Assembly: GCA_043511425.1 (NCBI GenBank)
Contig: CP121331.1
Coordinates: 1,371,233-1,435,232 of the forward strand
Source: Sphingobacteriales bacterium
GTDB lineage: Bacteria > Bacteroidota > Bacteroidia > NS11-12g > UBA9320
Reading direction: 5' to 3'
DNA length: 64,000 bases
Under the pieces are notes generated by a model that made no database searches, was not told where the DNA came from, and saw nothing but the letters and a program-made list of their open reading frames with translations. A program made the position numbers and the translations under genes. Below are positions 1 to 64,000 of this stretch, piece by piece (position 1 is the stretch's first letter; the number at the start of each line of letters is the position of its first letter).

Positions 1-185
1 GATGTACAAATTATGCCTGTAGAGGGACTTCCCGTTACTACAAACTGGCACCTTATTTGGCTCAAAGACAAAAAACTGGGCACAGCACAAACTGCATTTC
101 TAAATTATCTCAAAGCAGAAAAAGACACCATTCTTCACGATAGATTTGAGTGGTTTGAGCAGTTTAACACCAACTAAGCTATGGG

Positions 186-1931
186 TTATTCCCCCAACCA
201 AGCCTTCCTGAGCTCATTCTCTGTTTCTGATTTTTTTAGCTCATAGTCCACCTGAGTACTTTTAGCATACGTAAGCGTAGTGGTAAATAGCTTACCATCT
301 CTTGAATAGGTTATTTCTACACCATCATTCACGCCATACTTACTGTCATGATTTTCTAGCTTGTCATCCACTCTCCATCCGTTGATTGCGATTATCTCAT
401 CATTTACACTTAAGCCTGCATCCACTGCAGGGCTATGGCTATAGATATTCGTAATCGTAGTCTTGCCATTGCTATGACTGCTTACCACACCACTCCACGG
501 GGTAGTTTTATCTGCATTTTTATCCGTAATGCTAATGCCATACTGACTAAAGATCGTCTCATAATCCAATGGCTTAGTACTAAAGATCACGTCATCAAAG
601 AATGGCTTCATATTCTTACCTGCCATCTCAGTGCATACCGCTATAAACTCTTCATGGGTAAATCCTCTCCCCTTCTTTTTATAAAAATCAGTGTAAAGGG
701 TAGTCATCACATCGTCCAACGATTTTTTACCATTGGCACGTATTTCTAAATCAAGCATAGCTGCAGCTATCATCCCTTTATTGTAGTAGCTCACCGTGGT
801 ATTCATACTCTCCTCTGTGGGGAGATATGCTTTTACCCAAGCCAGCATACTGCTATGTGCCAAACTCATAATGTCTTTCCCAGGGCTATTTTCCAGCCTA
901 TTGATCTGGCTAGCGAGTATACCAAGGTATTCCTCATCATCATACAGGCCTATGCGGTGGAGTGTCTTGTCATCATAGTAGCTGGTGATTCCCTCTGCTA
1001 TCCAAAGCATATCGGTATACACTTCCTTGTCGTAGTCGAAAGGTCCTAGCTGTATGGGGCGCACACGCTTTACATTCCATAGGTGAAAATACTCATGAGC
1101 TATCAGTCCTAGGAAGTTTCTATACCTGCCTTTACTGGTATATCCCCAGCGGTACATCATACTGGTCTGGCTATTAAGATGCTCTAGACCTCCGCCACCA
1201 TTTCCTACATTATACACAAAATGCGTATATCGGTCGCTTGGATGGTCACCCATCATCGCTATTTGGCTATCGCTTATTTTTTTAAAATCCTCTCGTATCG
1301 TCTCTAGGTCATAATTCCCCTCTCCTATCATCACTACAGTATGGGGCACTTTGCCACTGACGTAACTGGTCTTATCAAAGTTACCTAAAGCGATAGGCGA
1401 GTCTGCAAGCAAATCATAGTTCTCGCAGGTAAATACGTAGCCCGCTGCTTTGGTCTGCGGCAGTGCTACTTCTACATTGTTCCATCCAGCATACGGCACT
1501 ATACTTAGTGTTATTTGCTCTTTTTCGTATCCTTCTAGGTAGCCAAAAGCAGATACTCCATGCAGAAATGCATAGTTTTCATCTGCATAGCTTTGGCGAA
1601 CGCTGACGGTAAAGGAATATACGTCATAGCTAAGTTTCACCTCGGAAGCTCCGCTGGTCGCGATACGCCAGGTGTTTTTGTTGATACGCTTCACCTCTTT
1701 ATCTCCTGCCGTTACATTTTCGAAGGCATTACTAAACTCACGCACCTTATAGGACCCTGGTGTCCATACAGGTACTTTAAAGTCTACAAAATCTTTACCT
1801 GTAGCATCAAAGGTTAGGTCTACAGTGACGTAATGAGACTTTACTTTATCAAAACTTACGGTATAATCTAGGGCCATAGTACTTATAGAAATGCTAATTA
1901 AAAATGCGATGACAATGAGTTTTTTATGCAT
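186..1931 (-). CDS. M61 family glycyl aminopeptidase with C-terminal PDZ domain, signal peptide
   Basis: 581-aa ORF; HEYFHLW zinc-binding HExxH motif; N-terminal signal peptide; C-terminal PDZ-like region; internal antisense ORFs are spurious. Confidence 0.8.
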   Translation of the reverse strand: MHKKLIVIAFLISISISTMALDYTVSFDKVKSHYVTVDLTFDATGKDFVDFKVPVWTPGSYKVREFSNAFENVTAGDKEVKRINKNTWRIATSGASEVKLSYDVYSFTVSVRQSYADENYAFLHGVSAFGYLEGYEKEQITLSIVPYAGWNNVEVALPQTKAAGYVFTCENYDLLADSPIALGNFDKTSYVSGKVPHTVVMIGEGNYDLETIREDFKKISDSQIAMMGDHPSDRYTHFVYNVGNGGGGLEHLNSQTSMMYRWGYTSKGRYRNFLGLIAHEYFHLWNVKRVRPIQLGPFDYDKEVYTDMLWIAEGITSYYDDKTLHRIGLYDDEEYLGILASQINRLENSPGKDIMSLAHSSMLAWVKAYLPTEESMNTTVSYYNKGMIAAAMLDLEIRANGKKSLDDVMTTLYTDFYKKKGRGFTHEEFIAVCTEMAGKNMKPFFDDVIFSTKPLDYETIFSQYGISITDKNADKTTPWSGVVSSHSNGKTTITNIYSHSPAVDAGLSVNDEIIAINGWRVDDKLENHDSKYGVNDGVEITYSRDGKLFTTTLTYAKSTQVDYELKKSETENELRKAWLGE

Positions 1932-2259
1932 AGGGGCAATGTTAGGGAAATTTACGAAAATGAAAACCTTGGAATTATCGCTGCTGGATTATAAACACAT
2001 CATGGTCGTAGAAGTCCATCTACGCCGAGTCACATTAATAAAACCACCGAAATATATACTCGAGTGATCAACAGTAGTAATAAGACCCTCAAAAGCCCTT
2101 TGGAGTTGTCATACTAATTCTTATTTTTGATACTGTTTAACATGAAAGCTGAATTCTTCAAAAAAAATACAACAGTGGAGTATACATGCGAAATAGACGT
2201 AACTGAGTTACCTATATACTAATGTTGGGAGTAATGCAAAAAAACATCGTAACGAAAAT

Positions 2260-3222
2260 ATGACAATAAAAGAATCAATATTAAAAAGCTTGGCGGATTT
2301 GAAAGGACTCGCCACTTATATGGATGTTTATAATAATATTCTTGCGAAGGAATACTATGATTTTAAAAGAGGTAAAACTCCAGAAAGAACAATTTCTGCG
2401 CAACTAGGAGAATTTATTAGAAATGGTGATACGAGGGTAAAGAGAATTAAACACGATAACGGAAATTACTCTTATTATTTGACTCGCAACGAACAAGAAA
2501 TCGATTTAGAAATTCTATCGGGAGCGACAGAAACGCAAGTTTTAGAACCCAAAAAGGTAAAAGGTTACGCTGAACGAGATTTGCATAAAATTTTAAGCAG
2601 TTATCTCAAAAACACCCAGATTTATTCTAAGACAATTTTCCACGAACAGTCAAAAAATGGAAAAGACAATAATCAAATTTGGACACATCCAGATATGGTT
2701 GGTATCAAGTTTTTAAATCTTCAAACAAAAGCAAGTCAAAACTTTTAAAAGTCAATTAATCGAGTTGATACTTTCAAATTGAGTTCCTATGAAATCAAAA
2801 AAGAGATTAATAGCGATTCGGAACTGAAGAAAGCATTTTTTCAAGCAGTATCAAATTCAAGTTGGGCAAACTATGGATATTTGGTTGCATTTGAATTCAG
2901 CGATAGTTTATCCGACGAGATGGAAAGGTTAAATCAATCATTTGGAATTGGAATTATTGAGCTTAATGCAAATCCATATAAAAGTAAAATCCTATTTCCT
3001 GCTACCTATCGAGATTTGGATTTTAAGACGATTGATAAACTTTGTAAGATGAATTCAGAATTTGAAACCTTTATTGAGCAAGTTGACAAACTAATGACTG
3101 CTCAAGAAAGGTATTACAAATCGACTGAAAAGGAACTTGACGAGTTCTGTGATGAATACTTTGACAATGATACGGAAATAGAAAAATATTGTAAGGACAA
3201 GCGGATACCAACAACGGAGTAA
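2260..3222 (+). pseudogene. Mrr-like type IV restriction endonuclease (N-terminal winged-helix + C-terminal PD-(D/E)xK), interrupted by in-frame TAA at 2746-2748
   Basis: ORFs 2260-2748 and 2779-3222 are in the same frame separated only by one TAA; N-terminus resembles Mrr_N wHTH; a PD...ExK arrangement (HPDMVGIKF ... SYEIKKE) straddles the stop. Confidence 0.45.
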
Positions 3223-3395
3223 GCACTACTTACAACAAAGTACTCAGCTAAAATAGTAAGTAATTCTACCACAAGTCGTTTGTATAATGAGAAGCTAGTG
3301 CGAAAAAAAACGGTCACTATTATGATTTAAACCATAGACAGCAATTCTCACAATCAGGAACAGACATAATTCAATGAACTTTTGACCAGATAAAT

Positions 3396-4460
3396 ATGAA
3401 AAAAACATTAACGCTTGTAATCACACTCATTGGCTTAACAGCCTTTGCGCAAAATGAGACAAAGAATGTTTTATTCCTCGGCAACAGCTATACCAGTGCA
3501 AATAATTTACCTCAGATGGTTGAAGATATAGCACTTTCTATGGGTGACACCTTGATATGGGATATAGCAGCACCGGGCGGTTATTACTTAGACGACCATT
3601 TACTATCCTCTACATCGCTAAATAAGATTAAATCTGGAAAATGGGACTATGTTACGCTACAGGAGCAAAGTCAAGCTCCCACGCTTCCTGATTCTTGGAT
3701 GCCCCGTGTATTTGAAAATGCACGAAAACTGGATAGTATCATTAATACATACAATGTCTGTGTAGAAACTGTATTTTACATGACTTGGGGCAGAAAAAAT
3801 GGGGATCCTGCATATTGTGCCGTGTTTTCTACATGGCCCTATGTATGCACTTATTCCGGAATGGACAGCTTATTAAATTTACGATACAGAATGATGGCAG
3901 AGAATAATAATGCGATTGTTTCACCAGCTGGTGCAGTATGGAACTATATCAGAAAAAATCATCCACTAATAGAGTTGTATTAAGCAGATGAAAGTCACCC
4001 AACCGTAGCAGGAACTTATGCAGCTGCGTGCTGTTTTTATACTGCATTCTTCAGAAAAGACCCGGCACTTATTTCTTTTAATCCTGGATTATCAGCAACG
4101 GATGCTGCTACTATCAGAAATGCCTCCAAGATCATAGTATATGACAGTTTACTCAATTGGCATATTGGTGAGTACGACTCTATACAAGATGTCAATTGTA
4201 CCACAGCCAGCGTTATGGAGAAAAGCCAAAACTCTTTCTGGGAAATTTTTCCTAATCCAGCATCAGAAACATTAACCATCCGTTTTGCGGATAATGATAG
4301 CAAAGAACCAATTCAAATTTATACTACCCTCGGAGTTTTAGTACAGGAAATAGAGGAATTCCGGACTACACGAATCAACATTGTAGATTTACCCAAAGGA
4401 CTTTATTATATCCAATTAAAAAACAATTATCAGCGGACACTTAAGTTCATCAAAGAATAG
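3396..4460 (+). pseudogene. Secreted DUF4886/SGNH-like hydrolase with T9SS C-terminal sorting domain, interrupted by in-frame TAA at 3981-3983
   Basis: ORF 3396-3983 (signal peptide, LFLGNSYT SGNH-like block) continues in the same frame after one TAA with no further stop to 4460; DESHP block right after the stop; C-terminus (FPNPASETLTIRF...LPKGLYYIQL) is a typical Por/T9SS CTD. Confidence 0.55.
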
Positions 4461-4559
4461 ATAACCAACGACAAAATGGAAGTCTCTTAGGCAGTATAAA
4501 AAATAATAGCCCTTTCGATGATTAATAGAAACGGACACTGGTCAGATAAAGGTGAATAG

Positions 4560-4824
4560 AATAAAGAGATTGCACCCGATTGTTATGGTTTTTATGCAAA
4601 AAAAGACGGTCTAGTATTAGCAGTAATTGAGGACAATGGAGATGGTCTAAAAGGAAAACCTAAGAGCGAAATCGATAAAATGTACTACTTCAACCATGGC
4701 AAGCTATTGGAAGAAATAAATAAGGAAGAAGGCTCTGAATATGCTATAAAAGAAAGTGATGCAGAAGGGTTACTTGCTGAATTCAATGAATATTTAGATA
4801 GTTATAGAAAAAACAACGGATAGC
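4560..4824 (+). pseudogene. Orphan 3' gene fragment (88 codons open, no start codon), possible remnant of a MORN/YwqK-like or other protein
   Basis: Open frame begins immediately after a TAG with no ATG/GTG/TTG; sits in a 700-bp ORF-free spacer. Confidence 0.25.
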
Positions 4825-5153
4825 CATTTACTCGATAAAAAGAGCAGGCTAACTTTTTGGGACCCTTTAGTGCTCCAAAACTGGCGACATACTATACTAG
4901 CAGTTTATAATTAACTTATCTGGGTAGCCTAATTATTTTTATTCAAGCCTATTTGTCCGCGGATATTGGTCATTTTTTAATCTTTACACAAAGACCTTTC
5001 GTTCCGATGGAGAGCGAAACCTAGGTTATGGATACAGCTCTTAGGGAAGTATAAAGAGTAGCCACCGTATAGGGCAACTCTTCGAAAGGTCAACAATCAT
5101 GCAACTATCCTGCTATTCCTTTGGATTTTAAGACTTCTAATTAAATTTGAACT

Positions 5154-6236
5154 ATGCCAAACACCTTATCGGATTCGCTCCAGTTTAACTGTGGAGCTCG
5201 CATGAAAAATAGATTTATGCTCGCTCCACTCACCAACCGACAAAGTCATGAAGACGGGATACTCTCAGAGGAAGAACTTCATTGGCTGACCCTGCGCGCC
5301 AAAGGTCAGTTTGGCCTGGTGATGACCTGTGCTAGTCACGTACAAGAAATAGGTAAAGGCTTTCCTGGTCAGCTGGGAATCTGGTCAGACAAGCATATCG
5401 ATGGCCATAAAAAATTAACTAAAAACATCCAAGATGAAGGCAGCTTAGCGGTAATCCAACTGCACCATGCAGGCATGCGCTCCCCTAAAGAAATTATAAA
5501 CGAGTCGCCCGTTTGCCCATCAAATAATGCAGAGTTTGGCGCCCGTGAGTTATCCTTTACCGAAGTGGAACAGCTGCGCGATGACTTTATTTTAGCTGCC
5601 GTTAGAGCACAGCAAAGCGGGTATGATGGCGTAGAACTCCATGGAGCACACGGCTATATTCTCGCTCAGTTTCTCAGTGGAGAAATAAATCATCGGACGG
5701 ACCACTACGGCGGTTCATTAGCAAATAGATGTCGGCTATTGAATGAAGTACTCCTTGCGATAAGAGAACAATGTGGCAGTGATTTGCTGGTAGGAGTCCG
5801 GCTTTCTCCTGAAAAATTTGGAATGGACCTGACCGAAGTGAAAACCATTTGTAAAAACTTAATCTCAGACGGACACATTGACTTCTTGGACATTTCTTTG
5901 TGGGATTGTTTTAAAATGCCTGAAGGTGACACTAATCAAAGCAAAACCCTGCTCGAGCATTTTACAGCAATTGATAGAAAAACGGTAAAACTCACTGTGG
6001 CGGGTAAAATACGCAGCGGTATGGATGCCAACACTATTCTTCAAGCCAACGTAGATTTTATAACCATAGGAAGATCTGGCATCCTTCACCACAATTTCCC
6101 TCAGCTGGTCATGGATAATCCGGAATTCACTCCTACCGAAACACCTGTCAGCGCAGCTTACTTACTAAATGAAGGACTTAGCCCAGTTTTCATTGATTAT
6201 ATGGGAAGATGGCCCGATTTCGTAGAAAAGGCTTAG
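5154..6236 (+). CDS. NADH:flavin oxidoreductase, Old Yellow Enzyme family
   Basis: GYDGVELHGAHGYILAQFLS OYE signature; TIM-barrel length; true start may be M17 (5202) given TAAATTTG promoter-like motif at 5142-5149. Confidence 0.85.
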   Translation: MPNTLSDSLQFNCGARMKNRFMLAPLTNRQSHEDGILSEEELHWLTLRAKGQFGLVMTCASHVQEIGKGFPGQLGIWSDKHIDGHKKLTKNIQDEGSLAVIQLHHAGMRSPKEIINESPVCPSNNAEFGARELSFTEVEQLRDDFILAAVRAQQSGYDGVELHGAHGYILAQFLSGEINHRTDHYGGSLANRCRLLNEVLLAIREQCGSDLLVGVRLSPEKFGMDLTEVKTICKNLISDGHIDFLDISLWDCFKMPEGDTNQSKTLLEHFTAIDRKTVKLTVAGKIRSGMDANTILQANVDFITIGRSGILHHNFPQLVMDNPEFTPTETPVSAAYLLNEGLSPVFIDYMGRWPDFVEKA

Positions 6237-6358
6237 CAGAATTCTGAAGGAAGAATCTCCAAAACACCCAAATTATCCGTAATTTTCGCCAAATGTTACC
6301 TTCACCTAAATTCAAAAGCATAGCCGACACTTATTCACGAATGCGATTTTAAACACGA

Positions 6359-7138
6359 ATGACTACACTGAATATTAGAACCGTAGATGTAGCACAGTAC
6401 ATCCATCCGCTGCGAGAAGGCGGCTCGCTTCCAGCCATAGTAAAGGGTGATGATGACTTCCTCTACGTTCTTAAATTTAGAGGTGCTGGACAAGGGACCA
6501 AAGCACTCGTTGCCGAATTCATTGGGGGAGAACTTGCAAGGGCTATTAACCTCAAAGTACCCGAATTGGTGTTCATGACGCTGAATGACTCCTTCAGCAA
6601 AACAGAACCAGACGAAGAAATTCAAGACCTACTTAAATTTAGTGTAGGTCTAAACCTAGGCTTACATTTCCTTTCTGGCGCTATTACATTTGATCCCTTA
6701 GTATCAGGGGTAGATCCTTTGATCGCTTCCAAAATAGTATTATTAGACAGCCTTATTAGCAATATAGACCGTACGGCAAAAAACACAAACCTGCTGCAGT
6801 GGAATAAAGAGCTCTGGGTGATAGACAATGGAGCAAGTCTCTATTTTCACCACGATTGGGACAATTGGAAAAACCATCTCACGAGAACATTCCCGTATAT
6901 CAAAAACCATGTTCTCCTCCCTCAAGCCACTCAGTTAGATGAAGCCGCTAATGAAATAAAACAACTGATAAGTGACCATAAAATATCAGAAATCATCGCT
7001 ACAGTGCCGGAGGAATGGCTCGTCAGCGAATCTAACTCCCTAAGCCCCGGTGAGATGAAGTCCGCCTACGCTGAATTTATACATGCGAAACTCGCTATGA
7101 TCGACCAATTAGTAAAAGAAGCTGTCGATGCCAAATAA
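6359..7138 (+). CDS. HipA-like kinase domain protein (stand-alone HipA_C-like)
   Basis: 259 aa; NIDRTAKNTNLL resembles HipA catalytic loop (NxDxHxKN); overlaps next gene by 11 nt. Confidence 0.5.
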   Translation: MTTLNIRTVDVAQYIHPLREGGSLPAIVKGDDDFLYVLKFRGAGQGTKALVAEFIGGELARAINLKVPELVFMTLNDSFSKTEPDEEIQDLLKFSVGLNLGLHFLSGAITFDPLVSGVDPLIASKIVLLDSLISNIDRTAKNTNLLQWNKELWVIDNGASLYFHHDWDNWKNHLTRTFPYIKNHVLLPQATQLDEAANEIKQLISDHKISEIIATVPEEWLVSESNSLSPGEMKSAYAEFIHAKLAMIDQLVKEAVDAK

Positions 7139-7511
7139 ATGTACATTCGAGTATGCGATTATTAGAGTGGTTCCAAAAGTGGAACGTGAAGAATTCTTTA
7201 ATGTCGGAGTAATTCTTTTTTCGAAACAAAAAAGATTCATTGATATGAAATACCACATTGACCCGAATAAATTCAATGCATTTTCACCCGAAATAGATCT
7301 GGACCACTTGAACGAATATCTCAACGCATGGAAACTTGTTTGCCAAGGAGAACCCACTGGTGGCCCTATTGGGAAAATGGACCTGCCGGATAGGTTTCGA
7401 TGGCTCACATCTAGCCGAAGCACGATTATTCAAAGTTCTAAAACACATCCAGGTCTTTGCCATGATCCACAACAAGAACTGGATGACATATTTGAAAAAT
7501 ACGTGTTGTAA
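7128..7511 (+). CDS. DUF3037 domain protein
   Basis: YAIIRVVPKVEREEFFNVGVILF matches DUF3037 N-terminal consensus; translationally coupled to upstream HipA-like gene. Confidence 0.65.
   Translation: MPNKCTFEYAIIRVVPKVEREEFFNVGVILFSKQKRFIDMKYHIDPNKFNAFSPEIDLDHLNEYLNAWKLVCQGEPTGGPIGKMDLPDRFRWLTSSRSTIIQSSKTHPGLCHDPQQELDDIFEKYVL
7404..7511 (+). repeat. Direct repeat copy A (3' end of DUF3037 gene), partner at 9414-9521
   Basis: 108 bp about 85% identical to 9414-9521; both copies read in the same codon register and end with TAA. Confidence 0.85.
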
Positions 7512-7780
7512 GGTTAATCCTCCCGTTAGCTTAGCTTCGTTCGCTCAGTCCAAACATTCCCATTTTACATCAAAATATACAAGGCCACTAAAGTCATCGA
7601 CGCTGTTCTTTTTATAGTCATGCGAGGAATTACGGAGATGCGAAGCGAGCGTTAGCTTAAGACACTTGGAGCTGCGGACTTCATGCGACTGAGGACTAGC
7701 TTGACATAAAAAACACAGCCGGTGTTGGTTAAGGAAGCAAAATATATTTATAAATATATCCAAAGCATTAACTTCGTTGT

Positions 7781-8560
7781 GTGAAAGCAATACTTCTAAC
7801 TTTTCTATGCATAAGCGCATTTACCTTTAAATCTATGGCTCAAGACTCTAGTAGTGTTGATAGTGTTGACTTATCGGATACCGCCACTTTACTAGACTAC
7901 GAATTATTCAAAGCGGAGAGACCACTTGGATATTATATGGGAAGAAATGAACGTAACGGTACCACCCTGTTTTCAGGTAGAAAACTTCACATAATGTTAC
8001 TGCTGTATAAAAGAGGTGTTTGGTTCTACGCCAAACGAGCAGGTGTGGACCCCGTACGACTGATGAATCTAAAATCTATGGAAAAGTACCGAGGCAAAAG
8101 ACCTAAGTTAAAAGAGTTCGTATACATAGGCTCAGAATTATTTGCAGTAGCAGAGTTTAGGAGAAAAGGTTCTAGGTATCTCTTGCTTCAAGGCCTTAAT
8201 ATCAATACGGGTAGACTTGTGGGCAAACCAAAGGTTCTGGTAAGACAAAAAGTAAGAGGACTCAAATACCACAACAAGTTTGATTATGATTTTTATCCTA
8301 CACCATCTGGCAGCAAAATAGGCCTAGTTTATGAGCGAACAAGTAAGAAAACCCGTCGAAAGGGGGATAAAAAATACATCTTGATAGATGAGGATATGAA
8401 TAAAGTAGGCACGCGAACGCTAAAACAGTACACAAGGTCAGCGTTTAATCGTAAAGAAAAAGTAAGTAATAAAAAGATAATAAAATACAATATTCTAAAT
8501 GATGGGACACTGTACTCAGATGTTTCAAAAGAGATAAAAAAGGGGATAAGCTTTCCTTGA
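7781..8560 (+). CDS. Hypothetical secreted, highly basic (K/R-rich) protein; possibly N-terminal half of a single about 518-aa gene
   Basis: Signal peptide MKAILLTFLCISAFTFKSMAQ; stop overlaps TTG of next ORF; A5/G4 homopolymers at 8536-8545 in the overlap. Confidence 0.5.
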   Translation: MKAILLTFLCISAFTFKSMAQDSSSVDSVDLSDTATLLDYELFKAERPLGYYMGRNERNGTTLFSGRKLHIMLLLYKRGVWFYAKRAGVDPVRLMNLKSMEKYRGKRPKLKEFVYIGSELFAVAEFRRKGSRYLLLQGLNINTGRLVGKPKVLVRQKVRGLKYHNKFDYDFYPTPSGSKIGLVYERTSKKTRRKGDKKYILIDEDMNKVGTRTLKQYTRSAFNRKEKVSNKKIIKYNILNDGTLYSDVSKEIKKGISFP

Positions 8561-9336
8561 ACGATCCATCACTTCTTGTATATCCGATAGACACCAGTTA
8601 CGTGGTAAATGTAAGACTAAAAATGGAACAAAATGACACCGCCGAGAGCCAGTTAGGTAATATTCATTGGTGGCATTCAGACACCACCTATAGTGCTTTA
8701 GAGATTAAATACAGTGTTTCAAATACGAAAGAGAAAACATTAACCCAAGAACTAGTACTCACCAATAGTCTCAGTCTAAACGATAAAGAAACTAGTTGGG
8801 CTACACTGGACTACCCTATAGATGGCAACTTAGAAGCAATTGATATAAATACGTACGAAGTAGACGGTTATCGTGTCGCTATTATTAATCACTACGCTCA
8901 CGAAGTTATAAAAACCGTAGACAAGAACGGATATATGAAAACTTCTACAAGATATAGACTAACCAAAACAAACGTGCTAGGATTAGAAGACAATGGACAT
9001 GTAGCTTGGTCACATCCTATCGATTTAGGCTACAACTACTACACCTATAACATTCACTCTAATCCGTATGTATTGTTTCACCAAAATCATCAATTCTACT
9101 TTGTAAGGCACGTTAGAGAATACTTAAGTGTGATACCGATACGCACATTTTACAAGATACACAGACTAAATACTACGAATGGAGCGGTGAGATATGAAAA
9201 GAAACAAATGCCTAACAGAACGCCCAAAATGACAAATGAAGGGAATGGACTGAACTACGGCACCGTAAGTGCTCACCGGACGAGAATCTTACAGCTATTT
9301 CATAGTAAAAAAGTATATGAATTTTCTGTACGATAA
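8557..9336 (+). CDS. Hypothetical Tyr/Asn/His-rich protein; TTG start only, frame open from 8503, possibly C-terminal half of previous gene
   Basis: 259 aa, no ATG start; 4-nt overlap (TTGA) with upstream ORF. Confidence 0.45.
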   Translation: MNDPSLLVYPIDTSYVVNVRLKMEQNDTAESQLGNIHWWHSDTTYSALEIKYSVSNTKEKTLTQELVLTNSLSLNDKETSWATLDYPIDGNLEAIDINTYEVDGYRVAIINHYAHEVIKTVDKNGYMKTSTRYRLTKTNVLGLEDNGHVAWSHPIDLGYNYYTYNIHSNPYVLFHQNHQFYFVRHVREYLSVIPIRTFYKIHRLNTTNGAVRYEKKQMPNRTPKMTNEGNGLNYGTVSAHRTRILQLFHSKKVYEFSVR

Positions 9337-9413
9337 TTCTTTAAAACAAAAGCAACAGATGACAATCGAAGTTTGAACTGTTATGAATACACCTCCATAA
9401 ACATTGGATAAAA

Positions 9414-9521
9414 CTCACTTCTAGCCTATGCGCGATCATTCAAAGCCCTAAAACACATCCGGGTCTTTGCCATTATTCACAACAAGAACTGGATGACATA
9501 TTTGAAAAGCATGTGCGCTAA
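9414..9521 (+). repeat. Direct repeat copy B: orphan diverged copy of DUF3037 3' end (36-codon fragment preceded by stop)
   Basis: Encodes LTSSLCAIIQSPKTHPGLCHYSQQELDDIFEKHVR* versus gene copy LTSSRSTIIQSSKTHPGLCHDPQQELDDIFEKYVL*; several of the 16 mismatches are synonymous third-position changes. Confidence 0.85.
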
Positions 9522-9586
9522 TCTCCGTGAAAAGCAACAGACTATTCACCCTATATTGCCGCCCGATATAACATCACCAATCTACC

Positions 9587-9916
9587 ATGGAAGAAAATAG
9601 AGAAAAACCAACACCAGAAGCAAAAGCACTGTCCCTTTTTTTAATGGCTTATAAGTCTACTAACCAGACCTACAAGGACAAAGCGAGACATATAAAAAAT
9701 CGGTTGGACTTAGTATTGGCAGGAAAACTAGATAAAGACACCTACCAAAATGAAGTAAAAAGCACACTGGCTTCTTACGGTGGCTATACAGAAGTCATAG
9801 AAAAAACTGTACAATTCTATATCGATAAATTTGGTGAGTACAAATCACAAGGTGACGACAAGTACAGCACAGATGCTCAAGCTATTGCTGAGAAGCTGAT
9901 GAGTAAAAACGAGTAA
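9587..9916 (+). CDS. Hypothetical protein (109 aa)
   Basis: ORF only; no recognisable motif. Confidence 0.35.
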   Translation: MEENREKPTPEAKALSLFLMAYKSTNQTYKDKARHIKNRLDLVLAGKLDKDTYQNEVKSTLASYGGYTEVIEKTVQFYIDKFGEYKSQGDDKYSTDAQAIAEKLMSKNE

Positions 9917-9972
9917 AACGCTCTCCCTAACAGACCTGACTAATTTAAAAAGAAGGAAACCGCACAAAAAGA

Positions 9973-11277
9973 CTAAACATCCCTCATAGACATGGCTTCT
10001 AGCACTCCTAATGCTGCTCTTTCCCCAGAAATCATAGCTGCATTTAAAGAACCATTTAACTGTGTGTCCCCCGCTAGAAATATGGTAGACGTCAACCGTG
10101 TCTCCGAAGGCAGCATCTCATACCTTAAATTTCCTAATTTCGGCAATGCCATAGGTATGGCGTACTGCTTTACAAACTCACATGACCCAATACCACAGTA
10201 GGTTAACAAATCCCGCTTTACCGTTTCGATGAGCATCTCATCAGATAGGTTTTGACGGTCTATTACCGTAACCGAAAGCAATTCTCTGCGCGGTTGTGAA
10301 GTGGTTTCAATACAAGTAGGGTAGAAAATGTTATTGATGAGTGCTGTTTCTGCACCAATCAATCCGATAAGTTTACCCTTGATTACGCGCTCATCTGTTT
10401 CAAAATATAAGGTATGACAAGACTTCCATTCGGTGGCTTGACTTCTTAAGTTAGGAGCCAAACTACTCGCTTCTGTAGCCACTATGGTAAAATCGCTTGC
10501 CAAGTGCGTACCGTCTGCTAAAGTAATTTCCCCTTCTTTAATAGACGCTACTTTCGTATCGTACTTGAATATCGTTTTGTTAAGATTCTGAAGCAGTTGT
10601 CTAGGTATAGCTTCTATTCCAGCTTTTGGTATGGCTGCATCTCCCTCCCCAAACATTTTATAAATAAACTCAAACATTCTGCTGGATGTTTCCAGCTCTG
10701 TCTCTAGAAAAATGCCGCTAAAAAAAGGCTTAAAAAAGTCAGCAATCATACCTCTGGAAAAACCGTACTCCGTCAAGTAAGAAAGAGTCGATTGCTCTGT
10801 ATCAGAAAATATAGCCGCTAGGCTTTTTTTCTTTAAGTAATTATTCAACTTCAGTATTCTCAACTTATCTGAAATACTTCCTATTCCAGAAAATATCGTG
10901 GGAAAAAGCAAAGGTACATCACGCAGTGGGTCACCAATTACTTTTTGCTGTTGATCCTTAAAAATAGAAGCTCCAGGAAGGAATTTCTGTAACTCCAAGG
11001 ATTCAAAATCAAGATACTTTTGAGCAGCCGGGTACGCAGTTAGTAATACTTGAAAGCCATGGTCCAACTGAAACGTATTTAAGTTATCTGTTTTTACTCT
11101 CCCTCCGACGCGGTCCGTAGCTTCAATGACAGTAGGACTAAAACCATTATCTTCCAATATTCTGGCGGCGATAAGCCCGCTGATACCGGCTCCGATAATA
11201 TGCATTTTAACGTCCTTTTTATTCATCTGAAAGTACCGCTTAATCTGTGAGCTCAAGTAGCAAAAATCAAAGTGCAA
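9973..11277 (-). CDS. FAD-dependent oxidoreductase (amine oxidase / desaturase-like)
   Basis: HIIGAGISGLIAA...ATDRVGGR dinucleotide-binding motif; true start probably MNKKDVKMHIIGAG about 50 nt inside. Confidence 0.75.
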   Translation of the reverse strand: MHFDFCYLSSQIKRYFQMNKKDVKMHIIGAGISGLIAARILEDNGFSPTVIEATDRVGGRVKTDNLNTFQLDHGFQVLLTAYPAAQKYLDFESLELQKFLPGASIFKDQQQKVIGDPLRDVPLLFPTIFSGIGSISDKLRILKLNNYLKKKSLAAIFSDTEQSTLSYLTEYGFSRGMIADFFKPFFSGIFLETELETSSRMFEFIYKMFGEGDAAIPKAGIEAIPRQLLQNLNKTIFKYDTKVASIKEGEITLADGTHLASDFTIVATEASSLAPNLRSQATEWKSCHTLYFETDERVIKGKLIGLIGAETALINNIFYPTCIETTSQPRRELLSVTVIDRQNLSDEMLIETVKRDLLTYCGIGSCEFVKQYAIPMALPKLGNLRYEMLPSETRLTSTIFLAGDTQLNGSLNAAMISGERAALGVLEAMSMRDV

Positions 11278-11311
11278 TAATAATTCATAGAATAATTATT
11301 AAACCACTATT

Positions 11312-11963
11312 TCAAAACTTTAGCGCCCACTTCCGCCTTACGGCAAAATAGCGGATTAGAAATACTACGACCATAGAAACCACCATACTGAGTTCTAAGG
11401 GCAATCGTAAGCCATCTAAAACAAGGAAGACCAATGCTCCAGCAACACAAGCACTCGCATAAATTTCCGTTCTGAAGATAAGCGGTACTATATTACTCAG
11501 CACGTCACGTATGACCCCGCCAAATACAGCAGAAACTACGCCCATGATTACGGCAATCAGTGGACTAAGACCAAGTTCCAATGTCTTCTGCAAACCCAAT
11601 ATGGTAAATAGACCTAGACCGATGGTATCAAAAAATAAACATTCCTTTTCGTAGCTTTAGAATAGATTTTTTGAACAAATAAGAGCATAGTACTGCCGCT
11701 ACTATTACATATAAACTTATAGCGTCCTGCATCCACCCCACTGGAGTCTCACCGATAAGTACATCTCGCAGCGTACCTCCACCCAAGGCAGCAATAAATC
11801 CAATGATAACTGCTCCCACCACATCAAAATCACTATCTATAGCCGTAAGTGTTCCACTGATGGCAAAGACAAAAACTCCCGCTAAATTCAAGATATATAT
11901 CCAATCCATTGGCGTCAAAGGTGCTACTATTTTTACAAATTTTGGCAATGCCGTGCACCCCAA
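11312..11963 (-). pseudogene. TRIC/UPF0126 (YadS-like) cation channel, two UPF0126 halves split by a frameshift at a poly-A tract (about 11610-11620)
   Basis: ORFs 11628-11963 and 11312-11599 each carry the GGxxRD(V)L UPF0126 motif; second half reads FFDTIGLGLFTILG in another frame directly upstream of its annotated start. Confidence 0.6.
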
Positions 11964-12067
11964 TAACCGCTATGTATAATTTCTGATTATACTAATCATA
12001 AAAAGTATAAATGAAAATATATTACTCTTACTCTTCACATTTGCATCAACGAAATAACTCAAAGAGA

Positions 12068-13504
12068 ATGACCAAGATTACAGTAGCAAAAGGAGACGGT
12101 ATTGGACCGGAAATTATGGACGCAACGCTAAGCATTTTGCAAGCTGCTGGAGCGCAATTGGAAATAGACGAGATAGAAATAGGTGAAAAAGTGTACCTAT
12201 CTGGTAATACTACCGGAATCTCTCCCGACGCCTGGTATAAAATTAGAACCAATAAAATATTTCTAAAAGCACCTATCACCACACCACAAGGAGGAGGATA
12301 CAAGAGTTTAAATGTAAGTACGCGTAAGTTTTTAGGACTCTACGCTAACGTACGTCCTTGCAAAAGTTACCATCCTTTTGTAAAAACCAAACACCCCGTA
12401 GTAGACATGGTCATCGTACGGGAAAACGAAGAAGACCTATACGCTGGCATCGAACATCAGCAAACAGACGAGGTAGTGCAGTGCCTAAAGCTCATCAGCA
12501 GACCCGGTTGTGAAAAAATAATCCGATACGCATTTGAGTACGCTAAGCAGTACAATCGCAAGAAAGTAACTTGTTTTACAAAAGACAATATTATGAAACA
12601 AACCGATGGCTTGTTTCACCAAGTATTTGACGAGATAGCAGCGGAGTACCCTGAGATAGAAAACGAACATTGGATTGTAGACATAGGTGCAGCTAAGGTA
12701 GCAGACACTCCTGAACATTTTGAAGTAGTCGTAATGCCTAATCTATACGGTGATGTCATTTCAGACATAGCCGCACAAATTACTGGCTCTGTAGGTTTAG
12801 CAGGCTCGAGTAACATCGGTGAGGAATGTGCGATGTTCGAGGCCATACACGGCAGTGCTCCAGACATAGCAGGAAAGAATATCGCCAATCCTTCTGCGCT
12901 GATGCACGGGTCACTCATGATGCTAAATCATATCGGTCAATCCCTAGTAGCAGAAAAAATACACAACGCTTGGCTCACTACCATCGAGCAAGGAATACAC
13001 ACTGCAGATATATATGACGAGAAAACCAGTAAACAAAAAGTAGGCACCCAAGAGTTTGCTGCTGCCGTGATAGCTAACTTAGGTAACAAACCTTCTTCCT
13101 TTGAACCTATCCAATACGGAAACAGAGCGGCACTGAAACTGCCAACATACCAGAAGAAAGCTCCTTCTCTAAAAGAACTACAAGGTGTAGATCTCTTCGC
13201 CCATTGGAATGGCACTAATCCGAATGAAATAGCAGAGAAACTTAAAGGGATTGAGACCAAAAATACCGAACTCGTTATGATTACTAACAGAGGGATTAAA
13301 GTATGGCCAAATGGATTCAAAGAAACGTTCTGCACGGACCACTGGAGATGTAGATTTCAACCTGCAACTGGAGATACTTTTAGCAAAGAAGAAATCATCC
13401 AGCTCTTGCAGAATGCAGAAAACCAAGGGTTAGATATTGTCAAGACAGAAAACCTGTATGCGTTTGATGGCAAAAGAGCATACTCTCTCGGACAAGGACA
13501 ATAA
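12068..13504 (+). CDS. icd: Isocitrate dehydrogenase (IDH/IMDH family, about 480-aa type)
   Basis: MTKITVAKGDGIGPEIM N-terminus and NLYGDVISD family blocks; start refined to ATG 12068. Confidence 0.8.
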   Translation: MTKITVAKGDGIGPEIMDATLSILQAAGAQLEIDEIEIGEKVYLSGNTTGISPDAWYKIRTNKIFLKAPITTPQGGGYKSLNVSTRKFLGLYANVRPCKSYHPFVKTKHPVVDMVIVRENEEDLYAGIEHQQTDEVVQCLKLISRPGCEKIIRYAFEYAKQYNRKKVTCFTKDNIMKQTDGLFHQVFDEIAAEYPEIENEHWIVDIGAAKVADTPEHFEVVVMPNLYGDVISDIAAQITGSVGLAGSSNIGEECAMFEAIHGSAPDIAGKNIANPSALMHGSLMMLNHIGQSLVAEKIHNAWLTTIEQGIHTADIYDEKTSKQKVGTQEFAAAVIANLGNKPSSFEPIQYGNRAALKLPTYQKKAPSLKELQGVDLFAHWNGTNPNEIAEKLKGIETKNTELVMITNRGIKVWPNGFKETFCTDHWRCRFQPATGDTFSKEEIIQLLQNAENQGLDIVKTENLYAFDGKRAYSLGQGQ

Positions 13505-13523
13505 ACTAACAAACTAGTACAGT

Positions 13524-13724
13524 ATGAAAAAAATAAAATCACTAACAGATAGAATCACAAGGCCAGTTTGCTTAACCATAATAGGAATGACTATTATTAT
13601 GGCATTATACACTACTCAGCCTATTGATGAATCTTTATTCATTACTACAGCTCTCGCTAGTGCCATTTACTTGCTGCACTTCGAAGCAAAATCTATAGAT
13701 ACTGAAGAACTGTTCGGTGAATAA
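13524..13724 (+). CDS. Small hydrophobic hypothetical protein (66 aa)
   Basis: ORF only. Confidence 0.2.
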   Translation: MKKIKSLTDRITRPVCLTIIGMTIIMALYTTQPIDESLFITTALASAIYLLHFEAKSIDTEELFGE

Positions 13725-13736
13725 CCACTTTTACGC

Positions 13737-14441
13737 TTGATTAATTACACGTTAGAAGGGAAGGGCTGCAGAAGTGCAGCTCTTCTTTTTTTTTTAATAC
13801 AGACTGAAACATTTAGCAAAAATCACTATCATTACGCCTATAATATGAGAGACTTAAAATTTCCAATTCAACTTACCTTTAATATAGGTACCTTAGCCAA
13901 TGATTTTAAAGCTACAGATTCTGAAGGACACACTGCAGCTTTTGTAAAGCAAAAACTCTTTAAGCTCAAAGAAGACATTAGTATATTCAGTGATGAGACC
14001 AAAACAGAATTACTGTATAAAATAAAGGCGGACAGATGGATAGATTTTTCGGCGGCCTACAGCATAACTCATGCAGATGGAACAGAACTGGGCAAGATAG
14101 CTCGAAAAGGATGGAGATCACTGTGGAAAGCAAAATACTTACTCATTGACCAACACCAGAAAGAGCAGTTTATCATAGAAGAAGAAAATGGCTGGGTGAA
14201 GGTATGGGATAATCTATTGGGAGAAATCCCTGTCCTAGGTTTATTGACGGGCTACTTCTTCCACCCCTCCTACGCAGTAATGAATTTCAACGGAGAGAAA
14301 GTTGCACGACTAAAGAAGCAATCTTCATTTTTTGGTAGAAAATTTGAAATCACAAAACTGACAGATATTGATAATGACGATGACGAACGTGTAATGATTG
14401 GCCTTATGATGATGGTACTGCTTGAACGACGCAGAGGCTAA
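13737..14441 (+). CDS. LURP-one-related (DUF567, tubby-like) family protein; likely start at M 13845
   Basis: Length and sequence pattern of DUF567; weak. Confidence 0.45.
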   Translation: MINYTLEGKGCRSAALLFFLIQTETFSKNHYHYAYNMRDLKFPIQLTFNIGTLANDFKATDSEGHTAAFVKQKLFKLKEDISIFSDETKTELLYKIKADRWIDFSAAYSITHADGTELGKIARKGWRSLWKAKYLLIDQHQKEQFIIEEENGWVKVWDNLLGEIPVLGLLTGYFFHPSYAVMNFNGEKVARLKKQSSFFGRKFEITKLTDIDNDDDERVMIGLMMMVLLERRRG

Positions 14442-15340
14442 AAATATATCTCCTGAGCTACTCTAAAGGTGTTGGCATGCGCCTCTATAATGTCCCGTAT
14501 CTGCTCCGAGTAGCCTCCTCCCATACTCACTGCAATGGGTATATTATTTTTTTTTGCTTCATTGAACACAAATTGGTCTCGCCGCTTGCAACCTTCACGG
14601 GTTACACCCAGCCTTCCCAATTTATCTGTACTTAGAATATCTACTCCCGCAAGATAAAGTATGAGGTCTGGTTGCACTTCGTCTAATAGTCTAGGTAAAT
14701 GAGACCTTAATAGTGCTAAGTAAGCTGCATCGAGTATCCCGTCATCTACACCTATATCTAAGTCACTTCTTTCTTTGCGCAGCGGATAGTTTTTTGCGCC
14801 ATGCATACTAAAGGTAAATACACGTGGATCATTCTCAAAAATCTTTGCAGTACCATTCCCTTGGTGCACGTCTAAGTCTACTATCAGAATCTGTTTCACC
14901 CTTTTCTCTTTAAGAAGAACATTGGCTGTAATTGCAAAATCATTGAAAATACAAAACCCTTCCCCCCTATCTGCGTAAGCATGATGTGTACCTCCGGCTA
15001 TATTCATAGCGACTCCATACTCCATAGCATAGTGAGCGCACTGCAGGGTACCATTCGATATGTGCTTCCCGCGAGTAATCAGTTCAGGTCTTATTGGAAA
15101 ACCAATTGCACGCTGCTCTTTTCGGTCTAGAATCGTATGGTTTAACTTATGTAAATACTCCGGAGTATGAGTTAGTAATCTCTGCTCATAGGATAGCTGA
15201 TTCGGGTTAAAAAAATTATCTTGAGTGATGCTTCCTTCATATAACAATTGCTCTGGGAGCAGGTCGTATTTATCCATCGGAAACCGATGACCAATCGGTA
15301 ACTCATATTTATATATAGGTGAAAACGCTATCTTAAGCAC
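14438..15340 (-). CDS. Histone deacetylase family protein (AcuC/AphA-like)
   Basis: DLDVHQGNGT and HHA(Y)DRGEGFCIFND HDAC signatures. Confidence 0.8.
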   Translation of the reverse strand: MLKIAFSPIYKYELPIGHRFPMDKYDLLPEQLLYEGSITQDNFFNPNQLSYEQRLLTHTPEYLHKLNHTILDRKEQRAIGFPIRPELITRGKHISNGTLQCAHYAMEYGVAMNIAGGTHHAYADRGEGFCIFNDFAITANVLLKEKRVKQILIVDLDVHQGNGTAKIFENDPRVFTFSMHGAKNYPLRKERSDLDIGVDDGILDAAYLALLRSHLPRLLDEVQPDLILYLAGVDILSTDKLGRLGVTREGCKRRDQFVFNEAKKNNIPIAVSMGGGYSEQIRDIIEAHANTFRVAQEIYF

Positions 15341-15418
15341 AACTCACAAACAGCAACCCCAAAATTAAGTTCGGTAAGGGTACATTTTATTAGCAATGAT
15401 GCGTTATTTTCAAATAAA

Positions 15419-17575
15419 ATGGTACTTTTGCGGTCATTTTTTCGCAAAGGAGGACATGAAATATTGAATAACACAACAAACGAAAATCAAGATCCAATCT
15501 TGAATGATGCAACTGAGGCCAAGGATGCCACGGTGAATGCAACAAACGACGCTCAAGCAGAAGCTACTGAATCTGCTGAACCAACAAAAACTGTTTCTGA
15601 AACACCAGTACACAATCCAGACGCTTTTGACTGGACACAAGACAAAGCTGGTTTTGGTGCATATGACGATTCTCAGAATGATGAGATGAAGGCCATTTAC
15701 ACGGGTACTATCAAACAAGTAGATGAAAAGACACTTGTAATGGGTAAGGTCGTGAGCATCAGTGAAGACAACGTAGTTCTAGACATCGGATTCAAATCTG
15801 ACGGCCTGGTATCTCTTTCAGAGTTTAGAGATACTCCAGACATGAAGGTAGGTGATGAAATAGAAGTATACGTAGACGAAACAGAAAATGCTCTAGGACA
15901 GTTAGTACTATCTCGTAAAAAAGCTATCGCAGAAGGTGCTTGGGAAAGAATACAAGCTATCATGGAGAAAGGTGAAATCGTCAAAGGTTACATTCAGTCT
16001 AGAACTAAAGGTGGCCTCGTAGTAGACATCATGGGTATGGACGCTTTCCTTCCAGGATCTCAAATAGACGTTAAACCAGTTAGAGATTACGACCAGTACG
16101 TAGGTAAAACTATGGAATTCAAGGTAGTAAAAATTAACGAGGTGTACAAAAACGTAGTAATATCTCACAAAGCACTTATCGAGGATGACATCGAAGCTCA
16201 AAAAGCTGAAATGATTTCTAAGATGGAAGTAGGACAAGTACTTGAAGGTACTGTTAAGAATATGACCTCATTTGGTGTATTCGTAGACCTAGGTGGTCTA
16301 GACGGTCTTCTTCACATCACAGACATCTCTTGGGGTAGAATCAATCACCCAGAGGATGTACTAACACTTGATCAGAAAATCCAAGTTGCTGTTCTTGAGT
16401 TTGATAACGAAAAGAAACGCATCTCTCTAGGTATGAAGCAGCTTACTGCTCATCCTTGGGATAGCATGAAAGAGCTTAAAGAAGGTGAGAAAGTTAGCGG
16501 TAAAGTAGTTACTGTAGCAGATTATGGTGCATTCGTAGAAATAGAGCCAGGCGTAGAAGGTCTGATTCACGTTTCTGAGATGTCTTGGTCTCAACACTTA
16601 CGTAACCCATCTGATTTTATCAAGGTAGGTGACGAAGTAGAAGCAGTAATACTTGATATAGACAAAGAAGAGCACAAGCTTTCTTTAGGTCTTAAGCAAC
16701 TTACTTCTGATCCTTGGGATAAAATCGAAGAAAAATATCCAATGGACAGCAAGCACACTGGAATCGTTAGAAACCTTACTAACTACGGACTATTCGTAGA
16801 GCTAGAAGAAGGGGTAGACGGTCTAGTACACGTTTCTGATTTATCTTGGTCTAAGAAAATAAAACATCCAGCAGAATTCACTAAGAAAGGTGAAGAGCTT
16901 GAGATTGTAGTATTAGAAATAGATAGAGACAACAGAAGACTAAGCTTAGGTCACAAGCAGATAGACGAAAATCCTTGGGATACTTTCGCTAGTGTATTTA
17001 CAATAGGGTCTGAGCACGAGGGTGTAGTTTCTGAAATCAATGACAGAGGTATTATACTAACTCTTCCTTACGGTGTAGAAGGATTCGCTCCTAAGAAGCA
17101 TGTAAAGAAAGAAGATGGTACTGAGTTAAAAATGGATGAGACTATCGCAGTGAGAGTAATAGAGTTTAATAAGGACGCTAAGCGTATCTTAGTATCTCAC
17201 ACAGATATCTGGAAAGAAGCTGAAAGAGCTCAAAACTCTGAGCAACAAGCTGACACTAGACGTAAAAGTGCTAACACTAATAAGTACGTAGAAAAAATGA
17301 ACAAAGGAACAGAGAGATCTACCCTTGGTGAATTAGACGTACTTGCTAATCTTAAAGCTCAAATGGAAGCTTCTCCAGCTAAGAAAAAAGAAGCTACCAA
17401 AAAGGAACCAGCTAAAAAAGAAGCTGCTCCTAAAAAAGAAGCTAAAGAAGAAGCACCAGCTAGCGACCTAGCGGGTATGACTGTAGCTCAACTAAAAGCA
17501 GAAGCTAAAGAAAAAGGTATCACTGGATACACGACTCTTAAAAAAGCAGAGCTTATAGAAGCATTGAGTAAATAA
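15419..17575 (+). CDS. rpsA: 30S ribosomal protein S1 with Lys/Ala-rich C-terminal tail ending in a Rho_N/SAP-like motif
   Basis: Multiple S1 domains (GKVVSISEDNVVLDIGFKSDG etc.); start uncertain (first ATG at 15419 not credible, TTG 15464 in frame). Confidence 0.9.
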   Translation: MVLLRSFFRKGGHEILNNTTNENQDPILNDATEAKDATVNATNDAQAEATESAEPTKTVSETPVHNPDAFDWTQDKAGFGAYDDSQNDEMKAIYTGTIKQVDEKTLVMGKVVSISEDNVVLDIGFKSDGLVSLSEFRDTPDMKVGDEIEVYVDETENALGQLVLSRKKAIAEGAWERIQAIMEKGEIVKGYIQSRTKGGLVVDIMGMDAFLPGSQIDVKPVRDYDQYVGKTMEFKVVKINEVYKNVVISHKALIEDDIEAQKAEMISKMEVGQVLEGTVKNMTSFGVFVDLGGLDGLLHITDISWGRINHPEDVLTLDQKIQVAVLEFDNEKKRISLGMKQLTAHPWDSMKELKEGEKVSGKVVTVADYGAFVEIEPGVEGLIHVSEMSWSQHLRNPSDFIKVGDEVEAVILDIDKEEHKLSLGLKQLTSDPWDKIEEKYPMDSKHTGIVRNLTNYGLFVELEEGVDGLVHVSDLSWSKKIKHPAEFTKKGEELEIVVLEIDRDNRRLSLGHKQIDENPWDTFASVFTIGSEHEGVVSEINDRGIILTLPYGVEGFAPKKHVKKEDGTELKMDETIAVRVIEFNKDAKRILVSHTDIWKEAERAQNSEQQADTRRKSANTNKYVEKMNKGTERSTLGELDVLANLKAQMEASPAKKKEATKKEPAKKEAAPKKEAKEEAPASDLAGMTVAQLKAEAKEKGITGYTTLKKAELIEALSK
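15423..15430 (+). promoter_or_regulatory. Bacteroidetes -7 promoter motif TACTTTTG upstream of rpsA
   Basis: Matches TAnnTTTG consensus; about 35 nt upstream of candidate TTG start 15464. Confidence 0.4.
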
Positions 17576-17597
17576 GTTTTTATAACACATAACATAA

Positions 17598-17632
17598 AAA
17601 TCCTCTCGCCACAGCGAGGGGATTTTTTTTGG
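17598..17632 (+). terminator. Rho-independent terminator after rpsA
   Basis: AUCCUCUCGC-CACA-GCGAGGGGAU hairpin followed by U8. Confidence 0.8.
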
Positions 17633-17683
17633 CACATTGTTTCTTAGTTAGGATAGCTACAAAATGAAAAAAAATCTGTTGTT

Positions 17684-18106
17684 TTGAAGGCAATGAACTA
17701 CTGGTTAATAAAATCTGAACCCTTCAAATACAGCTGGGACCAAATGGTAGCTGATGGCAGCACATATTGGGACGGTGTACGCAGCTACCCTGCTCGTGTA
17801 CAACTAAGAGCTATGAGAGAAGGCGACATTTGTTTTTTTTACCACAGCAATGTTGGAAAAGAAATAGTGGGTCTCACCAGAGTTATTAAAGAGGCATATC
17901 AAGATCCCACTACCGAAGATGAAAAGTGGGTTGCCGTAGATGTAGCTACCATTAAACCATTAACCAAACCAGTAACACTTGCTCAGATAAAAGCGAATGA
18001 AACACTAGCAAATATGGCTTTAGTAAAACTAAGTAGACTATCTGTAGGACCAGTGCAGGAGTTTGAATTCGAAGAAATAATGAAGATGGCTGAAACTACA
18101 CTGTAG
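17684..18106 (+). CDS. EVE (PUA-like) domain protein
   Basis: WLIKSEP...YWDGVRSYPAR EVE signature. Confidence 0.75.
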   Translation: MKAMNYWLIKSEPFKYSWDQMVADGSTYWDGVRSYPARVQLRAMREGDICFFYHSNVGKEIVGLTRVIKEAYQDPTTEDEKWVAVDVATIKPLTKPVTLAQIKANETLANMALVKLSRLSVGPVQEFEFEEIMKMAETTL

Positions 18107-18107
18107 T

Positions 18108-18644
18108 ATGAAAAGAATCATATTAGAATACCAACAAGTAGATCTGATACTTACTAGAATAGCTCACCAGCTAATCGAAAATCATGGTGATTTTAAGAAT
18201 ACTGCCCTCTTAGCTCTTCAACCCAGAGGAATACTCTTTGGCAAATCCCTCTGCGCTAAATTAAAAACATTGTTTAATATAGATGTCACGTACGGAGAGT
18301 TAGATACCACTTTCCATAGGGATGACTTTAGACGCACAGACAAACCACTTGTGCCCAATGCCGTAAACATAGACTTTCAGATAGAAAATAAACGAATTAT
18401 TCTAATAGATGACGTTCTGTACACCAGCAGAAGCATACGTGCAGCACTAGATACCATAAATGACTATGGTAGACCCTCTTCTATAGAACTTGTAACCCTC
18501 ATAAATAGAAAGTATAACAGAGAAGTTCCCATCCAGCCAGACTACGTCGGCGAACATATAGATTCGCGCATAGATGATTACGTAAAAGTAGAGTGGGACG
18601 AGAATAACTGTAAAGTATGGATAATCACAGATAAGCTAGATTAA
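18108..18644 (+). CDS. pyrR: Bifunctional pyr operon regulator / uracil phosphoribosyltransferase
   Basis: PRT-type fold; ILIDDVLYTSRSIRAALD PRPP-binding block; immediately precedes pyrB. Confidence 0.85.
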   Translation: MKRIILEYQQVDLILTRIAHQLIENHGDFKNTALLALQPRGILFGKSLCAKLKTLFNIDVTYGELDTTFHRDDFRRTDKPLVPNAVNIDFQIENKRIILIDDVLYTSRSIRAALDTINDYGRPSSIELVTLINRKYNREVPIQPDYVGEHIDSRIDDYVKVEWDENNCKVWIITDKLD

Positions 18645-18646
18645 GT

Positions 18647-19585
18647 ATGTCACTTCTATCAACCAAGCACCTACTCGGTATCATGGATATCACTACAGCT
18701 GATATTGAGCTCATACTAGCTACCGCTAAGAACTTTAAAGAGGTGATAAATCGCCCCATCAAAAAAGTGCCTAGCCTTAGAGATGTTACCATAGCCAATG
18801 TGTTTTTCGAAAACAGCACACGCACGAAGATTTCCTTTGAACTAGCCGAAAAGCGACTCTCAGCCGACACGGTAAACTTCTCCAGCGGAAGCTCTTCGGT
18901 AAAAAAAGGAGAAACACTCATAGACACGGTCAATAATATTCTAGCTATGAAAGTGGATATGGTAGTTATGAGACACCCTGCTCCCGGAGCACATCAGTTT
19001 CTCTCTAGACACATAGATGCCAATATTATAAATGCCGGAGACGGCACACACGAACACCCAACTCAGGCCCTTTTAGACACCTATTCTCTTCAAGAAAAAC
19101 TAGGAGATTTAAAAAACAAAAAGATAGTCATAGTAGGTGATATTCTCCACTCTAGGGTGGCATTAAGCAACATCTATTGCCTACAGAAATTAGGCGCCAA
19201 AGTGCGCGTATGTGGACCTCCGACCTTACTGCCAAAATACATAAACACCCTAGGTGTAGAAGTCAGTCACAACCTAAGAGAAAGCTTAGAATGGTGCGAT
19301 GCCGCTAATATGCTGCGCATACAGCTGGAGCGTCAAGAAGACAAATACTTCCCTAGCTTAAGAGAGTATTCGCTGCAGTACGGAGTAACACTCCCTTTGT
19401 TAAAGAGCCTGAAAAAAGAAATTGTGCTAATGCACCCGGGGCCTATCAATAGAGGTGTAGAAATCACGAGTGAAGTAGCTGACTCCGACCAAAGTATCAT
19501 CTTAAATCAAGTAGAAAATGGAGTAGCTGTTAGAATGAGTGTATTGTACTTACTAGCTGCTCGCGGTAATTCTGATGAAAAGTAG
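18647..19585 (+). CDS. pyrB: Aspartate carbamoyltransferase catalytic subunit
   Basis: STRTR and HPxQ ATCase motifs (ENSTRTKISFE, HEHPTQALLD). Confidence 0.9.
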   Translation: MSLLSTKHLLGIMDITTADIELILATAKNFKEVINRPIKKVPSLRDVTIANVFFENSTRTKISFELAEKRLSADTVNFSSGSSSVKKGETLIDTVNNILAMKVDMVVMRHPAPGAHQFLSRHIDANIINAGDGTHEHPTQALLDTYSLQEKLGDLKNKKIVIVGDILHSRVALSNIYCLQKLGAKVRVCGPPTLLPKYINTLGVEVSHNLRESLEWCDAANMLRIQLERQEDKYFPSLREYSLQYGVTLPLLKSLKKEIVLMHPGPINRGVEITSEVADSDQSIILNQVENGVAVRMSVLYLLAARGNSDEK

Positions 19586-20615
19586 CGTTTACATTCTCTA
19601 TACAGGCGGTACTTTTGGAATGAAAACTACCGAAGATGGATTAACTCCAAGCTCTTGGCAAGAGATTATCGATTACCTGCCTGCTATCAAAAACCAAACC
19701 TATTTCAACTACTTCTCGGAGATAGACTTCACCTTTGAAACACTAGAACCCGTAGTAGACTCCTCCGATATCACTCCCGACACGTGGAAAAGAATAGCAA
19801 CAAGCATAGCGGAACACTATGATACACACGATGGCTTTATAGTGCTACACGGCACTGATACGCTCGCGTACTCAGCCTCTGCATTGAGTTATATTTTTGA
19901 AAATCTGCAAAAGCCAGTCGTACTCACCGGAGCTCAACTCCCCATATTTCATCCACGCACAGATGGCATTGTCAATTTAAGCAACGCGATATATATAGCT
20001 GGATATAAATCCTTTGGCCTAGCGTGTATCCCAGAAGTATCCATCTGCTTCAATGATGATTTACTACGTGGCAATAGGTCGGTAAAAACCAGCACCAATG
20101 ACTTTGAAGGATTTAGCTCACCAAACTATGACAACCTTGCTCATATGGAGCAAAACATAGCCATCAACGAACAATTGCTCAATACCTCAAAAGACTCAAA
20201 CCTGAAACTGCTTACTGCATTTAGTGATAGCGTGGTAAATGTTACTGTCTTCCCAGGGTACAATCCAAAGCCACTATTGGACCTTGTATACAGTGATAAA
20301 CTCAGCGGAATAGTACTTAAAACCTTCGGGGCAGGTAATCTCCCTAGCAATTCTCAATGGGACGAACTAGTGACAGCTTGCGAAGAGCACAATACCATAA
20401 TACTCGCTACTACGCAATGCCCCAATGGCAAGATAGAACTCGGTCAATATGCAGCTAGTAATGTACTGCAAAGTAAGACTGTAATAGACGGCTATGATAT
20501 TACCAGCGAAGCTGCGCTTACCAAACTTATGTGGGTTATAGGAAACTATCCCTTGCACGTGCGGAGAGCAATACTCGCCCAAAATCTACGTGGGGAAATA
20601 AGCACTCATAAATAG
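19575..20615 (+). CDS. L-asparaginase (type I)
   Basis: YTGGTFGM N-terminal threonine motif, HGTDTLAYSA block. Confidence 0.8.
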   Translation: MKSSVYILYTGGTFGMKTTEDGLTPSSWQEIIDYLPAIKNQTYFNYFSEIDFTFETLEPVVDSSDITPDTWKRIATSIAEHYDTHDGFIVLHGTDTLAYSASALSYIFENLQKPVVLTGAQLPIFHPRTDGIVNLSNAIYIAGYKSFGLACIPEVSICFNDDLLRGNRSVKTSTNDFEGFSSPNYDNLAHMEQNIAINEQLLNTSKDSNLKLLTAFSDSVVNVTVFPGYNPKPLLDLVYSDKLSGIVLKTFGAGNLPSNSQWDELVTACEEHNTIILATTQCPNGKIELGQYAASNVLQSKTVIDGYDITSEAALTKLMWVIGNYPLHVRRAILAQNLRGEISTHK

Positions 20616-20690
20616 CTGATAATAAGCGTTTTATTTTTATTTTACTGTGCATTGTTTGTGGATATATCCAAACGCTCTACACAGCCCTAA

Positions 20691-22682
<1,992 letters not shown>

Positions 22683-22702
22683 ACATAGGCTATATCTTAC
22701 AA

Positions 22703-22741
22703 AAAAAATGCTCGTTCCTTCCGGACCGAGCATTTTTTTTG
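22703..22741. terminator. Bidirectional rho-independent terminator between gyrB (+) and pfkA (-)
   Basis: A8-GCTCG...CGAGC-T8 palindrome flanked by A and T runs. Confidence 0.7.
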
Positions 22742-22771
22742 AACTCTTTTTTCTAGAACTGACGTTTCAAT

Positions 22772-23743
22772 CTATATCGCCAAAATCTCAGCTAACTCTA
22801 TTAAGGCTGGATCTACAGATTTTTTACCATTAATAGCAAGGTCAAATGGGGTATACGTCACTTTATCACTTACTATACCTACTGTGACCGAAGTCTTTCC
22901 ATTTAGCAGTGCCTTCACCGCCTCAGATCCCAATCTGGATGCCAGTATTCTATCCCTGGCACTTGGACTACCGCCTCGCTGCACATGTCCCAGAATAGTA
23001 CTTCTAATTTTTAAATCCGGATAGAGTTCTGTCAACTTCTTCTCTAGCACCAATGCTCCACCTTGTTCATCGCCTTCTGCTACTATAATTATACTAAATG
23101 ATTTTTTTCTCTTTCCTGGTCTATTGAAGTGTTTCAATACCTTATCCCAGTCCCCCTGATCTTCCGGTATAAGAGCGCCCTCAGCTCCTCCAGCTATGGC
23201 AACATCCAAAGCAATAAATCCACTATCTCTACCCATTACTTCTACAATAAATACCCGCTCATGACTGTGCGCTGTGTCGCGTATCCTATCTATAGAGTCT
23301 AGTGCGGTGTTTATAGCCGTATCATATCCTATCGTATAGTCTGTACCATACAAGTCGTTATCTATCGTTCCAGGAAGTCCTACGCAAGGTATCCCAAACT
23401 CCTCGTTTAATACGTTAGCGCCGGCATAAGAGCCATTACCACCGATACATACTAGAGCATCAATATCGTGCTTTTTAAGGTTATTAAAAGCTTTCTTCCT
23501 CCCTTCTGGAGTCATAAAATCCATACTGCGCGCCGTCTTAAGAAAAGTACCTCCACGTTGTATAATATTAGCCACAGACTGCCTATCAAGGTTTATTATC
23601 TCATTATGAATCATCCCTTCATAGCCACGTTTTATCCCTTTCACTTTCAGTCCGTTGTAAATCGCAGTACGCACTACAGCTCTAACTGCAGCATTCATTC
23701 CGGGAGCGTCTCCCCCACTTGTATAGACTCCTATTGTCTTCAT
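22772..23743 (-). CDS. pfkA: ATP-dependent 6-phosphofructokinase
   Basis: GGDGS, GTIDND, MGR PFK motifs. Confidence 0.9.
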   Translation of the reverse strand: MKTIGVYTSGGDAPGMNAAVRAVVRTAIYNGLKVKGIKRGYEGMIHNEIINLDRQSVANIIQRGGTFLKTARSMDFMTPEGRKKAFNNLKKHDIDALVCIGGNGSYAGANVLNEEFGIPCVGLPGTIDNDLYGTDYTIGYDTAINTALDSIDRIRDTAHSHERVFIVEVMGRDSGFIALDVAIAGGAEGALIPEDQGDWDKVLKHFNRPGKRKKSFSIIIVAEGDEQGGALVLEKKLTELYPDLKIRSTILGHVQRGGSPSARDRILASRLGSEAVKALLNGKTSVTVGIVSDKVTYTPFDLAINGKKSVDPALIELAEILAI

Positions 23744-23760
23744 TATTCTATGTTATTACT

Positions 23761-23806
23761 GTTCTACAAAATAAAAGGGTCGATGCTTAGCATCGACCCT
23801 TTTATA
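23761..23806 (-). terminator. Hairpin terminator after lipoprotein gene (minus strand)
   Basis: GGGTCGATGC-TTAG-CATCGACCC stem with flanking T/A runs. Confidence 0.55.
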
Positions 23807-23831
23807 AAAATAGTAGTAAACAAGTTACCGA

Positions 23832-24707
23832 TTATTGTTGCTTTTTATATTTAAACTGAACGTAATCATTATTGTCAGCTCCTGGCGTAGAAACTACATC
23901 TGTTATTTCTACCAATGCGTAGTCACCATCGTTTTTAAGATTAAGCAGGTAAACATCTCCTTTTGCAACACTTACAAAAGTGGCTTCAGCTCCACTTGCG
24001 CTAGTCCAAGCAGCTTCTATTTCAGCATCATTTGTTATTGAAGCCCAAGAAGAAGCATCCACTTTTTTGAAAGTAGTTCCATTTCTAGAAGTCCATCTCG
24101 CTGGCCAGTTAGAAGTCTCAGCAAGTGCAGTTGAGTCTTGTATATCTTTATCTGAATTTGGTTCGTTAGCTAGCACATTACCACCTATAGTGATACCATA
24201 TGCTCCAGACTTAACTCCTCTAAAATTATACACTCTAAATGGAGTAGTTCCATCATTTTCAAATTCAAAAACATCCAAACTTAGACCTGGATTTCCTAAA
24301 TTAGTAATAGTGATAGACTTAGATGTTGTATTTCCATCTTTATCAGATACTGTAAAAGTGTAAATTTCAGTACCTGCATTTTCTCCTGTAGTACCGTTAA
24401 AGATATACTCAGATATTAATTTTGTCTTGATATCTGCTGAATCAAAAAGCTCCACATCTACACTACCATCCAATGATTGGATAATTTTGAATGACGTAAT
24501 ATTATCCGTATGAGATGCTGTAATTGCAATCTTAAATGGAACGTTTGCTGCTAACGAAGTATTCTGAGAAATGTATTCTGAACCAGCTAAGTAATTCAAT
24601 ACTGGCTTCGGAGTTGGATTGTCTCCTGTAGTATCTCCACAGCTTGTAATAAATAATGCACCTAGAGTAACTAGGGTAAATAGTGATAGTAATTTTATAT
24701 TCTTCAT
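23832..24707 (-). CDS. Hypothetical surface lipoprotein (start refined to MKNIKLL; LFITSCGD lipobox)
   Basis: Signal peptide + Cys lipobox; beta-rich, no catalytic motif. Confidence 0.5.
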   Translation of the reverse strand: MKNIKLLSLFTLVTLGALFITSCGDTTGDNPTPKPVLNYLAGSEYISQNTSLAANVPFKIAITASHTDNITSFKIIQSLDGSVDVELFDSADIKTKLISEYIFNGTTGENAGTEIYTFTVSDKDGNTTSKSITITNLGNPGLSLDVFEFENDGTTPFRVYNFRGVKSGAYGITIGGNVLANEPNSDKDIQDSTALAETSNWPARWTSRNGTTFKKVDASSWASITNDAEIEAAWTSASGAEATFVSVAKGDVYLLNLKNDGDYALVEITDVVSTPGADNNDYVQFKYKKQQ

Positions 24708-24966
24708 ATTGATTGATTTTATAAGCGGCAAAGATACAAAAAGATACAATCTTAATGAATCTTTAACTTCACAAATAATAATCTAAATTCGCTTACAGGC
24801 GTGTTAGCCATTTGTACCCTCTTCAAAGCGATATCGTTCATGATTCTAGCGCAACATCCTTCACCAAATAACAATAGATTTAATTTTGGTACATATGTAT
24901 GGCATATCCTTTGCACTTATGAGGTACCGTAGTAAAGTAAACCCGCTATGGTGACATTTTGACAAT

Positions 24967-27431
24967 ATGACATTTAATAATAGAATAATACTGGGAGGTG
25001 ACTTTATAGGTGACGAGGACGGTTCGGAGATCATATCTGTAATAGCAGATAGTGACTTTGAAGATGACAATAAAGGAACATACCCAGATAATCTGCCAAT
25101 ATTACCACTGCGCAATACCGTACTTTTTCCTGGCGTAGTGTTTCCTGTAACCGTAGGCAGAGATAAATCCATAAAGCTCATTCAGGACGCTTACAAGGGA
25201 GATAAGATTATTGGCGTAGTAGCTCAGAAAGATCAGAATATAGAAGACCCTACCGCTAAGGATCTCTATCCCGTAGGTACACTAGCACATATTTTGAAGA
25301 TGCTAAAAATGCCTGATGGCAATATCACGGTTATCATACAAGGTAAGCGCAAGTTTAAGTTAGACGAAATCACTCAAGAAGAGCCTTATTTTAGAGGCAA
25401 CATCACCGCTACCACAGACAGCAAAGCGAACAAGGGAAAAGAAACCAATGCCACTGTTAGTAGTATTAGAGATTTAGCATCACAGATAGTTGAGGTGTCT
25501 CCTAACATTCCTTCTGAAGCTAGTTTTGCACTAAAAAACATTAACTCTCCCAATTTCTTAGTCAACTTTATCTCCTCCAACTTAAATGTAAGTGTAGATG
25601 AGAAACAAGAAATTCTGGAACTCTCTGTGTTCAAAAAGAAAGCAAATAGAGTACTCACGTACTTAGACAAAGAGCTACAAATGCTTGAGCTCAAAAAATA
25701 AATTCAGAGTAAGGTAAAAGTAGATTTAGATCAACAACAAAAGGAGTACTTCTTGCAGCAACAATACGTGCTATACAAGAAGAGCTAGGGCAAGACTCTC
25801 CAGACAAGGAGATAGAAAGTCTTAGAGCCAGAGGGCTCAAGAAAAAGTGGAATGCGAAAGTAGGCAAAGCATTCACCAAGGAGCTAGATCGACTTATGCG
25901 TATGAATCCAGCAACTCCAGACTATTCTGTAAGCTTAAACTATGCAGAGTTATTACTTGAGCTACCTTGGGATGAGTTTAGTAAAGACAACTTTGACCTG
26001 AAAAGAGCCAAGAAAGTCTTAGATGCAGACCACTTCGGACTAGAAAAAGTAAAAGAACGTATCTTAGAATACTTAGCTGTCCTAAAACTCAAAGGAGATA
26101 TGAAGTCTCCGATACTCTGCCTCTATGGCCCTCCAGGAGTGGGTAAAACCTCTCTAGGAAAGTCCATAGCTAAGGCAATGGGTAGAGAATATGTACGCAT
26201 GAGTCTTGGAGGATTGCACGACGAAAGCGAACTCCGCGGACACCGCAAAACCTACATAGGCGCAATGCCCGGCCGTATCATACAGAGTATTAAAAAGGCA
26301 GGGAAAAGCAACCCCATCTTTGTATTGGATGAAATAGATAAAATTGGGAATGATCACAGAGGAGATCCTTCTTCTGCATTATTGGAGATACTTGATCCTG
26401 AGCAAAACAATGCATTTCACGACAACTACGTAGAGCTAGACTATGACCTAAGCAAAGTACTCTTCGTGGCTACTGCCAATAGACTAGACACGATCCAGCC
26501 AGCACTGCGTGACCGTATGGAGATCATAGATATCAGTGGTTACACGGTGGAAGAAAAAATAGGTATTGCTAAAAAGCACTTACTTCCTAAGCAGAAAAAA
26601 GAACACGGGCTCAAAGCCAGTCAGGTAGAAATATCTGATAAAGTCATCGAAATGGTGGTAGATCAATATACACGAGAAAGTGGTGTGCGTACATTGGACA
26701 AACGACTAGCAAAAATATGCAGATGGCAAGCTAAAGAGGTAGTATATGGTAATGACCCTGCTCCTACTATAACTGCAGACCAGATAGAACTAATACTAGG
26801 AAAAGACAAGATAGAAAAAGACCTCTATGAAACCAATGAAGTAGCTGGTGTAGTCACTGGACTAGCTTGGACTAGTGTAGGTGGAGACATCTTATTCGTA
26901 GAAAGCTCACTTACTAGGGGAAAAGGAAAAATAACCCTCACAGGCCAACTGGGAGATGTGATGAAGGAAAGTGCTATCAATGCGACTACCTGGCTTAAGG
27001 CCAATGCAGACGATTACGGTATCAACCCACTCATCTTTGACCAGTATGACTTACATATCCACTTTCCTGCCGGTGCAGTACCTAAGGATGGCCCAAGTGC
27101 AGGTATCACTATACTGACGGCGATTACTTCACTAATCACTCAGCGTAAAGTTAAGAATAGACTAGCTATGACAGGTGAGATTACCCTTAGAGGAAAAGTA
27201 CTTCCAGTGGGCGGTATCAAAGAAAAGATACTCGCCGCCAAGCGTGCAGGAATCAAGGAGATCATCATGTGCAAAGCGAACAAGAAAGATATAGATGACA
27301 TCAAACCCAGCTATATCTCTGATCTAAAATTTCACTTTGTAGACCAAATGAGTGAAGTGCTAGAGCACGCGCTTATGAAGACTAAAGTGAAAAATGCGAA
27401 GACGTGGATGGTGAAGGAAGAGACGAAGTAG
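24967..27431 (+). pseudogene. lon: Lon protease, disrupted: in-frame TAA at 25699-25701 plus 1-bp deletion near 25765-25770
   Basis: ORF 24967-25701 = Lon N-domain; after TAA same frame reads [21 protein letters not shown], then -1 shift into [11 protein letters not shown] and ORF 25896-27431 (GPPGVGKTS Walker A; DGPSAGITI protease serine). Confidence 0.8.
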
Positions 27432-27477
27432 GTTCACCTCTTTCTTTTTAAAAAAAGCTTATGAAATTTCACTTCTA

Positions 27478-27900
27478 TCATAGTATAGAGGTGAAATTTA
27501 TTTTTCGCCTCCGATAATCACCTATGATATCTTGCACCTCCCACGAAATTTCAGAAACTAGAAAAATACAAACACAAAAAAAAGAGATAGTAAAAAGGAC
27601 AGACGCCATCTGACTGTTCCATAATAACGGTTTCCTCTTAAGTATCTTTTGACCATTTTTTAATCCATTAAAATAATAACTATTAATAGCTACCACTATT
27701 AGATTAATGAATAGAAGGCTCAAAGAGCCTAGGTAGAAACAATAAAATTTTAAGACTAAAAACTGAATACCATAAGAAATTGCAAGCCCTTCAAAAGCAC
27801 CTATAACTAAAACTGGTCTTATTTTATAAGGCATCGAGTATTTCAACTTTTGATATAGAAAAGCAGAAAACCTGGATATTTGATAAAATACTATTCCCAT
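27478..27900 (-). CDS. Hypothetical membrane protein
   Basis: ORF with TM-like segments only. Confidence 0.3.
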   Translation of the reverse strand: MGIVFYQISRFSAFLYQKLKYSMPYKIRPVLVIGAFEGLAISYGIQFLVLKFYCFYLGSLSLLFINLIVVAINSYYFNGLKNGQKILKRKPLLWNSQMASVLFTISFFCVCIFLVSEISWEVQDIIGDYRRRKINFTSIL

Positions 27901-27950
27901 CCCGACATTTTATTTATAGAGCAAAACTATTGATTCAACTAAACTCTCCA

Positions 27951-29246
27951 CTACTCCACATACTTCACCCAGTCAGCCAATTCCAATATTACCTGCTCAT
28001 CTACATTATTGGGCAAGAAATAGTCTTGTGGGCTAGGTCTATCTGCATCTGTAGGTGTGAATAGGTGCGTAAGTCCTGGAAAGCTAAGTAGCTTGACATT
28101 GGGCATCATTCCTACTTCTTGTCTCCAGATCCCAAAGTCTACCATGGTGATCTGATAATCCTTCTCCCCTTGCATAATAAAGAAAGGTGTAGTGGTATTT
28201 TGCTTTAGTGTACTTACTGGATTATAGTCTTTTATCCCATCCCAGAAAGTGCCTGGCCAGTAAGCTAATAGATTCTCTGCAGTAGTTTCTGAGGTATAAT
28301 TACCGTCGCGTATATTCTGAGCTCGAGCCGTATTCTCTATGATAATCTGCTCCTCATCATCTGTGATGATCTCATCATACTCGGTCAGGTACTTCATCTG
28401 ATAAGCTATTAGATCCTCTAGTCTACGCGCATTCGCAGAGAATAGCACAGCTCCATCCAAGTCATTGCCCAAGCTATCTGCGATGAGTGGCATAGCATAA
28501 GCACCCAGACTGTGACCTAGCATTATATACTTACCAAAGTCCAAGGAAGTATCTTGTTTTATGCTGTTAAATGCGGCTATGGCATCATCTATAGTCTCGT
28601 CGTACAAATCAAATTGATTCGCCATAACTTCGGGATATATCTTACTTCGCTTATCGTACCTAAACGTAGCTATTCCTTTACTAGCGAGCCCAAGAGCTAA
28701 GTCATAGAAGACTTTATTGGCTCCAATGGTTTCGTCTTTATCATTTGGTCCGCTGCCATGTACGAGGATTACTACTGGACACTTATTGCAGTTTACAGGT
28801 ATCATAAGTTCTCCCGGTAGGGCGTACTCACCGCTTTTGATCATTATCCTACGTTTTCCTGTTGCTAATCCTTCCCCATACGCAGGTGGAGCATAGCCTA
28901 AAAGTGTGATAAAAAGTCCACTAAGTTGCTTATCTTCATTTTGCGAAACGAGCATTCTTACTGCCGTCCCTTCAAAATTTAATATGGCAGACTGTTTTAT
29001 CCCTCCATCAAGCGGTTTTTCAACGATATCTTCTATGGACAATAGTTTCCCTCCTGTAGCTTCTATACCTTCCCACACCTCTTGTAACTTAGTCACACTG
29101 ATGCTTTCACGCATAGTCTCATCAAAGTTTCGATAAACTTTTTTGTACTTGTGCTTACTCAGGCAGTCTGCTACGTCCTCTATCGTAGTCTGTGCGTAAA
29201 CTCCATTCGCGATAATAAACAGCAGTATACTCAGTGTCTTTTTCAT
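27951..29246 (-). CDS. Secreted alpha/beta hydrolase (dienelactone hydrolase/S9-like)
   Basis: GHSLGAY GxSxG nucleophile elbow; signal peptide MKKTLSILLFIIANGVYAQ. Confidence 0.7.
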   Translation of the reverse strand: MKKTLSILLFIIANGVYAQTTIEDVADCLSKHKYKKVYRNFDETMRESISVTKLQEVWEGIEATGGKLLSIEDIVEKPLDGGIKQSAILNFEGTAVRMLVSQNEDKQLSGLFITLLGYAPPAYGEGLATGKRRIMIKSGEYALPGELMIPVNCNKCPVVILVHGSGPNDKDETIGANKVFYDLALGLASKGIATFRYDKRSKIYPEVMANQFDLYDETIDDAIAAFNSIKQDTSLDFGKYIMLGHSLGAYAMPLIADSLGNDLDGAVLFSANARRLEDLIAYQMKYLTEYDEIITDDEEQIIIENTARAQNIRDGNYTSETTAENLLAYWPGTFWDGIKDYNPVSTLKQNTTTPFFIMQGEKDYQITMVDFGIWRQEVGMMPNVKLLSFPGLTHLFTPTDADRPSPQDYFLPNNVDEQVILELADWVKYVE

Positions 29247-29282
29247 TGGTGGCAAATTAAGCAATTAGAAGCTATTCTTTTA

Positions 29283-31211
29283 TTAATTCTCTAGCTTGAC
29301 AATTTCCTTTTGACATCCTCGTTCCGTTTTCCCTATAATTTTAAGTAGGTGTTTATTGGCTTTTACAAGGCCTTTGTAGTTGGTTTTAATCTCATCTTTC
29401 GGAGACTCATACTCCAACTCTTTCTCAATGAGCTCCAGCACAGCCTCCGAATAGCCACTTAGCTTCTTATACCTACTTGCCGTTACATTTAAGTCCTTAT
29501 CAAAATCTACATACCACTTCCCTGCCCTATTTATGAGCTCAATATACTCATTGGTCACATCTACCCACCTTCCATCCAAATCACTCTGATCGCTACTCAT
29601 CTTCTTTAGCTTCTTAAATGACTTATTGACCGCGACATATTCCTTATGAAATGCCTTCACACGATCTATAGAAGCCGAATGATAGTTTTTTATACTGTCT
29701 ATTACAGTTGTACTGTCTATATATAAGAAACCTGATTTAGGATTGAATGCCGCCTTTAGCGTCTGTATCGGATAATCGTAATCATCGAATCCTCGTCTCC
29801 TATATTCAATGAGTGCAGAGAAATGATCACCTACTTCTTTTACGTAGTCGATTTCGTTTATGATCTGAATGAGGAAGATATCTTTCTGAGAGTCCCAATC
29901 TATAAATAAATCCTCTAATGTATCGTGACTCAGTCTAAAGTTTGCTATTAATTCTTCCGTAATGCTGTCGAGGTCTATAGAATCTTGCACGTCATCGTAT
30001 CTGTGCCTAAACTCCAAACCGCGAAAGTTCTTTTCTTCTAAAATCCTATCCGTTCGCTCCTCCTTCATCTCAAGGTTTCGTTTATTCTTCTTATCTAGAG
30101 CCTCTAACTTACGTGAGGCACTTGCATACCTTCTGGCATCCCTTTTTATCACTTCTTCATACCTATCGTTATATTCTTCCTGAATAACCGCCTTTGCTGC
30201 ATTGTTTCTTACTTTAGATCTGAATTCCTGACCGAGTAACTCAAGATTTTCTTCTGCTGCTCTCCTAGCGGTCAGAGCATCTTCTAATGCCGTTTGATAC
30301 TGCCGAATATTTTTAGATTCATCCTCCTTCGCTTCTAGGTATCTCTGTTGAGCTTTGTAGAAATAACTCCCCGCATACGCATATTTATTGAATTTATTGA
30401 ATTGGTATATCAGCGGACCTTGGTACATTACTTTTTCAAAGTCATTCATCCTCACATATTTTAGTAATTCAGCCTCTTCTACCTTTTCCGGCTCTCCATC
30501 TTCTTTATACTTGAGGTAGTAGAAAGTACTATCTGTTCTGAAGTCTTCTATGCTAATAGGGTTATTTCGGATTTGCCACATGGGAATACTTGCAAGGTGA
30601 TCCGTACTGAAATATTCGCCTGATTTTAAGAAGTACGTCTCGTGAGGTGCAAACACAAATTTTGGGTCGTACTTATATACTTGCCTATTCCATCTCTTAA
30701 ATGCGCTAGAAACTTTGGTAAGAAAATCCGGTTTGTACCATTCTACATACCCCGCATCCCATGTATTATCTATGAGGTACCAATCTCCATCCACGCGTAC
30801 TGCGTTCCAAGCATGCTCATCTAAGTAAAAAGTATCACAAGCATCCATTTCTAATGTTTTCACGTACCCAGGCACCATCGTGCTGACTATATCAACATAT
30901 GCACACATCTCATTAAACAGGTCTGCATAGCCTAAACATATGGCTTTTCGTTTTTTTAGAATAGATTTCGTTCCTGTGCGGTCATAGTTTCGCCCACTAA
31001 ATTTCTTGAAATCATAGGCTATATTATGAGTAATCCACTTATGAATAGCAGTTACTTTTTCTCTTTCGGTAACAGCATTGGCCGTTATCTTAGCCGTAAG
31101 TTTAGCTACGTCTTTTCGTACAAATTTCCCCTTATTCTCTTGAGCAAGAGTACAAAAAGACGCACAGGTAAGTAATAAAAAAAGTGTGTATTTAGCGAGT
31201 AGTTTAATCAT
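29283..31211 (-). CDS. Secreted transglutaminase-like cysteine protease domain protein with long C-terminal coiled-coil region
   Basis: ICLGYADLF (Cys) ... HAWNAV (His) ... LIDNTWD (Asp) triad arrangement. Confidence 0.7.
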   Translation of the reverse strand: MIKLLAKYTLFLLLTCASFCTLAQENKGKFVRKDVAKLTAKITANAVTEREKVTAIHKWITHNIAYDFKKFSGRNYDRTGTKSILKKRKAICLGYADLFNEMCAYVDIVSTMVPGYVKTLEMDACDTFYLDEHAWNAVRVDGDWYLIDNTWDAGYVEWYKPDFLTKVSSAFKRWNRQVYKYDPKFVFAPHETYFLKSGEYFSTDHLASIPMWQIRNNPISIEDFRTDSTFYYLKYKEDGEPEKVEEAELLKYVRMNDFEKVMYQGPLIYQFNKFNKYAYAGSYFYKAQQRYLEAKEDESKNIRQYQTALEDALTARRAAEENLELLGQEFRSKVRNNAAKAVIQEEYNDRYEEVIKRDARRYASASRKLEALDKKNKRNLEMKEERTDRILEEKNFRGLEFRHRYDDVQDSIDLDSITEELIANFRLSHDTLEDLFIDWDSQKDIFLIQIINEIDYVKEVGDHFSALIEYRRRGFDDYDYPIQTLKAAFNPKSGFLYIDSTTVIDSIKNYHSASIDRVKAFHKEYVAVNKSFKKLKKMSSDQSDLDGRWVDVTNEYIELINRAGKWYVDFDKDLNVTASRYKKLSGYSEAVLELIEKELEYESPKDEIKTNYKGLVKANKHLLKIIGKTERGCQKEIVKLEN

Positions 31212-31256
31212 TCATCCACGTTTTAGCAGACAAATATTACTCAAAAAAAGTACAAG

Positions 31257-31976
31257 TTACGCATCAAATTTACGAAGCTGCTTCACGAAAACCGCTAAAT
31301 CTTTTGGATAGTCAGCTGTTATTTTCAGTGGTTCCCCATCCATATCGTTAAATTCTAATGTATAGGCATGCAGAGCAAAACGAGCTATCATTGGGCGCTC
31401 TTCCTCAGTGCGATTGGTAGTAAAGTTCTTTTTCAATTTAGAGAGATATGGCTGCTGCCCTCCATAGATGGTATCTGCAGCAATCGGTGCATTTTGAGAT
31501 GCTAAATGTATCCGTATCTGGTGTTGACGACGGGTAATTGGGTTGCACTCTACCAAGGTGAAATGCTTGAAATTTTCGAGTGTATGAAAAAGGGTCTTAC
31601 ATGGTTTTCCTTTTTGCTTATTGACTGCACTTCTTCCACTTCTAGTAGTGATCAGCGGCAAACTTACCTCAAAGGAATCAAAGCTATGTATTCCATCTGA
31701 CACGGCATGATAGGTTTTAGCTACACGTCTTTTTTCGAAAGAAACAGCAGCGTGACTATAAGCCTTTGGATGTTTGCTAAGCAACAATACTCCACTCGTT
31801 TCCTTATCCAGCCTATGGCAGAGTTGAAGATTTTCGTCGTACAGTTTTGCTTGTTCTATAACAGAGTTCGCATCACCAAGGCGCTCGTGCAAGCTACTGA
31901 TTCCTGCCGGTTTGCATATTGCGATATAATTTTCATTTTCGAAAACTATGTGCTCTTTGAATCTAAATCTTTTCAC
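31257..31976 (-). CDS. RluA family pseudouridine synthase
   Basis: HRLDKETSGVLLL catalytic Asp motif. Confidence 0.8.
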   Translation of the reverse strand: MKRFRFKEHIVFENENYIAICKPAGISSLHERLGDANSVIEQAKLYDENLQLCHRLDKETSGVLLLSKHPKAYSHAAVSFEKRRVAKTYHAVSDGIHSFDSFEVSLPLITTRSGRSAVNKQKGKPCKTLFHTLENFKHFTLVECNPITRRQHQIRIHLASQNAPIAADTIYGGQQPYLSKLKKNFTTNRTEEERPMIARFALHAYTLEFNDMDGEPLKITADYPKDLAVFVKQLRKFDA

Positions 31977-33346
31977 TCTGCCAATTTCGTTATGATTTCT
32001 TGAACCGAGAGGTTTGCTTGTTCTCCTAGAACTAAGTCTTTTAATGTCAATGCCCCCGACTCCATTTCACTCTCTCCTATTACGATGACATGCCGCACTC
32101 CTATTTTATTGGCATAGTCAAATTGTTTATTGATTCGCTTATTCTCTGAGTAAACTACACTCTGAAGTCCAGCCGCTCTTAGCTCTGCTGCCACTCCAAC
32201 TCCATAGAGTTGGCTAGCCTCATCAAAGTGACAAATGAGCACTATAGCATTTGTGTGTAGATTTTCTGGCCAAAGATGATCTGCTTCTAGTATTTCGTAG
32301 ATACGGTCTATTCCAAAGCTAATCCCCACTCCAGATACGTCCTTTAAGCCAAAAACACCTGTAAGATTATCGTACCTGCCACCGCCAGATATACTCCCCA
32401 TTCCACTATCTGGCACTACCGCTTCAAAAATACAGCCGGTATAATAGTCTAAGCCCCGTGCTAAACTAAGATCTAACTCTACCCGTATATTCAGCTTACT
32501 ATCGCCCAAGTAACGCAGTACTGCTTCAAGATCATTGATTGCTTCCTGAGCAATTGTATTATTATTAAACGCTTTAGCAAAGGTGTGAAGATTTGCAGTG
32601 GTAAGTTCTGCATTACCTATAATACTAAAAAGCTGTTTGCACTTAGCTTCATCTACACCGTAGCCTACTAGCTCCTTCATCACTCCGTCCTCACCTATCT
32701 TATCCAGCTTATCCAGTGTAGATGTAAATTTCCCTACTGGAAAATCTAGCTGTAATTCATCAACTAGTGCCTCAAGAAACTTACGATGATTCATTTTCAC
32801 GACGGCATTAGTAAGGCCTATTGCCGTAAATGCTTCATTGTATATCTGAATCAGGTCTGCTTCGTGAAGTAGAGAAGTACTTCCAATACAGTCTGCATCA
32901 CACTGAGTAAACTCCCTAAACCGGCCCTTTTGTGGTCTATCTGCGCGCCATACGGGCTGTATTTGGTAGCGTCTAAATGGAAATGTAATATCATTCCGGT
33001 GTTGTACCACAAAACGAGCAAAAGGCACTGTAAGGTCATACCGGAGCCCTAGTTTTGATTCCCCTGGTATCCATCTATCTGGGAATAACGATTTTATTTC
33101 GGAGGCTTTGTCCGCCGGCACTTCATTGACAATTTCCTTGTTACTTCTTATTTTATAAAGCAGTTTATCTCCTTCATCGCCATACTTGCCTGTAAGCATA
33201 CTTAGGTTTTCCAAAGCAGGAGTTTCTAGCGGTTCAAAACCGTATCGAACAAACACTTGGCGAATACTCTGAAGGATAAAATCACGTTTACGCATTACCT
33301 CAGGACCAAAGTCCCTAGTGCCTTGTGCGTTAGATGGTTTTTGCAT
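31973..33346 (-). CDS. hisS: Histidine--tRNA ligase
   Basis: GTRDFGPE, class II motifs, GGRYD, C-terminal anticodon-binding domain. Confidence 0.9.
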   Translation of the reverse strand: MQKPSNAQGTRDFGPEVMRKRDFILQSIRQVFVRYGFEPLETPALENLSMLTGKYGDEGDKLLYKIRSNKEIVNEVPADKASEIKSLFPDRWIPGESKLGLRYDLTVPFARFVVQHRNDITFPFRRYQIQPVWRADRPQKGRFREFTQCDADCIGSTSLLHEADLIQIYNEAFTAIGLTNAVVKMNHRKFLEALVDELQLDFPVGKFTSTLDKLDKIGEDGVMKELVGYGVDEAKCKQLFSIIGNAELTTANLHTFAKAFNNNTIAQEAINDLEAVLRYLGDSKLNIRVELDLSLARGLDYYTGCIFEAVVPDSGMGSISGGGRYDNLTGVFGLKDVSGVGISFGIDRIYEILEADHLWPENLHTNAIVLICHFDEASQLYGVGVAAELRAAGLQSVVYSENKRINKQFDYANKIGVRHVIVIGESEMESGALTLKDLVLGEQANLSVQEIITKLAE

Positions 33347-33394
33347 AGGGCAAAGGTATACGAATACAGATTATCGGCCTACCTTTTATAAATG

Positions 33395-35248
33395 CTATTT
33401 GAAATCATTGTTTAGCAAGCGGTAGTTATACTTTTGGATATACATCTTCAGCACATCTAACATTTCCGCGGTATCCTCCGGTCTCTTCGATGCCAGGTTC
33501 CTGCTATGGGCACTATCTGTTCTATACGCAAATAGTTTTGGCTTTGCTACGCCATTCCATTGAAGAGTGAGTGAATCAGAAGTACAGACATATACATTAC
33601 CGTCATATTGAATACTGTAACCTCTATCACCTTTCAGTAGGTTTCTACCCAAGGACTTGAACTCTTTCTTTCCTGCTAACTTCAATACAGTCGCGTGAAT
33701 ATCGAGGTGCTGAGCCACTGAGGTATCTACCTTAGCATCGAATCTGCCAGGAGAATACAACATCAGAGGAATAGTATATTTCCCCCTGTACGTTGAGTGA
33801 GGCTTCGTTTGATTTATAGAAGTGTGGTCTGCAGTGATGATAAATACCGTATTAGCAAACCAACTTTTAGTGCTAGCTGATTTAAAAAACTGACGCAATG
33901 CCTCGTCAGTATATCCTACTGACTGATGAATCTCTGAGGTTCCTTTTGGTAGATGTCTATACTTTTCCGGCACTTTATATGGATGATGACTACTCAATGT
34001 AAATATTCCAGAAATCCAAGGTTGATTCTGTTGAGTTAATTTTTCAGAAACGTAGCGTAAATACGGTCCATCAAATATTCCCCAGGTACCATCAAAATCT
34101 GCTGTGTTGGGATACTGCTGTTTTGCTTGATATTCATCTAAACCTTGTGATAATAGGAAGGGCTTAAATCCCATCGATAATTCATCCGCGGCGTGGTAGA
34201 AACTAGAAAAATAACCAAGTTCCTCTAGTTTAGAAGGCAAGCTTGATAATTCCACAGTACTGTAAAGTGATCCTAAAAGCGGCTGTTTCATGAGTGAAGG
34301 GACACCACCATATACAGAGGCTACAGCATCCATACTTCGCAAACCATTAGCATAAGCATTGGTATAATTAATGGAAACATCCATCAGACTATCCAGAAAT
34401 GGAGTATAGCTGGACCTACCTGATTTGTTTATCTTGGTATACTCCGCTCCAAAGCTTTCCAACAAAATAATACAAATATTTGGTGTATGAAGAACGCCTG
34501 CTTTCTGAGTATGTATATCCTCAGCTAGACTCACATGTAATTTCGCTTCGTTAAAGTATGGCGTATACTCTAGCGTATGTTTACCATAAGATTCGAGTAG
34601 TACATATGCGGGAGTGATAGCCGTGACCACCTCAGCGCTTTCTAAGTGTGCATAGCCGTATAAGATATTCAGTGGTTTCAACGCTATCCCTCCACGAGCA
34701 AAAAAGACAATGAGGAACAATCCGACTAATGACACTGGTAACGAAACCTTCTTCGTCAATGAGAAACTCAATTTTGAATAGACTACATATACGAGATAGA
34801 AGACCACTGCAGCTAAAAGCACTGCGTACCAATAGTCTATTAAGTATGAAGAGATTATGGTAACGTCTTGACCTGCGAGAATCTGAAAGACCTCCACACC
34901 TATTATGCTCTTACTTATAGGATAATATAAAACGGCTATGATACCGAATATCAGCGCGAATGCATACAGTACTAAAAATACAGTTTTACTGAGTGAGTTC
35001 CACCATTTTTTTCTAACCCAGAAGCCAATTCCAACAAGTAGGTATAAAGGGGAATACCATATAGCAATAGTCTTTAGGTCAAACCTAAGCGTATAATACA
35101 GATAGTTAAATGGGTCTGAAATGGAGACTTCACTCACCGTAAAAAAAAGCAACAATCTACAGATCCAAAGAGGAGATAGCAGAAGTAGGATATAAAGAAT
35201 AAACTTTATTGTATTTTTTAAATTACTTTGCACTTGAATAGATTGCAA
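33395..35248 (-). CDS. LTA synthase / sulfatase-family membrane phosphotransferase
   Basis: Multi-TM N-terminus + extracellular alkaline-phosphatase-like domain (ILLESFGAEY, SSHHPY). Confidence 0.7.
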   Translation of the reverse strand: MQSIQVQSNLKNTIKFILYILLLLSPLWICRLLLFFTVSEVSISDPFNYLYYTLRFDLKTIAIWYSPLYLLVGIGFWVRKKWWNSLSKTVFLVLYAFALIFGIIAVLYYPISKSIIGVEVFQILAGQDVTIISSYLIDYWYAVLLAAVVFYLVYVVYSKLSFSLTKKVSLPVSLVGLFLIVFFARGGIALKPLNILYGYAHLESAEVVTAITPAYVLLESYGKHTLEYTPYFNEAKLHVSLAEDIHTQKAGVLHTPNICIILLESFGAEYTKINKSGRSSYTPFLDSLMDVSINYTNAYANGLRSMDAVASVYGGVPSLMKQPLLGSLYSTVELSSLPSKLEELGYFSSFYHAADELSMGFKPFLLSQGLDEYQAKQQYPNTADFDGTWGIFDGPYLRYVSEKLTQQNQPWISGIFTLSSHHPYKVPEKYRHLPKGTSEIHQSVGYTDEALRQFFKSASTKSWFANTVFIITADHTSINQTKPHSTYRGKYTIPLMLYSPGRFDAKVDTSVAQHLDIHATVLKLAGKKEFKSLGRNLLKGDRGYSIQYDGNVYVCTSDSLTLQWNGVAKPKLFAYRTDSAHSRNLASKRPEDTAEMLDVLKMYIQKYNYRLLNNDFK

Positions 35249-35344
35249 ATTATGTTAAATTTGCAGTCCTTTAAAAGGAAAAGCTTGTGAAAGTTGAGAA
35301 ATCACAGACGAGCTGAACATAAACGAACAAAAGAATTTTACAAA

Positions 35345-35596
35345 ATGAAGAACGAAATACATCCAGACAGCTATCGCTTAGTAGTGTTCAAAGACATGTC
35401 TAACGGATTCCAGTTTCTAACTAAGTCATGTGTAGAGACTAAAGAAACTATCACCTATGAAGACGGGAATGATTACCCGGTATACAAACTAGAGATATCT
35501 AGTGCATCTCACCCGTTCTATACAGGTAAGATGAACTTTGTAGATACAGCAGGACGTATTGACAAGTTCAATAAGCGTTACGCTAAAGAGAAATAA
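35345..35596 (+). CDS. rpmE2: 50S ribosomal protein L31 type B (no CxxC zinc ribbon)
   Basis: [17 protein letters not shown] ... SHPFYTGK; lacks Cys pairs. Confidence 0.85.
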
Positions 35597-35616
35597 GTTT
35601 TTAACTTTAAAATACG

Positions 35617-35649
35617 AAAGGCTCTCTATATTTGGAGAGCCTTTTTTTA
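35617..35649 (+). terminator. Rho-independent terminator after rpmE2
   Basis: AAAGGCTCTC ... GAGAGCCTTT hairpin + T7. Confidence 0.75.
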
Positions 35650-36851
35650 TGAACATTATTCTATTTGACGATGAAGGAAGAAGTAACCTTCTTCCCTTGG
35701 TGTACACCAGACCGTGTGGTAACCTGCGTGTAGGAATACTCACCTTAGCGGAGAAGTGGGAAGTCCTTTGTTCGTGTACGGTATCCTACCTCACAGAAGA
35801 GTACCTTGCAGCCAAATACCCTGCAAAATACGACGCTACAAATTATTATGTAAATGGTAGGTTACTACCAGATCAGACCATTTTAGCATCCATTCAAAAA
35901 CTAAAATCTGGAGAAAAGTTAACTCACGAAGGCTGCCTTATCGCCTTTAGATATGATGAGCAATTAGATAATATCAATGACTTACTTGGTCATGCCCTAG
36001 AACTTTCACACAATGAGCAACATGCCTCATTCATAACCTATAGCCATGACTTGTTTTCACTCAACGGACAGGAAATCAGAAAAGATTTCGAATTATTAAC
36101 AGCCAACCGTGAATCAGCATCACTATCCGAGACCAATACGCTAATCGGTGACCAATTGTTTATCGAAGAAGGAGCAAGTATAGAAGCAGCAGTAATCAAT
36201 ACAAAAGGTGGACCTGTATACATTGGCAAAAATGCCACAGTAATGGAGGGTAGCCTAATACGAGGTCCTTTTTCATTGGGAGAAGGAGCTACCATAAAAA
36301 TGGGCGCAAAAATATATGGAGATACAACGGTGGGCCCTAAATGTAAAGTAGGTGGTGAAGTGAGTAATAGTCTTTTTTACGGAAACAGTAACAAAGGGCA
36401 CGATGGCTTCATAGGTAATAGCGTTATCGGTGAGTGGTGTAATCTAGGTGCAGATACCAATAGCTCAAATCTTAAAAATAATTACGCTCCCGTAAAGTTA
36501 TGGAACTACGAAAAAAGTAGATTTATAAATACAGGACTGCAGTTTTGTGGGCTTATTATGGGAGACCACAGTAAATGTGGCATCAATACCATGTTTAATA
36601 CCGGAACAGTAGTTGGGGTCTCAGCAAATATTTTTGGCGCAGGCTTCCCACGAAACTTTATACCCTCATTTACTTGGGGAGGTGCGTCAGGTTTCACCAC
36701 ATACACACTTCCAAAAGTTCTAGAAACTACACGAGTAGTAATGCTTAGAAGAAATATAGAACTGGACGAAACAGAAAAACAGATACTTAAAACAATATTC
36801 GAACTATCAGAGCCACAAAGGTTCTGGGAAAATAAACCACTAAGAACATGA
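35649..36851 (+). CDS. Putative sugar-phosphate nucleotidyltransferase with left-handed beta-helix (GlmU-like)
   Basis: Start refined to ATG 35649 (MNIILFDDEG); hexapeptide-repeat C-terminal half. Confidence 0.55.
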   Translation: MNIILFDDEGRSNLLPLVYTRPCGNLRVGILTLAEKWEVLCSCTVSYLTEEYLAAKYPAKYDATNYYVNGRLLPDQTILASIQKLKSGEKLTHEGCLIAFRYDEQLDNINDLLGHALELSHNEQHASFITYSHDLFSLNGQEIRKDFELLTANRESASLSETNTLIGDQLFIEEGASIEAAVINTKGGPVYIGKNATVMEGSLIRGPFSLGEGATIKMGAKIYGDTTVGPKCKVGGEVSNSLFYGNSNKGHDGFIGNSVIGEWCNLGADTNSSNLKNNYAPVKLWNYEKSRFINTGLQFCGLIMGDHSKCGINTMFNTGTVVGVSANIFGAGFPRNFIPSFTWGGASGFTTYTLPKVLETTRVVMLRRNIELDETEKQILKTIFELSEPQRFWENKPLRT

Positions 36852-37597
36852 GACAGAAAATAGTAGCAGGAAATTGGAAAATGAATCTTGATATTGATTC
36901 AGGTAAAGAACTACTTATTCAAATAATAGATGCAGACTTAAACAGTGACTGCCTTACAATAGTAGCACCTCCGTATATCCATTTGCATAACTTTAACCGT
37001 ATGCTTAGTCATACTAACATCGCTTTAGCTGCACAAAACTGCCATGCACAAGAAAGTGGTGCATACACAGGTGAGATCTCCGTACAAATGCTTAAAAGCG
37101 TCGGGGTGGAATATGTCATACTAGGACATAGTGAGCGTAGAGAGTATTTCAATGAAGATAGTTTAGCTATTTCATTTAAAGTCAATACAGTTATTAAAGA
37201 AGGACTTCGTCCCATTTACTGTTGTGGAGAAACACTGGCGGAAAGAAAAGAAGGGGAACATTTCGAGACCATAAGTACACAAATTAAACAAGGATTATTT
37301 CAACTCAATGAAATGGAATTGCTTAACTGCGTTATTGCCTATGAACCAGTATGGGCTATCGGAACAGGAGAAACTGCAAGCCCAGAACAAGCACAAGAAA
37401 TTCACGCATTTATTCGAAAGACTATTGCTGAAGAATATGGAGAGATCGTAGCTAATTCAATCTCCATTTTATACGGAGGTAGTGTCAAACCTGGGAACGC
37501 TAAAGAACTATTTAACTGTCCGGACATAGACGGCGGTCTGATAGGTGGAGCAGCACTCGACGTCACTAGCTTCACTGCGCTTACGAATAGCTTCTAG
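36848..37597 (+). CDS. tpiA: Triosephosphate isomerase
   Basis: AYEPVWAIGTG and GHSERR motifs. Confidence 0.9.
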   Translation: MRQKIVAGNWKMNLDIDSGKELLIQIIDADLNSDCLTIVAPPYIHLHNFNRMLSHTNIALAAQNCHAQESGAYTGEISVQMLKSVGVEYVILGHSERREYFNEDSLAISFKVNTVIKEGLRPIYCCGETLAERKEGEHFETISTQIKQGLFQLNEMELLNCVIAYEPVWAIGTGETASPEQAQEIHAFIRKTIAEEYGEIVANSISILYGGSVKPGNAKELFNCPDIDGGLIGGAALDVTSFTALTNSF

Positions 37598-38163
37598 AAT
37601 AAATAACCCAATCCTATCGCGAGCTGATTTAGTGGCTTAAAAGAAACACGAGTATCTTTATAGTCTGTTTCTGCATCATATTTTTGGAAATTTAAATTGA
37701 AGTCTGATCTAGACTCTAGTGTGAGTCGAATATTCTTAATGGGTTCATAAGAAATTCCCACTAAAGGAGTAGTACCAACATTCCAATAATATCCATAATA
37801 GGTGTCTGTAGGGTTTCTCAAAAACTGTGACTGCCAATAGACATCTGAACCTATGTAAGCATATGCTTTTTTAATATCGTCTAAGATCAACTTACGTTGT
37901 ACTCCAGCTGCCAACGTATAGGAAACGCTACCCGTGTTTAGCGTAGTACTATCATTCCTCACCTCCTTATCTGTGTTCACCAAAACACCCATGCTTATCC
38001 TTAGGTTCCATAACTTATTGGGCAACTGTCTACGATACATTAGTTGATAACTGGACTGCTCCTCCATCTTCAGAGGCGAAATAACCAAGGATGCATCATT
38101 CTTATATTGAGCATTTGAAATAAATGGAAACGTGGCTAAAACTAGTATTAATAATCTATTCAT
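37594..38163 (-). CDS. Small outer-membrane beta-barrel protein (signal peptide, C-terminal F)
   Basis: Signal peptide; alternating beta pattern; ends GLGYLF. Confidence 0.5.
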   Translation of the reverse strand: MNRLLILVLATFPFISNAQYKNDASLVISPLKMEEQSSYQLMYRRQLPNKLWNLRISMGVLVNTDKEVRNDSTTLNTGSVSYTLAAGVQRKLILDDIKKAYAYIGSDVYWQSQFLRNPTDTYYGYYWNVGTTPLVGISYEPIKNIRLTLESRSDFNLNFQKYDAETDYKDTRVSFKPLNQLAIGLGYLF

Positions 38164-38240
38164 CGTATCCTACAATGATACATAAAAAAAGGCCCCAATT
38201 AAAAATCGGAGCCTTAATAAATATGTGTTGCTTTAACTAA

Positions 38241-39632
38241 TTATTTCTTCATAGATAACTCTATACGTCTAGTGCTATATTCTACACCTGACCCAGAAGC
38301 ATAAACTGAAGTAACTCTACTTCTTTCTATACCGTAGTTAGCTTCTAAGTGATCTATGATAGCATTCGTGCGCTTCCAAGCTAATTGCTCACCACTTTTA
38401 CTAGCAGTATAACCTGTAGCATCAACGCTTAGAGATGGACATTGTTTCATTTTTTCTGCTAAAGCATAAAGCACTCCATAAGAAGAAGGAGCAATCTTCG
38501 AGCTACCGTTATCAAATATGATAGTAGGAAGTGAAACGTTTTCACAATCGCAGCAGTTACCTCCTCCGACTTTAATTTCGTTTCCTTTAGCATCAACTAA
38601 TGCTCCAGCAGGAGTATTAGTATCTTCATCTAATTCATCGATAACGCCATCGCCATCTGCATCAACTGCAACACCATTAACGTCTACATTCTTAGCAAAA
38701 ACTAAAGGCTGCTTATCCAAGTGATCTGGAACACCGTCACCGTCTGAATCCACTGCCTTACCATTACCGTAAGTATTCACACCTTCTTCAGTACTATTGT
38801 CTTTGTCAAAGAAGTCACCAACACCGTCTCCATCCTCATCTTCGATAAGAGTTTTAAGCTTGTTAGTAATTTCTTTCATTGTATCTAAATCCGCATAGAT
38901 AGTTTCAAGTGGATTAACCCAATCATAATGAGTATTATCTCCTTCTGATCCAAATTTGTACGATGCACGAATACCAAAAGTAACAAAATAGTCCCCAGAT
39001 CTATTTGCCAAAACTGGTGCCGATAGTGCATCTAGACTATCAGAACTAGTATAGCGTAATTTCATTTCAAGACCTAAATCAATCTTTTCATTTATACTTC
39101 TTTTTACCCCAACACCCAATGGAATGGTAAGCGCTGGAGTAGTGTAAGACGTTTTGACAGTACTACTTCCATACCCAGCAGCTTCTGTAAGGGTGACATA
39201 ATCTCCTTCTACGTTGTTTAAGATAACACCTACCCCAAACAAAGCATACACCTGAGACTTTCTCAAACTCTTGAAGAATGAAGTATTACCTAGTGTAAAA
39301 ACAGAAGTTGCATCAAAACTTGCGAAACTATTTTTATATGAATATGTGGTATTAGCGTCAATAGGACTATTACCGTCACCACCTTTCATACTACCAAAAT
39401 CTCCAGAGAATTGTATACCAAAAGTAGGAGAAACAGAGTATTTTGCATGAGCACCAGCTGTGAACCCTAATCCAAAATGACCACCGTCACCTAAAATTGA
39501 AGCTTCACCTAGCGTTATGCCTGCAGACCAGTTACTTAAAGATTCAAATTTCGAAAAGTATTCGCTTTGAGCCTCCGATAAAACGAAACTAAAAAGCAAC
39601 GTAAAGATTAATGGTATTCTAAGTTTTTTCAT
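38241..39632 (-). CDS. OmpA family outer-membrane protein with thrombospondin type-3 (Ca-binding DxDxDG) repeats
   Basis: Repeated DEDGDGVGDFFD / DSDGDGVPDHLD / DADGDGVIDELD blocks; C-terminal OmpA peptidoglycan-binding domain. Confidence 0.8.
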   Translation of the reverse strand: MKKLRIPLIFTLLFSFVLSEAQSEYFSKFESLSNWSAGITLGEASILGDGGHFGLGFTAGAHAKYSVSPTFGIQFSGDFGSMKGGDGNSPIDANTTYSYKNSFASFDATSVFTLGNTSFFKSLRKSQVYALFGVGVILNNVEGDYVTLTEAAGYGSSTVKTSYTTPALTIPLGVGVKRSINEKIDLGLEMKLRYTSSDSLDALSAPVLANRSGDYFVTFGIRASYKFGSEGDNTHYDWVNPLETIYADLDTMKEITNKLKTLIEDEDGDGVGDFFDKDNSTEEGVNTYGNGKAVDSDGDGVPDHLDKQPLVFAKNVDVNGVAVDADGDGVIDELDEDTNTPAGALVDAKGNEIKVGGGNCCDCENVSLPTIIFDNGSSKIAPSSYGVLYALAEKMKQCPSLSVDATGYTASKSGEQLAWKRTNAIIDHLEANYGIERSRVTSVYASGSGVEYSTRRIELSMKK

Positions 39633-39720
39633 GATTTAGATTTTAGCAACTTTAAATTATATATAATATTTTTCTTTTATAAGATACAAATGTAATCCAA
39701 ATATTCTATCTAACAATACT

Positions 39721-41274
39721 TTACATAAACATAACATCAATATTTCGGGATTTTTTAAGCCCAAAATAAGAATGAATAGTTTGGGCTGGCCAATTCAATA
39801 TTTCCGAATGTGTAAGTAAATGTTCCACTCGCTCTTGCACCATTTCTCTATTAAAGTACTTCGCCTGTACTTTCAACACTTTATTTAACTCTGGGTTCTG
39901 TTCACTTTTTCTAGTCATTTGCTCATTCACCAAACGCTCCAACTCTGTAAGCTTGGGAATAATCTTGTCTATTTTAGACGTCAGACTAAATCCTTTAAAA
40001 GCAGACTGTACATTCCTATCATAGGACGAAAGGGCGTTTATCACCTGACCATGTAAATTTTCCAAATACGCTTTTTCTTCTGCCAACTCTTCTGCATAAA
40101 TTGCTCTTAGCTGATCTTCACTGCCAAACATCTGCACTACGCCTTCATCTCCTAGATCTTTATGCAGTTTTTTTGGCAGCAGTACTTTAGATGAACGAAG
40201 ATGTAAATAGGGCATAGGAAGCTTATAATTATCAAACAACCCTTTTAGTTGCGACCAATACTTCACTTCACTACCTCCTCCAACGTAGACCACATTTGGT
40301 AAAATCCACTCTTGATATAATGGTCTGAGTGCCGCATTCGGGCTTAAGTCTGCATAGTTATCGTTTACATAACTGTCTATATCAGATATAGATGCTGAAT
40401 CTACTTTTAGTCTCTGCCCTCCTGCTAAGGTGAAAAGGTTATTCTCTCGAATGTGTAATTGCCTTTCGTGGCCTGCAGTTTCCATAGCCGCGGTCACCCC
40501 TTCTAATGCATGGTAATTGGCATGACTTATCTCATCTCTGAGCAGTGACTTAGAAAGCGCCTTTAACTCCGCAGAATCTGCATCCAGTATTACCAATCCA
40601 GTATGACCTACATAACTGTGTAGAAGTCTTCTGAATGCTGTAGCTAGATTGTCACTACTGGCATAGATATCTTTGCATTTGTTTAAAAATGAAATTTCCG
40701 TTTCTCCAAAATTAAACTCATCCAATATTTGTTGAAATAGATCTGAAACACCATCGGGCTTCATTCTACCCACTGCTCCTGTTTGGTCCGTTTTCCATTC
40801 CAGTGTTTTTCCAAACACATTTACCTGAGCTATCTCTTCTAAATCATGGTCTTCTGTAGCCATCCAAAAAACAGGCACAAAATTCTTATTCGGATATTTG
40901 TCTTTAAGCTCTTGTGCAATAGCTATAGCGTCAAAAGCCTTATACAATACATACATGGGTCCAAGACCGATATGTATCTGTTGACCTGTAGCTACGGTGA
41001 ATGTGTTTTGCTCTCTAAGTAGGTCAATATTTTTAGCGAGTAGTTCACTCCCTTCTTTTAATAAATCAAATTCCGCGTATTGTTCCTTAAGAACACTTAC
41101 TAAAACCTCTCTCTTCTCAGTGCTAAAACTTGTTTTATTTGCTATAGCTGATTCAATATCTGCTATAGATGAATAGGACTTAAATTCATCTAGTTTATCA
41201 CTATAGTAATAGTCCTCTAAAAATGGGTTCGTAAAAAACGTATCTCTGCGGTCTAAGGTAACAGTATGATTCAT
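39721..41274 (-). CDS. bshC: Bacillithiol biosynthesis cysteine-adding enzyme BshC-like (DUF2331)
   Basis: Length and overall pattern of BshC family; moderate. Confidence 0.5.
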   Translation of the reverse strand: MNHTVTLDRRDTFFTNPFLEDYYYSDKLDEFKSYSSIADIESAIANKTSFSTEKREVLVSVLKEQYAEFDLLKEGSELLAKNIDLLREQNTFTVATGQQIHIGLGPMYVLYKAFDAIAIAQELKDKYPNKNFVPVFWMATEDHDLEEIAQVNVFGKTLEWKTDQTGAVGRMKPDGVSDLFQQILDEFNFGETEISFLNKCKDIYASSDNLATAFRRLLHSYVGHTGLVILDADSAELKALSKSLLRDEISHANYHALEGVTAAMETAGHERQLHIRENNLFTLAGGQRLKVDSASISDIDSYVNDNYADLSPNAALRPLYQEWILPNVVYVGGGSEVKYWSQLKGLFDNYKLPMPYLHLRSSKVLLPKKLHKDLGDEGVVQMFGSEDQLRAIYAEELAEEKAYLENLHGQVINALSSYDRNVQSAFKGFSLTSKIDKIIPKLTELERLVNEQMTRKSEQNPELNKVLKVQAKYFNREMVQERVEHLLTHSEILNWPAQTIHSYFGLKKSRNIDVMFM

Positions 41275-41279
41275 ACTAA

Positions 41280-42587
41280 CTATATAGGTTTTGCTATCAG
41301 GTCAAAAGCCTCTGCTTTTATAATCTTCGTATCAACGAAATCTCCAAGTCTATAATATCCTTCATTTAACGAAATAATCACTTCATTATCCACTTCTGGC
41401 GAATCGTACTGTGTGCGGCCTATATAGCTATCACCCTCTACTCTATCTATAAGTACTCTTTGGTTACTGCCGACTAGGGCTTGATTGTGCATCGCACTGA
41501 TGTCATGCTGAAGGGCCATAATCTCGTCTGCTCTCGCTGACTTAATTGTCTCCGAAACGTGATCTTCTAATGTACCGGCATGTGTTCCTCCTTCATGAGA
41601 ATACGTAAATACCCCAAGTCTATTAAATTGATAATGTTGTACAAATTCCATTAACTCATCAAAATCCTGATCATACTCCCCAGGATGGCCTACCAATAAG
41701 GTAGTGCGAAGTGCAATTCCAGGTACTTCAGCCTTGATCCTGTCTAAGACTTCTTCTGTTCGCCTTTTGGTAATGCCACGCCTCATAGACTTTAGTACAT
41801 TGTCCGAGATATGCTGTATTGGTATATCTAAGTACTTACAGATGTTCGGCTTACTATTCATTATAGGCAACACCTCGAACGGAAACTTGGATGGATATGC
41901 GTAGTGCAGTCGTATCCACTCTAACCCTTCTATATCACTGAGTCTATCCATTAGTTCATGAAGTCTTCTCTCTCCATATAGGTCTATACCGTAGTAGGTA
42001 GAATCTTGACCAATGAGCATTATTTCTTTAACCCCATCTCTCACGAGATTTTTAGCCTCAGTGACTAAGTCTTCTATGGATTTAGAAACATGTTTTCCTC
42101 TCATCAATGGGATGGCACAAAACGAACACGGTCTATCACAGCCTTCGGAAATTTTCATATAAGCATAATGCTTAGAAACAGAAGATTTTCGCTCCCCTAA
42201 AAGTTCCTTTTTATAATCTACTCCCACATTTTGAAGGAGCTGAGGCAACTCAAAAGTACCGTACCATTTATCTACCTCCGGTATCTCTGGAGATAAATCA
42301 TCTTTATATCTTTCGGAAAGGCAACCTGTAACGATTAGACTCTCAATATTCCCTGCTTTTTTTTCTTCAGCATAGGCGAGTATAGTATCAATACTCTCTT
42401 GCTTCGCATTGTCTATAAATCCGCAAGTATTAATTATGATAGTATCGGCTCCTTTAGAGTCTTCGTGTACTGTCTCTATTTCACCTGCTTCTAACTGAGC
42501 TTGTAGGACTTCAGAATCTACCGTATTTTTAGAGCATCCTAGTGTTACTATAGACACCTTCTTCGGCTTGTGACTTTTTGTCTTCAT
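41280..42587 (-). CDS. rimO: Ribosomal protein S12 methylthiotransferase (radical SAM, MiaB family)
   Basis: MTTase N-domain, CxxxCxxC (CDRPCSFCAIP), C-terminal TRAM. Confidence 0.8.
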   Translation of the reverse strand: MKTKSHKPKKVSIVTLGCSKNTVDSEVLQAQLEAGEIETVHEDSKGADTIIINTCGFIDNAKQESIDTILAYAEEKKAGNIESLIVTGCLSERYKDDLSPEIPEVDKWYGTFELPQLLQNVGVDYKKELLGERKSSVSKHYAYMKISEGCDRPCSFCAIPLMRGKHVSKSIEDLVTEAKNLVRDGVKEIMLIGQDSTYYGIDLYGERRLHELMDRLSDIEGLEWIRLHYAYPSKFPFEVLPIMNSKPNICKYLDIPIQHISDNVLKSMRRGITKRRTEEVLDRIKAEVPGIALRTTLLVGHPGEYDQDFDELMEFVQHYQFNRLGVFTYSHEGGTHAGTLEDHVSETIKSARADEIMALQHDISAMHNQALVGSNQRVLIDRVEGDSYIGRTQYDSPEVDNEVIISLNEGYYRLGDFVDTKIIKAEAFDLIAKPI

Positions 42588-42601
42588 CTTTTTTTAACTA
42601 T

Positions 42602-43553
42602 TTACTGTGCGAATAATGACTGAACAAACGAACGTGGATCAAAGATTTGCAAATCATTCATTTGTTCACCTACTCCAATATACTTTACGGGGATGTTAAA
42701 CTGGTCACTTATCCCTATCACCACTCCTCCTTTAGCTGTACCATCTAATTTAGTAAGCGCTAATGCTGTAACATCTGTAGCTGCTGTGAACTGTTTTGCT
42801 TGTTCAAATGCATTTTGACCAGTAGATGCATCGAGTACCAGAAGGACTTCATGAGGAGCTTCAACTATTTGTTTGTCCATTACGCGTTTAATCTTAGAAA
42901 GCTCATTCATCAAATTGACTTTATTATGTAACCTTCCCGCAGTATCTATGATGATAACATCTGCACCGTTTTCCTTACCATATTTCACGGTCTCAAAAGC
43001 CACTGCAGCCGGATCTGTATTCATTCCTTTAGCTATAACCTCTACTCCTACTCGCTCTCCCCAGATTTTTATTTGATCAACTGCTGCGGCCCTGAATGTG
43101 TCTGCTGCTCCTAACACTACTTTGAGTCCTTGCGCTTTAAACATGTGAGCAAGCTTGCCTATGGTAGTAGTCCTTACCTACCCCATTCACACCTACTACC
43201 ATAATTACATATGGCTTAGCGCTTGTTTCGGTTGCACTATTTTCTGTACTGATAAGTAGGTCTGTAATTTCTTCCTGAAGCATAGTCTGAAGCTCGCCTT
43301 TACCCAGATACTTATCCTTGGCTACTCTCTTCTCTATACGCTCAATAATTTTTACCGTGGTATCTACACCAACATCAGAGGATATAAGCACTTCCTCAAG
43401 GTCGTCTAAAAAATCTTCACTTACAGCACTTTTACCAGCAACTGCTTTAGATATCTTATCTATAAAGGAAGTTCTAGTTTGTTCTAATCCCACCTCAAGC
43501 TTTTCTTTTTGCTCTTCAGTAGGTTTCTTTTTAAAAAAGTCTAATAATCCCAT
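42602..43553 (-). pseudogene. ftsY: Signal recognition particle receptor FtsY, reading frame broken by 1-bp insertion in the P-loop (about 43172)
   Basis: ORF 43137-43553 ends VGVNGVGKDYYHRQACSHV*; deleting one G restores VGVNGVGKTTTIGKLAHMFKAQGLKVVL and joins ORF 42602-43144 (DTAGR, TKLDGTAKGG). Confidence 0.8.
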
Positions 43554-43627
43554 AGGTTAAAACATAAAAAAAGCTTCCATCTAAACGAAGGAAGCTTAAG
43601 TTCTTAAAATTAAAAAAGTAAAGAGAA

Positions 43628-43783
43628 TTACTTAGCTAACGCTTCTTTTACAGACTCAGTTGGCATCATCTCTTCTCTGAATGTATAAGCACCTGTTTTA
43701 GGAGACTTAGTACATTTTATAACTTTGGCCCAGTCTCTACCAGAACCAGCTTTTTTTAGGGTTGCTACTACTTTCTTTGCCAT
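43628..43783 (-). CDS. DUF4295 family small protein (51 aa), unlisted ORF
   Basis: MAKKVVATLKKAGSGRDWAKVIKCTKSPKTGAYTFREEMMPTESVKEALAK; conserved position downstream of rpmG in Bacteroidetes. Confidence 0.55.
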   Translation of the reverse strand: MAKKVVATLKKAGSGRDWAKVIKCTKSPKTGAYTFREEMMPTESVKEALAK

Positions 43784-43784
43784 C

Positions 43785-43967
43785 TTATTTTATCTCTTTA
43801 TGTAAAGTTACTTTTTTCATAAATGAATTGTACTTCTTAAGCTCAATACGCTCAGTAGTATTTCTTTTATTTTTGGTAGTGATGTATCTAGACATCCCTG
43901 GAACGTTTGAACCTTTCTGTTCAGTACACTCCAATATTACTTGTACTCTGTTACCTTTCTTAGCCAT
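43785..43967 (-). CDS. rpmG: 50S ribosomal protein L33
   Basis: [17 protein letters not shown]... L33 signature. Confidence 0.85.
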
Positions 43968-43970
43968 TTC

Positions 43971-44204
43971 TTATATTTTTCCGTTTTTCAACAAACCATT
44001 AAGACAAGCAGTTATCCCCTTCTTGTTGATGGTTTTCAACGCTGAAGTACTTACCTTTAATGTAATCCACTCATCCTGCTCAGGCAGAAAAAACTTTTTA
44101 GTTTGAAGATTTGGATAAAATCTTCTTTTAGTTCTTCTCTTAGAGTGAGAAACATTGTTCCCGCTCATCGCTTTTTTACCTGTTAAATCACAAACTCTAG
44201 ACAT
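43971..44204 (-). CDS. rpmB: 50S ribosomal protein L28
   Basis: MSRVCDLTGKKAMSGNNVSHSKRRTKRRFYPNLQ. Confidence 0.85.
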   Translation of the reverse strand: MSRVCDLTGKKAMSGNNVSHSKRRTKRRFYPNLQTKKFFLPEQDEWITLKVSTSALKTINKKGITACLNGLLKNGKI

Positions 44205-44259
44205 TCCTCTACTTTTTTTAGGGCTGCAAAGATGTTACTAATATTTTATTTATCCAACA

Positions 44260-45477
44260 CTAAGGATACAAAAGATACATTTTTCTTTTCACCTTGTACT
44301 TATCTAAAGCAGGCTGCCACGTTTTACGTATAGCTGCATCACTCATCCCTGACTCAATTTGAAGTCTAAGCTCCTTGTTACCAGCTAGTTTATAGAAGAA
44401 ATCTTTAAAATATTCGCCATCCTCTGTACGATTTGTTTCATACATCTGTATTAACCAATTCAGGTTTAATGTATTTTGATCTAGAATGTGGCCATTTAAA
44501 AAATCAGGGATTACCTCGCCTACACATTCTTTTCCCAAATGCTTTGGATTATCAGACACTCCGGGAATACTCCTAGGTGTAAAGCTAAAACTACCCTCCG
44601 CTCCAGGTCTTCCAATTACTTGAAAAGGGGAGTCCGTGCCACGCCCTATACTGACATTGGTTCCTTCAAAAAGCCCCAAATATGGATACAGATACACGGC
44701 ATTCATGTTTGGCAAATTAGGTGAGGGTCGTACGGGCAGTTTATAGAGACTATCGTGAGTATAGATCAAACAAGGGACTACTTTTAAATTGCAAACCACT
44801 TCATTTTTGAGCCATTTTTCGCCATTGATCATCTGAGCCAATTCCCCTACCGTAAGTCCGTGAACTATAGGAATAGCGTGCATCCCAATAAATGATTTAT
44901 ACTCTGGATCTAAAATTGGTCCATCGATATAATATCCGTTGGGGTTTGGCCTATCCAAGACGATAACTTCCTTATCCAATTCTGCACAAGCTTCCATTAC
45001 ATAATGCATCGTAGAAATATACGTATAGAAACGAACACCTACATCTTGTATATCAAAGATGACCACATCCACATCCGCTAACATGGCTGCTGAGGGTTTC
45101 TTATTTGTACCGTACAAAGAAACTACGTCTAAAATGGTCTTTAAATCTTTACCATCTTTAATAATGGCTCCAGCACTATGATTTCCTCGAAACCCATGTT
45201 CAGGGGCAAATACCTTTTTGATATCCACGCCTAACTGTAGAAGTGTATCTACCAAATGTGTTTTCCGTATAACTGAGGTCTGATTTACGACTAAAGCAAC
45301 TCGTTTACCTTGAAGCGCTTTTAAATACTGATCCATACGCTCAGCTCCAAGCTGGATGACACCTGGCTCCTCCTTAACTTGTTCTAACTCTTTCACTGAA
45401 TCAGCTACAGAGTTATTAGAGGATTTGCACGAAACAAAAATTGCCATCAAAAAGACAATTAATACTGATTTCTTCAT
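44260..45477 (-). CDS. DUF1343 family protein (exo-beta-N-acetylmuramidase NamZ-like), lipoprotein
   Basis: DUF1343 pattern; signal peptide with Cys. Confidence 0.65.
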   Translation of the reverse strand: MKKSVLIVFLMAIFVSCKSSNNSVADSVKELEQVKEEPGVIQLGAERMDQYLKALQGKRVALVVNQTSVIRKTHLVDTLLQLGVDIKKVFAPEHGFRGNHSAGAIIKDGKDLKTILDVVSLYGTNKKPSAAMLADVDVVIFDIQDVGVRFYTYISTMHYVMEACAELDKEVIVLDRPNPNGYYIDGPILDPEYKSFIGMHAIPIVHGLTVGELAQMINGEKWLKNEVVCNLKVVPCLIYTHDSLYKLPVRPSPNLPNMNAVYLYPYLGLFEGTNVSIGRGTDSPFQVIGRPGAEGSFSFTPRSIPGVSDNPKHLGKECVGEVIPDFLNGHILDQNTLNLNWLIQMYETNRTEDGEYFKDFFYKLAGNKELRLQIESGMSDAAIRKTWQPALDKYKVKRKMYLLYP

Positions 45478-45507
45478 ATAAGTTTATAATCTTGCGGGAA
45501 CAAAAAT

Positions 45508-46734
45508 ATGCAATTAGGCTACTACATAGCGAAGAAGCTCAGCTTTAGTAAATCACAATCGTTTACTAAAACGATCACTCTATTAGCCATAGCAGCTGTG
45601 TCTGTAAGCCTCAGTGTAGTCATACTCAGCTTCGGCATACTCCTTGGTTTTAAAAAAGAGATTCGCGAAAAAGTGCAAGGCTATGCTGGAGATATTAGCA
45701 TCAGTAGGTATCAGCTAGCCAATGGTACAGAATCCAATCTTTTTGAGATAGACACTTCATTCATACGTCAATTAAAAAAAGATACACGTGTAAAAACAGT
45801 ATTCCCATTTATCAACAAAGCTGGCATTCTAAAATCGGACTCTACGCTAGAGGGAGTAATACTCAAAGGACTTCCTTCTGACTACAACTTTGAGTTTTTT
45901 CAAAAACATTTAAAAAGAGGAGTATTGCCCACTTATACAGACTCTATAGACCATCACGATATCCTACTGTCTGAATATACTGCCCGTATTATGAATGTAG
46001 ATACCGGGGACAGAATAAACCTCTACTTTATAGATAATTCAGATGTTCGCAGACGAAAACCTAAAATAGTTGGGATTTTCAATACGGGGTTACAAGAGTT
46101 TGACAAGCAATTTGCTGTGGCACATTTACGTGCAGTGCAGCGTGTGGTGGAGAAGGACCACACCTACACTACTGCTGCCGGATATGAAGTGAGACTGCAT
46201 GATTTTGAAAATATAGATGCCACGAAAGACCATATCAGTACGCTGCTCGATTACAACTATGCTATAAATGGAATAGTCGACCTCTACCCCACTATATTCC
46301 AATGGTTAGATATAGTAGATACCAATGTAGAAGTGATCATCCTGTTGATGCTAATAGTCGCTATTATTAACATCATTACAGTTTTGCTCATACTCATTAT
46401 AGAACGCATACCTATGATAGGCGTACTAAAGGCAATGGGAGCTAGAAGCAGCAAGGTTTCCAGTATCTTTAACTGGCAAGGACTATTTATACTCATAGGC
46501 GGAGTAGTGCTAGGCAATGCTATAGCCCTGAGCCTGGCCTTCCTACAAATCAATTATAAGTTTATAGAACTACCTGCAGACACCTACTATATGGATGCAG
46601 TACCATTTACTCTTCCATTGTCTTACCTGTTTGCCATAAATATAGGGGCAGTGATAATTTGTTTCATATTCACCTATATCCCGGTGAGACTGGTCAATAG
46701 TATAAAAGCGAGTGACAGTATAGTATTTAGATAG
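45508..46734 (+). CDS. FtsX-like ABC transporter permease (LolC/E family)
   Basis: N-terminal TM, large periplasmic domain, three C-terminal TM helices. Confidence 0.7.
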   Translation: MQLGYYIAKKLSFSKSQSFTKTITLLAIAAVSVSLSVVILSFGILLGFKKEIREKVQGYAGDISISRYQLANGTESNLFEIDTSFIRQLKKDTRVKTVFPFINKAGILKSDSTLEGVILKGLPSDYNFEFFQKHLKRGVLPTYTDSIDHHDILLSEYTARIMNVDTGDRINLYFIDNSDVRRRKPKIVGIFNTGLQEFDKQFAVAHLRAVQRVVEKDHTYTTAAGYEVRLHDFENIDATKDHISTLLDYNYAINGIVDLYPTIFQWLDIVDTNVEVIILLMLIVAIINIITVLLILIIERIPMIGVLKAMGARSSKVSSIFNWQGLFILIGGVVLGNAIALSLAFLQINYKFIELPADTYYMDAVPFTLPLSYLFAINIGAVIICFIFTYIPVRLVNSIKASDSIVFR

Positions 46735-46739
46735 TACCG

Positions 46740-46862
46740 CTATCTTTTTTCTGTTGGAACATTCTGATGTTCGTATGGACAATGCATACATTTATTGCCA
46801 CAGCAAGAACCTCTTTTTATATGAAAAGCAGCAGTAAAGACTAATAATCCGTCTTCATTCAT
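46740..46862 (-). CDS. Small Cys-rich protein (40 aa; CCGNKCMHCPYEH), unlisted ORF
   Basis: MNEDGLLVFTAAFHIKRGSCCGNKCMHCPYEHQNVPTEKR; resembles small Cys-cluster proteins conserved in Bacteroidetes. Confidence 0.3.
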   Translation of the reverse strand: MNEDGLLVFTAAFHIKRGSCCGNKCMHCPYEHQNVPTEKR

Positions 46863-46873
46863 ATAGTAGTCTT

Positions 46874-47701
46874 CTATTGGTTTAGTTGATTCCCGCACTG
46901 TTTGCAATATTTTGATGTTTTGTCTGATTCAAGATAATCACATTCTGAACAAATGATTCCGCCATTGGTTTGAGCCATCTCCACACTAACTATGCCGGTA
47001 GGCACAGCGATCACTGCATAACCCAGAATCATAAGTGCAGCACTTAGAAATTGCCCCAAAGAAGTAACGGGAGCTATATCACCGTAACCAACGGTAGTCA
47101 GCGTCACTATGGCCCAGTAAATACTGCGTGGAATACTTGTGAACCCTGCTTCTGGTGGCTCTATGACAAACATAAGCGTCCCCATTACCACTACGACTAT
47201 AAGCACTGCTCCAAAAAAGACCGTAATTTTAGCACCACTCTTCCGCAGTGCCTTTCCCATGCCTTGAGCCTCTCCCATAAAGCTTGTAAGTTGGAGTACC
47301 CTAAATATTCTCAACAGCCTTACTGTACGAAGTATGGTAAAAAACTGTGGACCAGGGAAGAAGAATGCAAGATATGTAGGCAGTGTACTAAGTAAATCTA
47401 TAATACCCCACCAGCTCAAGGCAAATTTTTTCTTATCCTCACTCACATACAGCCTAGCGAGATACTCAAGTGTAAAAATACCGGTAAAGAAATACTCAAA
47501 ATACCGTAAATACTCACCATACCTAGCGTTTATAGAAACTACACTTTCTAGCATAACGACTATTACACTAAGTAGTATACCCCAAAGTAACCAGATATCA
47601 AATCTGCGTCCCTCTAAGGTTTCAGCACCAAAGATAATCTCGTGCCATTTCGCCTTATTTGTAGCGTACTTTTTTTCTTTTATAGAAGGGAATTTGGACA
47701 T
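46874..47701 (-). CDS. Potassium channel (TVGYGD selectivity filter) with C-terminal zinc-ribbon
   Basis: TTVGYGD filter; C-terminal CSECDY...CKQCGN four-Cys motif. Confidence 0.75.
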   Translation of the reverse strand: MSKFPSIKEKKYATNKAKWHEIIFGAETLEGRRFDIWLLWGILLSVIVVMLESVVSINARYGEYLRYFEYFFTGIFTLEYLARLYVSEDKKKFALSWWGIIDLLSTLPTYLAFFFPGPQFFTILRTVRLLRIFRVLQLTSFMGEAQGMGKALRKSGAKITVFFGAVLIVVVVMGTLMFVIEPPEAGFTSIPRSIYWAIVTLTTVGYGDIAPVTSLGQFLSAALMILGYAVIAVPTGIVSVEMAQTNGGIICSECDYLESDKTSKYCKQCGNQLNQ

Positions 47702-47752
47702 TGTAATAGTACGAAACTAAGCACTAACTTACGGTTGTTATCAACAGACTAC

Positions 47753-48502
47753 TCAAGAGGCATCTTTACCTATCACATACCTCATACCAATATACAATCC
47801 AAACCCTGTTCCTTTGGTACTTAATTTTGCGCCTTGCTTTTGCGGATTGGATCCAGCAATGTACTCAATATCAAATTCATTAAGCCGCAAGGAGCTAGAT
47901 CTTGCTGAAAGACTTACATCCACATAGAATTCTTTCCCCACGTGTATTAGCGTGCCCACATCTCCTCTAAACAAGTATCCACTCGGACCGAACCCATTGG
48001 AATACGTAATTACTTCAATCTCATCCGTGACACCAAACTCATCATTACGCACCTCTTCTGTAAAAGTCTGAGAACCCTCCCTTGAAAGACTTTTATTAAC
48101 TATAATATTAAGTCCTCCTTGACCATAAAGAGTCATTACTTTATTCAGCGGGTAACGATATCCAGCAGCCATTGAAAGCTGAGTAGTGGTAAAAGTAGGA
48201 TACAACTGATTACCAAACCCTGTTAGAACTGTACCGTTAGGTTGCACTACGTCTATCTCAAATTTTGCACTATAGTCATTCTTTACTAACCCAACCTCTC
48301 CATAAAATTGCTCATTTATCATCTTACCGACATATATTCCCGCTCCTACATCGAGGTGTGTTTTACCTCTTACATTATCATTTTGAGTCACTGTATATCG
48401 ATCTATTTTAGGCCCTAAATGCACTCGGAAGTAGTCTATGGTCTGGCCATAACTCTGGAGGGATCCACCTAGCAGTAGTATCAGTAAGTATCTTAGAATC
48501 AT
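47753..48502 (-). CDS. Outer-membrane beta-barrel (porin family) protein
   Basis: Signal peptide, amphipathic beta strands. Confidence 0.5.
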   Translation of the reverse strand: MILRYLLILLLGGSLQSYGQTIDYFRVHLGPKIDRYTVTQNDNVRGKTHLDVGAGIYVGKMINEQFYGEVGLVKNDYSAKFEIDVVQPNGTVLTGFGNQLYPTFTTTQLSMAAGYRYPLNKVMTLYGQGGLNIIVNKSLSREGSQTFTEEVRNDEFGVTDEIEVITYSNGFGPSGYLFRGDVGTLIHVGKEFYVDVSLSARSSSLRLNEFDIEYIAGSNPQKQGAKLSTKGTGFGLYIGMRYVIGKDAS

Positions 48503-49092
48503 TTAACTAATTGTTTGTTTTTCAAAGTAAAGGTTTTCCTATGACAGTCCGTGTACCCAAATTTAGCAATAGCCTCTCTATGTTGAGCAGTGCCATATCC
48601 TTTGTGCTGCTGCAGACCATATTCTGGGTAATCAAGAGCTAGCTTTTTCATATAGTCATCTCTGTGTGTCTTGGCTAGAATACTAGCGGCGGCTATGCTT
48701 CTGTACTTCCCGTCTCCCTGTATCACGGTAGTGTGTGGTATGAAATCATAAGGTTTAAATCGATTGCCATCTATGAGCAAATGCTCTGGCCTCACCCTTA
48801 ACTTCTCTATGGCTCTATGCATAGCTAGTATACTACAATTGAGAATATTGTACTTGTCTATCTCCTCTTCTGTACAGCTACCTACGGCCCACGCGATGGC
48901 TTTCTCTTCTATCTGTATACGGAGTCTATCGCGCACCGTTTCGGAAAGTTTCTTACTATCATCTAAAAGCGGAAGTCTCACTCGAGGTGGTAATATTACT
49001 GCAGCAGCATATACAGGGCCAGCTAAACAACCTCTACCTGCTTCATCACATCCTGCTTCGATGAGTCCCTTTCGTAAATAGCCTTTGAGCAT
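48499..49092 (-). CDS. rnhB: Ribonuclease HII (start refined to MLKGYL)
   Basis: AGCDEAGRGCLAGPV catalytic DEAGRG motif. Confidence 0.8.
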   Translation of the reverse strand: MLKGYLRKGLIEAGCDEAGRGCLAGPVYAAAVILPPRVRLPLLDDSKKLSETVRDRLRIQIEEKAIAWAVGSCTEEEIDKYNILNCSILAMHRAIEKLRVRPEHLLIDGNRFKPYDFIPHTTVIQGDGKYRSIAAASILAKTHRDDYMKKLALDYPEYGLQQHKGYGTAQHREAIAKFGYTDCHRKTFTLKNKQLVK

Positions 49093-49274
49093 AGAGCAAA
49101 AATAGTTAGATACACTACAAGCCAATAAAATTTGCAGATACATCGCTGACGGTCTCTTAATCATGCGTAGGGAAACATCACCTTGAATAATGCTGTAAGT
49201 GCCTCTTCTGAACGTATTAAGAAAATACAATCCAATTGTTTAGGTGCCAATTATTAACTTAAAAGTATCTAAGT

Positions 49275-50012
49275 TTGCACGCTGTAATGCTCAAGTATAG
49301 AGAGGCCATATATAATAATTATTTTACCAATCAGGTAAATAAACTAGACAAGGATTATCAAGCTATGCTTTCAGAGCAAGCCAAGCATAACACTGTCGAA
49401 CTCATACACCTTTTACCGTCAGATAAGGAAGCGGTAATTGTAGATCTAGGTTGTGGTTTTGGCACATTTGTAAAACCAGCCATAGATGCAGGTTATACTA
49501 ATGTGACAGGTTATGACATTAGCCAAGAACAAGTAGATGTAGCTCATAAACTTGGCATAAGTACTGTGCACCACAGTAGTATTGATGATTTTTTTGCCCA
49601 AGGTAAAAAGGTAGACGTCATCGTAGGATTAGACATCATAGAGCATTTCACTAAAGATGAACTAATAGACTTCTTACTCAATGTAAAAAAATGCCTGAAC
49701 CCAGGCGGAAAAGCCATCTTCAGGACACCAAACATGGATGCTCCTCAGACGAGTCTCTATGCCTATGGAGACATCAGTCACGAAGTATTTTTAAATAAAA
49801 GTTCCGCTCTCCAAGTAACTAAGGCTATGGGTTTCACAAAAGTAGAAGTCACTGGTGGACTAATACATAATGCAAGGCCACTTTTGGAGCTCATTCGCAC
49901 CATAGGTTGGTGGAAATACAAGACGTTTAAAAAGATAGTGTTGTTCTGCACCGCTCGAACTTGGCACAATGTAGTCTTTGAGCCTAATCTTATAATTGTA
50001 GCGGAGGCTTAG
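49275..50012 (+). CDS. Class I SAM-dependent methyltransferase
   Basis: VDLGCGFGTF motif I. Confidence 0.7.
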   Translation: MHAVMLKYREAIYNNYFTNQVNKLDKDYQAMLSEQAKHNTVELIHLLPSDKEAVIVDLGCGFGTFVKPAIDAGYTNVTGYDISQEQVDVAHKLGISTVHHSSIDDFFAQGKKVDVIVGLDIIEHFTKDELIDFLLNVKKCLNPGGKAIFRTPNMDAPQTSLYAYGDISHEVFLNKSSALQVTKAMGFTKVEVTGGLIHNARPLLELIRTIGWWKYKTFKKIVLFCTARTWHNVVFEPNLIIVAEA

Positions 50013-50115
50013 ACATCATCCCCAAAAAGCGGCTCAGACTCTGAGACTACATACTGACATTATACCGATCAGATGCAGTTCTTCTCCGGAAATGGCATTG
50101 ATGATTACTTCATTT

Positions 50116-51839
50116 TTATTCGAAATCCAAACTAAATCTACTGGCAAAATCCGCTAGAGCAGGATACTCTCGTGCCATTACAGCAAACTGCTCTTTGGGA
50201 GAAAATATTTTATATTCACTTATCTCCGTAGCGTTCACTACACACTCCAAACCGCTGAGGCGATAGCCCGCAGCAGCAAAATGCCTTACCAGCTTGTGCT
50301 TGTCCTCTATTATCTGATTCTCTACTATTTTAGATCCTACGGTGATAGTGATGACATCCTCCGCTACTTTGAGCAGGGGATCTGCAAAAAATGCTGCCAA
50401 ACTTCCACGCTTTTCAGCTACTAAAATATCAGCATACTTCTTAAACATCTCTTTAGCAGAGAGTTCATCTATTCCTTTTAACTTGCTACTCTCTTCTGCT
50501 GATAAAACACCCGTACTATCCGAAATGTCTTTTTTGATGGTCTTACGAGCATTCATAGCACTGCGAAGCCCCCCTATTTTCACAGTTTCTATGGGTTCAT
50601 TTTCCTCGCCCCTTTTCTCTTTTTTGGCAACAATAGGTGACGCTGAGTTCTCAGCAGCCTCGGTGTTTTCTTGAAAAAGATGGGTGAAATATCCTGTGTT
50701 AGCGAGTAGTGCTAGCTTAGGCTTTTTTTTTTAGTCACGTCTATAGCGTGTTGGAGAGAAGCTAGTTTAATAAGAGCCAACTCTATATGCAGACGTTGGT
50801 TTCTGCTAGTCTTATAAGTAGTACCGGTCTCTCCCAGAATATTAATAGCATTCACTATAAATGACGCACTCACTTCCTGTGACTGCTTGTGATATCTGCC
50901 TGCAATTTCCTTAGATTTTTCTAGCAACTGCTGGCTACTCGCATTCTGAGCTACCAGTAAGTCACGCATGTGATTTGCTAAGCCATGCAAGAACAACTCT
51001 CCATCAAATCCCTTCTGTAGTATCTCATTGAATAGTACCAATGCAGCACTTATATCCCCTGCAAGGAACGTATCTACTACTTTAAAAAAGTAGTCATAAT
51101 CTAAAATATTGAGATTATCGATAACCTCTTGGTACGAGATTTTACCTTCCGTACCGAAACTCGCCATTTGATCAAAAATAGACAGAGCGTCTCGCATAGC
51201 CCCGTCAGCTTTCTGTGCTATGAGGTGAAGCGCTTCCTCTTCCGCATCTATTTTCTCGTCTGCAGCTATTCCTTTCAGATGTTCTACGATCTGCGGTATA
51301 GTGATTCTGTCGAAGTTAAACACCTGACAACGAGAGAGTATAGTAGGAAGTATCTTGTGTTTTTCTGTAGTGGCTAGTATAAAAATAGCATACTTTGGTG
51401 GTTCTTCTAATGTTTTCAGAAATGCATTAAATGCAGCCTGAGAGAGCATATGAACCTCATCTATGATATACACCTTATAATCTCCTGTTTGCGGTGGTAT
51501 CCTTACTTGCTCATTTAGCGCTCGGATGTCATCCACAGAGTTATGTGAAGCAGCATCTAGCTCAAAAATATTGAATGAGTAGTCATACCCTTCCGGAACA
51601 GTCCCCTTATTAATTTCTTTGGCTAAAATCCTAGCACACGTAGTTTTACCTACACCTCTAGGTCCACAGAATAGAAACGCTTGGGCTAGGCGATCATTGG
51701 TAATTTCATTGACCAAAGTTTCCGTAATATGCTGTTGTCCGACAACCGTATCAAAGGTCTCCGGACGATACTTTCTTGCACTTACTATAAAACTTCCCAT
51801 TACTGCTGCAAAGAATATATCTCTTACGGTGATAAACAA
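50116..51839 (-). CDS. dnaX: DNA polymerase III subunit gamma/tau; 0-frame terminates after 375 aa just past an A10 tract (T10 at 50723-50732); the frame one A later is open through 50116
   Basis: N-terminal clamp-loader AAA+ (GPRGVGKTT); ORF 50712-51839 ends ...DVTKKKSLS*; with 11 As instead of 10 the reading is TKKKKPKLALLANTGYF...TVKIGGLRSAM, continuous with ORF 50116-50583. Confidence 0.8.
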
Positions 51840-52018
51840 GCAGTGTTGAAAAAGTAATCCTCTTTAACTGTGCACCTTTAATTACCATACCACTATTTCG
51901 ATGTGTAAACGAGCGTGTTCAGCCGTATTTTCTAAGTTTTAAAAAAAACAAGTAGGTATATGATCCGTAAAAAACACAAAAAAGTGAGTTATAGCCTTTG
52001 ATATTACTAGCAAAATAC

Positions 52019-52026
52019 TACTTTTG
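52019..52026 (+). promoter_or_regulatory. Bacteroidetes -7 promoter motif TACTTTTG upstream of rpsF operon
   Basis: TAnnTTTG 32 nt upstream of rpsF ATG. Confidence 0.4.
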
Positions 52027-52057
52027 CAGCCGTTAAAATTTTAACACAAATTAAACA

Positions 52058-52510
52058 ATGGCAAAAACTAATTACGAGTCTGTGGTTGTACTTACACCCG
52101 TGCTTAGCGAAAAGATGATGCAGGAAGCTGTATTATCATTCGAGAAGCTGATCACAGAAAACGGTGGAGAGCTCATCCACAAAGAGAACTGGGGCCTAAC
52201 GAAAATGGCGTACCCTATTCAGAAAAAAACTACAGGTTTCTATCAGATTTTCGAATTTGCTGCTGAACCAGATGCTGAAATTGTAGATAAGCTTGAATTA
52301 GCTTACAGACGAGATGAGCAAGTTCTTAGATACTTATGTATTAAACTTGACAAGCATGCTGTAAAGTACAACGAGAGAAGAAGAAACGGAGAATTCAACA
52401 AGCCTAAGAAAGCGGATGCACCAGCAGCTGCTAAGCCAGTAACTACAGAGAAATCTGCACCAGTAGCTGAAGCAAAGGTTTCACCAGCTAACACAGAGGA
52501 AGAGGAATAA
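52058..52510 (+). CDS. rpsF: 30S ribosomal protein S6 with acidic/Ala-rich C-terminal tail
   Basis: YESVVVLTPVLSE...GGELIHKENWGLTKMAYPI. Confidence 0.85.
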   Translation: MAKTNYESVVVLTPVLSEKMMQEAVLSFEKLITENGGELIHKENWGLTKMAYPIQKKTTGFYQIFEFAAEPDAEIVDKLELAYRRDEQVLRYLCIKLDKHAVKYNERRRNGEFNKPKKADAPAAAKPVTTEKSAPVAEAKVSPANTEEEE

Positions 52511-52514
52511 GATT

Positions 52515-52769
52515 ATGGCTAAAAGAAAAAGATACAAAAGAACGCCCATAGTACGTCCTAAGAAGTACTGTAGATTTAAGAAAAGTGGTATCAAGTATAT
52601 TGATTATAAAAACCCAGATTTCTTAATGCCGTTTATTAATGAGCAAGGAAAACTTCTGCCAAGAAGAATTACTGGTACTTCATTAAAATGCCAAAGAAAA
52701 GTAGCTGTAGCAGTAAAAAGATGTAGACACATAGCTCTACTTCCTTACGTAGCAGATCAGATGAAATAA
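52515..52769 (+). CDS. rpsR: 30S ribosomal protein S18
   Basis: KYCRFKKSGIKYIDYKNPDFL...ITGTS. Confidence 0.85.
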   Translation: MAKRKRYKRTPIVRPKKYCRFKKSGIKYIDYKNPDFLMPFINEQGKLLPRRITGTSLKCQRKVAVAVKRCRHIALLPYVADQMK

Positions 52770-52796
52770 ATAAAACCAACTAATTTTAAAAAATCA

Positions 52797-53237
52797 ATGA
52801 AAGTAATATTAAAAGATTTCGTGAAAGGGTTTGGTGAAAAGAATGACATCGTAGTTGTAAAAAACGGATACGGAAGAAACTACCTTATACCTCAAGGACT
52901 AGCTACTATAGCTACTCCATCTGCTATCAAAATGGCGGAAGAGAATGTAAGACAAGCTGCTCACAAACAAGAAAAATTAAAAGCTGATGCTCAAGCAATA
53001 GCTGATAAATTAGAAGGAATCAAAATCACTGTACCTACGAAAGCAGGTTCTAACGGTAAGATTTTTGGTTCTGTGACTACTATCCAACTAGCAAAGAGCT
53101 TAGCAGATAGAGGATTTGATATAGACAAGCGTAAAATTTCTGCTCCTGATATGAAAAATCTAGGAGATTACAAAGCAAGTGTCGGCCTACACAAGGAGAT
53201 AACTGTAGAAATAGACGTAGAAGTTACTCAAGAGTAA
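52797..53237 (+). CDS. rplI: 50S ribosomal protein L9
   Basis: MKVILKDFVKGFGEKNDIVVVKNGYGRNYLIP. Confidence 0.85.
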   Translation: MKVILKDFVKGFGEKNDIVVVKNGYGRNYLIPQGLATIATPSAIKMAEENVRQAAHKQEKLKADAQAIADKLEGIKITVPTKAGSNGKIFGSVTTIQLAKSLADRGFDIDKRKISAPDMKNLGDYKASVGLHKEITVEIDVEVTQE

Positions 53238-53261
53238 ATTACTTTTCTTTCAAATATAAAA

Positions 53262-53296
53262 TGTGAATCCCGGCCTAGGTCGGGATTTTTTTTGTC
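53262..53296 (+). terminator. Rho-independent terminator after rplI
   Basis: AATCCCGGCC-TAG-GTCGGGATT hairpin + T8. Confidence 0.75.
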
Positions 53297-53652
53297 TTAG
53301 TTTTGAGAATATAGAATCAACCGCAACACGAAATTCAGTAACTATAAGACTAATTTTCATTGCATACCAAGGAGCTAGTTATCAAAAGAAACAACCACCG
53401 CATATTACATCCTCCAAAGATTTAACTAGAGCTAACGTGTTATTTAGTCAAGTAGTCCCAAAAGCTAAACTACTTTGCTATTTTTAGTTTTGCATAAAGT
53501 AGAGCCTCCCCAAGTAAAATAAGGTATCTATCTAGACTATTAATCCATAAACAAGCATACATCTCCACCACATCAAATTGCCTGGATTTTAGAAGAGTTT
53601 CAGAAAGATTAGGAGTTTAGAAAAGATAAGACTCTTACCAGAGTACTATAAT

Positions 53653-54887
53653 TTATCCTTCGTGTCTCAACGCCTCAATAGGATTAATGCGGGCTGCTTT
53701 TCGAGCTGGCCATATTCCAGCACCCAAGCCTACAAGTGTACATACCAGCAGCGCTAAACCTATCCAGTCCCAAGGCACTATGAAGCTACCTCCTATGAAT
53801 TTACTAATAGCATTACCCACCATCAGACCAAAAATAACTCCAAGTACACCCCCTATCTGACAAATGGTGATAGCTTCTATAATAAACTGATTGAGCACAG
53901 TACTCCCCTTAGCTCCTATGGCTTTGCGTTGTACCAATCTCTTTAGTGCGTTCTGTAACAGAAACTAGCATAATATTCATAAGTGCTATAGCAGCTCCCA
54001 ATAAAGTAATAGCCGCTATAAAAATAGCCCCTAAGATAATGATGTTTAAGTTTTCTAATAGCGCCTTGGATATACTGTCACTCTTTATAATACTAAAATT
54101 CGTCTTTTCTTTTATCTTGAGCTTTCGTACTTGTCTAAATAGGTTCTCACTGTAGCTGGATACTGACTCCATAGCCTCTACGTCTTCTACAGCCACTCCT
54201 ATGTTATAAACTCACATTATCACTTGGAAACTTAGCTCTAGCCAAAGATACGGGCACTACGACCACTCTATCCCCACCGAAATCGAACGCTCCACCTTTC
54301 TTGCCCAGTAAGCCTACTACCAGCAGCTTAACCCCACCTACGCGTATATACTCATTAAGACAATCTTCAGTACCAAAGAGCTTTTCTTTTATCTCTTGTC
54401 CTATGACCGCTACAGCTATATTACGGTCAACGTCTGTAGCGTTTAAATCACGCCCTTCTGCTAATTCATAGCCTGCTACTTGTGTATATCCTTCATCACC
54501 GCCAATTATATTGGAGTTAGGATTGGTTTTTTTACTCCCTTTCTTAGCTATTGCATTCCAAGAGTTATTGCTATTTACAGATACCGTTGCATCAAATTCA
54601 AATCGGTCTTTAAACTCCTTCGCCTGTTGGTACGATATGTTTTCGTAATTAACGCGCTTCTTTTTCCTATTGATATTAAACCCTGCGGACCGATTTTGGA
54701 TATTGAATGAATTCGCCCCCATAAAGCTAAAATTCTTAACCAAGCTGCTCTCAATACCATCAATAGCAGTAAGTATACCTACCAGCGAAGTAATACCTAT
54801 AGCTATTATCATGCACGTAATGATAGTGCGTGTCACATTGCTGCGTATCGAAGTAAAGGCCTCTTTTATGTTTTGAAACAAGGTCAT
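53653..54887 (-). pseudogene. MacB/FtsX-like ABC permease broken into three ORFs by two 1-bp indels (about 54195-54210 and about 53925-53945)
   Basis: 54204-54887 N-terminal TM + periplasmic domain; 53909-54196 and 53653-53937 carry the remaining TM helices; alternative frames read ...SDNVSL(Y)NIGVAVEDVEAM and ...ERTKEIG(I)RKAIGAKGSTVLNQF. Confidence 0.7.
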
Positions 54888-55004
54888 ATCCTATTCAAAG
54901 AAACAACAATAACCGCCGTATGTACCATACATCTACTAATCGGCTTATATTTTCGATTTTTTTGAAGGGAAAAATATGTATAGCCTTATTTTCGTTTCTT
55001 AATT

Positions 55005-55550
55005 ATGATCCTAGCAGAAATCACCTTCATTGACGTACTTATACATCTCATTTATTTTATCATTCCTGCGCTATTGGTCTTTGGTATCACCTATTTCCTG
55101 ATGCAGAAGATGATGACAGAGCAGCAAAAGCTGAGAATATTAGAACTAAAGAAGCAACAGAATGAACAAATCACACCCATAAGGCTTCAGGCCTATGAAC
55201 GATTGACACTTTTTCTAGACCGTACCAGTCTAGATAATCTAGTTCTCAAACTTTCTAAAAGAGGCCAATCTGCTAACCAACTCAGGCACGAACTAATGCA
55301 GACTGTGCAAAGCGAATACAATCACAATATCAGCCAGCAAATATATGTGAGTAATGAGGCGTGGGAAATGATAACCGCAGTAAAAGAGCAAGTCCTCAAC
55401 ACTGTAGAAAACTGCTATGCTGAATGTGATGATACGGAATCTGGACCCGGTCTAGGTAAAAAAATACTAACAAAGTTGATGGATGGGAAAACCATATCCA
55501 CCCAGCGAGCGATACAACTTCTAAAAAAAGAAATAGAAATTGCACTTTAA
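55005..55550 (+). CDS. Hypothetical protein with N-terminal TM helix
   Basis: ORF only. Confidence 0.35.
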   Translation: MILAEITFIDVLIHLIYFIIPALLVFGITYFLMQKMMTEQQKLRILELKKQQNEQITPIRLQAYERLTLFLDRTSLDNLVLKLSKRGQSANQLRHELMQTVQSEYNHNISQQIYVSNEAWEMITAVKEQVLNTVENCYAECDDTESGPGLGKKILTKLMDGKTISTQRAIQLLKKEIEIAL

Positions 55551-56223
55551 ATCACTGCTACTTCTTGTCCTAATCGCCGGATGTCGTATAGCTCCTGAAA
55601 GCTATATACAGCCCACACAGAATACCCCTATAGCTGAAGAAATGGCTGCTGATGCAAAAGTAACGGATTTGATACGTCCATACAAAACGGGTATGAGCAA
55701 ATCTATGAACGAAGTGATTGGGTTTTGCCCAGCATTTCTAGAAAAGAAAAAACCAAAAAGCATCCTCGGTGATTTTATGGCAGAAGCTACGTTTCAGGCT
55801 GCCGCAGCGACTGGTGAGCGGGTAGATTTTTGCTTGTTAAACTATGGTGGTATACGCAGCACATTGGACTCAGGAGAGATCACTATTGGTGAAGTGTACC
55901 AGCTTATGCCTTTTGAAAATGAGATTAGTATTTTGACTTTATCCAAGGCTCAGATGGACACACTTTTTCATCTGATAACACAAAAAGGAGGAGAACCATT
56001 TGCGGACCACTTGTGGAAAGACCAAACTGCCTACCACAAAATGAATAGAACATGGTACAGAATAGCCACAAATGACTATATGGCAAACGGTGGAGACAAT
56101 TACTCCTTGCTGACTCGGGCTTCCGAACGAATAGATACCGGAATCAAAATAAGAGACGGACTTATTACATATATAAAAGCCAACAATCCACTTCCATTAA
56201 TCTACTTACCTTCTAAACATTGA
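55540..56223 (+). CDS. 5'-nucleotidase C-terminal (substrate-binding) domain lipoprotein
   Basis: Lipobox LLVLIAGC; 5_nucleotid_C-like sequence. Confidence 0.65.
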   Translation: MHFKSLLLLVLIAGCRIAPESYIQPTQNTPIAEEMAADAKVTDLIRPYKTGMSKSMNEVIGFCPAFLEKKKPKSILGDFMAEATFQAAAATGERVDFCLLNYGGIRSTLDSGEITIGEVYQLMPFENEISILTLSKAQMDTLFHLITQKGGEPFADHLWKDQTAYHKMNRTWYRIATNDYMANGGDNYSLLTRASERIDTGIKIRDGLITYIKANNPLPLIYLPSKH

Positions 56224-57122
56224 GACGCAAAGATTTTATAAAGAACGCGGGTTTAATGGCTGCCGGTGCAGCATTTTCACCACTTAGAGCCTTTGGAAAA
56301 GATAGGGACAGGTTAGTAATACTGCATACCAATGACTGGCACAGTCATATAGAACCTTTTGCTGCAGACCATAAGCGCTATCCAGGACTTGGAGGAGCAG
56401 CAAAGAGAGCAGCCCTAATTAAAGACATACGTGCTCGATACAACCATGTATTGCTATTGGATAGTGGAGACATATTCCAAGGAACTCCATACTTTAACTT
56501 CTATGGTGGTGAATTAGAGTTTAAGCTAATGAGCGAAATGGGTTACGACTACGCTACGCTAGGCAATCATGATTTTGATGGTGGTATAGACGGACTTATC
56601 AAACAGCTGCCTCATGCCTCGTTTAAATTCCTATGTGCTAACTATGATTTTAAGAATACTCCACTACAAGAATGGGTAAAACCATACGCCATCAAAAAAA
56701 TGGGACCCTATAAAATAGGAATATTTGGCCTAGGAATAGAACTAGATGGACTGGTACCCGCTAAATTATTCGGAGATATTAAATACCTAGATCCAATTGA
56801 AAAAGGAAACGAAACAGCCCAACTACTGAAAGAGGAAGGATGCAACGTAATCATCTGCTTATCACATCTGGGATATGAGTATAAAGGTAACAAGGTGAGC
56901 GACAAAGTTTTAGCTAAATCGTCCAGTAATATAGACTTAATATTAGGGGGGCATACGCACACATTCATGAGTTCTCCACAGGGCATTTTGAATCAAAAAG
57001 GGAAAGAAATTTTTATCAATCAAACGGGCTGGGCAGGCATAAACTTGGGACGTATTGATTATGAGACTAATAGCTCAAAAACCGCTTGTATACTAGGGTA
57101 TGACTACTCAAAAATTTCATAA
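56220..57122 (+). CDS. Metallophosphoesterase (5'-nucleotidase N-terminal calcineurin-like domain) with Tat signal
   Basis: RRKDFIKNAGLMAAGAAF twin-arginine signal; ILHTNDWHSH, GNHDFD metallophosphatase motifs. Confidence 0.75.
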   Translation: MRRKDFIKNAGLMAAGAAFSPLRAFGKDRDRLVILHTNDWHSHIEPFAADHKRYPGLGGAAKRAALIKDIRARYNHVLLLDSGDIFQGTPYFNFYGGELEFKLMSEMGYDYATLGNHDFDGGIDGLIKQLPHASFKFLCANYDFKNTPLQEWVKPYAIKKMGPYKIGIFGLGIELDGLVPAKLFGDIKYLDPIEKGNETAQLLKEEGCNVIICLSHLGYEYKGNKVSDKVLAKSSSNIDLILGGHTHTFMSSPQGILNQKGKEIFINQTGWAGINLGRIDYETNSSKTACILGYDYSKIS

Positions 57123-57244
57123 AATCAACACCCTTTATGTTTTTTTTAGAAACTTTTTTTGCCCCAACTTGCAACCTTCTTAGCGGGGCTGGCCTTGCTG
57201 AGATGTATAACTTTAACCTAACGTCTTAATAACCAAAAACTAAT

Positions 57245-58681
57245 ATGAGCGAACAACATGAATCTGTGTGGAAAAAATGTCTTCAGACAATAAAAGACAA
57301 TGTAAATCCGCAGAGTTTTAAAACTTGGTTTACTCCAATAAAGCCACTAAAACTAGAAGATAAGGTACTTACTATTCAAGTCCCTAGTCAGTTTTTCTAT
57401 GAATGGCTTGAAGAGCATTATGTAGCTCTTCTAAAAAAGACACTTGAAAAAGAACTTGGTGCAGGATCCAAGTTAGAGTATAACGTAATAGTGGATAACA
57501 CTGGTGCAGGCAATAGCAGACCGTATACTGTAAATATGCCTACACGTAACGTGACTCACAATAATAAAAATGAAATGGGTATGCCGATCAACCTATCGAA
57601 CAATATACATAACCCATTTATTATACCAGGCCTAAAGAAACTTAATGTAGATTCTCAATTAAATTCAAATTACACCTTTGACAACTTTATAGAAGGAGAG
57701 TGCAATAGACTAGCTCGCTCAGCTGGATATGCTGTCGCTAATAAGCCAGGAGGTACTGCCTTTAATCCATTGATGATCTTTGGTGGAGTAGGTTTAGGGA
57801 AAACACACCTGGTACATGCAATAGGTAATCGTATCAAAGAGCTTTCCAGTACAAAATCAGTTCTTTTCGTTTCTTCTGAGCGGTTTATTAATCAATATGT
57901 AGATAGTGCTAAAAATGGAAACTACAATGATTTCCTGCATTTCTATCAGATGATAGACGTACTTATCGTAGATGACGTACAGTTCTTTGCCAAGAAAGAA
58001 AAAACTCAGGAAATCTTTTTCCAAATATTTAATTACCTACATCAAAACGGCAAGCAACTAATATTAACGTCTGACAGAGCTCCTAAGGACTTGAAAGATG
58101 TAGATGAGAGATTGTTATCTAGATTTAAATGGGGACTGTCTGCAGACTTGCAAAACCCAGACTTTGATACACGCGTATCTATTTTAGAGCAGAAGATGTA
58201 CCAAGACGGTATCAAGTTCGCTCCTGAAGTGATAGAGTACGTAGCCAACAAAGTAGACAGCAACATCCGTGAATTAGAAGGTGCACTTATCTCCCTTATC
58301 GCTCAAGCTTCTCTAAATAGAAAAGAGATAGACCTAGATATGACGAAGAAGATGATGAAGAACTTCGTTAAGAATTCTTCTCGTGAGATATCTATTGAGT
58401 TTATTCAGAAACTTGTATCAGACTACTTCGGTGTGAGTGTAGACCTAATGAAATCTAAGACTCGTAAGCGTGAGATAGTACAGGCTCGTCAGATCTCAAT
58501 GTTCTTTGCCAAGCAACTTACCCAAGCTAGTCTTAAAAACATAGGTATGTACTTTGGTGGTAGAGACCACTCCACGGTAATACACGCTTGCCAAACAGTA
58601 AACGACCTTATAGACACAGATAAAAAATTCAAATCTGATGTAGATGAACTAACTAAGCGCATCAAGATAAATACGTACTAA
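57245..58681 (+). CDS. dnaA: Chromosomal replication initiator protein DnaA
   Basis: AAA+ Walker A GGVGLGKTHL, C-terminal DnaA box-binding domain (RQISMFFAKQLT). Confidence 0.9.
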   Translation: MSEQHESVWKKCLQTIKDNVNPQSFKTWFTPIKPLKLEDKVLTIQVPSQFFYEWLEEHYVALLKKTLEKELGAGSKLEYNVIVDNTGAGNSRPYTVNMPTRNVTHNNKNEMGMPINLSNNIHNPFIIPGLKKLNVDSQLNSNYTFDNFIEGECNRLARSAGYAVANKPGGTAFNPLMIFGGVGLGKTHLVHAIGNRIKELSSTKSVLFVSSERFINQYVDSAKNGNYNDFLHFYQMIDVLIVDDVQFFAKKEKTQEIFFQIFNYLHQNGKQLILTSDRAPKDLKDVDERLLSRFKWGLSADLQNPDFDTRVSILEQKMYQDGIKFAPEVIEYVANKVDSNIRELEGALISLIAQASLNRKEIDLDMTKKMMKNFVKNSSREISIEFIQKLVSDYFGVSVDLMKSKTRKREIVQARQISMFFAKQLTQASLKNIGMYFGGRDHSTVIHACQTVNDLIDTDKKFKSDVDELTKRIKINTY

Positions 58682-58701
58682 GTAGTGCGATCTGCATATA
58701 A

Positions 58702-58741
58702 AAAAATCCCTTCAAATTTCTTTGAAGGGATTTTTTTTTGT
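58702..58741 (+). terminator. Rho-independent terminator after dnaA
   Basis: AAATCCCTTCAAA-TTTC-TTTGAAGGGATTT hairpin + T9. Confidence 0.8.
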
Positions 58742-58802
58742 GACTTTGTTGTCTAGTCCTGAAATAGTCGGCGACGCATCACACCCATTTATACTTGTCT
58801 AT

Positions 58803-59438
58803 TTATTCTACTTCTAGTGTTCCTATTTCATCTATTTCACTCTCTATACTTTCACCGGTATACTTTCTTCTAACCTCATCATAAAACTTGGCTAAACTCA
58901 CTTGAATGACTGGAGCCAAGAACAAAAATCCGATACCTAAAGTAAAGATACAAGCTATACCTAGAAGCAAAAATAGTAGTCCCATCAAGAAGTATTTAGT
59001 TTTATTCCCCTTCATCATTGCTTCACTTTTACGCAATGCATCCATTCCTTTGGTTTCCGGCTCATCGGCTAAAATAAAGATAGCTTGAGAATAAGCCAAT
59101 GCTTTAATTATACCCGGTACAATTAGCAAAAGGGTCCAAGCAAACACCAACAGAATCATGAGCAGGTACGTCACTAACGCATTAACAAAGTTTTTGAATC
59201 CGTCAAAAAGATGCTCCACTTCAAAACGATCTTTTCGAAGAATAAAGAGCGACCAGTAAGCATAGCCCAACGACAAAGGTCCAGATACTAGGACAACTCC
59301 TATAGATAACATACTAGCAATAGAAGTAATCACTGCATATACTAGGCTTCCCACTATAGCTAAACCCCAATTTTGCGATACTTTATTTTTGGCATACGAG
59401 ATAATGTCCTGATTGGACATTGTTATTGTGTTTTTCAT
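58803..59438 (-). CDS. DUF975 family integral membrane protein (start refined to MKNTITM)
   Basis: Multi-TM pattern typical of DUF975. Confidence 0.45.
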   Translation of the reverse strand: MKNTITMSNQDIISYAKNKVSQNWGLAIVGSLVYAVITSIASMLSIGVVLVSGPLSLGYAYWSLFILRKDRFEVEHLFDGFKNFVNALVTYLLMILLVFAWTLLLIVPGIIKALAYSQAIFILADEPETKGMDALRKSEAMMKGNKTKYFLMGLLFLLLGIACIFTLGIGFLFLAPVIQVSLAKFYDEVRRKYTGESIESEIDEIGTLEVE

Positions 59439-59545
59439 CATTACAAATGAACTGAAATATTCACAAAAAAAAATAACAACTGCAATTTCACAGGGGTTAA
59501 CATTATAGATTATCATGCTGTATCAATATCCTCAATTATAAAGCA

Positions 59546-59553
59546 TACCTTTG
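59546..59553 (+). promoter_or_regulatory. Bacteroidetes -7 promoter motif TACCTTTG upstream of typA
   Basis: TAnnTTTG 22 nt upstream of ATG 59575. Confidence 0.35.
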
Positions 59554-59574
59554 CACCCATTTTAGATACGCATT

Positions 59575-61383
59575 ATGCAGAATATTAGAAACGTTGCTAT
59601 CATAGCCCACGTTGACCACGGTAAGACTACCCTTGTAGATAAGATTCTTGAGGCTTGTAAATTCTTTAAAGACCACCAAAAACCTGGTGAGCTAGTAATG
59701 GATAATAATGACTTAGAAAAAGAACGTGGTATTACCATTCTTTCTAAGAACGTATCCGTACAATACAAAGACACTAAGATTAACATCATAGACACCCCAG
59801 GTCACTCCGACTTTGGTGGAGAGGTAGAGCGAGTGATGAATATGGCTGACGGTGTACTACTTCTTGTAGATGCTTTTGAAGGCCCTATGCCACAAACACG
59901 TTTCGTACTTGAGAAAGCGTTACAAGCTGGACTAAAGCCTGTAGTCGTAGTAAACAAAGTAGATAAAGAAAACTGTACTCCTGACGAGGTACATGAGAAA
60001 GTCTTTGACTTAATGTTTGCCTTAGATGCAAGCGAAGAGCAATTAGATTTTGCTACCGTATACGGTAGTGCAAAAAATGGCTGGATGAGTAATGACTGGA
60101 AACAGCCAACAGATAACATGTTTGCGGCGCTAGATGCTATTCTTGAACATGTGCCAGCTCCAGTACAAGAAGAAGGTGATACACAAATGATGATAACCTC
60201 ATTAGACTTTAGTAAATACACTGGACGTATTGCTATCGGTAAACTAAAACGAGGTGAGCTAGTATTGAATCAAACGGTATCATTAGTTAAAAGAGACGGT
60301 TCTGTATCTAAAACCAAGGTTAAAGAACTTTTCTTATACGATGGACTTGCTAAAGTAAAAGTGGATAAGGTAACTGCTGGTGACATCTGTGCAGTAACTG
60401 GATTAGAAGGTTTTGAGATAGGAGATACCATCTCTGACCCAGAAAGACCGGATGCGCTTCCGTCTATCAATATAGATGAACCTACTATCAGTATGCTCTT
60501 TACGATTAATGATTCTCCATTCTTTGGTAAAGAAGGTAAATTCGTAACCAGTAGACATATCAAGGACAGACTAGAGCAAGAACTAGAGCGAAACCTAGCA
60601 ATGAGACTAGAAGAAACTGGATCTGCAGATTCACACTTAGTGTTCGGTAGAGGTGTACTTCACTTAGCTGTACTTATAGAAACTATGCGTAGAGAAGGTT
60701 ACGAACTACAAATAGGTCAACCACGTGTAATCATTAAAGAAATAGATGGCGTAAAATGTGAGCCTATAGAAGAGCTTACAATAGACGTACCTGAGCATCA
60801 CAGTGGAAAGGTAATTGAGTTCGTATCTACTCGTAAGGGTAATATGCTAACTATGGAGCCTAAAGGAGATGTAATGCACTTAGAATTTGAGATCCCATCA
60901 CGTGGTATTATCGGACTAAGAAATACGCTTCTTACACAAACTCAAGGTGAGGCTATTATCTCTCACAGGTTCAAAGAATTCCAACCGCACAAAGGAGATA
61001 TCCCTCAGCGTATCAATGGATCTCTTATCAGTATGGAAAATGGAAACGCTATTCCATACTCGTTAAATAACTTACAAGATAGAGGTAAGTTCTTTGTATC
61101 TCCTAACCAGGAAATCTACGAAGGACAGGTTGTTGGTGAGCACTCACGTCCAGGTGATGTAGTAGTAAATCTAACAAAAGCTAAAAAACAAAGTAACGTG
61201 AGAAGTAGTGGAGCGGATGAAAAGATAAAACTTATCCCACCACAATTATTTACGCTAGAGGAAGCTTTAGAATATATTCAGGCAGATGAATATGTGGAGG
61301 TTACCCCAGAAAATATTCGTCTACGTAAAATATACTTGAAGGAAAACGAGCGTAAGCGTTCTAAGAACGCAGCTATCGCTTAA
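59575..61383 (+). CDS. typA: Translational GTPase TypA/BipA
   Basis: AHVDHGKTT, DTPGH, NKVD G-domain motifs; BipA C-terminal domain. Confidence 0.9.
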   Translation: MQNIRNVAIIAHVDHGKTTLVDKILEACKFFKDHQKPGELVMDNNDLEKERGITILSKNVSVQYKDTKINIIDTPGHSDFGGEVERVMNMADGVLLLVDAFEGPMPQTRFVLEKALQAGLKPVVVVNKVDKENCTPDEVHEKVFDLMFALDASEEQLDFATVYGSAKNGWMSNDWKQPTDNMFAALDAILEHVPAPVQEEGDTQMMITSLDFSKYTGRIAIGKLKRGELVLNQTVSLVKRDGSVSKTKVKELFLYDGLAKVKVDKVTAGDICAVTGLEGFEIGDTISDPERPDALPSINIDEPTISMLFTINDSPFFGKEGKFVTSRHIKDRLEQELERNLAMRLEETGSADSHLVFGRGVLHLAVLIETMRREGYELQIGQPRVIIKEIDGVKCEPIEELTIDVPEHHSGKVIEFVSTRKGNMLTMEPKGDVMHLEFEIPSRGIIGLRNTLLTQTQGEAIISHRFKEFQPHKGDIPQRINGSLISMENGNAIPYSLNNLQDRGKFFVSPNQEIYEGQVVGEHSRPGDVVVNLTKAKKQSNVRSSGADEKIKLIPPQLFTLEEALEYIQADEYVEVTPENIRLRKIYLKENERKRSKNAAIA

Positions 61384-61445
61384 TCGACACAAACTAATTA
61401 TTAATAGCCCAATTCTGTTATCAGGATTGGGCTTATTTTTGCGCT

Positions 61446-62303
61446 GTGACCAGAGTACTGTATTACTTAATACTGAAACCTATCTCCTACTTGCCTTACT
61501 GGGTATTGTACGGGATATCTAATACTATATGCTTTGTCTTCTACTACATCGTTCCATACCGAAAAAAAGTAGTGTTGACTAATCTCAGCAACTCCTTCCC
61601 AGAGAAAAGTCAGCTGGAGATAAAAGAATTGTGCCATAGCTTCTACAGGCATTTGTGTGATCTTATCGTGGAGAGTATTAAATTATTTAGTATTTCAAAA
61701 AATCAAATAGCTGAACGATTCATTGTCAATAATCCTGAAATTATGAAACTCTATTTTGACCAGGGTAAAGATATACTCATAGTAGGGGGACATTACAACA
61801 ATTGGGAAATGCTAGCCGCTGGTATCGATCAGCAAGTTCCCTATGACACGATAGGTCTCTATTCTAAGTTGACCAATGCTTTTTTTGATAAAAAGATGAA
61901 AGAATCTCGCAGTGCATTTGGCCTTAGAATGGTTACCACAAAAGACGCTTTTGCTTATTTCAAAGAAGAACATACTACACCGAGAATGACTATATTCGGA
62001 GCTGATCAAAGTCCTACCTATAGTAAATCTGTGCATTGGACCACATTCTTAAATCAAGATACGGCTGTAGCATTAGGCACGGAACGATTTGCAAAAAAAT
62101 ACAACCTTCCGGTAGTGTATGGAGCTATCAACAAGGTGAAGCGTGGACACTACACCTTGGATATAAGTATCCTTACTGACACCCCAAACGAAACAGCAGA
62201 TGGAGAAATCACGGAGCTGCACACAAAGAGGCTAGAGCAGCAAATACTTGCCCAACCAGAATACTGGCTCTGGACGCACAAAAGATGGAAAAGGAAAAGA
62301 TAG
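61446..62303 (+). CDS. Lysophospholipid/lipid A acyltransferase (LpxL/HtrB-like)
   Basis: N-terminal TM; HYNNWE (HX4[DE]-like) acyltransferase motif. Confidence 0.6.
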   Translation: MTRVLYYLILKPISYLPYWVLYGISNTICFVFYYIVPYRKKVVLTNLSNSFPEKSQLEIKELCHSFYRHLCDLIVESIKLFSISKNQIAERFIVNNPEIMKLYFDQGKDILIVGGHYNNWEMLAAGIDQQVPYDTIGLYSKLTNAFFDKKMKESRSAFGLRMVTTKDAFAYFKEEHTTPRMTIFGADQSPTYSKSVHWTTFLNQDTAVALGTERFAKKYNLPVVYGAINKVKRGHYTLDISILTDTPNETADGEITELHTKRLEQQILAQPEYWLWTHKRWKRKR

Positions 62304-62306
62304 AAA

Positions 62307-62825
62307 ATGGAGAATCTTCAACAAACCGCTCAAAAAGGCAAAAACATCTTCATAGCACCTACCGCTACAGTCATAGGCGATGTGACACTAGGCGATGAAG
62401 TCAGTATATGGTTTGGAGCAGTTTTGCGTGGCGATAGCGATACAATAAGCATAGGAGCTCGCACCAACATACAAGACAATGCCGTGATTCATTGCGATCC
62501 AAATGATCCTGCGATTATTGGAGAGGAGTGTATAATAGGCCATTGCGCAATAGTACACGGAGCCAAGCTAGCCAATAACGTACTTGTAGGTATGAACGCT
62601 ACCGTACTCAACAATGCCGAGATAGGCGAGTTTTCTATTATTGGTGCAAATGCCCTAGTCACAGCGGGCACTATCATTCCACCATATTCCCTCGTTCTGG
62701 GTTCTCCAGCCAAGGTCGTAAAGAAATTAAACGAAGAGCAAGTAGAAGGTATCCGAATATATGCGAAGGTGTACGTGGACAAGGCCAAAGAATATATCGC
62801 CTATTATCAATCCAAGGAGGCATAA
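62307..62825 (+). CDS. Gamma-class carbonic anhydrase family protein (hexapeptide LbH; PaaY/YrdA-like)
   Basis: Hexapeptide repeats with conserved His positions (AVIHCD, IGHCAIVHG). Confidence 0.75.
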   Translation: MENLQQTAQKGKNIFIAPTATVIGDVTLGDEVSIWFGAVLRGDSDTISIGARTNIQDNAVIHCDPNDPAIIGEECIIGHCAIVHGAKLANNVLVGMNATVLNNAEIGEFSIIGANALVTAGTIIPPYSLVLGSPAKVVKKLNEEQVEGIRIYAKVYVDKAKEYIAYYQSKEA

Positions 62826-62856
62826 AAAAAGCTCCTACCAAAGGCAGGAGCTTTAA
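62821..62856. terminator. Bidirectional terminator hairpin
   Basis: A7-GCTCCTACC-AAA-GGCAGGAGC-TTT. Confidence 0.6.
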
Positions 62857-62874
62857 GTTCTTTATCAGAAGCGC

Positions 62875-63336
62875 TTAAAAAGTCTTGGTGGTAAGTTCAC
62901 CAGATGCATTCCACATTTTCCAAGTACCCACGCGAGCACCTTTGTCATAGTACATCTCAAATCGCTTATTCCCTTCATCATCCCATACTACCCATTTACC
63001 GTGCTTCTGATCTGCTAAATATGAAGCTGTTCCACTTACATCACCCATAGCATTATACTGAGTCCAGTTTCCGCTTCGTTTACCATTCGCAAAACTTCCC
63101 TCTTCTTTTACACTTCCATTTGCGTGAAAATATAAAGCAGACCCAGAGAGTACTCCGTTTTCCACGTTAAGTTCCGCAACTTTCACTCCAGCATCATACT
63201 GAGAATACTGGCCATTAAATAGTGTACCATTCATATTATAGTAGACTCCGTTTTCTATTCTAAGGTCATTTGATTGTGCAATTGCAGATAGTGAAAACAG
63301 CACAAAAAACATTAGAGATGATATTATTTTTTTCAT
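62875..63336 (-). CDS. Secreted MORN-repeat (YwqK-like) protein
   Basis: Repeated NGxxxxYxxNGxL / GxWxxW blocks; signal peptide MKKIISSLMFFVLFSLSAIAQ. Confidence 0.5.
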   Translation of the reverse strand: MKKIISSLMFFVLFSLSAIAQSNDLRIENGVYYNMNGTLFNGQYSQYDAGVKVAELNVENGVLSGSALYFHANGSVKEEGSFANGKRSGNWTQYNAMGDVSGTASYLADQKHGKWVVWDDEGNKRFEMYYDKGARVGTWKMWNASGELTTKTF

Positions 63337-63555
63337 TTTGATACATACCAAAGATATAATAGAAAGGCTCAAAACACAAATAAAACACCTATGATGAAGT
63401 AGTAAAAAACATACATAAGTGCCTACTGAGACAATTTTCAAAATGTAATACTCTTATAATCATAACTTAACATATATAATTTTCATTAAGAAACTTTTAA
63501 GAATTGTTTTGAATTGGTAACATTAACGTAATATTGAGAGTGATAGTTTGCACCA

Positions 63556-64000
63556 ATGAATAAAAGAATTAATATTTTTATAACCATTGCATTATTTTCT
63601 ATTAATATGAGTGCGCAAACAAGTTACCCATCAGTAGAAAAAGGGCTCTCTTTTAAATCTGAAGATGAAAAAGTGAAAATGGGACTTTCTTTTCGTGTTC
63701 AGAGTCTTGCTTCTTACCAAAATAATATCGATGGAACAGACGGAGACATGAAAGCGATGGTAAGAAGAATGAGACTCAAATCAAAAGGTTACATCTACAA
63801 CCCAAAGTTTGAATACAAGCTAGAGTTAGCCCTGAGTAATAGAGACCAAGGAAACTCAAGCGATGCAGCTCAAGTAAGTAATGGTTCTAAAATAGTTCTT
63901 GATGCGGTACTAAAATACCATTTAGGTAAAAGTCAACAAATATGGTTTGGACAGACCAAGCTACCGGGAAACAGAGAGCGAGTAGTATCTTCAATGGCTC
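63556..64000 (+). CDS. Outer-membrane porin (phosphate-selective OprO/P-like), 3'-truncated by window end
   Basis: ATG 63556, signal peptide MNKRINIFITIALFSINMSAQ, open to window end. Confidence 0.4.
   Translation, partial: MNKRINIFITIALFSINMSAQTSYPSVEKGLSFKSEDEKVKMGLSFRVQSLASYQNNIDGTDGDMKAMVRRMRLKSKGYIYNPKFEYKLELALSNRDQGNSSDAAQVSNGSKIVLDAVLKYHLGKSQQIWFGQTKLPGNRERVVSSMA

Follow-up and report, generated by a model that had tools for sequence, protein, structure and literature searches.

A ten-adenine tract at the gamma/tau boundary of dnaX is a probable programmed recoding site in uncultured marine Bacteroidota

We analysed a 64-kb stretch of DNA (hereafter the window) and found that its dnaX gene carries a run of exactly ten adenines (A10) at the boundary between gamma and tau. 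Judged from sequence comparisons, this is probably a programmed recoding site in the dnaX of uncultured marine Bacteroidota, with gamma encoded in the 0 frame and tau reached by a -1 shift, most likely through transcriptional slippage. We observed the tract, the frames around it, their conservation among relatives and selection acting on all three frames. The features concerned are the following.

50712..51800, minus strand: dnaX 0-frame ORF, gamma-like product (domains I-III), from ATG 51800-51798 to TAG 50714-50712, 362 aa
50723..50732, minus strand: A10 slippery tract and putative recoding site, comprising three AAA Lys codons and the A of AGC
50731..50733, minus strand: TAA stop of the -1 frame before the tract, formed by the preceding T and the first two tract A's
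50717..50719, minus strand: TAA stop of the +1 frame (GCC TAA), one codon past the tract; A9/A12-type messages would end KKKA* here
50712..50714, minus strand: 0-frame TAG ending the gamma-like product, third codon past the tract Lys codons
50116..50730, minus strand: -1-frame continuation of 204 codons, encoding the C-terminal third specific to tau and closed by TAA 50118-50116

The 0-frame product is a DnaX protein up to the end of domain III. Pfam models PF13177, PF22608 and PF12169 together cover residues 22-351, the first two (123 and 57 bits) corresponding to the AAA+ domains I-II and the third (residues 228-351, 44 bits, cutoff 24.4) to domain III, the clamp-loader collar involved in oligomerisation. 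The product also scored 391 bits against TIGR02397 dnaX_nterm (cutoff 250), and a P-loop (GPRGVGKT) and an SRC motif (LSRCQ) are seen in the translation. The original prediction had placed an A10 tract within 50700-50740, and it was found there at 50732..50723 on the minus strand; codon 357, numbered from the ATG at 51800, opens with the first A of the tract, directly after domain III. The core had been predicted at 375 aa, using a TTG start at 51839. Because all homologues begin at the ATG 13 codons past this TTG, the product is 362 aa instead, and approximately 60 homologues of 362 aa each share the N-terminus MGS[FY]... with the window protein.

Across the tract the 0 frame reads GAC GTG ACT AAA AAA AAA AGC CTA AGC TAG, giving DVTKKKSLS*. 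This stop had been described as lying nine codons past the run, a count in which the nine quoted residues include the tract itself. The predicted opening of about 200 further codons by an A11 or A8 reading was borne out: read as A11, the sequence continues as TKKKKPKLALLAN... to a total of 561 aa (tau), and read as A8 it gives a tau of 560 aa, both entering the frame of the ORF at 50116-50583. Read as A9, translation ends with KKKA* after 360 aa. The predicted junction peptide of tau is DVTKKKKPKLALLANTGYFTHLFQE, with DVTKKKSLS at the C-terminus of gamma and DVTKKKA in the A9/A12 product. Since the -1 frame is shut upstream by the TAA at 50731..50733, the shift must occur within the tract, and the -1-frame continuation (50116..50730) is accessible only by that route.

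Only two homopolymers of at least 10 bases occur in the 64-kb window, the dnaX tract and a run at 13786-13795, and because the latter is intergenic the dnaX tract is the sole run of this length inside a gene. Slightly shorter runs are not rare by chance in this AT-rich DNA, with seven A9 runs found against 4.2 expected; the significance of the dnaX tract rests on its conservation, not on the count of A runs. The run at 13786-13795 forms the U-tract of a terminator hairpin located between genes. A weak terminator-like hairpin with a T-rich tail also lies ~70 nt past the tau stop (50033..50045, minus strand), where its identification as a terminator is suggestive, with one site found against 1.4 expected in shuffled sequences.

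The C-terminal region of characterised tau proteins binds polymerase and helicase. In the window and its relatives the corresponding -1-frame peptide is conserved from the first codon past the tract (KP[KR]LxxLxxSG[YF][FY]xHLF), its differences favour the third codon position (23828/19288/34581), and it is free of frame-breaking indels even at 34-45% identity. By these comparative measures the -1 frame downstream of the tract is under protein-level (purifying) selection. An HMM of this region built from the clade matched the C-terminal third of every intact Bacteroidota DnaX protein compared (42 out of 42), with E-values between 1e-16 and 8e-5, and the NCBIfam Bacteroidota model PRK14971 matched the dnaX product in two stretches. 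In tblastn searches the single-ORF genes of Pedobacter and Mucilaginibacter were collinear with the query over residues 1-559 to 1-561. Within the -1-frame region, the C-terminal domain (residues ~85-200) was predicted to fold with confidence (pLDDT ~90); only this domain of the model is trustworthy, because the MAFFT alignment wrongly paired the fragment's N-terminal linker with AAA+ sequence from full-length proteins. Neither a PDB sequence search with the tau C-terminal region nor a Pfam scan of the C-terminal 202 aa, using a model set without PF28557/DUF8439, returned a match. DUF8439 (PF28557) is precomputed on homologues, and some separately called C-terminal ORFs carry it.

Conservation was assessed in a clade set of 28 independent assemblies, consisting of the window, two related sequences (L081 and L083) and 25 metagenome contigs that were picked by a DNA pattern ending upstream of the tract, making their selection tract-independent. 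A search of close relatives for an A9-A11 tract at the same codon had been proposed, and exactly A10 was present in all 28 as well as in L084, a 67%-identical relative outside the pattern-selected set. The base before the tract was T in 28/28. Every one of the 25 metagenome contigs contains T-A10-G[CT]CTA[AG] with a near 0-frame stop and a +1-frame stop, and in the 24 that reach far enough the -1 frame is open for 194-209 codons (the other, L102, ends a few bases past the tract). The 0-frame stop of the relatives falls 6-7 codons past the first tract Lys codon, even though the -1-frame residues differ. The +1-frame stop lies one codon past the tract in all clade members (GCC or GTC, then TAA or TAG), which fixes the last base of CCT, the Pro codon read in the -1 frame; in L092 the +1-frame stop is formed via TCT instead of CCT. 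All 84 tract Lys codons in the clade sequences are AAA, compared with 64% AAA and 36% AAG elsewhere in the same genes.

The same picture was obtained from proteins. Approximately 60 protein clusters at 70-100% identity, drawn from NCBI, JGI, ENA, Logan and Tara assemblies, all end in ...KKKSL[SGND]*. The 90%-identity cluster that includes the window protein contains 24 sequence variants, the commonest being present on 27, 25 and 13 contigs, and none is a fused tau form. Fifteen of its variants were listed: three begin at the upstream start and are 375 aa long, eight more have 362 aa, and the remaining four are fragments of lesser length.

To place the window in its phylum we compiled 80 Bacteroidota species loci, a sample that was not random but consisted of the best tblastn matches among the matches listed (40-64% identity). 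Exactly A10 was found at the gamma/tau boundary in 63 of these 80 loci among the matches listed. Relative to the tract, and again among the matches listed, tau lies in the 0 frame at 48 loci, in the -1 frame at 20 (17 of which have exactly A10) and in the +1 frame at four, such that the unslipped message encodes tau, the Thermus arrangement, in 48 of 72 tract-bearing loci. Both non-tau frames of the loci among the matches listed stop a median of 2 codons past the tract, compared with 9 in background (p = 6e-33), and these early stops imply that all three frames are read. The four +1-polarity loci all come from MAGs or draft genomes, and one of them (L079) could be a homopolymer error. Genomes of cultured isolates (Flavobacterium, Chryseobacterium) share the layout seen in the window. 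On balance we favour, with some reservation, the idea that A10 is a phylum-wide, frame-agnostic slippage device, in which nearly all dnaX genes of the phylum keep exactly ten A's at the domain III/IV boundary whichever frame encodes tau, and stops are selected in both non-tau frames.

We propose that RNA polymerase would stutter on the T10 template, producing mixed A9, A10, A11 and A12 messages that would then be translated normally. The A11 message, and likewise an A8 message, would yield tau (561 aa for A11), the A10 message the 362-aa gamma ending KKKSLS*, and the A9 and A12 messages a gamma ending KKKA* or KKKKA*. About half of transcripts would be expected to slip on a run of this length, and one gene would then supply gamma and tau in comparable amounts. 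With about half of transcripts slipped, the gain or loss of one base in the DNA could change which product is 'standard' at little cost. The transcriptional nature of the slip and the ratio of the products are what we infer here. In published work with poly-A cassettes in E. coli, shifted product amounted to 40% for a run of 9 A's and 63% for a run of 11 (PMC3711429; PMC5009743).

Alternatively, the shift could be translational, with ribosomes on ACU AAA AAA AAA AGC slipping -1 at A_AAA_AAA, or sliding on the A-run, and tau arising from the A10 message itself. We consider this unlikely. The 0 frame (AAA AAA AAA AGC) contains the A_AAA_AAA heptamer, not A_AAA_AAG; the tract is always in phase 0 in the clade, the in-phase heptamer is strictly conserved, and the product of a -1 ribosomal shift would be identical to the tau of the A11 message. 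Ribosomes are known to slide on long AAA-Lys runs, and part or all of the shift could therefore be translational. There is also the precedent of E. coli dnaX, which frameshifts -1 at the equivalent position (PMC3711429, PMC5009743), and Atkins et al. 2016 call the reversed cases 'derived from ribosomal frameshifting' (PMC5009743).

The stimulatory elements of the E. coli site were sought around the tract. An Rfam scan of 50000-52000, with E up to 10, returned five sub-threshold chance matches and no dnaX element (RF00382). The single-sequence fold at the tract had z = -0.45, indicating no structure, and RNAalifold on 15 diverse clade sequences gave a consensus of -2.2 kcal/mol with one weakly covarying pair among the 8 predicted and hence no conserved structure. 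The upstream sequence, CAACACGCTATAGACGTGACT, contains no GGAGG-like (SD-like) element. SD pairing is little used by Bacteroidota. The absence of a conserved RNA structure, of an SD-like element and of the Rfam dnaX element favours transcriptional slippage over frameshifting of the E. coli type, as do the maintenance of 10 A's where 7 suffice for a ribosomal heptamer and the exclusive use of AAA at the 84 tract Lys codons. Transcriptional slippage is further favoured by the occurrence of tau in the 0, -1 or +1 frame at one same tract across the phylum, given that a purely -1 shift cannot explain the +1 polarity of four lineages (among the matches listed) together with stops in both alternative frames. 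A search of the literature for experimental tests of dnaX recoding in Bacteroidota found none.

A split gene, with a gamma-only subunit and a separately initiated C-terminal protein made without recoding, or with a decaying C-terminal pseudogene, is very improbable. Gene callers do annotate the downstream part as a separate ORF of 147-197 aa, and a product of 155 aa could be initiated from the GTG at 50583. Against this, the ~45 codons that separate this GTG from the tract are strongly conserved as peptide, with third-position-biased variation; the TAA directly upstream of the tract shuts the -1 frame in every relative; and both parts are always adjacent and overlap at the tract. Independent initiation of the downstream ORF was rejected, as the conserved peptide begins right at the tract, where a start codon is lacking, and a pseudogene is ruled out because the -1 frame is under purifying selection.

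Phase variation at the DNA level, in which replication slippage would toggle the population back and forth from an A10 genotype making gamma only to an A11 genotype making tau, is scarcely credible. While A10 tracts are mutable in replication and the polarity flips across the phylum do represent tract indels fixed over evolutionary time, dozens of independent population consensus sequences from the clade are all A10, with no A11 consensus seen. Moreover, characterised replisomes require tau to link polymerase and clamp loader, so that a tau off state is implausible and this explanation is disfavoured.

The notion of a homopolymer miscall, with a true A11 genome and one intact tau ORF, can be dismissed with near certainty: homopolymers are error-prone on some sequencing platforms, and L110, a contig of the clade with low coverage, long-read style and other broken genes, has an A9 that could itself be a homopolymer error, but A10 recurs in all the clade sequences and L084 across many projects and assemblers, ~60 protein clusters are cut at the same codon without a fused form among the 24 variants, and the same layout is present in isolate genomes of Flavobacterium and Chryseobacterium and in the published set (PMC3711429). 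Assembly error at the tract was thus rejected on conservation. Between the two options first offered, a programmed site or a miscall, the conserved A10, the lack of fused variants and the protein-level selection on the -1 frame favour the programmed site.

The proposed recoding site belongs to a known phenomenon. Antonov, Coakley, Atkins, Baranov and Borodovsky (2013, NAR 41:6514) described two-ORF dnaX genes with A10 in which recoding is needed for tau (PMC3711429). Such genes are known from Flavobacterium, Cytophaga, Capnocytophaga, Chlorobi and Coraliomargarita, and Figure S3 of that paper names Flavobacterium johnsoniae, F. psychrophilum, Cytophaga hutchinsonii and Capnocytophaga ochracea (PMC3711429). 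The reversed polarity was restated by Atkins et al. (2016, NAR 44:7007; PMC5009743), and the two-ORF A10 arrangement has already been attributed to transcriptional realignment (PMC3711429; PMC5009743). The window dnaX has in common with these genes the A10 tract, its location where domain III ends, the -1 relation of the two ORFs at the DNA level, the near 0-frame stop and the phylum; it differs in coming from an uncultured marine lineage and in its flanks (T-A10-GCCTAAG), and in nothing of principle. Thus, of the reversed polarity that had been predicted, the need for a slip to make tau is confirmed by the frames, but the arrangement is not new: it is a fresh example of a phenomenon described in 2013 and no new category. 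What is added here is the in-frame and +1-frame A10 arrangements and the selection of stops in both alternative frames. Neither the +1 layout nor the predominance of in-frame A10 appears in the 2013 description, whose method detects only two-ORF, -1 cases.

The comparison with Thermus and E. coli made in the original prediction agrees with the literature (PMC3711429, PMC5009743). In Thermus thermophilus (Larsen et al. 2000, as cited in these papers) transcriptional slippage on A9 gives a tau:gamma ratio of 1:1 (PMC3711429; PMC5009743). That system and the window share an A run at the gamma/tau boundary, near stops in the non-tau frames, a common N-terminus of the products and presumed transcriptional slippage; by the account cited, however, unslipped Thermus messages encode tau and slipped ones gamma, whereas in the window the unslipped message would encode gamma and tau would arise by a slip, on A10 in place of A9. 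E. coli dnaX relies on a -1 ribosomal frameshift at A_AAA_AAG, which has an SD-like element on its upstream side and a stem-loop on its downstream side (PMC3711429; PMC5009743). It has in common with the window the gene, the equivalent boundary, the -1 direction and two products per gene (here predicted), whereas the window dnaX has no A_AAA_AAG, SD-like element, stem-loop or Rfam match, and the polarity is reversed: the shifted E. coli ribosome stops after one codon, while here the shift opens 204 codons more. In Buchnera and Blochmannia, as cited in the 2016 review, frameshifted genes are rescued by polymerase infidelity at poly(A) (Tamas 2008, Wernegreen 2010; PMC5009743). As summarised there, these cases resemble the window in that the full-length product of a frameshifted gene is made by slippage on an A run and the tract is under selection, but there slippage rescues genes that are decaying within very small, AT-rich genomes; the window dnaX, unlike those rescues as cited, appears as a conserved two-product design in which selection apparently acts on both products, and its lineage is free-living.

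In summary, the dnaX gene of the window is neither broken nor misassembled, and its two ORFs should be joined in annotation as one recoded gene, with the downstream 'hypothetical' ORF being the C-terminal third of tau. Databases hold dozens of cut-off 362-aa 'gamma/tau' entries of a like kind. The case also illustrates the published idea that, with slippage near 50%, a one-base indel can swap the 'standard' product.

Looking forward, the exact A10, the three polarities and the stops in both alternative frames make a cheap and well-defined test system in cultivable Flavobacterium, which could address the transcriptional nature of the shift and the need for gamma outside Proteobacteria. If the tract is indeed a frame-agnostic device, RNA polymerase slippage would routinely feed all three frames, a gamma-like subunit would be made throughout the phylum, and lineages would drift freely among the three DNA-level polarities.

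The A10 tract in the window's dnaX gene, which encodes a clamp-loader subunit, lies within a gene neighbourhood (48499-53237) that is kept in relatives:

51800, minus strand: likely ATG start of dnaX, the start used by homologues
50732-50723, minus strand: A10 tract, codons 357-359 (AAA AAA AAA) plus the first A of the next codon
52058-53237, plus strand: divergent rpsF-rpsR-rplI operon, upstream of dnaX
49275-50012, plus strand: class I methyltransferase, downstream of dnaX
48499-49230, minus strand: RNase HII, downstream of dnaX

Read as it stands, the 0 frame (that of the dnaX N-terminus) runs GAC GTG ACT AAA AAA AAA AGC CTA AGC TAG and ends DVTKKKSLS*, a gamma-like product of 362 aa in which residues 1-351 form clamp-loader domains I-III (Pfam and NCBIfam). 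With one A more (or two fewer) the tract leads into TKKKKPKLALLANTGYF..., open until the TAA at 50118-50116, giving a tau of 561 (560) aa; PRK14971, the Bacteroidota DnaX model, has a second match in the C-terminal stretch of this fused protein. With one A fewer the product ends KKKA* at 360 aa. These readings confirm the original prediction of an A10 run, a short 0 frame and a long -1 frame. Its 375-aa product does exist as an ORF, from a TTG at 51839 (13 codons 5' of the ATG), but homologues do not use that start and begin at the ATG, at 362 aa. Any shift must occur inside the tract, because the T before it and its first two A's form a TAA that shuts the -1 frame immediately upstream. The only other homopolymer of at least 10 bases in the window (13786-13795) is an intergenic T10 on the plus strand, 3' of a GC-rich hairpin, GCTGCAGAAGTGCAGC; together (13760-13800) they look like an intrinsic terminator behind the small ORF 13524-13724.

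The tract had been proposed to be either a programmed slippage site or a homopolymer miscall. Conservation across independent sources refutes the miscall and supports programmed slippage. Using the fused 561-aa tau as query, matches were obtained from NCBI, JGI, ENA, Logan and Tara; the best ~65 (100% down to 70% identity) are all ~362 aa, cover 64% of the query and nearly all end ...D[VL][TSAV]KKKSL[SGND]*. The 90%-identity cluster around the window protein contains 24 sequence variants, the commonest found on 27, 25 and 13 contigs; of the 15 listed, three reach 375 aa by way of the upstream start, eight are 362 aa long and four are shorter fragments. No fused tau form was found in the cluster. 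DNA from four relatives (87%, 77%, 67% protein identity) carries T-A10-G[CT]CT with a near 0-frame stop, a -1 frame open for ~200 codons and the same divergent rpsF-rpsR-rplI operon upstream. Metagenome contigs were scanned for DNA that could encode KLASLQHA[IL]DV, a degenerate pattern that ends 5' of the tract to avoid bias on its length. All 25 matches (all marine, Tara included) have exactly A10 in the same phase. The L102 contig runs out a few bases past the tract and was left out of downstream-frame counts; in the other 24 of 25 the 0 frame reaches its stop 6-7 codons after the tract's first Lys, the +1 frame stops at GCC/GTC-TAA or TAG, and the -1 frame is open for 194-209 codons. Across the clade, synonymous sites flanking the tract vary freely; Lys codons within it are AAA in 84/84 cases, and elsewhere in these genes 36% are AAG.

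One in-clade contig, L110, has A9 (2569-2577), a product ending KKKA* and tau in the +1 frame; the contig's name points to low-coverage long reads and, with rpsF truncated as well, the A9 is probably a sequencing error rather than a real variant. The marine metagenome contig L107 (ENA OUOG01000557) shows 4 differences from the window across 160 bases around the tract and is 97% identical in the C-terminal part. Tara Oceans and other marine samples also contain cluster members; together, these matches place the window in a marine Bacteroidota population that is abundant and uncultured.

In 25 distinct members of the clade, the -1 frame gives peptides that can be aligned from the first post-tract codon (KP[KR]LxxLxxSG[YF][FY]xHLF). 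A variable linker follows, then a conserved C-terminal domain of ~110 aa, and no indel breaks the frame even where identity falls to 34-45%. Counted over sequence pairs, nucleotide differences at codon positions 1/2/3 number 23828/19288/34581, and the first 25 codons show the same bias. On this sequence evidence, the -1 frame is read as protein from the tract on. A profile of the region matches the C-terminal third of 42/42 intact single-ORF Bacteroidota DnaX recovered (E from 1e-16 to 8e-5), and in Pedobacter and Mucilaginibacter tblastn matches the fused query end to end in a single frame. Independent initiation of the downstream ORF does not account for this conservation, because ~45 conserved codons separate the tract from the earliest possible internal start, a GTG at 50583. 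AlphaFold models residues 85-200 of the C-terminal part with confidence; Foldseek found no significant PDB match to the model, with E. coli tau domain V only among the weak ones. At four loci this part is called separately as a hypothetical protein of 114-197 aa (L081 3637-4179, L083 3718-4161, L084 3892-4236, L111 2673-3266); two of these ORFs carry Pfam PF28557 (DUF8439), so this DUF is apparently the domain that ends Bacteroidota tau.

A phylum sample of 80 Bacteroidota species loci, the best tblastn matches to the window query and thus not random, has a run of at least 8 A's at the domain III/IV boundary in 72 and exactly A10 in 63. A10 carriers span Sphingobacteriales, Flavobacteriales, Cytophagales, Chitinophagales and some Bacteroidales. 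Tau lies in the 0 frame in 48 of the 72 tract-bearing loci, in the -1 frame in 20 and in the +1 frame in four; most A10 species have it in frame, with the protein motif EKKK. At all of these loci both non-tau frames stop early, a median of 2 codons past the tract versus 9 at random positions in the same genes (Mann-Whitney p = 6e-33), and clade-wide the -1-frame Pro codon always ends in T, preserving the +1-frame TAA/TAG. The +1 loci are L015 (around 4055), L067 (around 4095), L078 (around 4093) and L079 (around 1514), three with A10 and one, a Flavobacterium, with A9; homopolymer errors may lie behind them, since the assemblies are MAG or draft. Seven loci lack a long A run and simply encode tau in frame. 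Most are from higher-GC Bacteroidaceae or other Bacteroidales (L034, L045, L062, L064, L066), and the set also includes L011 and L019 (Pontibacter, which retains just A7); these lineages seem to have lost the device. In L065, a Bacteroidales MAG, the 0 frame hits a TAG after domain III (about 2775-2790) with no A tract nearby, which may reflect an error, some other kind of recoding or truncation of the gene.

Tau probably arises mainly by transcriptional slippage: RNA polymerase would slip on the tract to give A11 and A8 messages encoding tau, and a population of A9-A12 messages would feed all three frames. A -1 ribosomal shift on the A_AAA_AAA heptamer, which is in phase with the 0 frame, would yield the same tau sequence; ribosomes are known to slide along AAA runs, and a translational contribution is possible. 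As the main route it is unlikely, however, because A10 is three A's longer than the heptamer needs and E. coli-type stimulators were not found: the locus has no match to the Rfam dnaX element, no SD-like sequence upstream of the tract, no unusual folding stability around it (z = -0.45) and, in 15 diverse clade sequences, no conserved RNA structure (-2.2 kcal/mol). Moreover, selection for stops in each alternative frame and the occurrence of loci with +1 polarity make sense, judged from the sequences, only if all three frames are read. These observations, with published slippage data, lean towards transcription. In Thermus, slippage on A9 gives tau:gamma of about 1:1, and in E. coli, poly-A cassettes of 9 and 11 A's give 40% and 63% shifted product, respectively (PMC3711429, PMC5009743).

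Antonov et al. 2013 (PMC3711429) described 17 two-ORF dnaX genes in 12 genera, their ORFs offset by -1 in the DNA; nine carry A10, and transcriptional realignment was proposed. In Figure S3 of that paper the Thermus A9 site is lined up with the sites of Flavobacterium johnsoniae, F. psychrophilum, Cytophaga hutchinsonii, Capnocytophaga ochracea, several Chlorobi and Coraliomargarita. Atkins et al. 2016 (PMC5009743) restated this description. Literature searches for experiments on a Bacteroidota dnaX turned up none. The window dnaX has every sequence-level feature of the two-ORF class and does not conform to the E. coli element; by analogy it would share its mechanism with Thermus, whereas the polarity differs. 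The architecture is thus already published, and this is a further case from an uncultured marine Bacteroidota lineage. Many ~362-aa 'gamma/tau' database entries represent the 0-frame part only. The analysis goes modestly beyond the accessible literature in finding exactly A10 in most species, stops selected in both alternative frames and three polarities, of which +1, seen at four phylum loci, is absent from the 2013 description.
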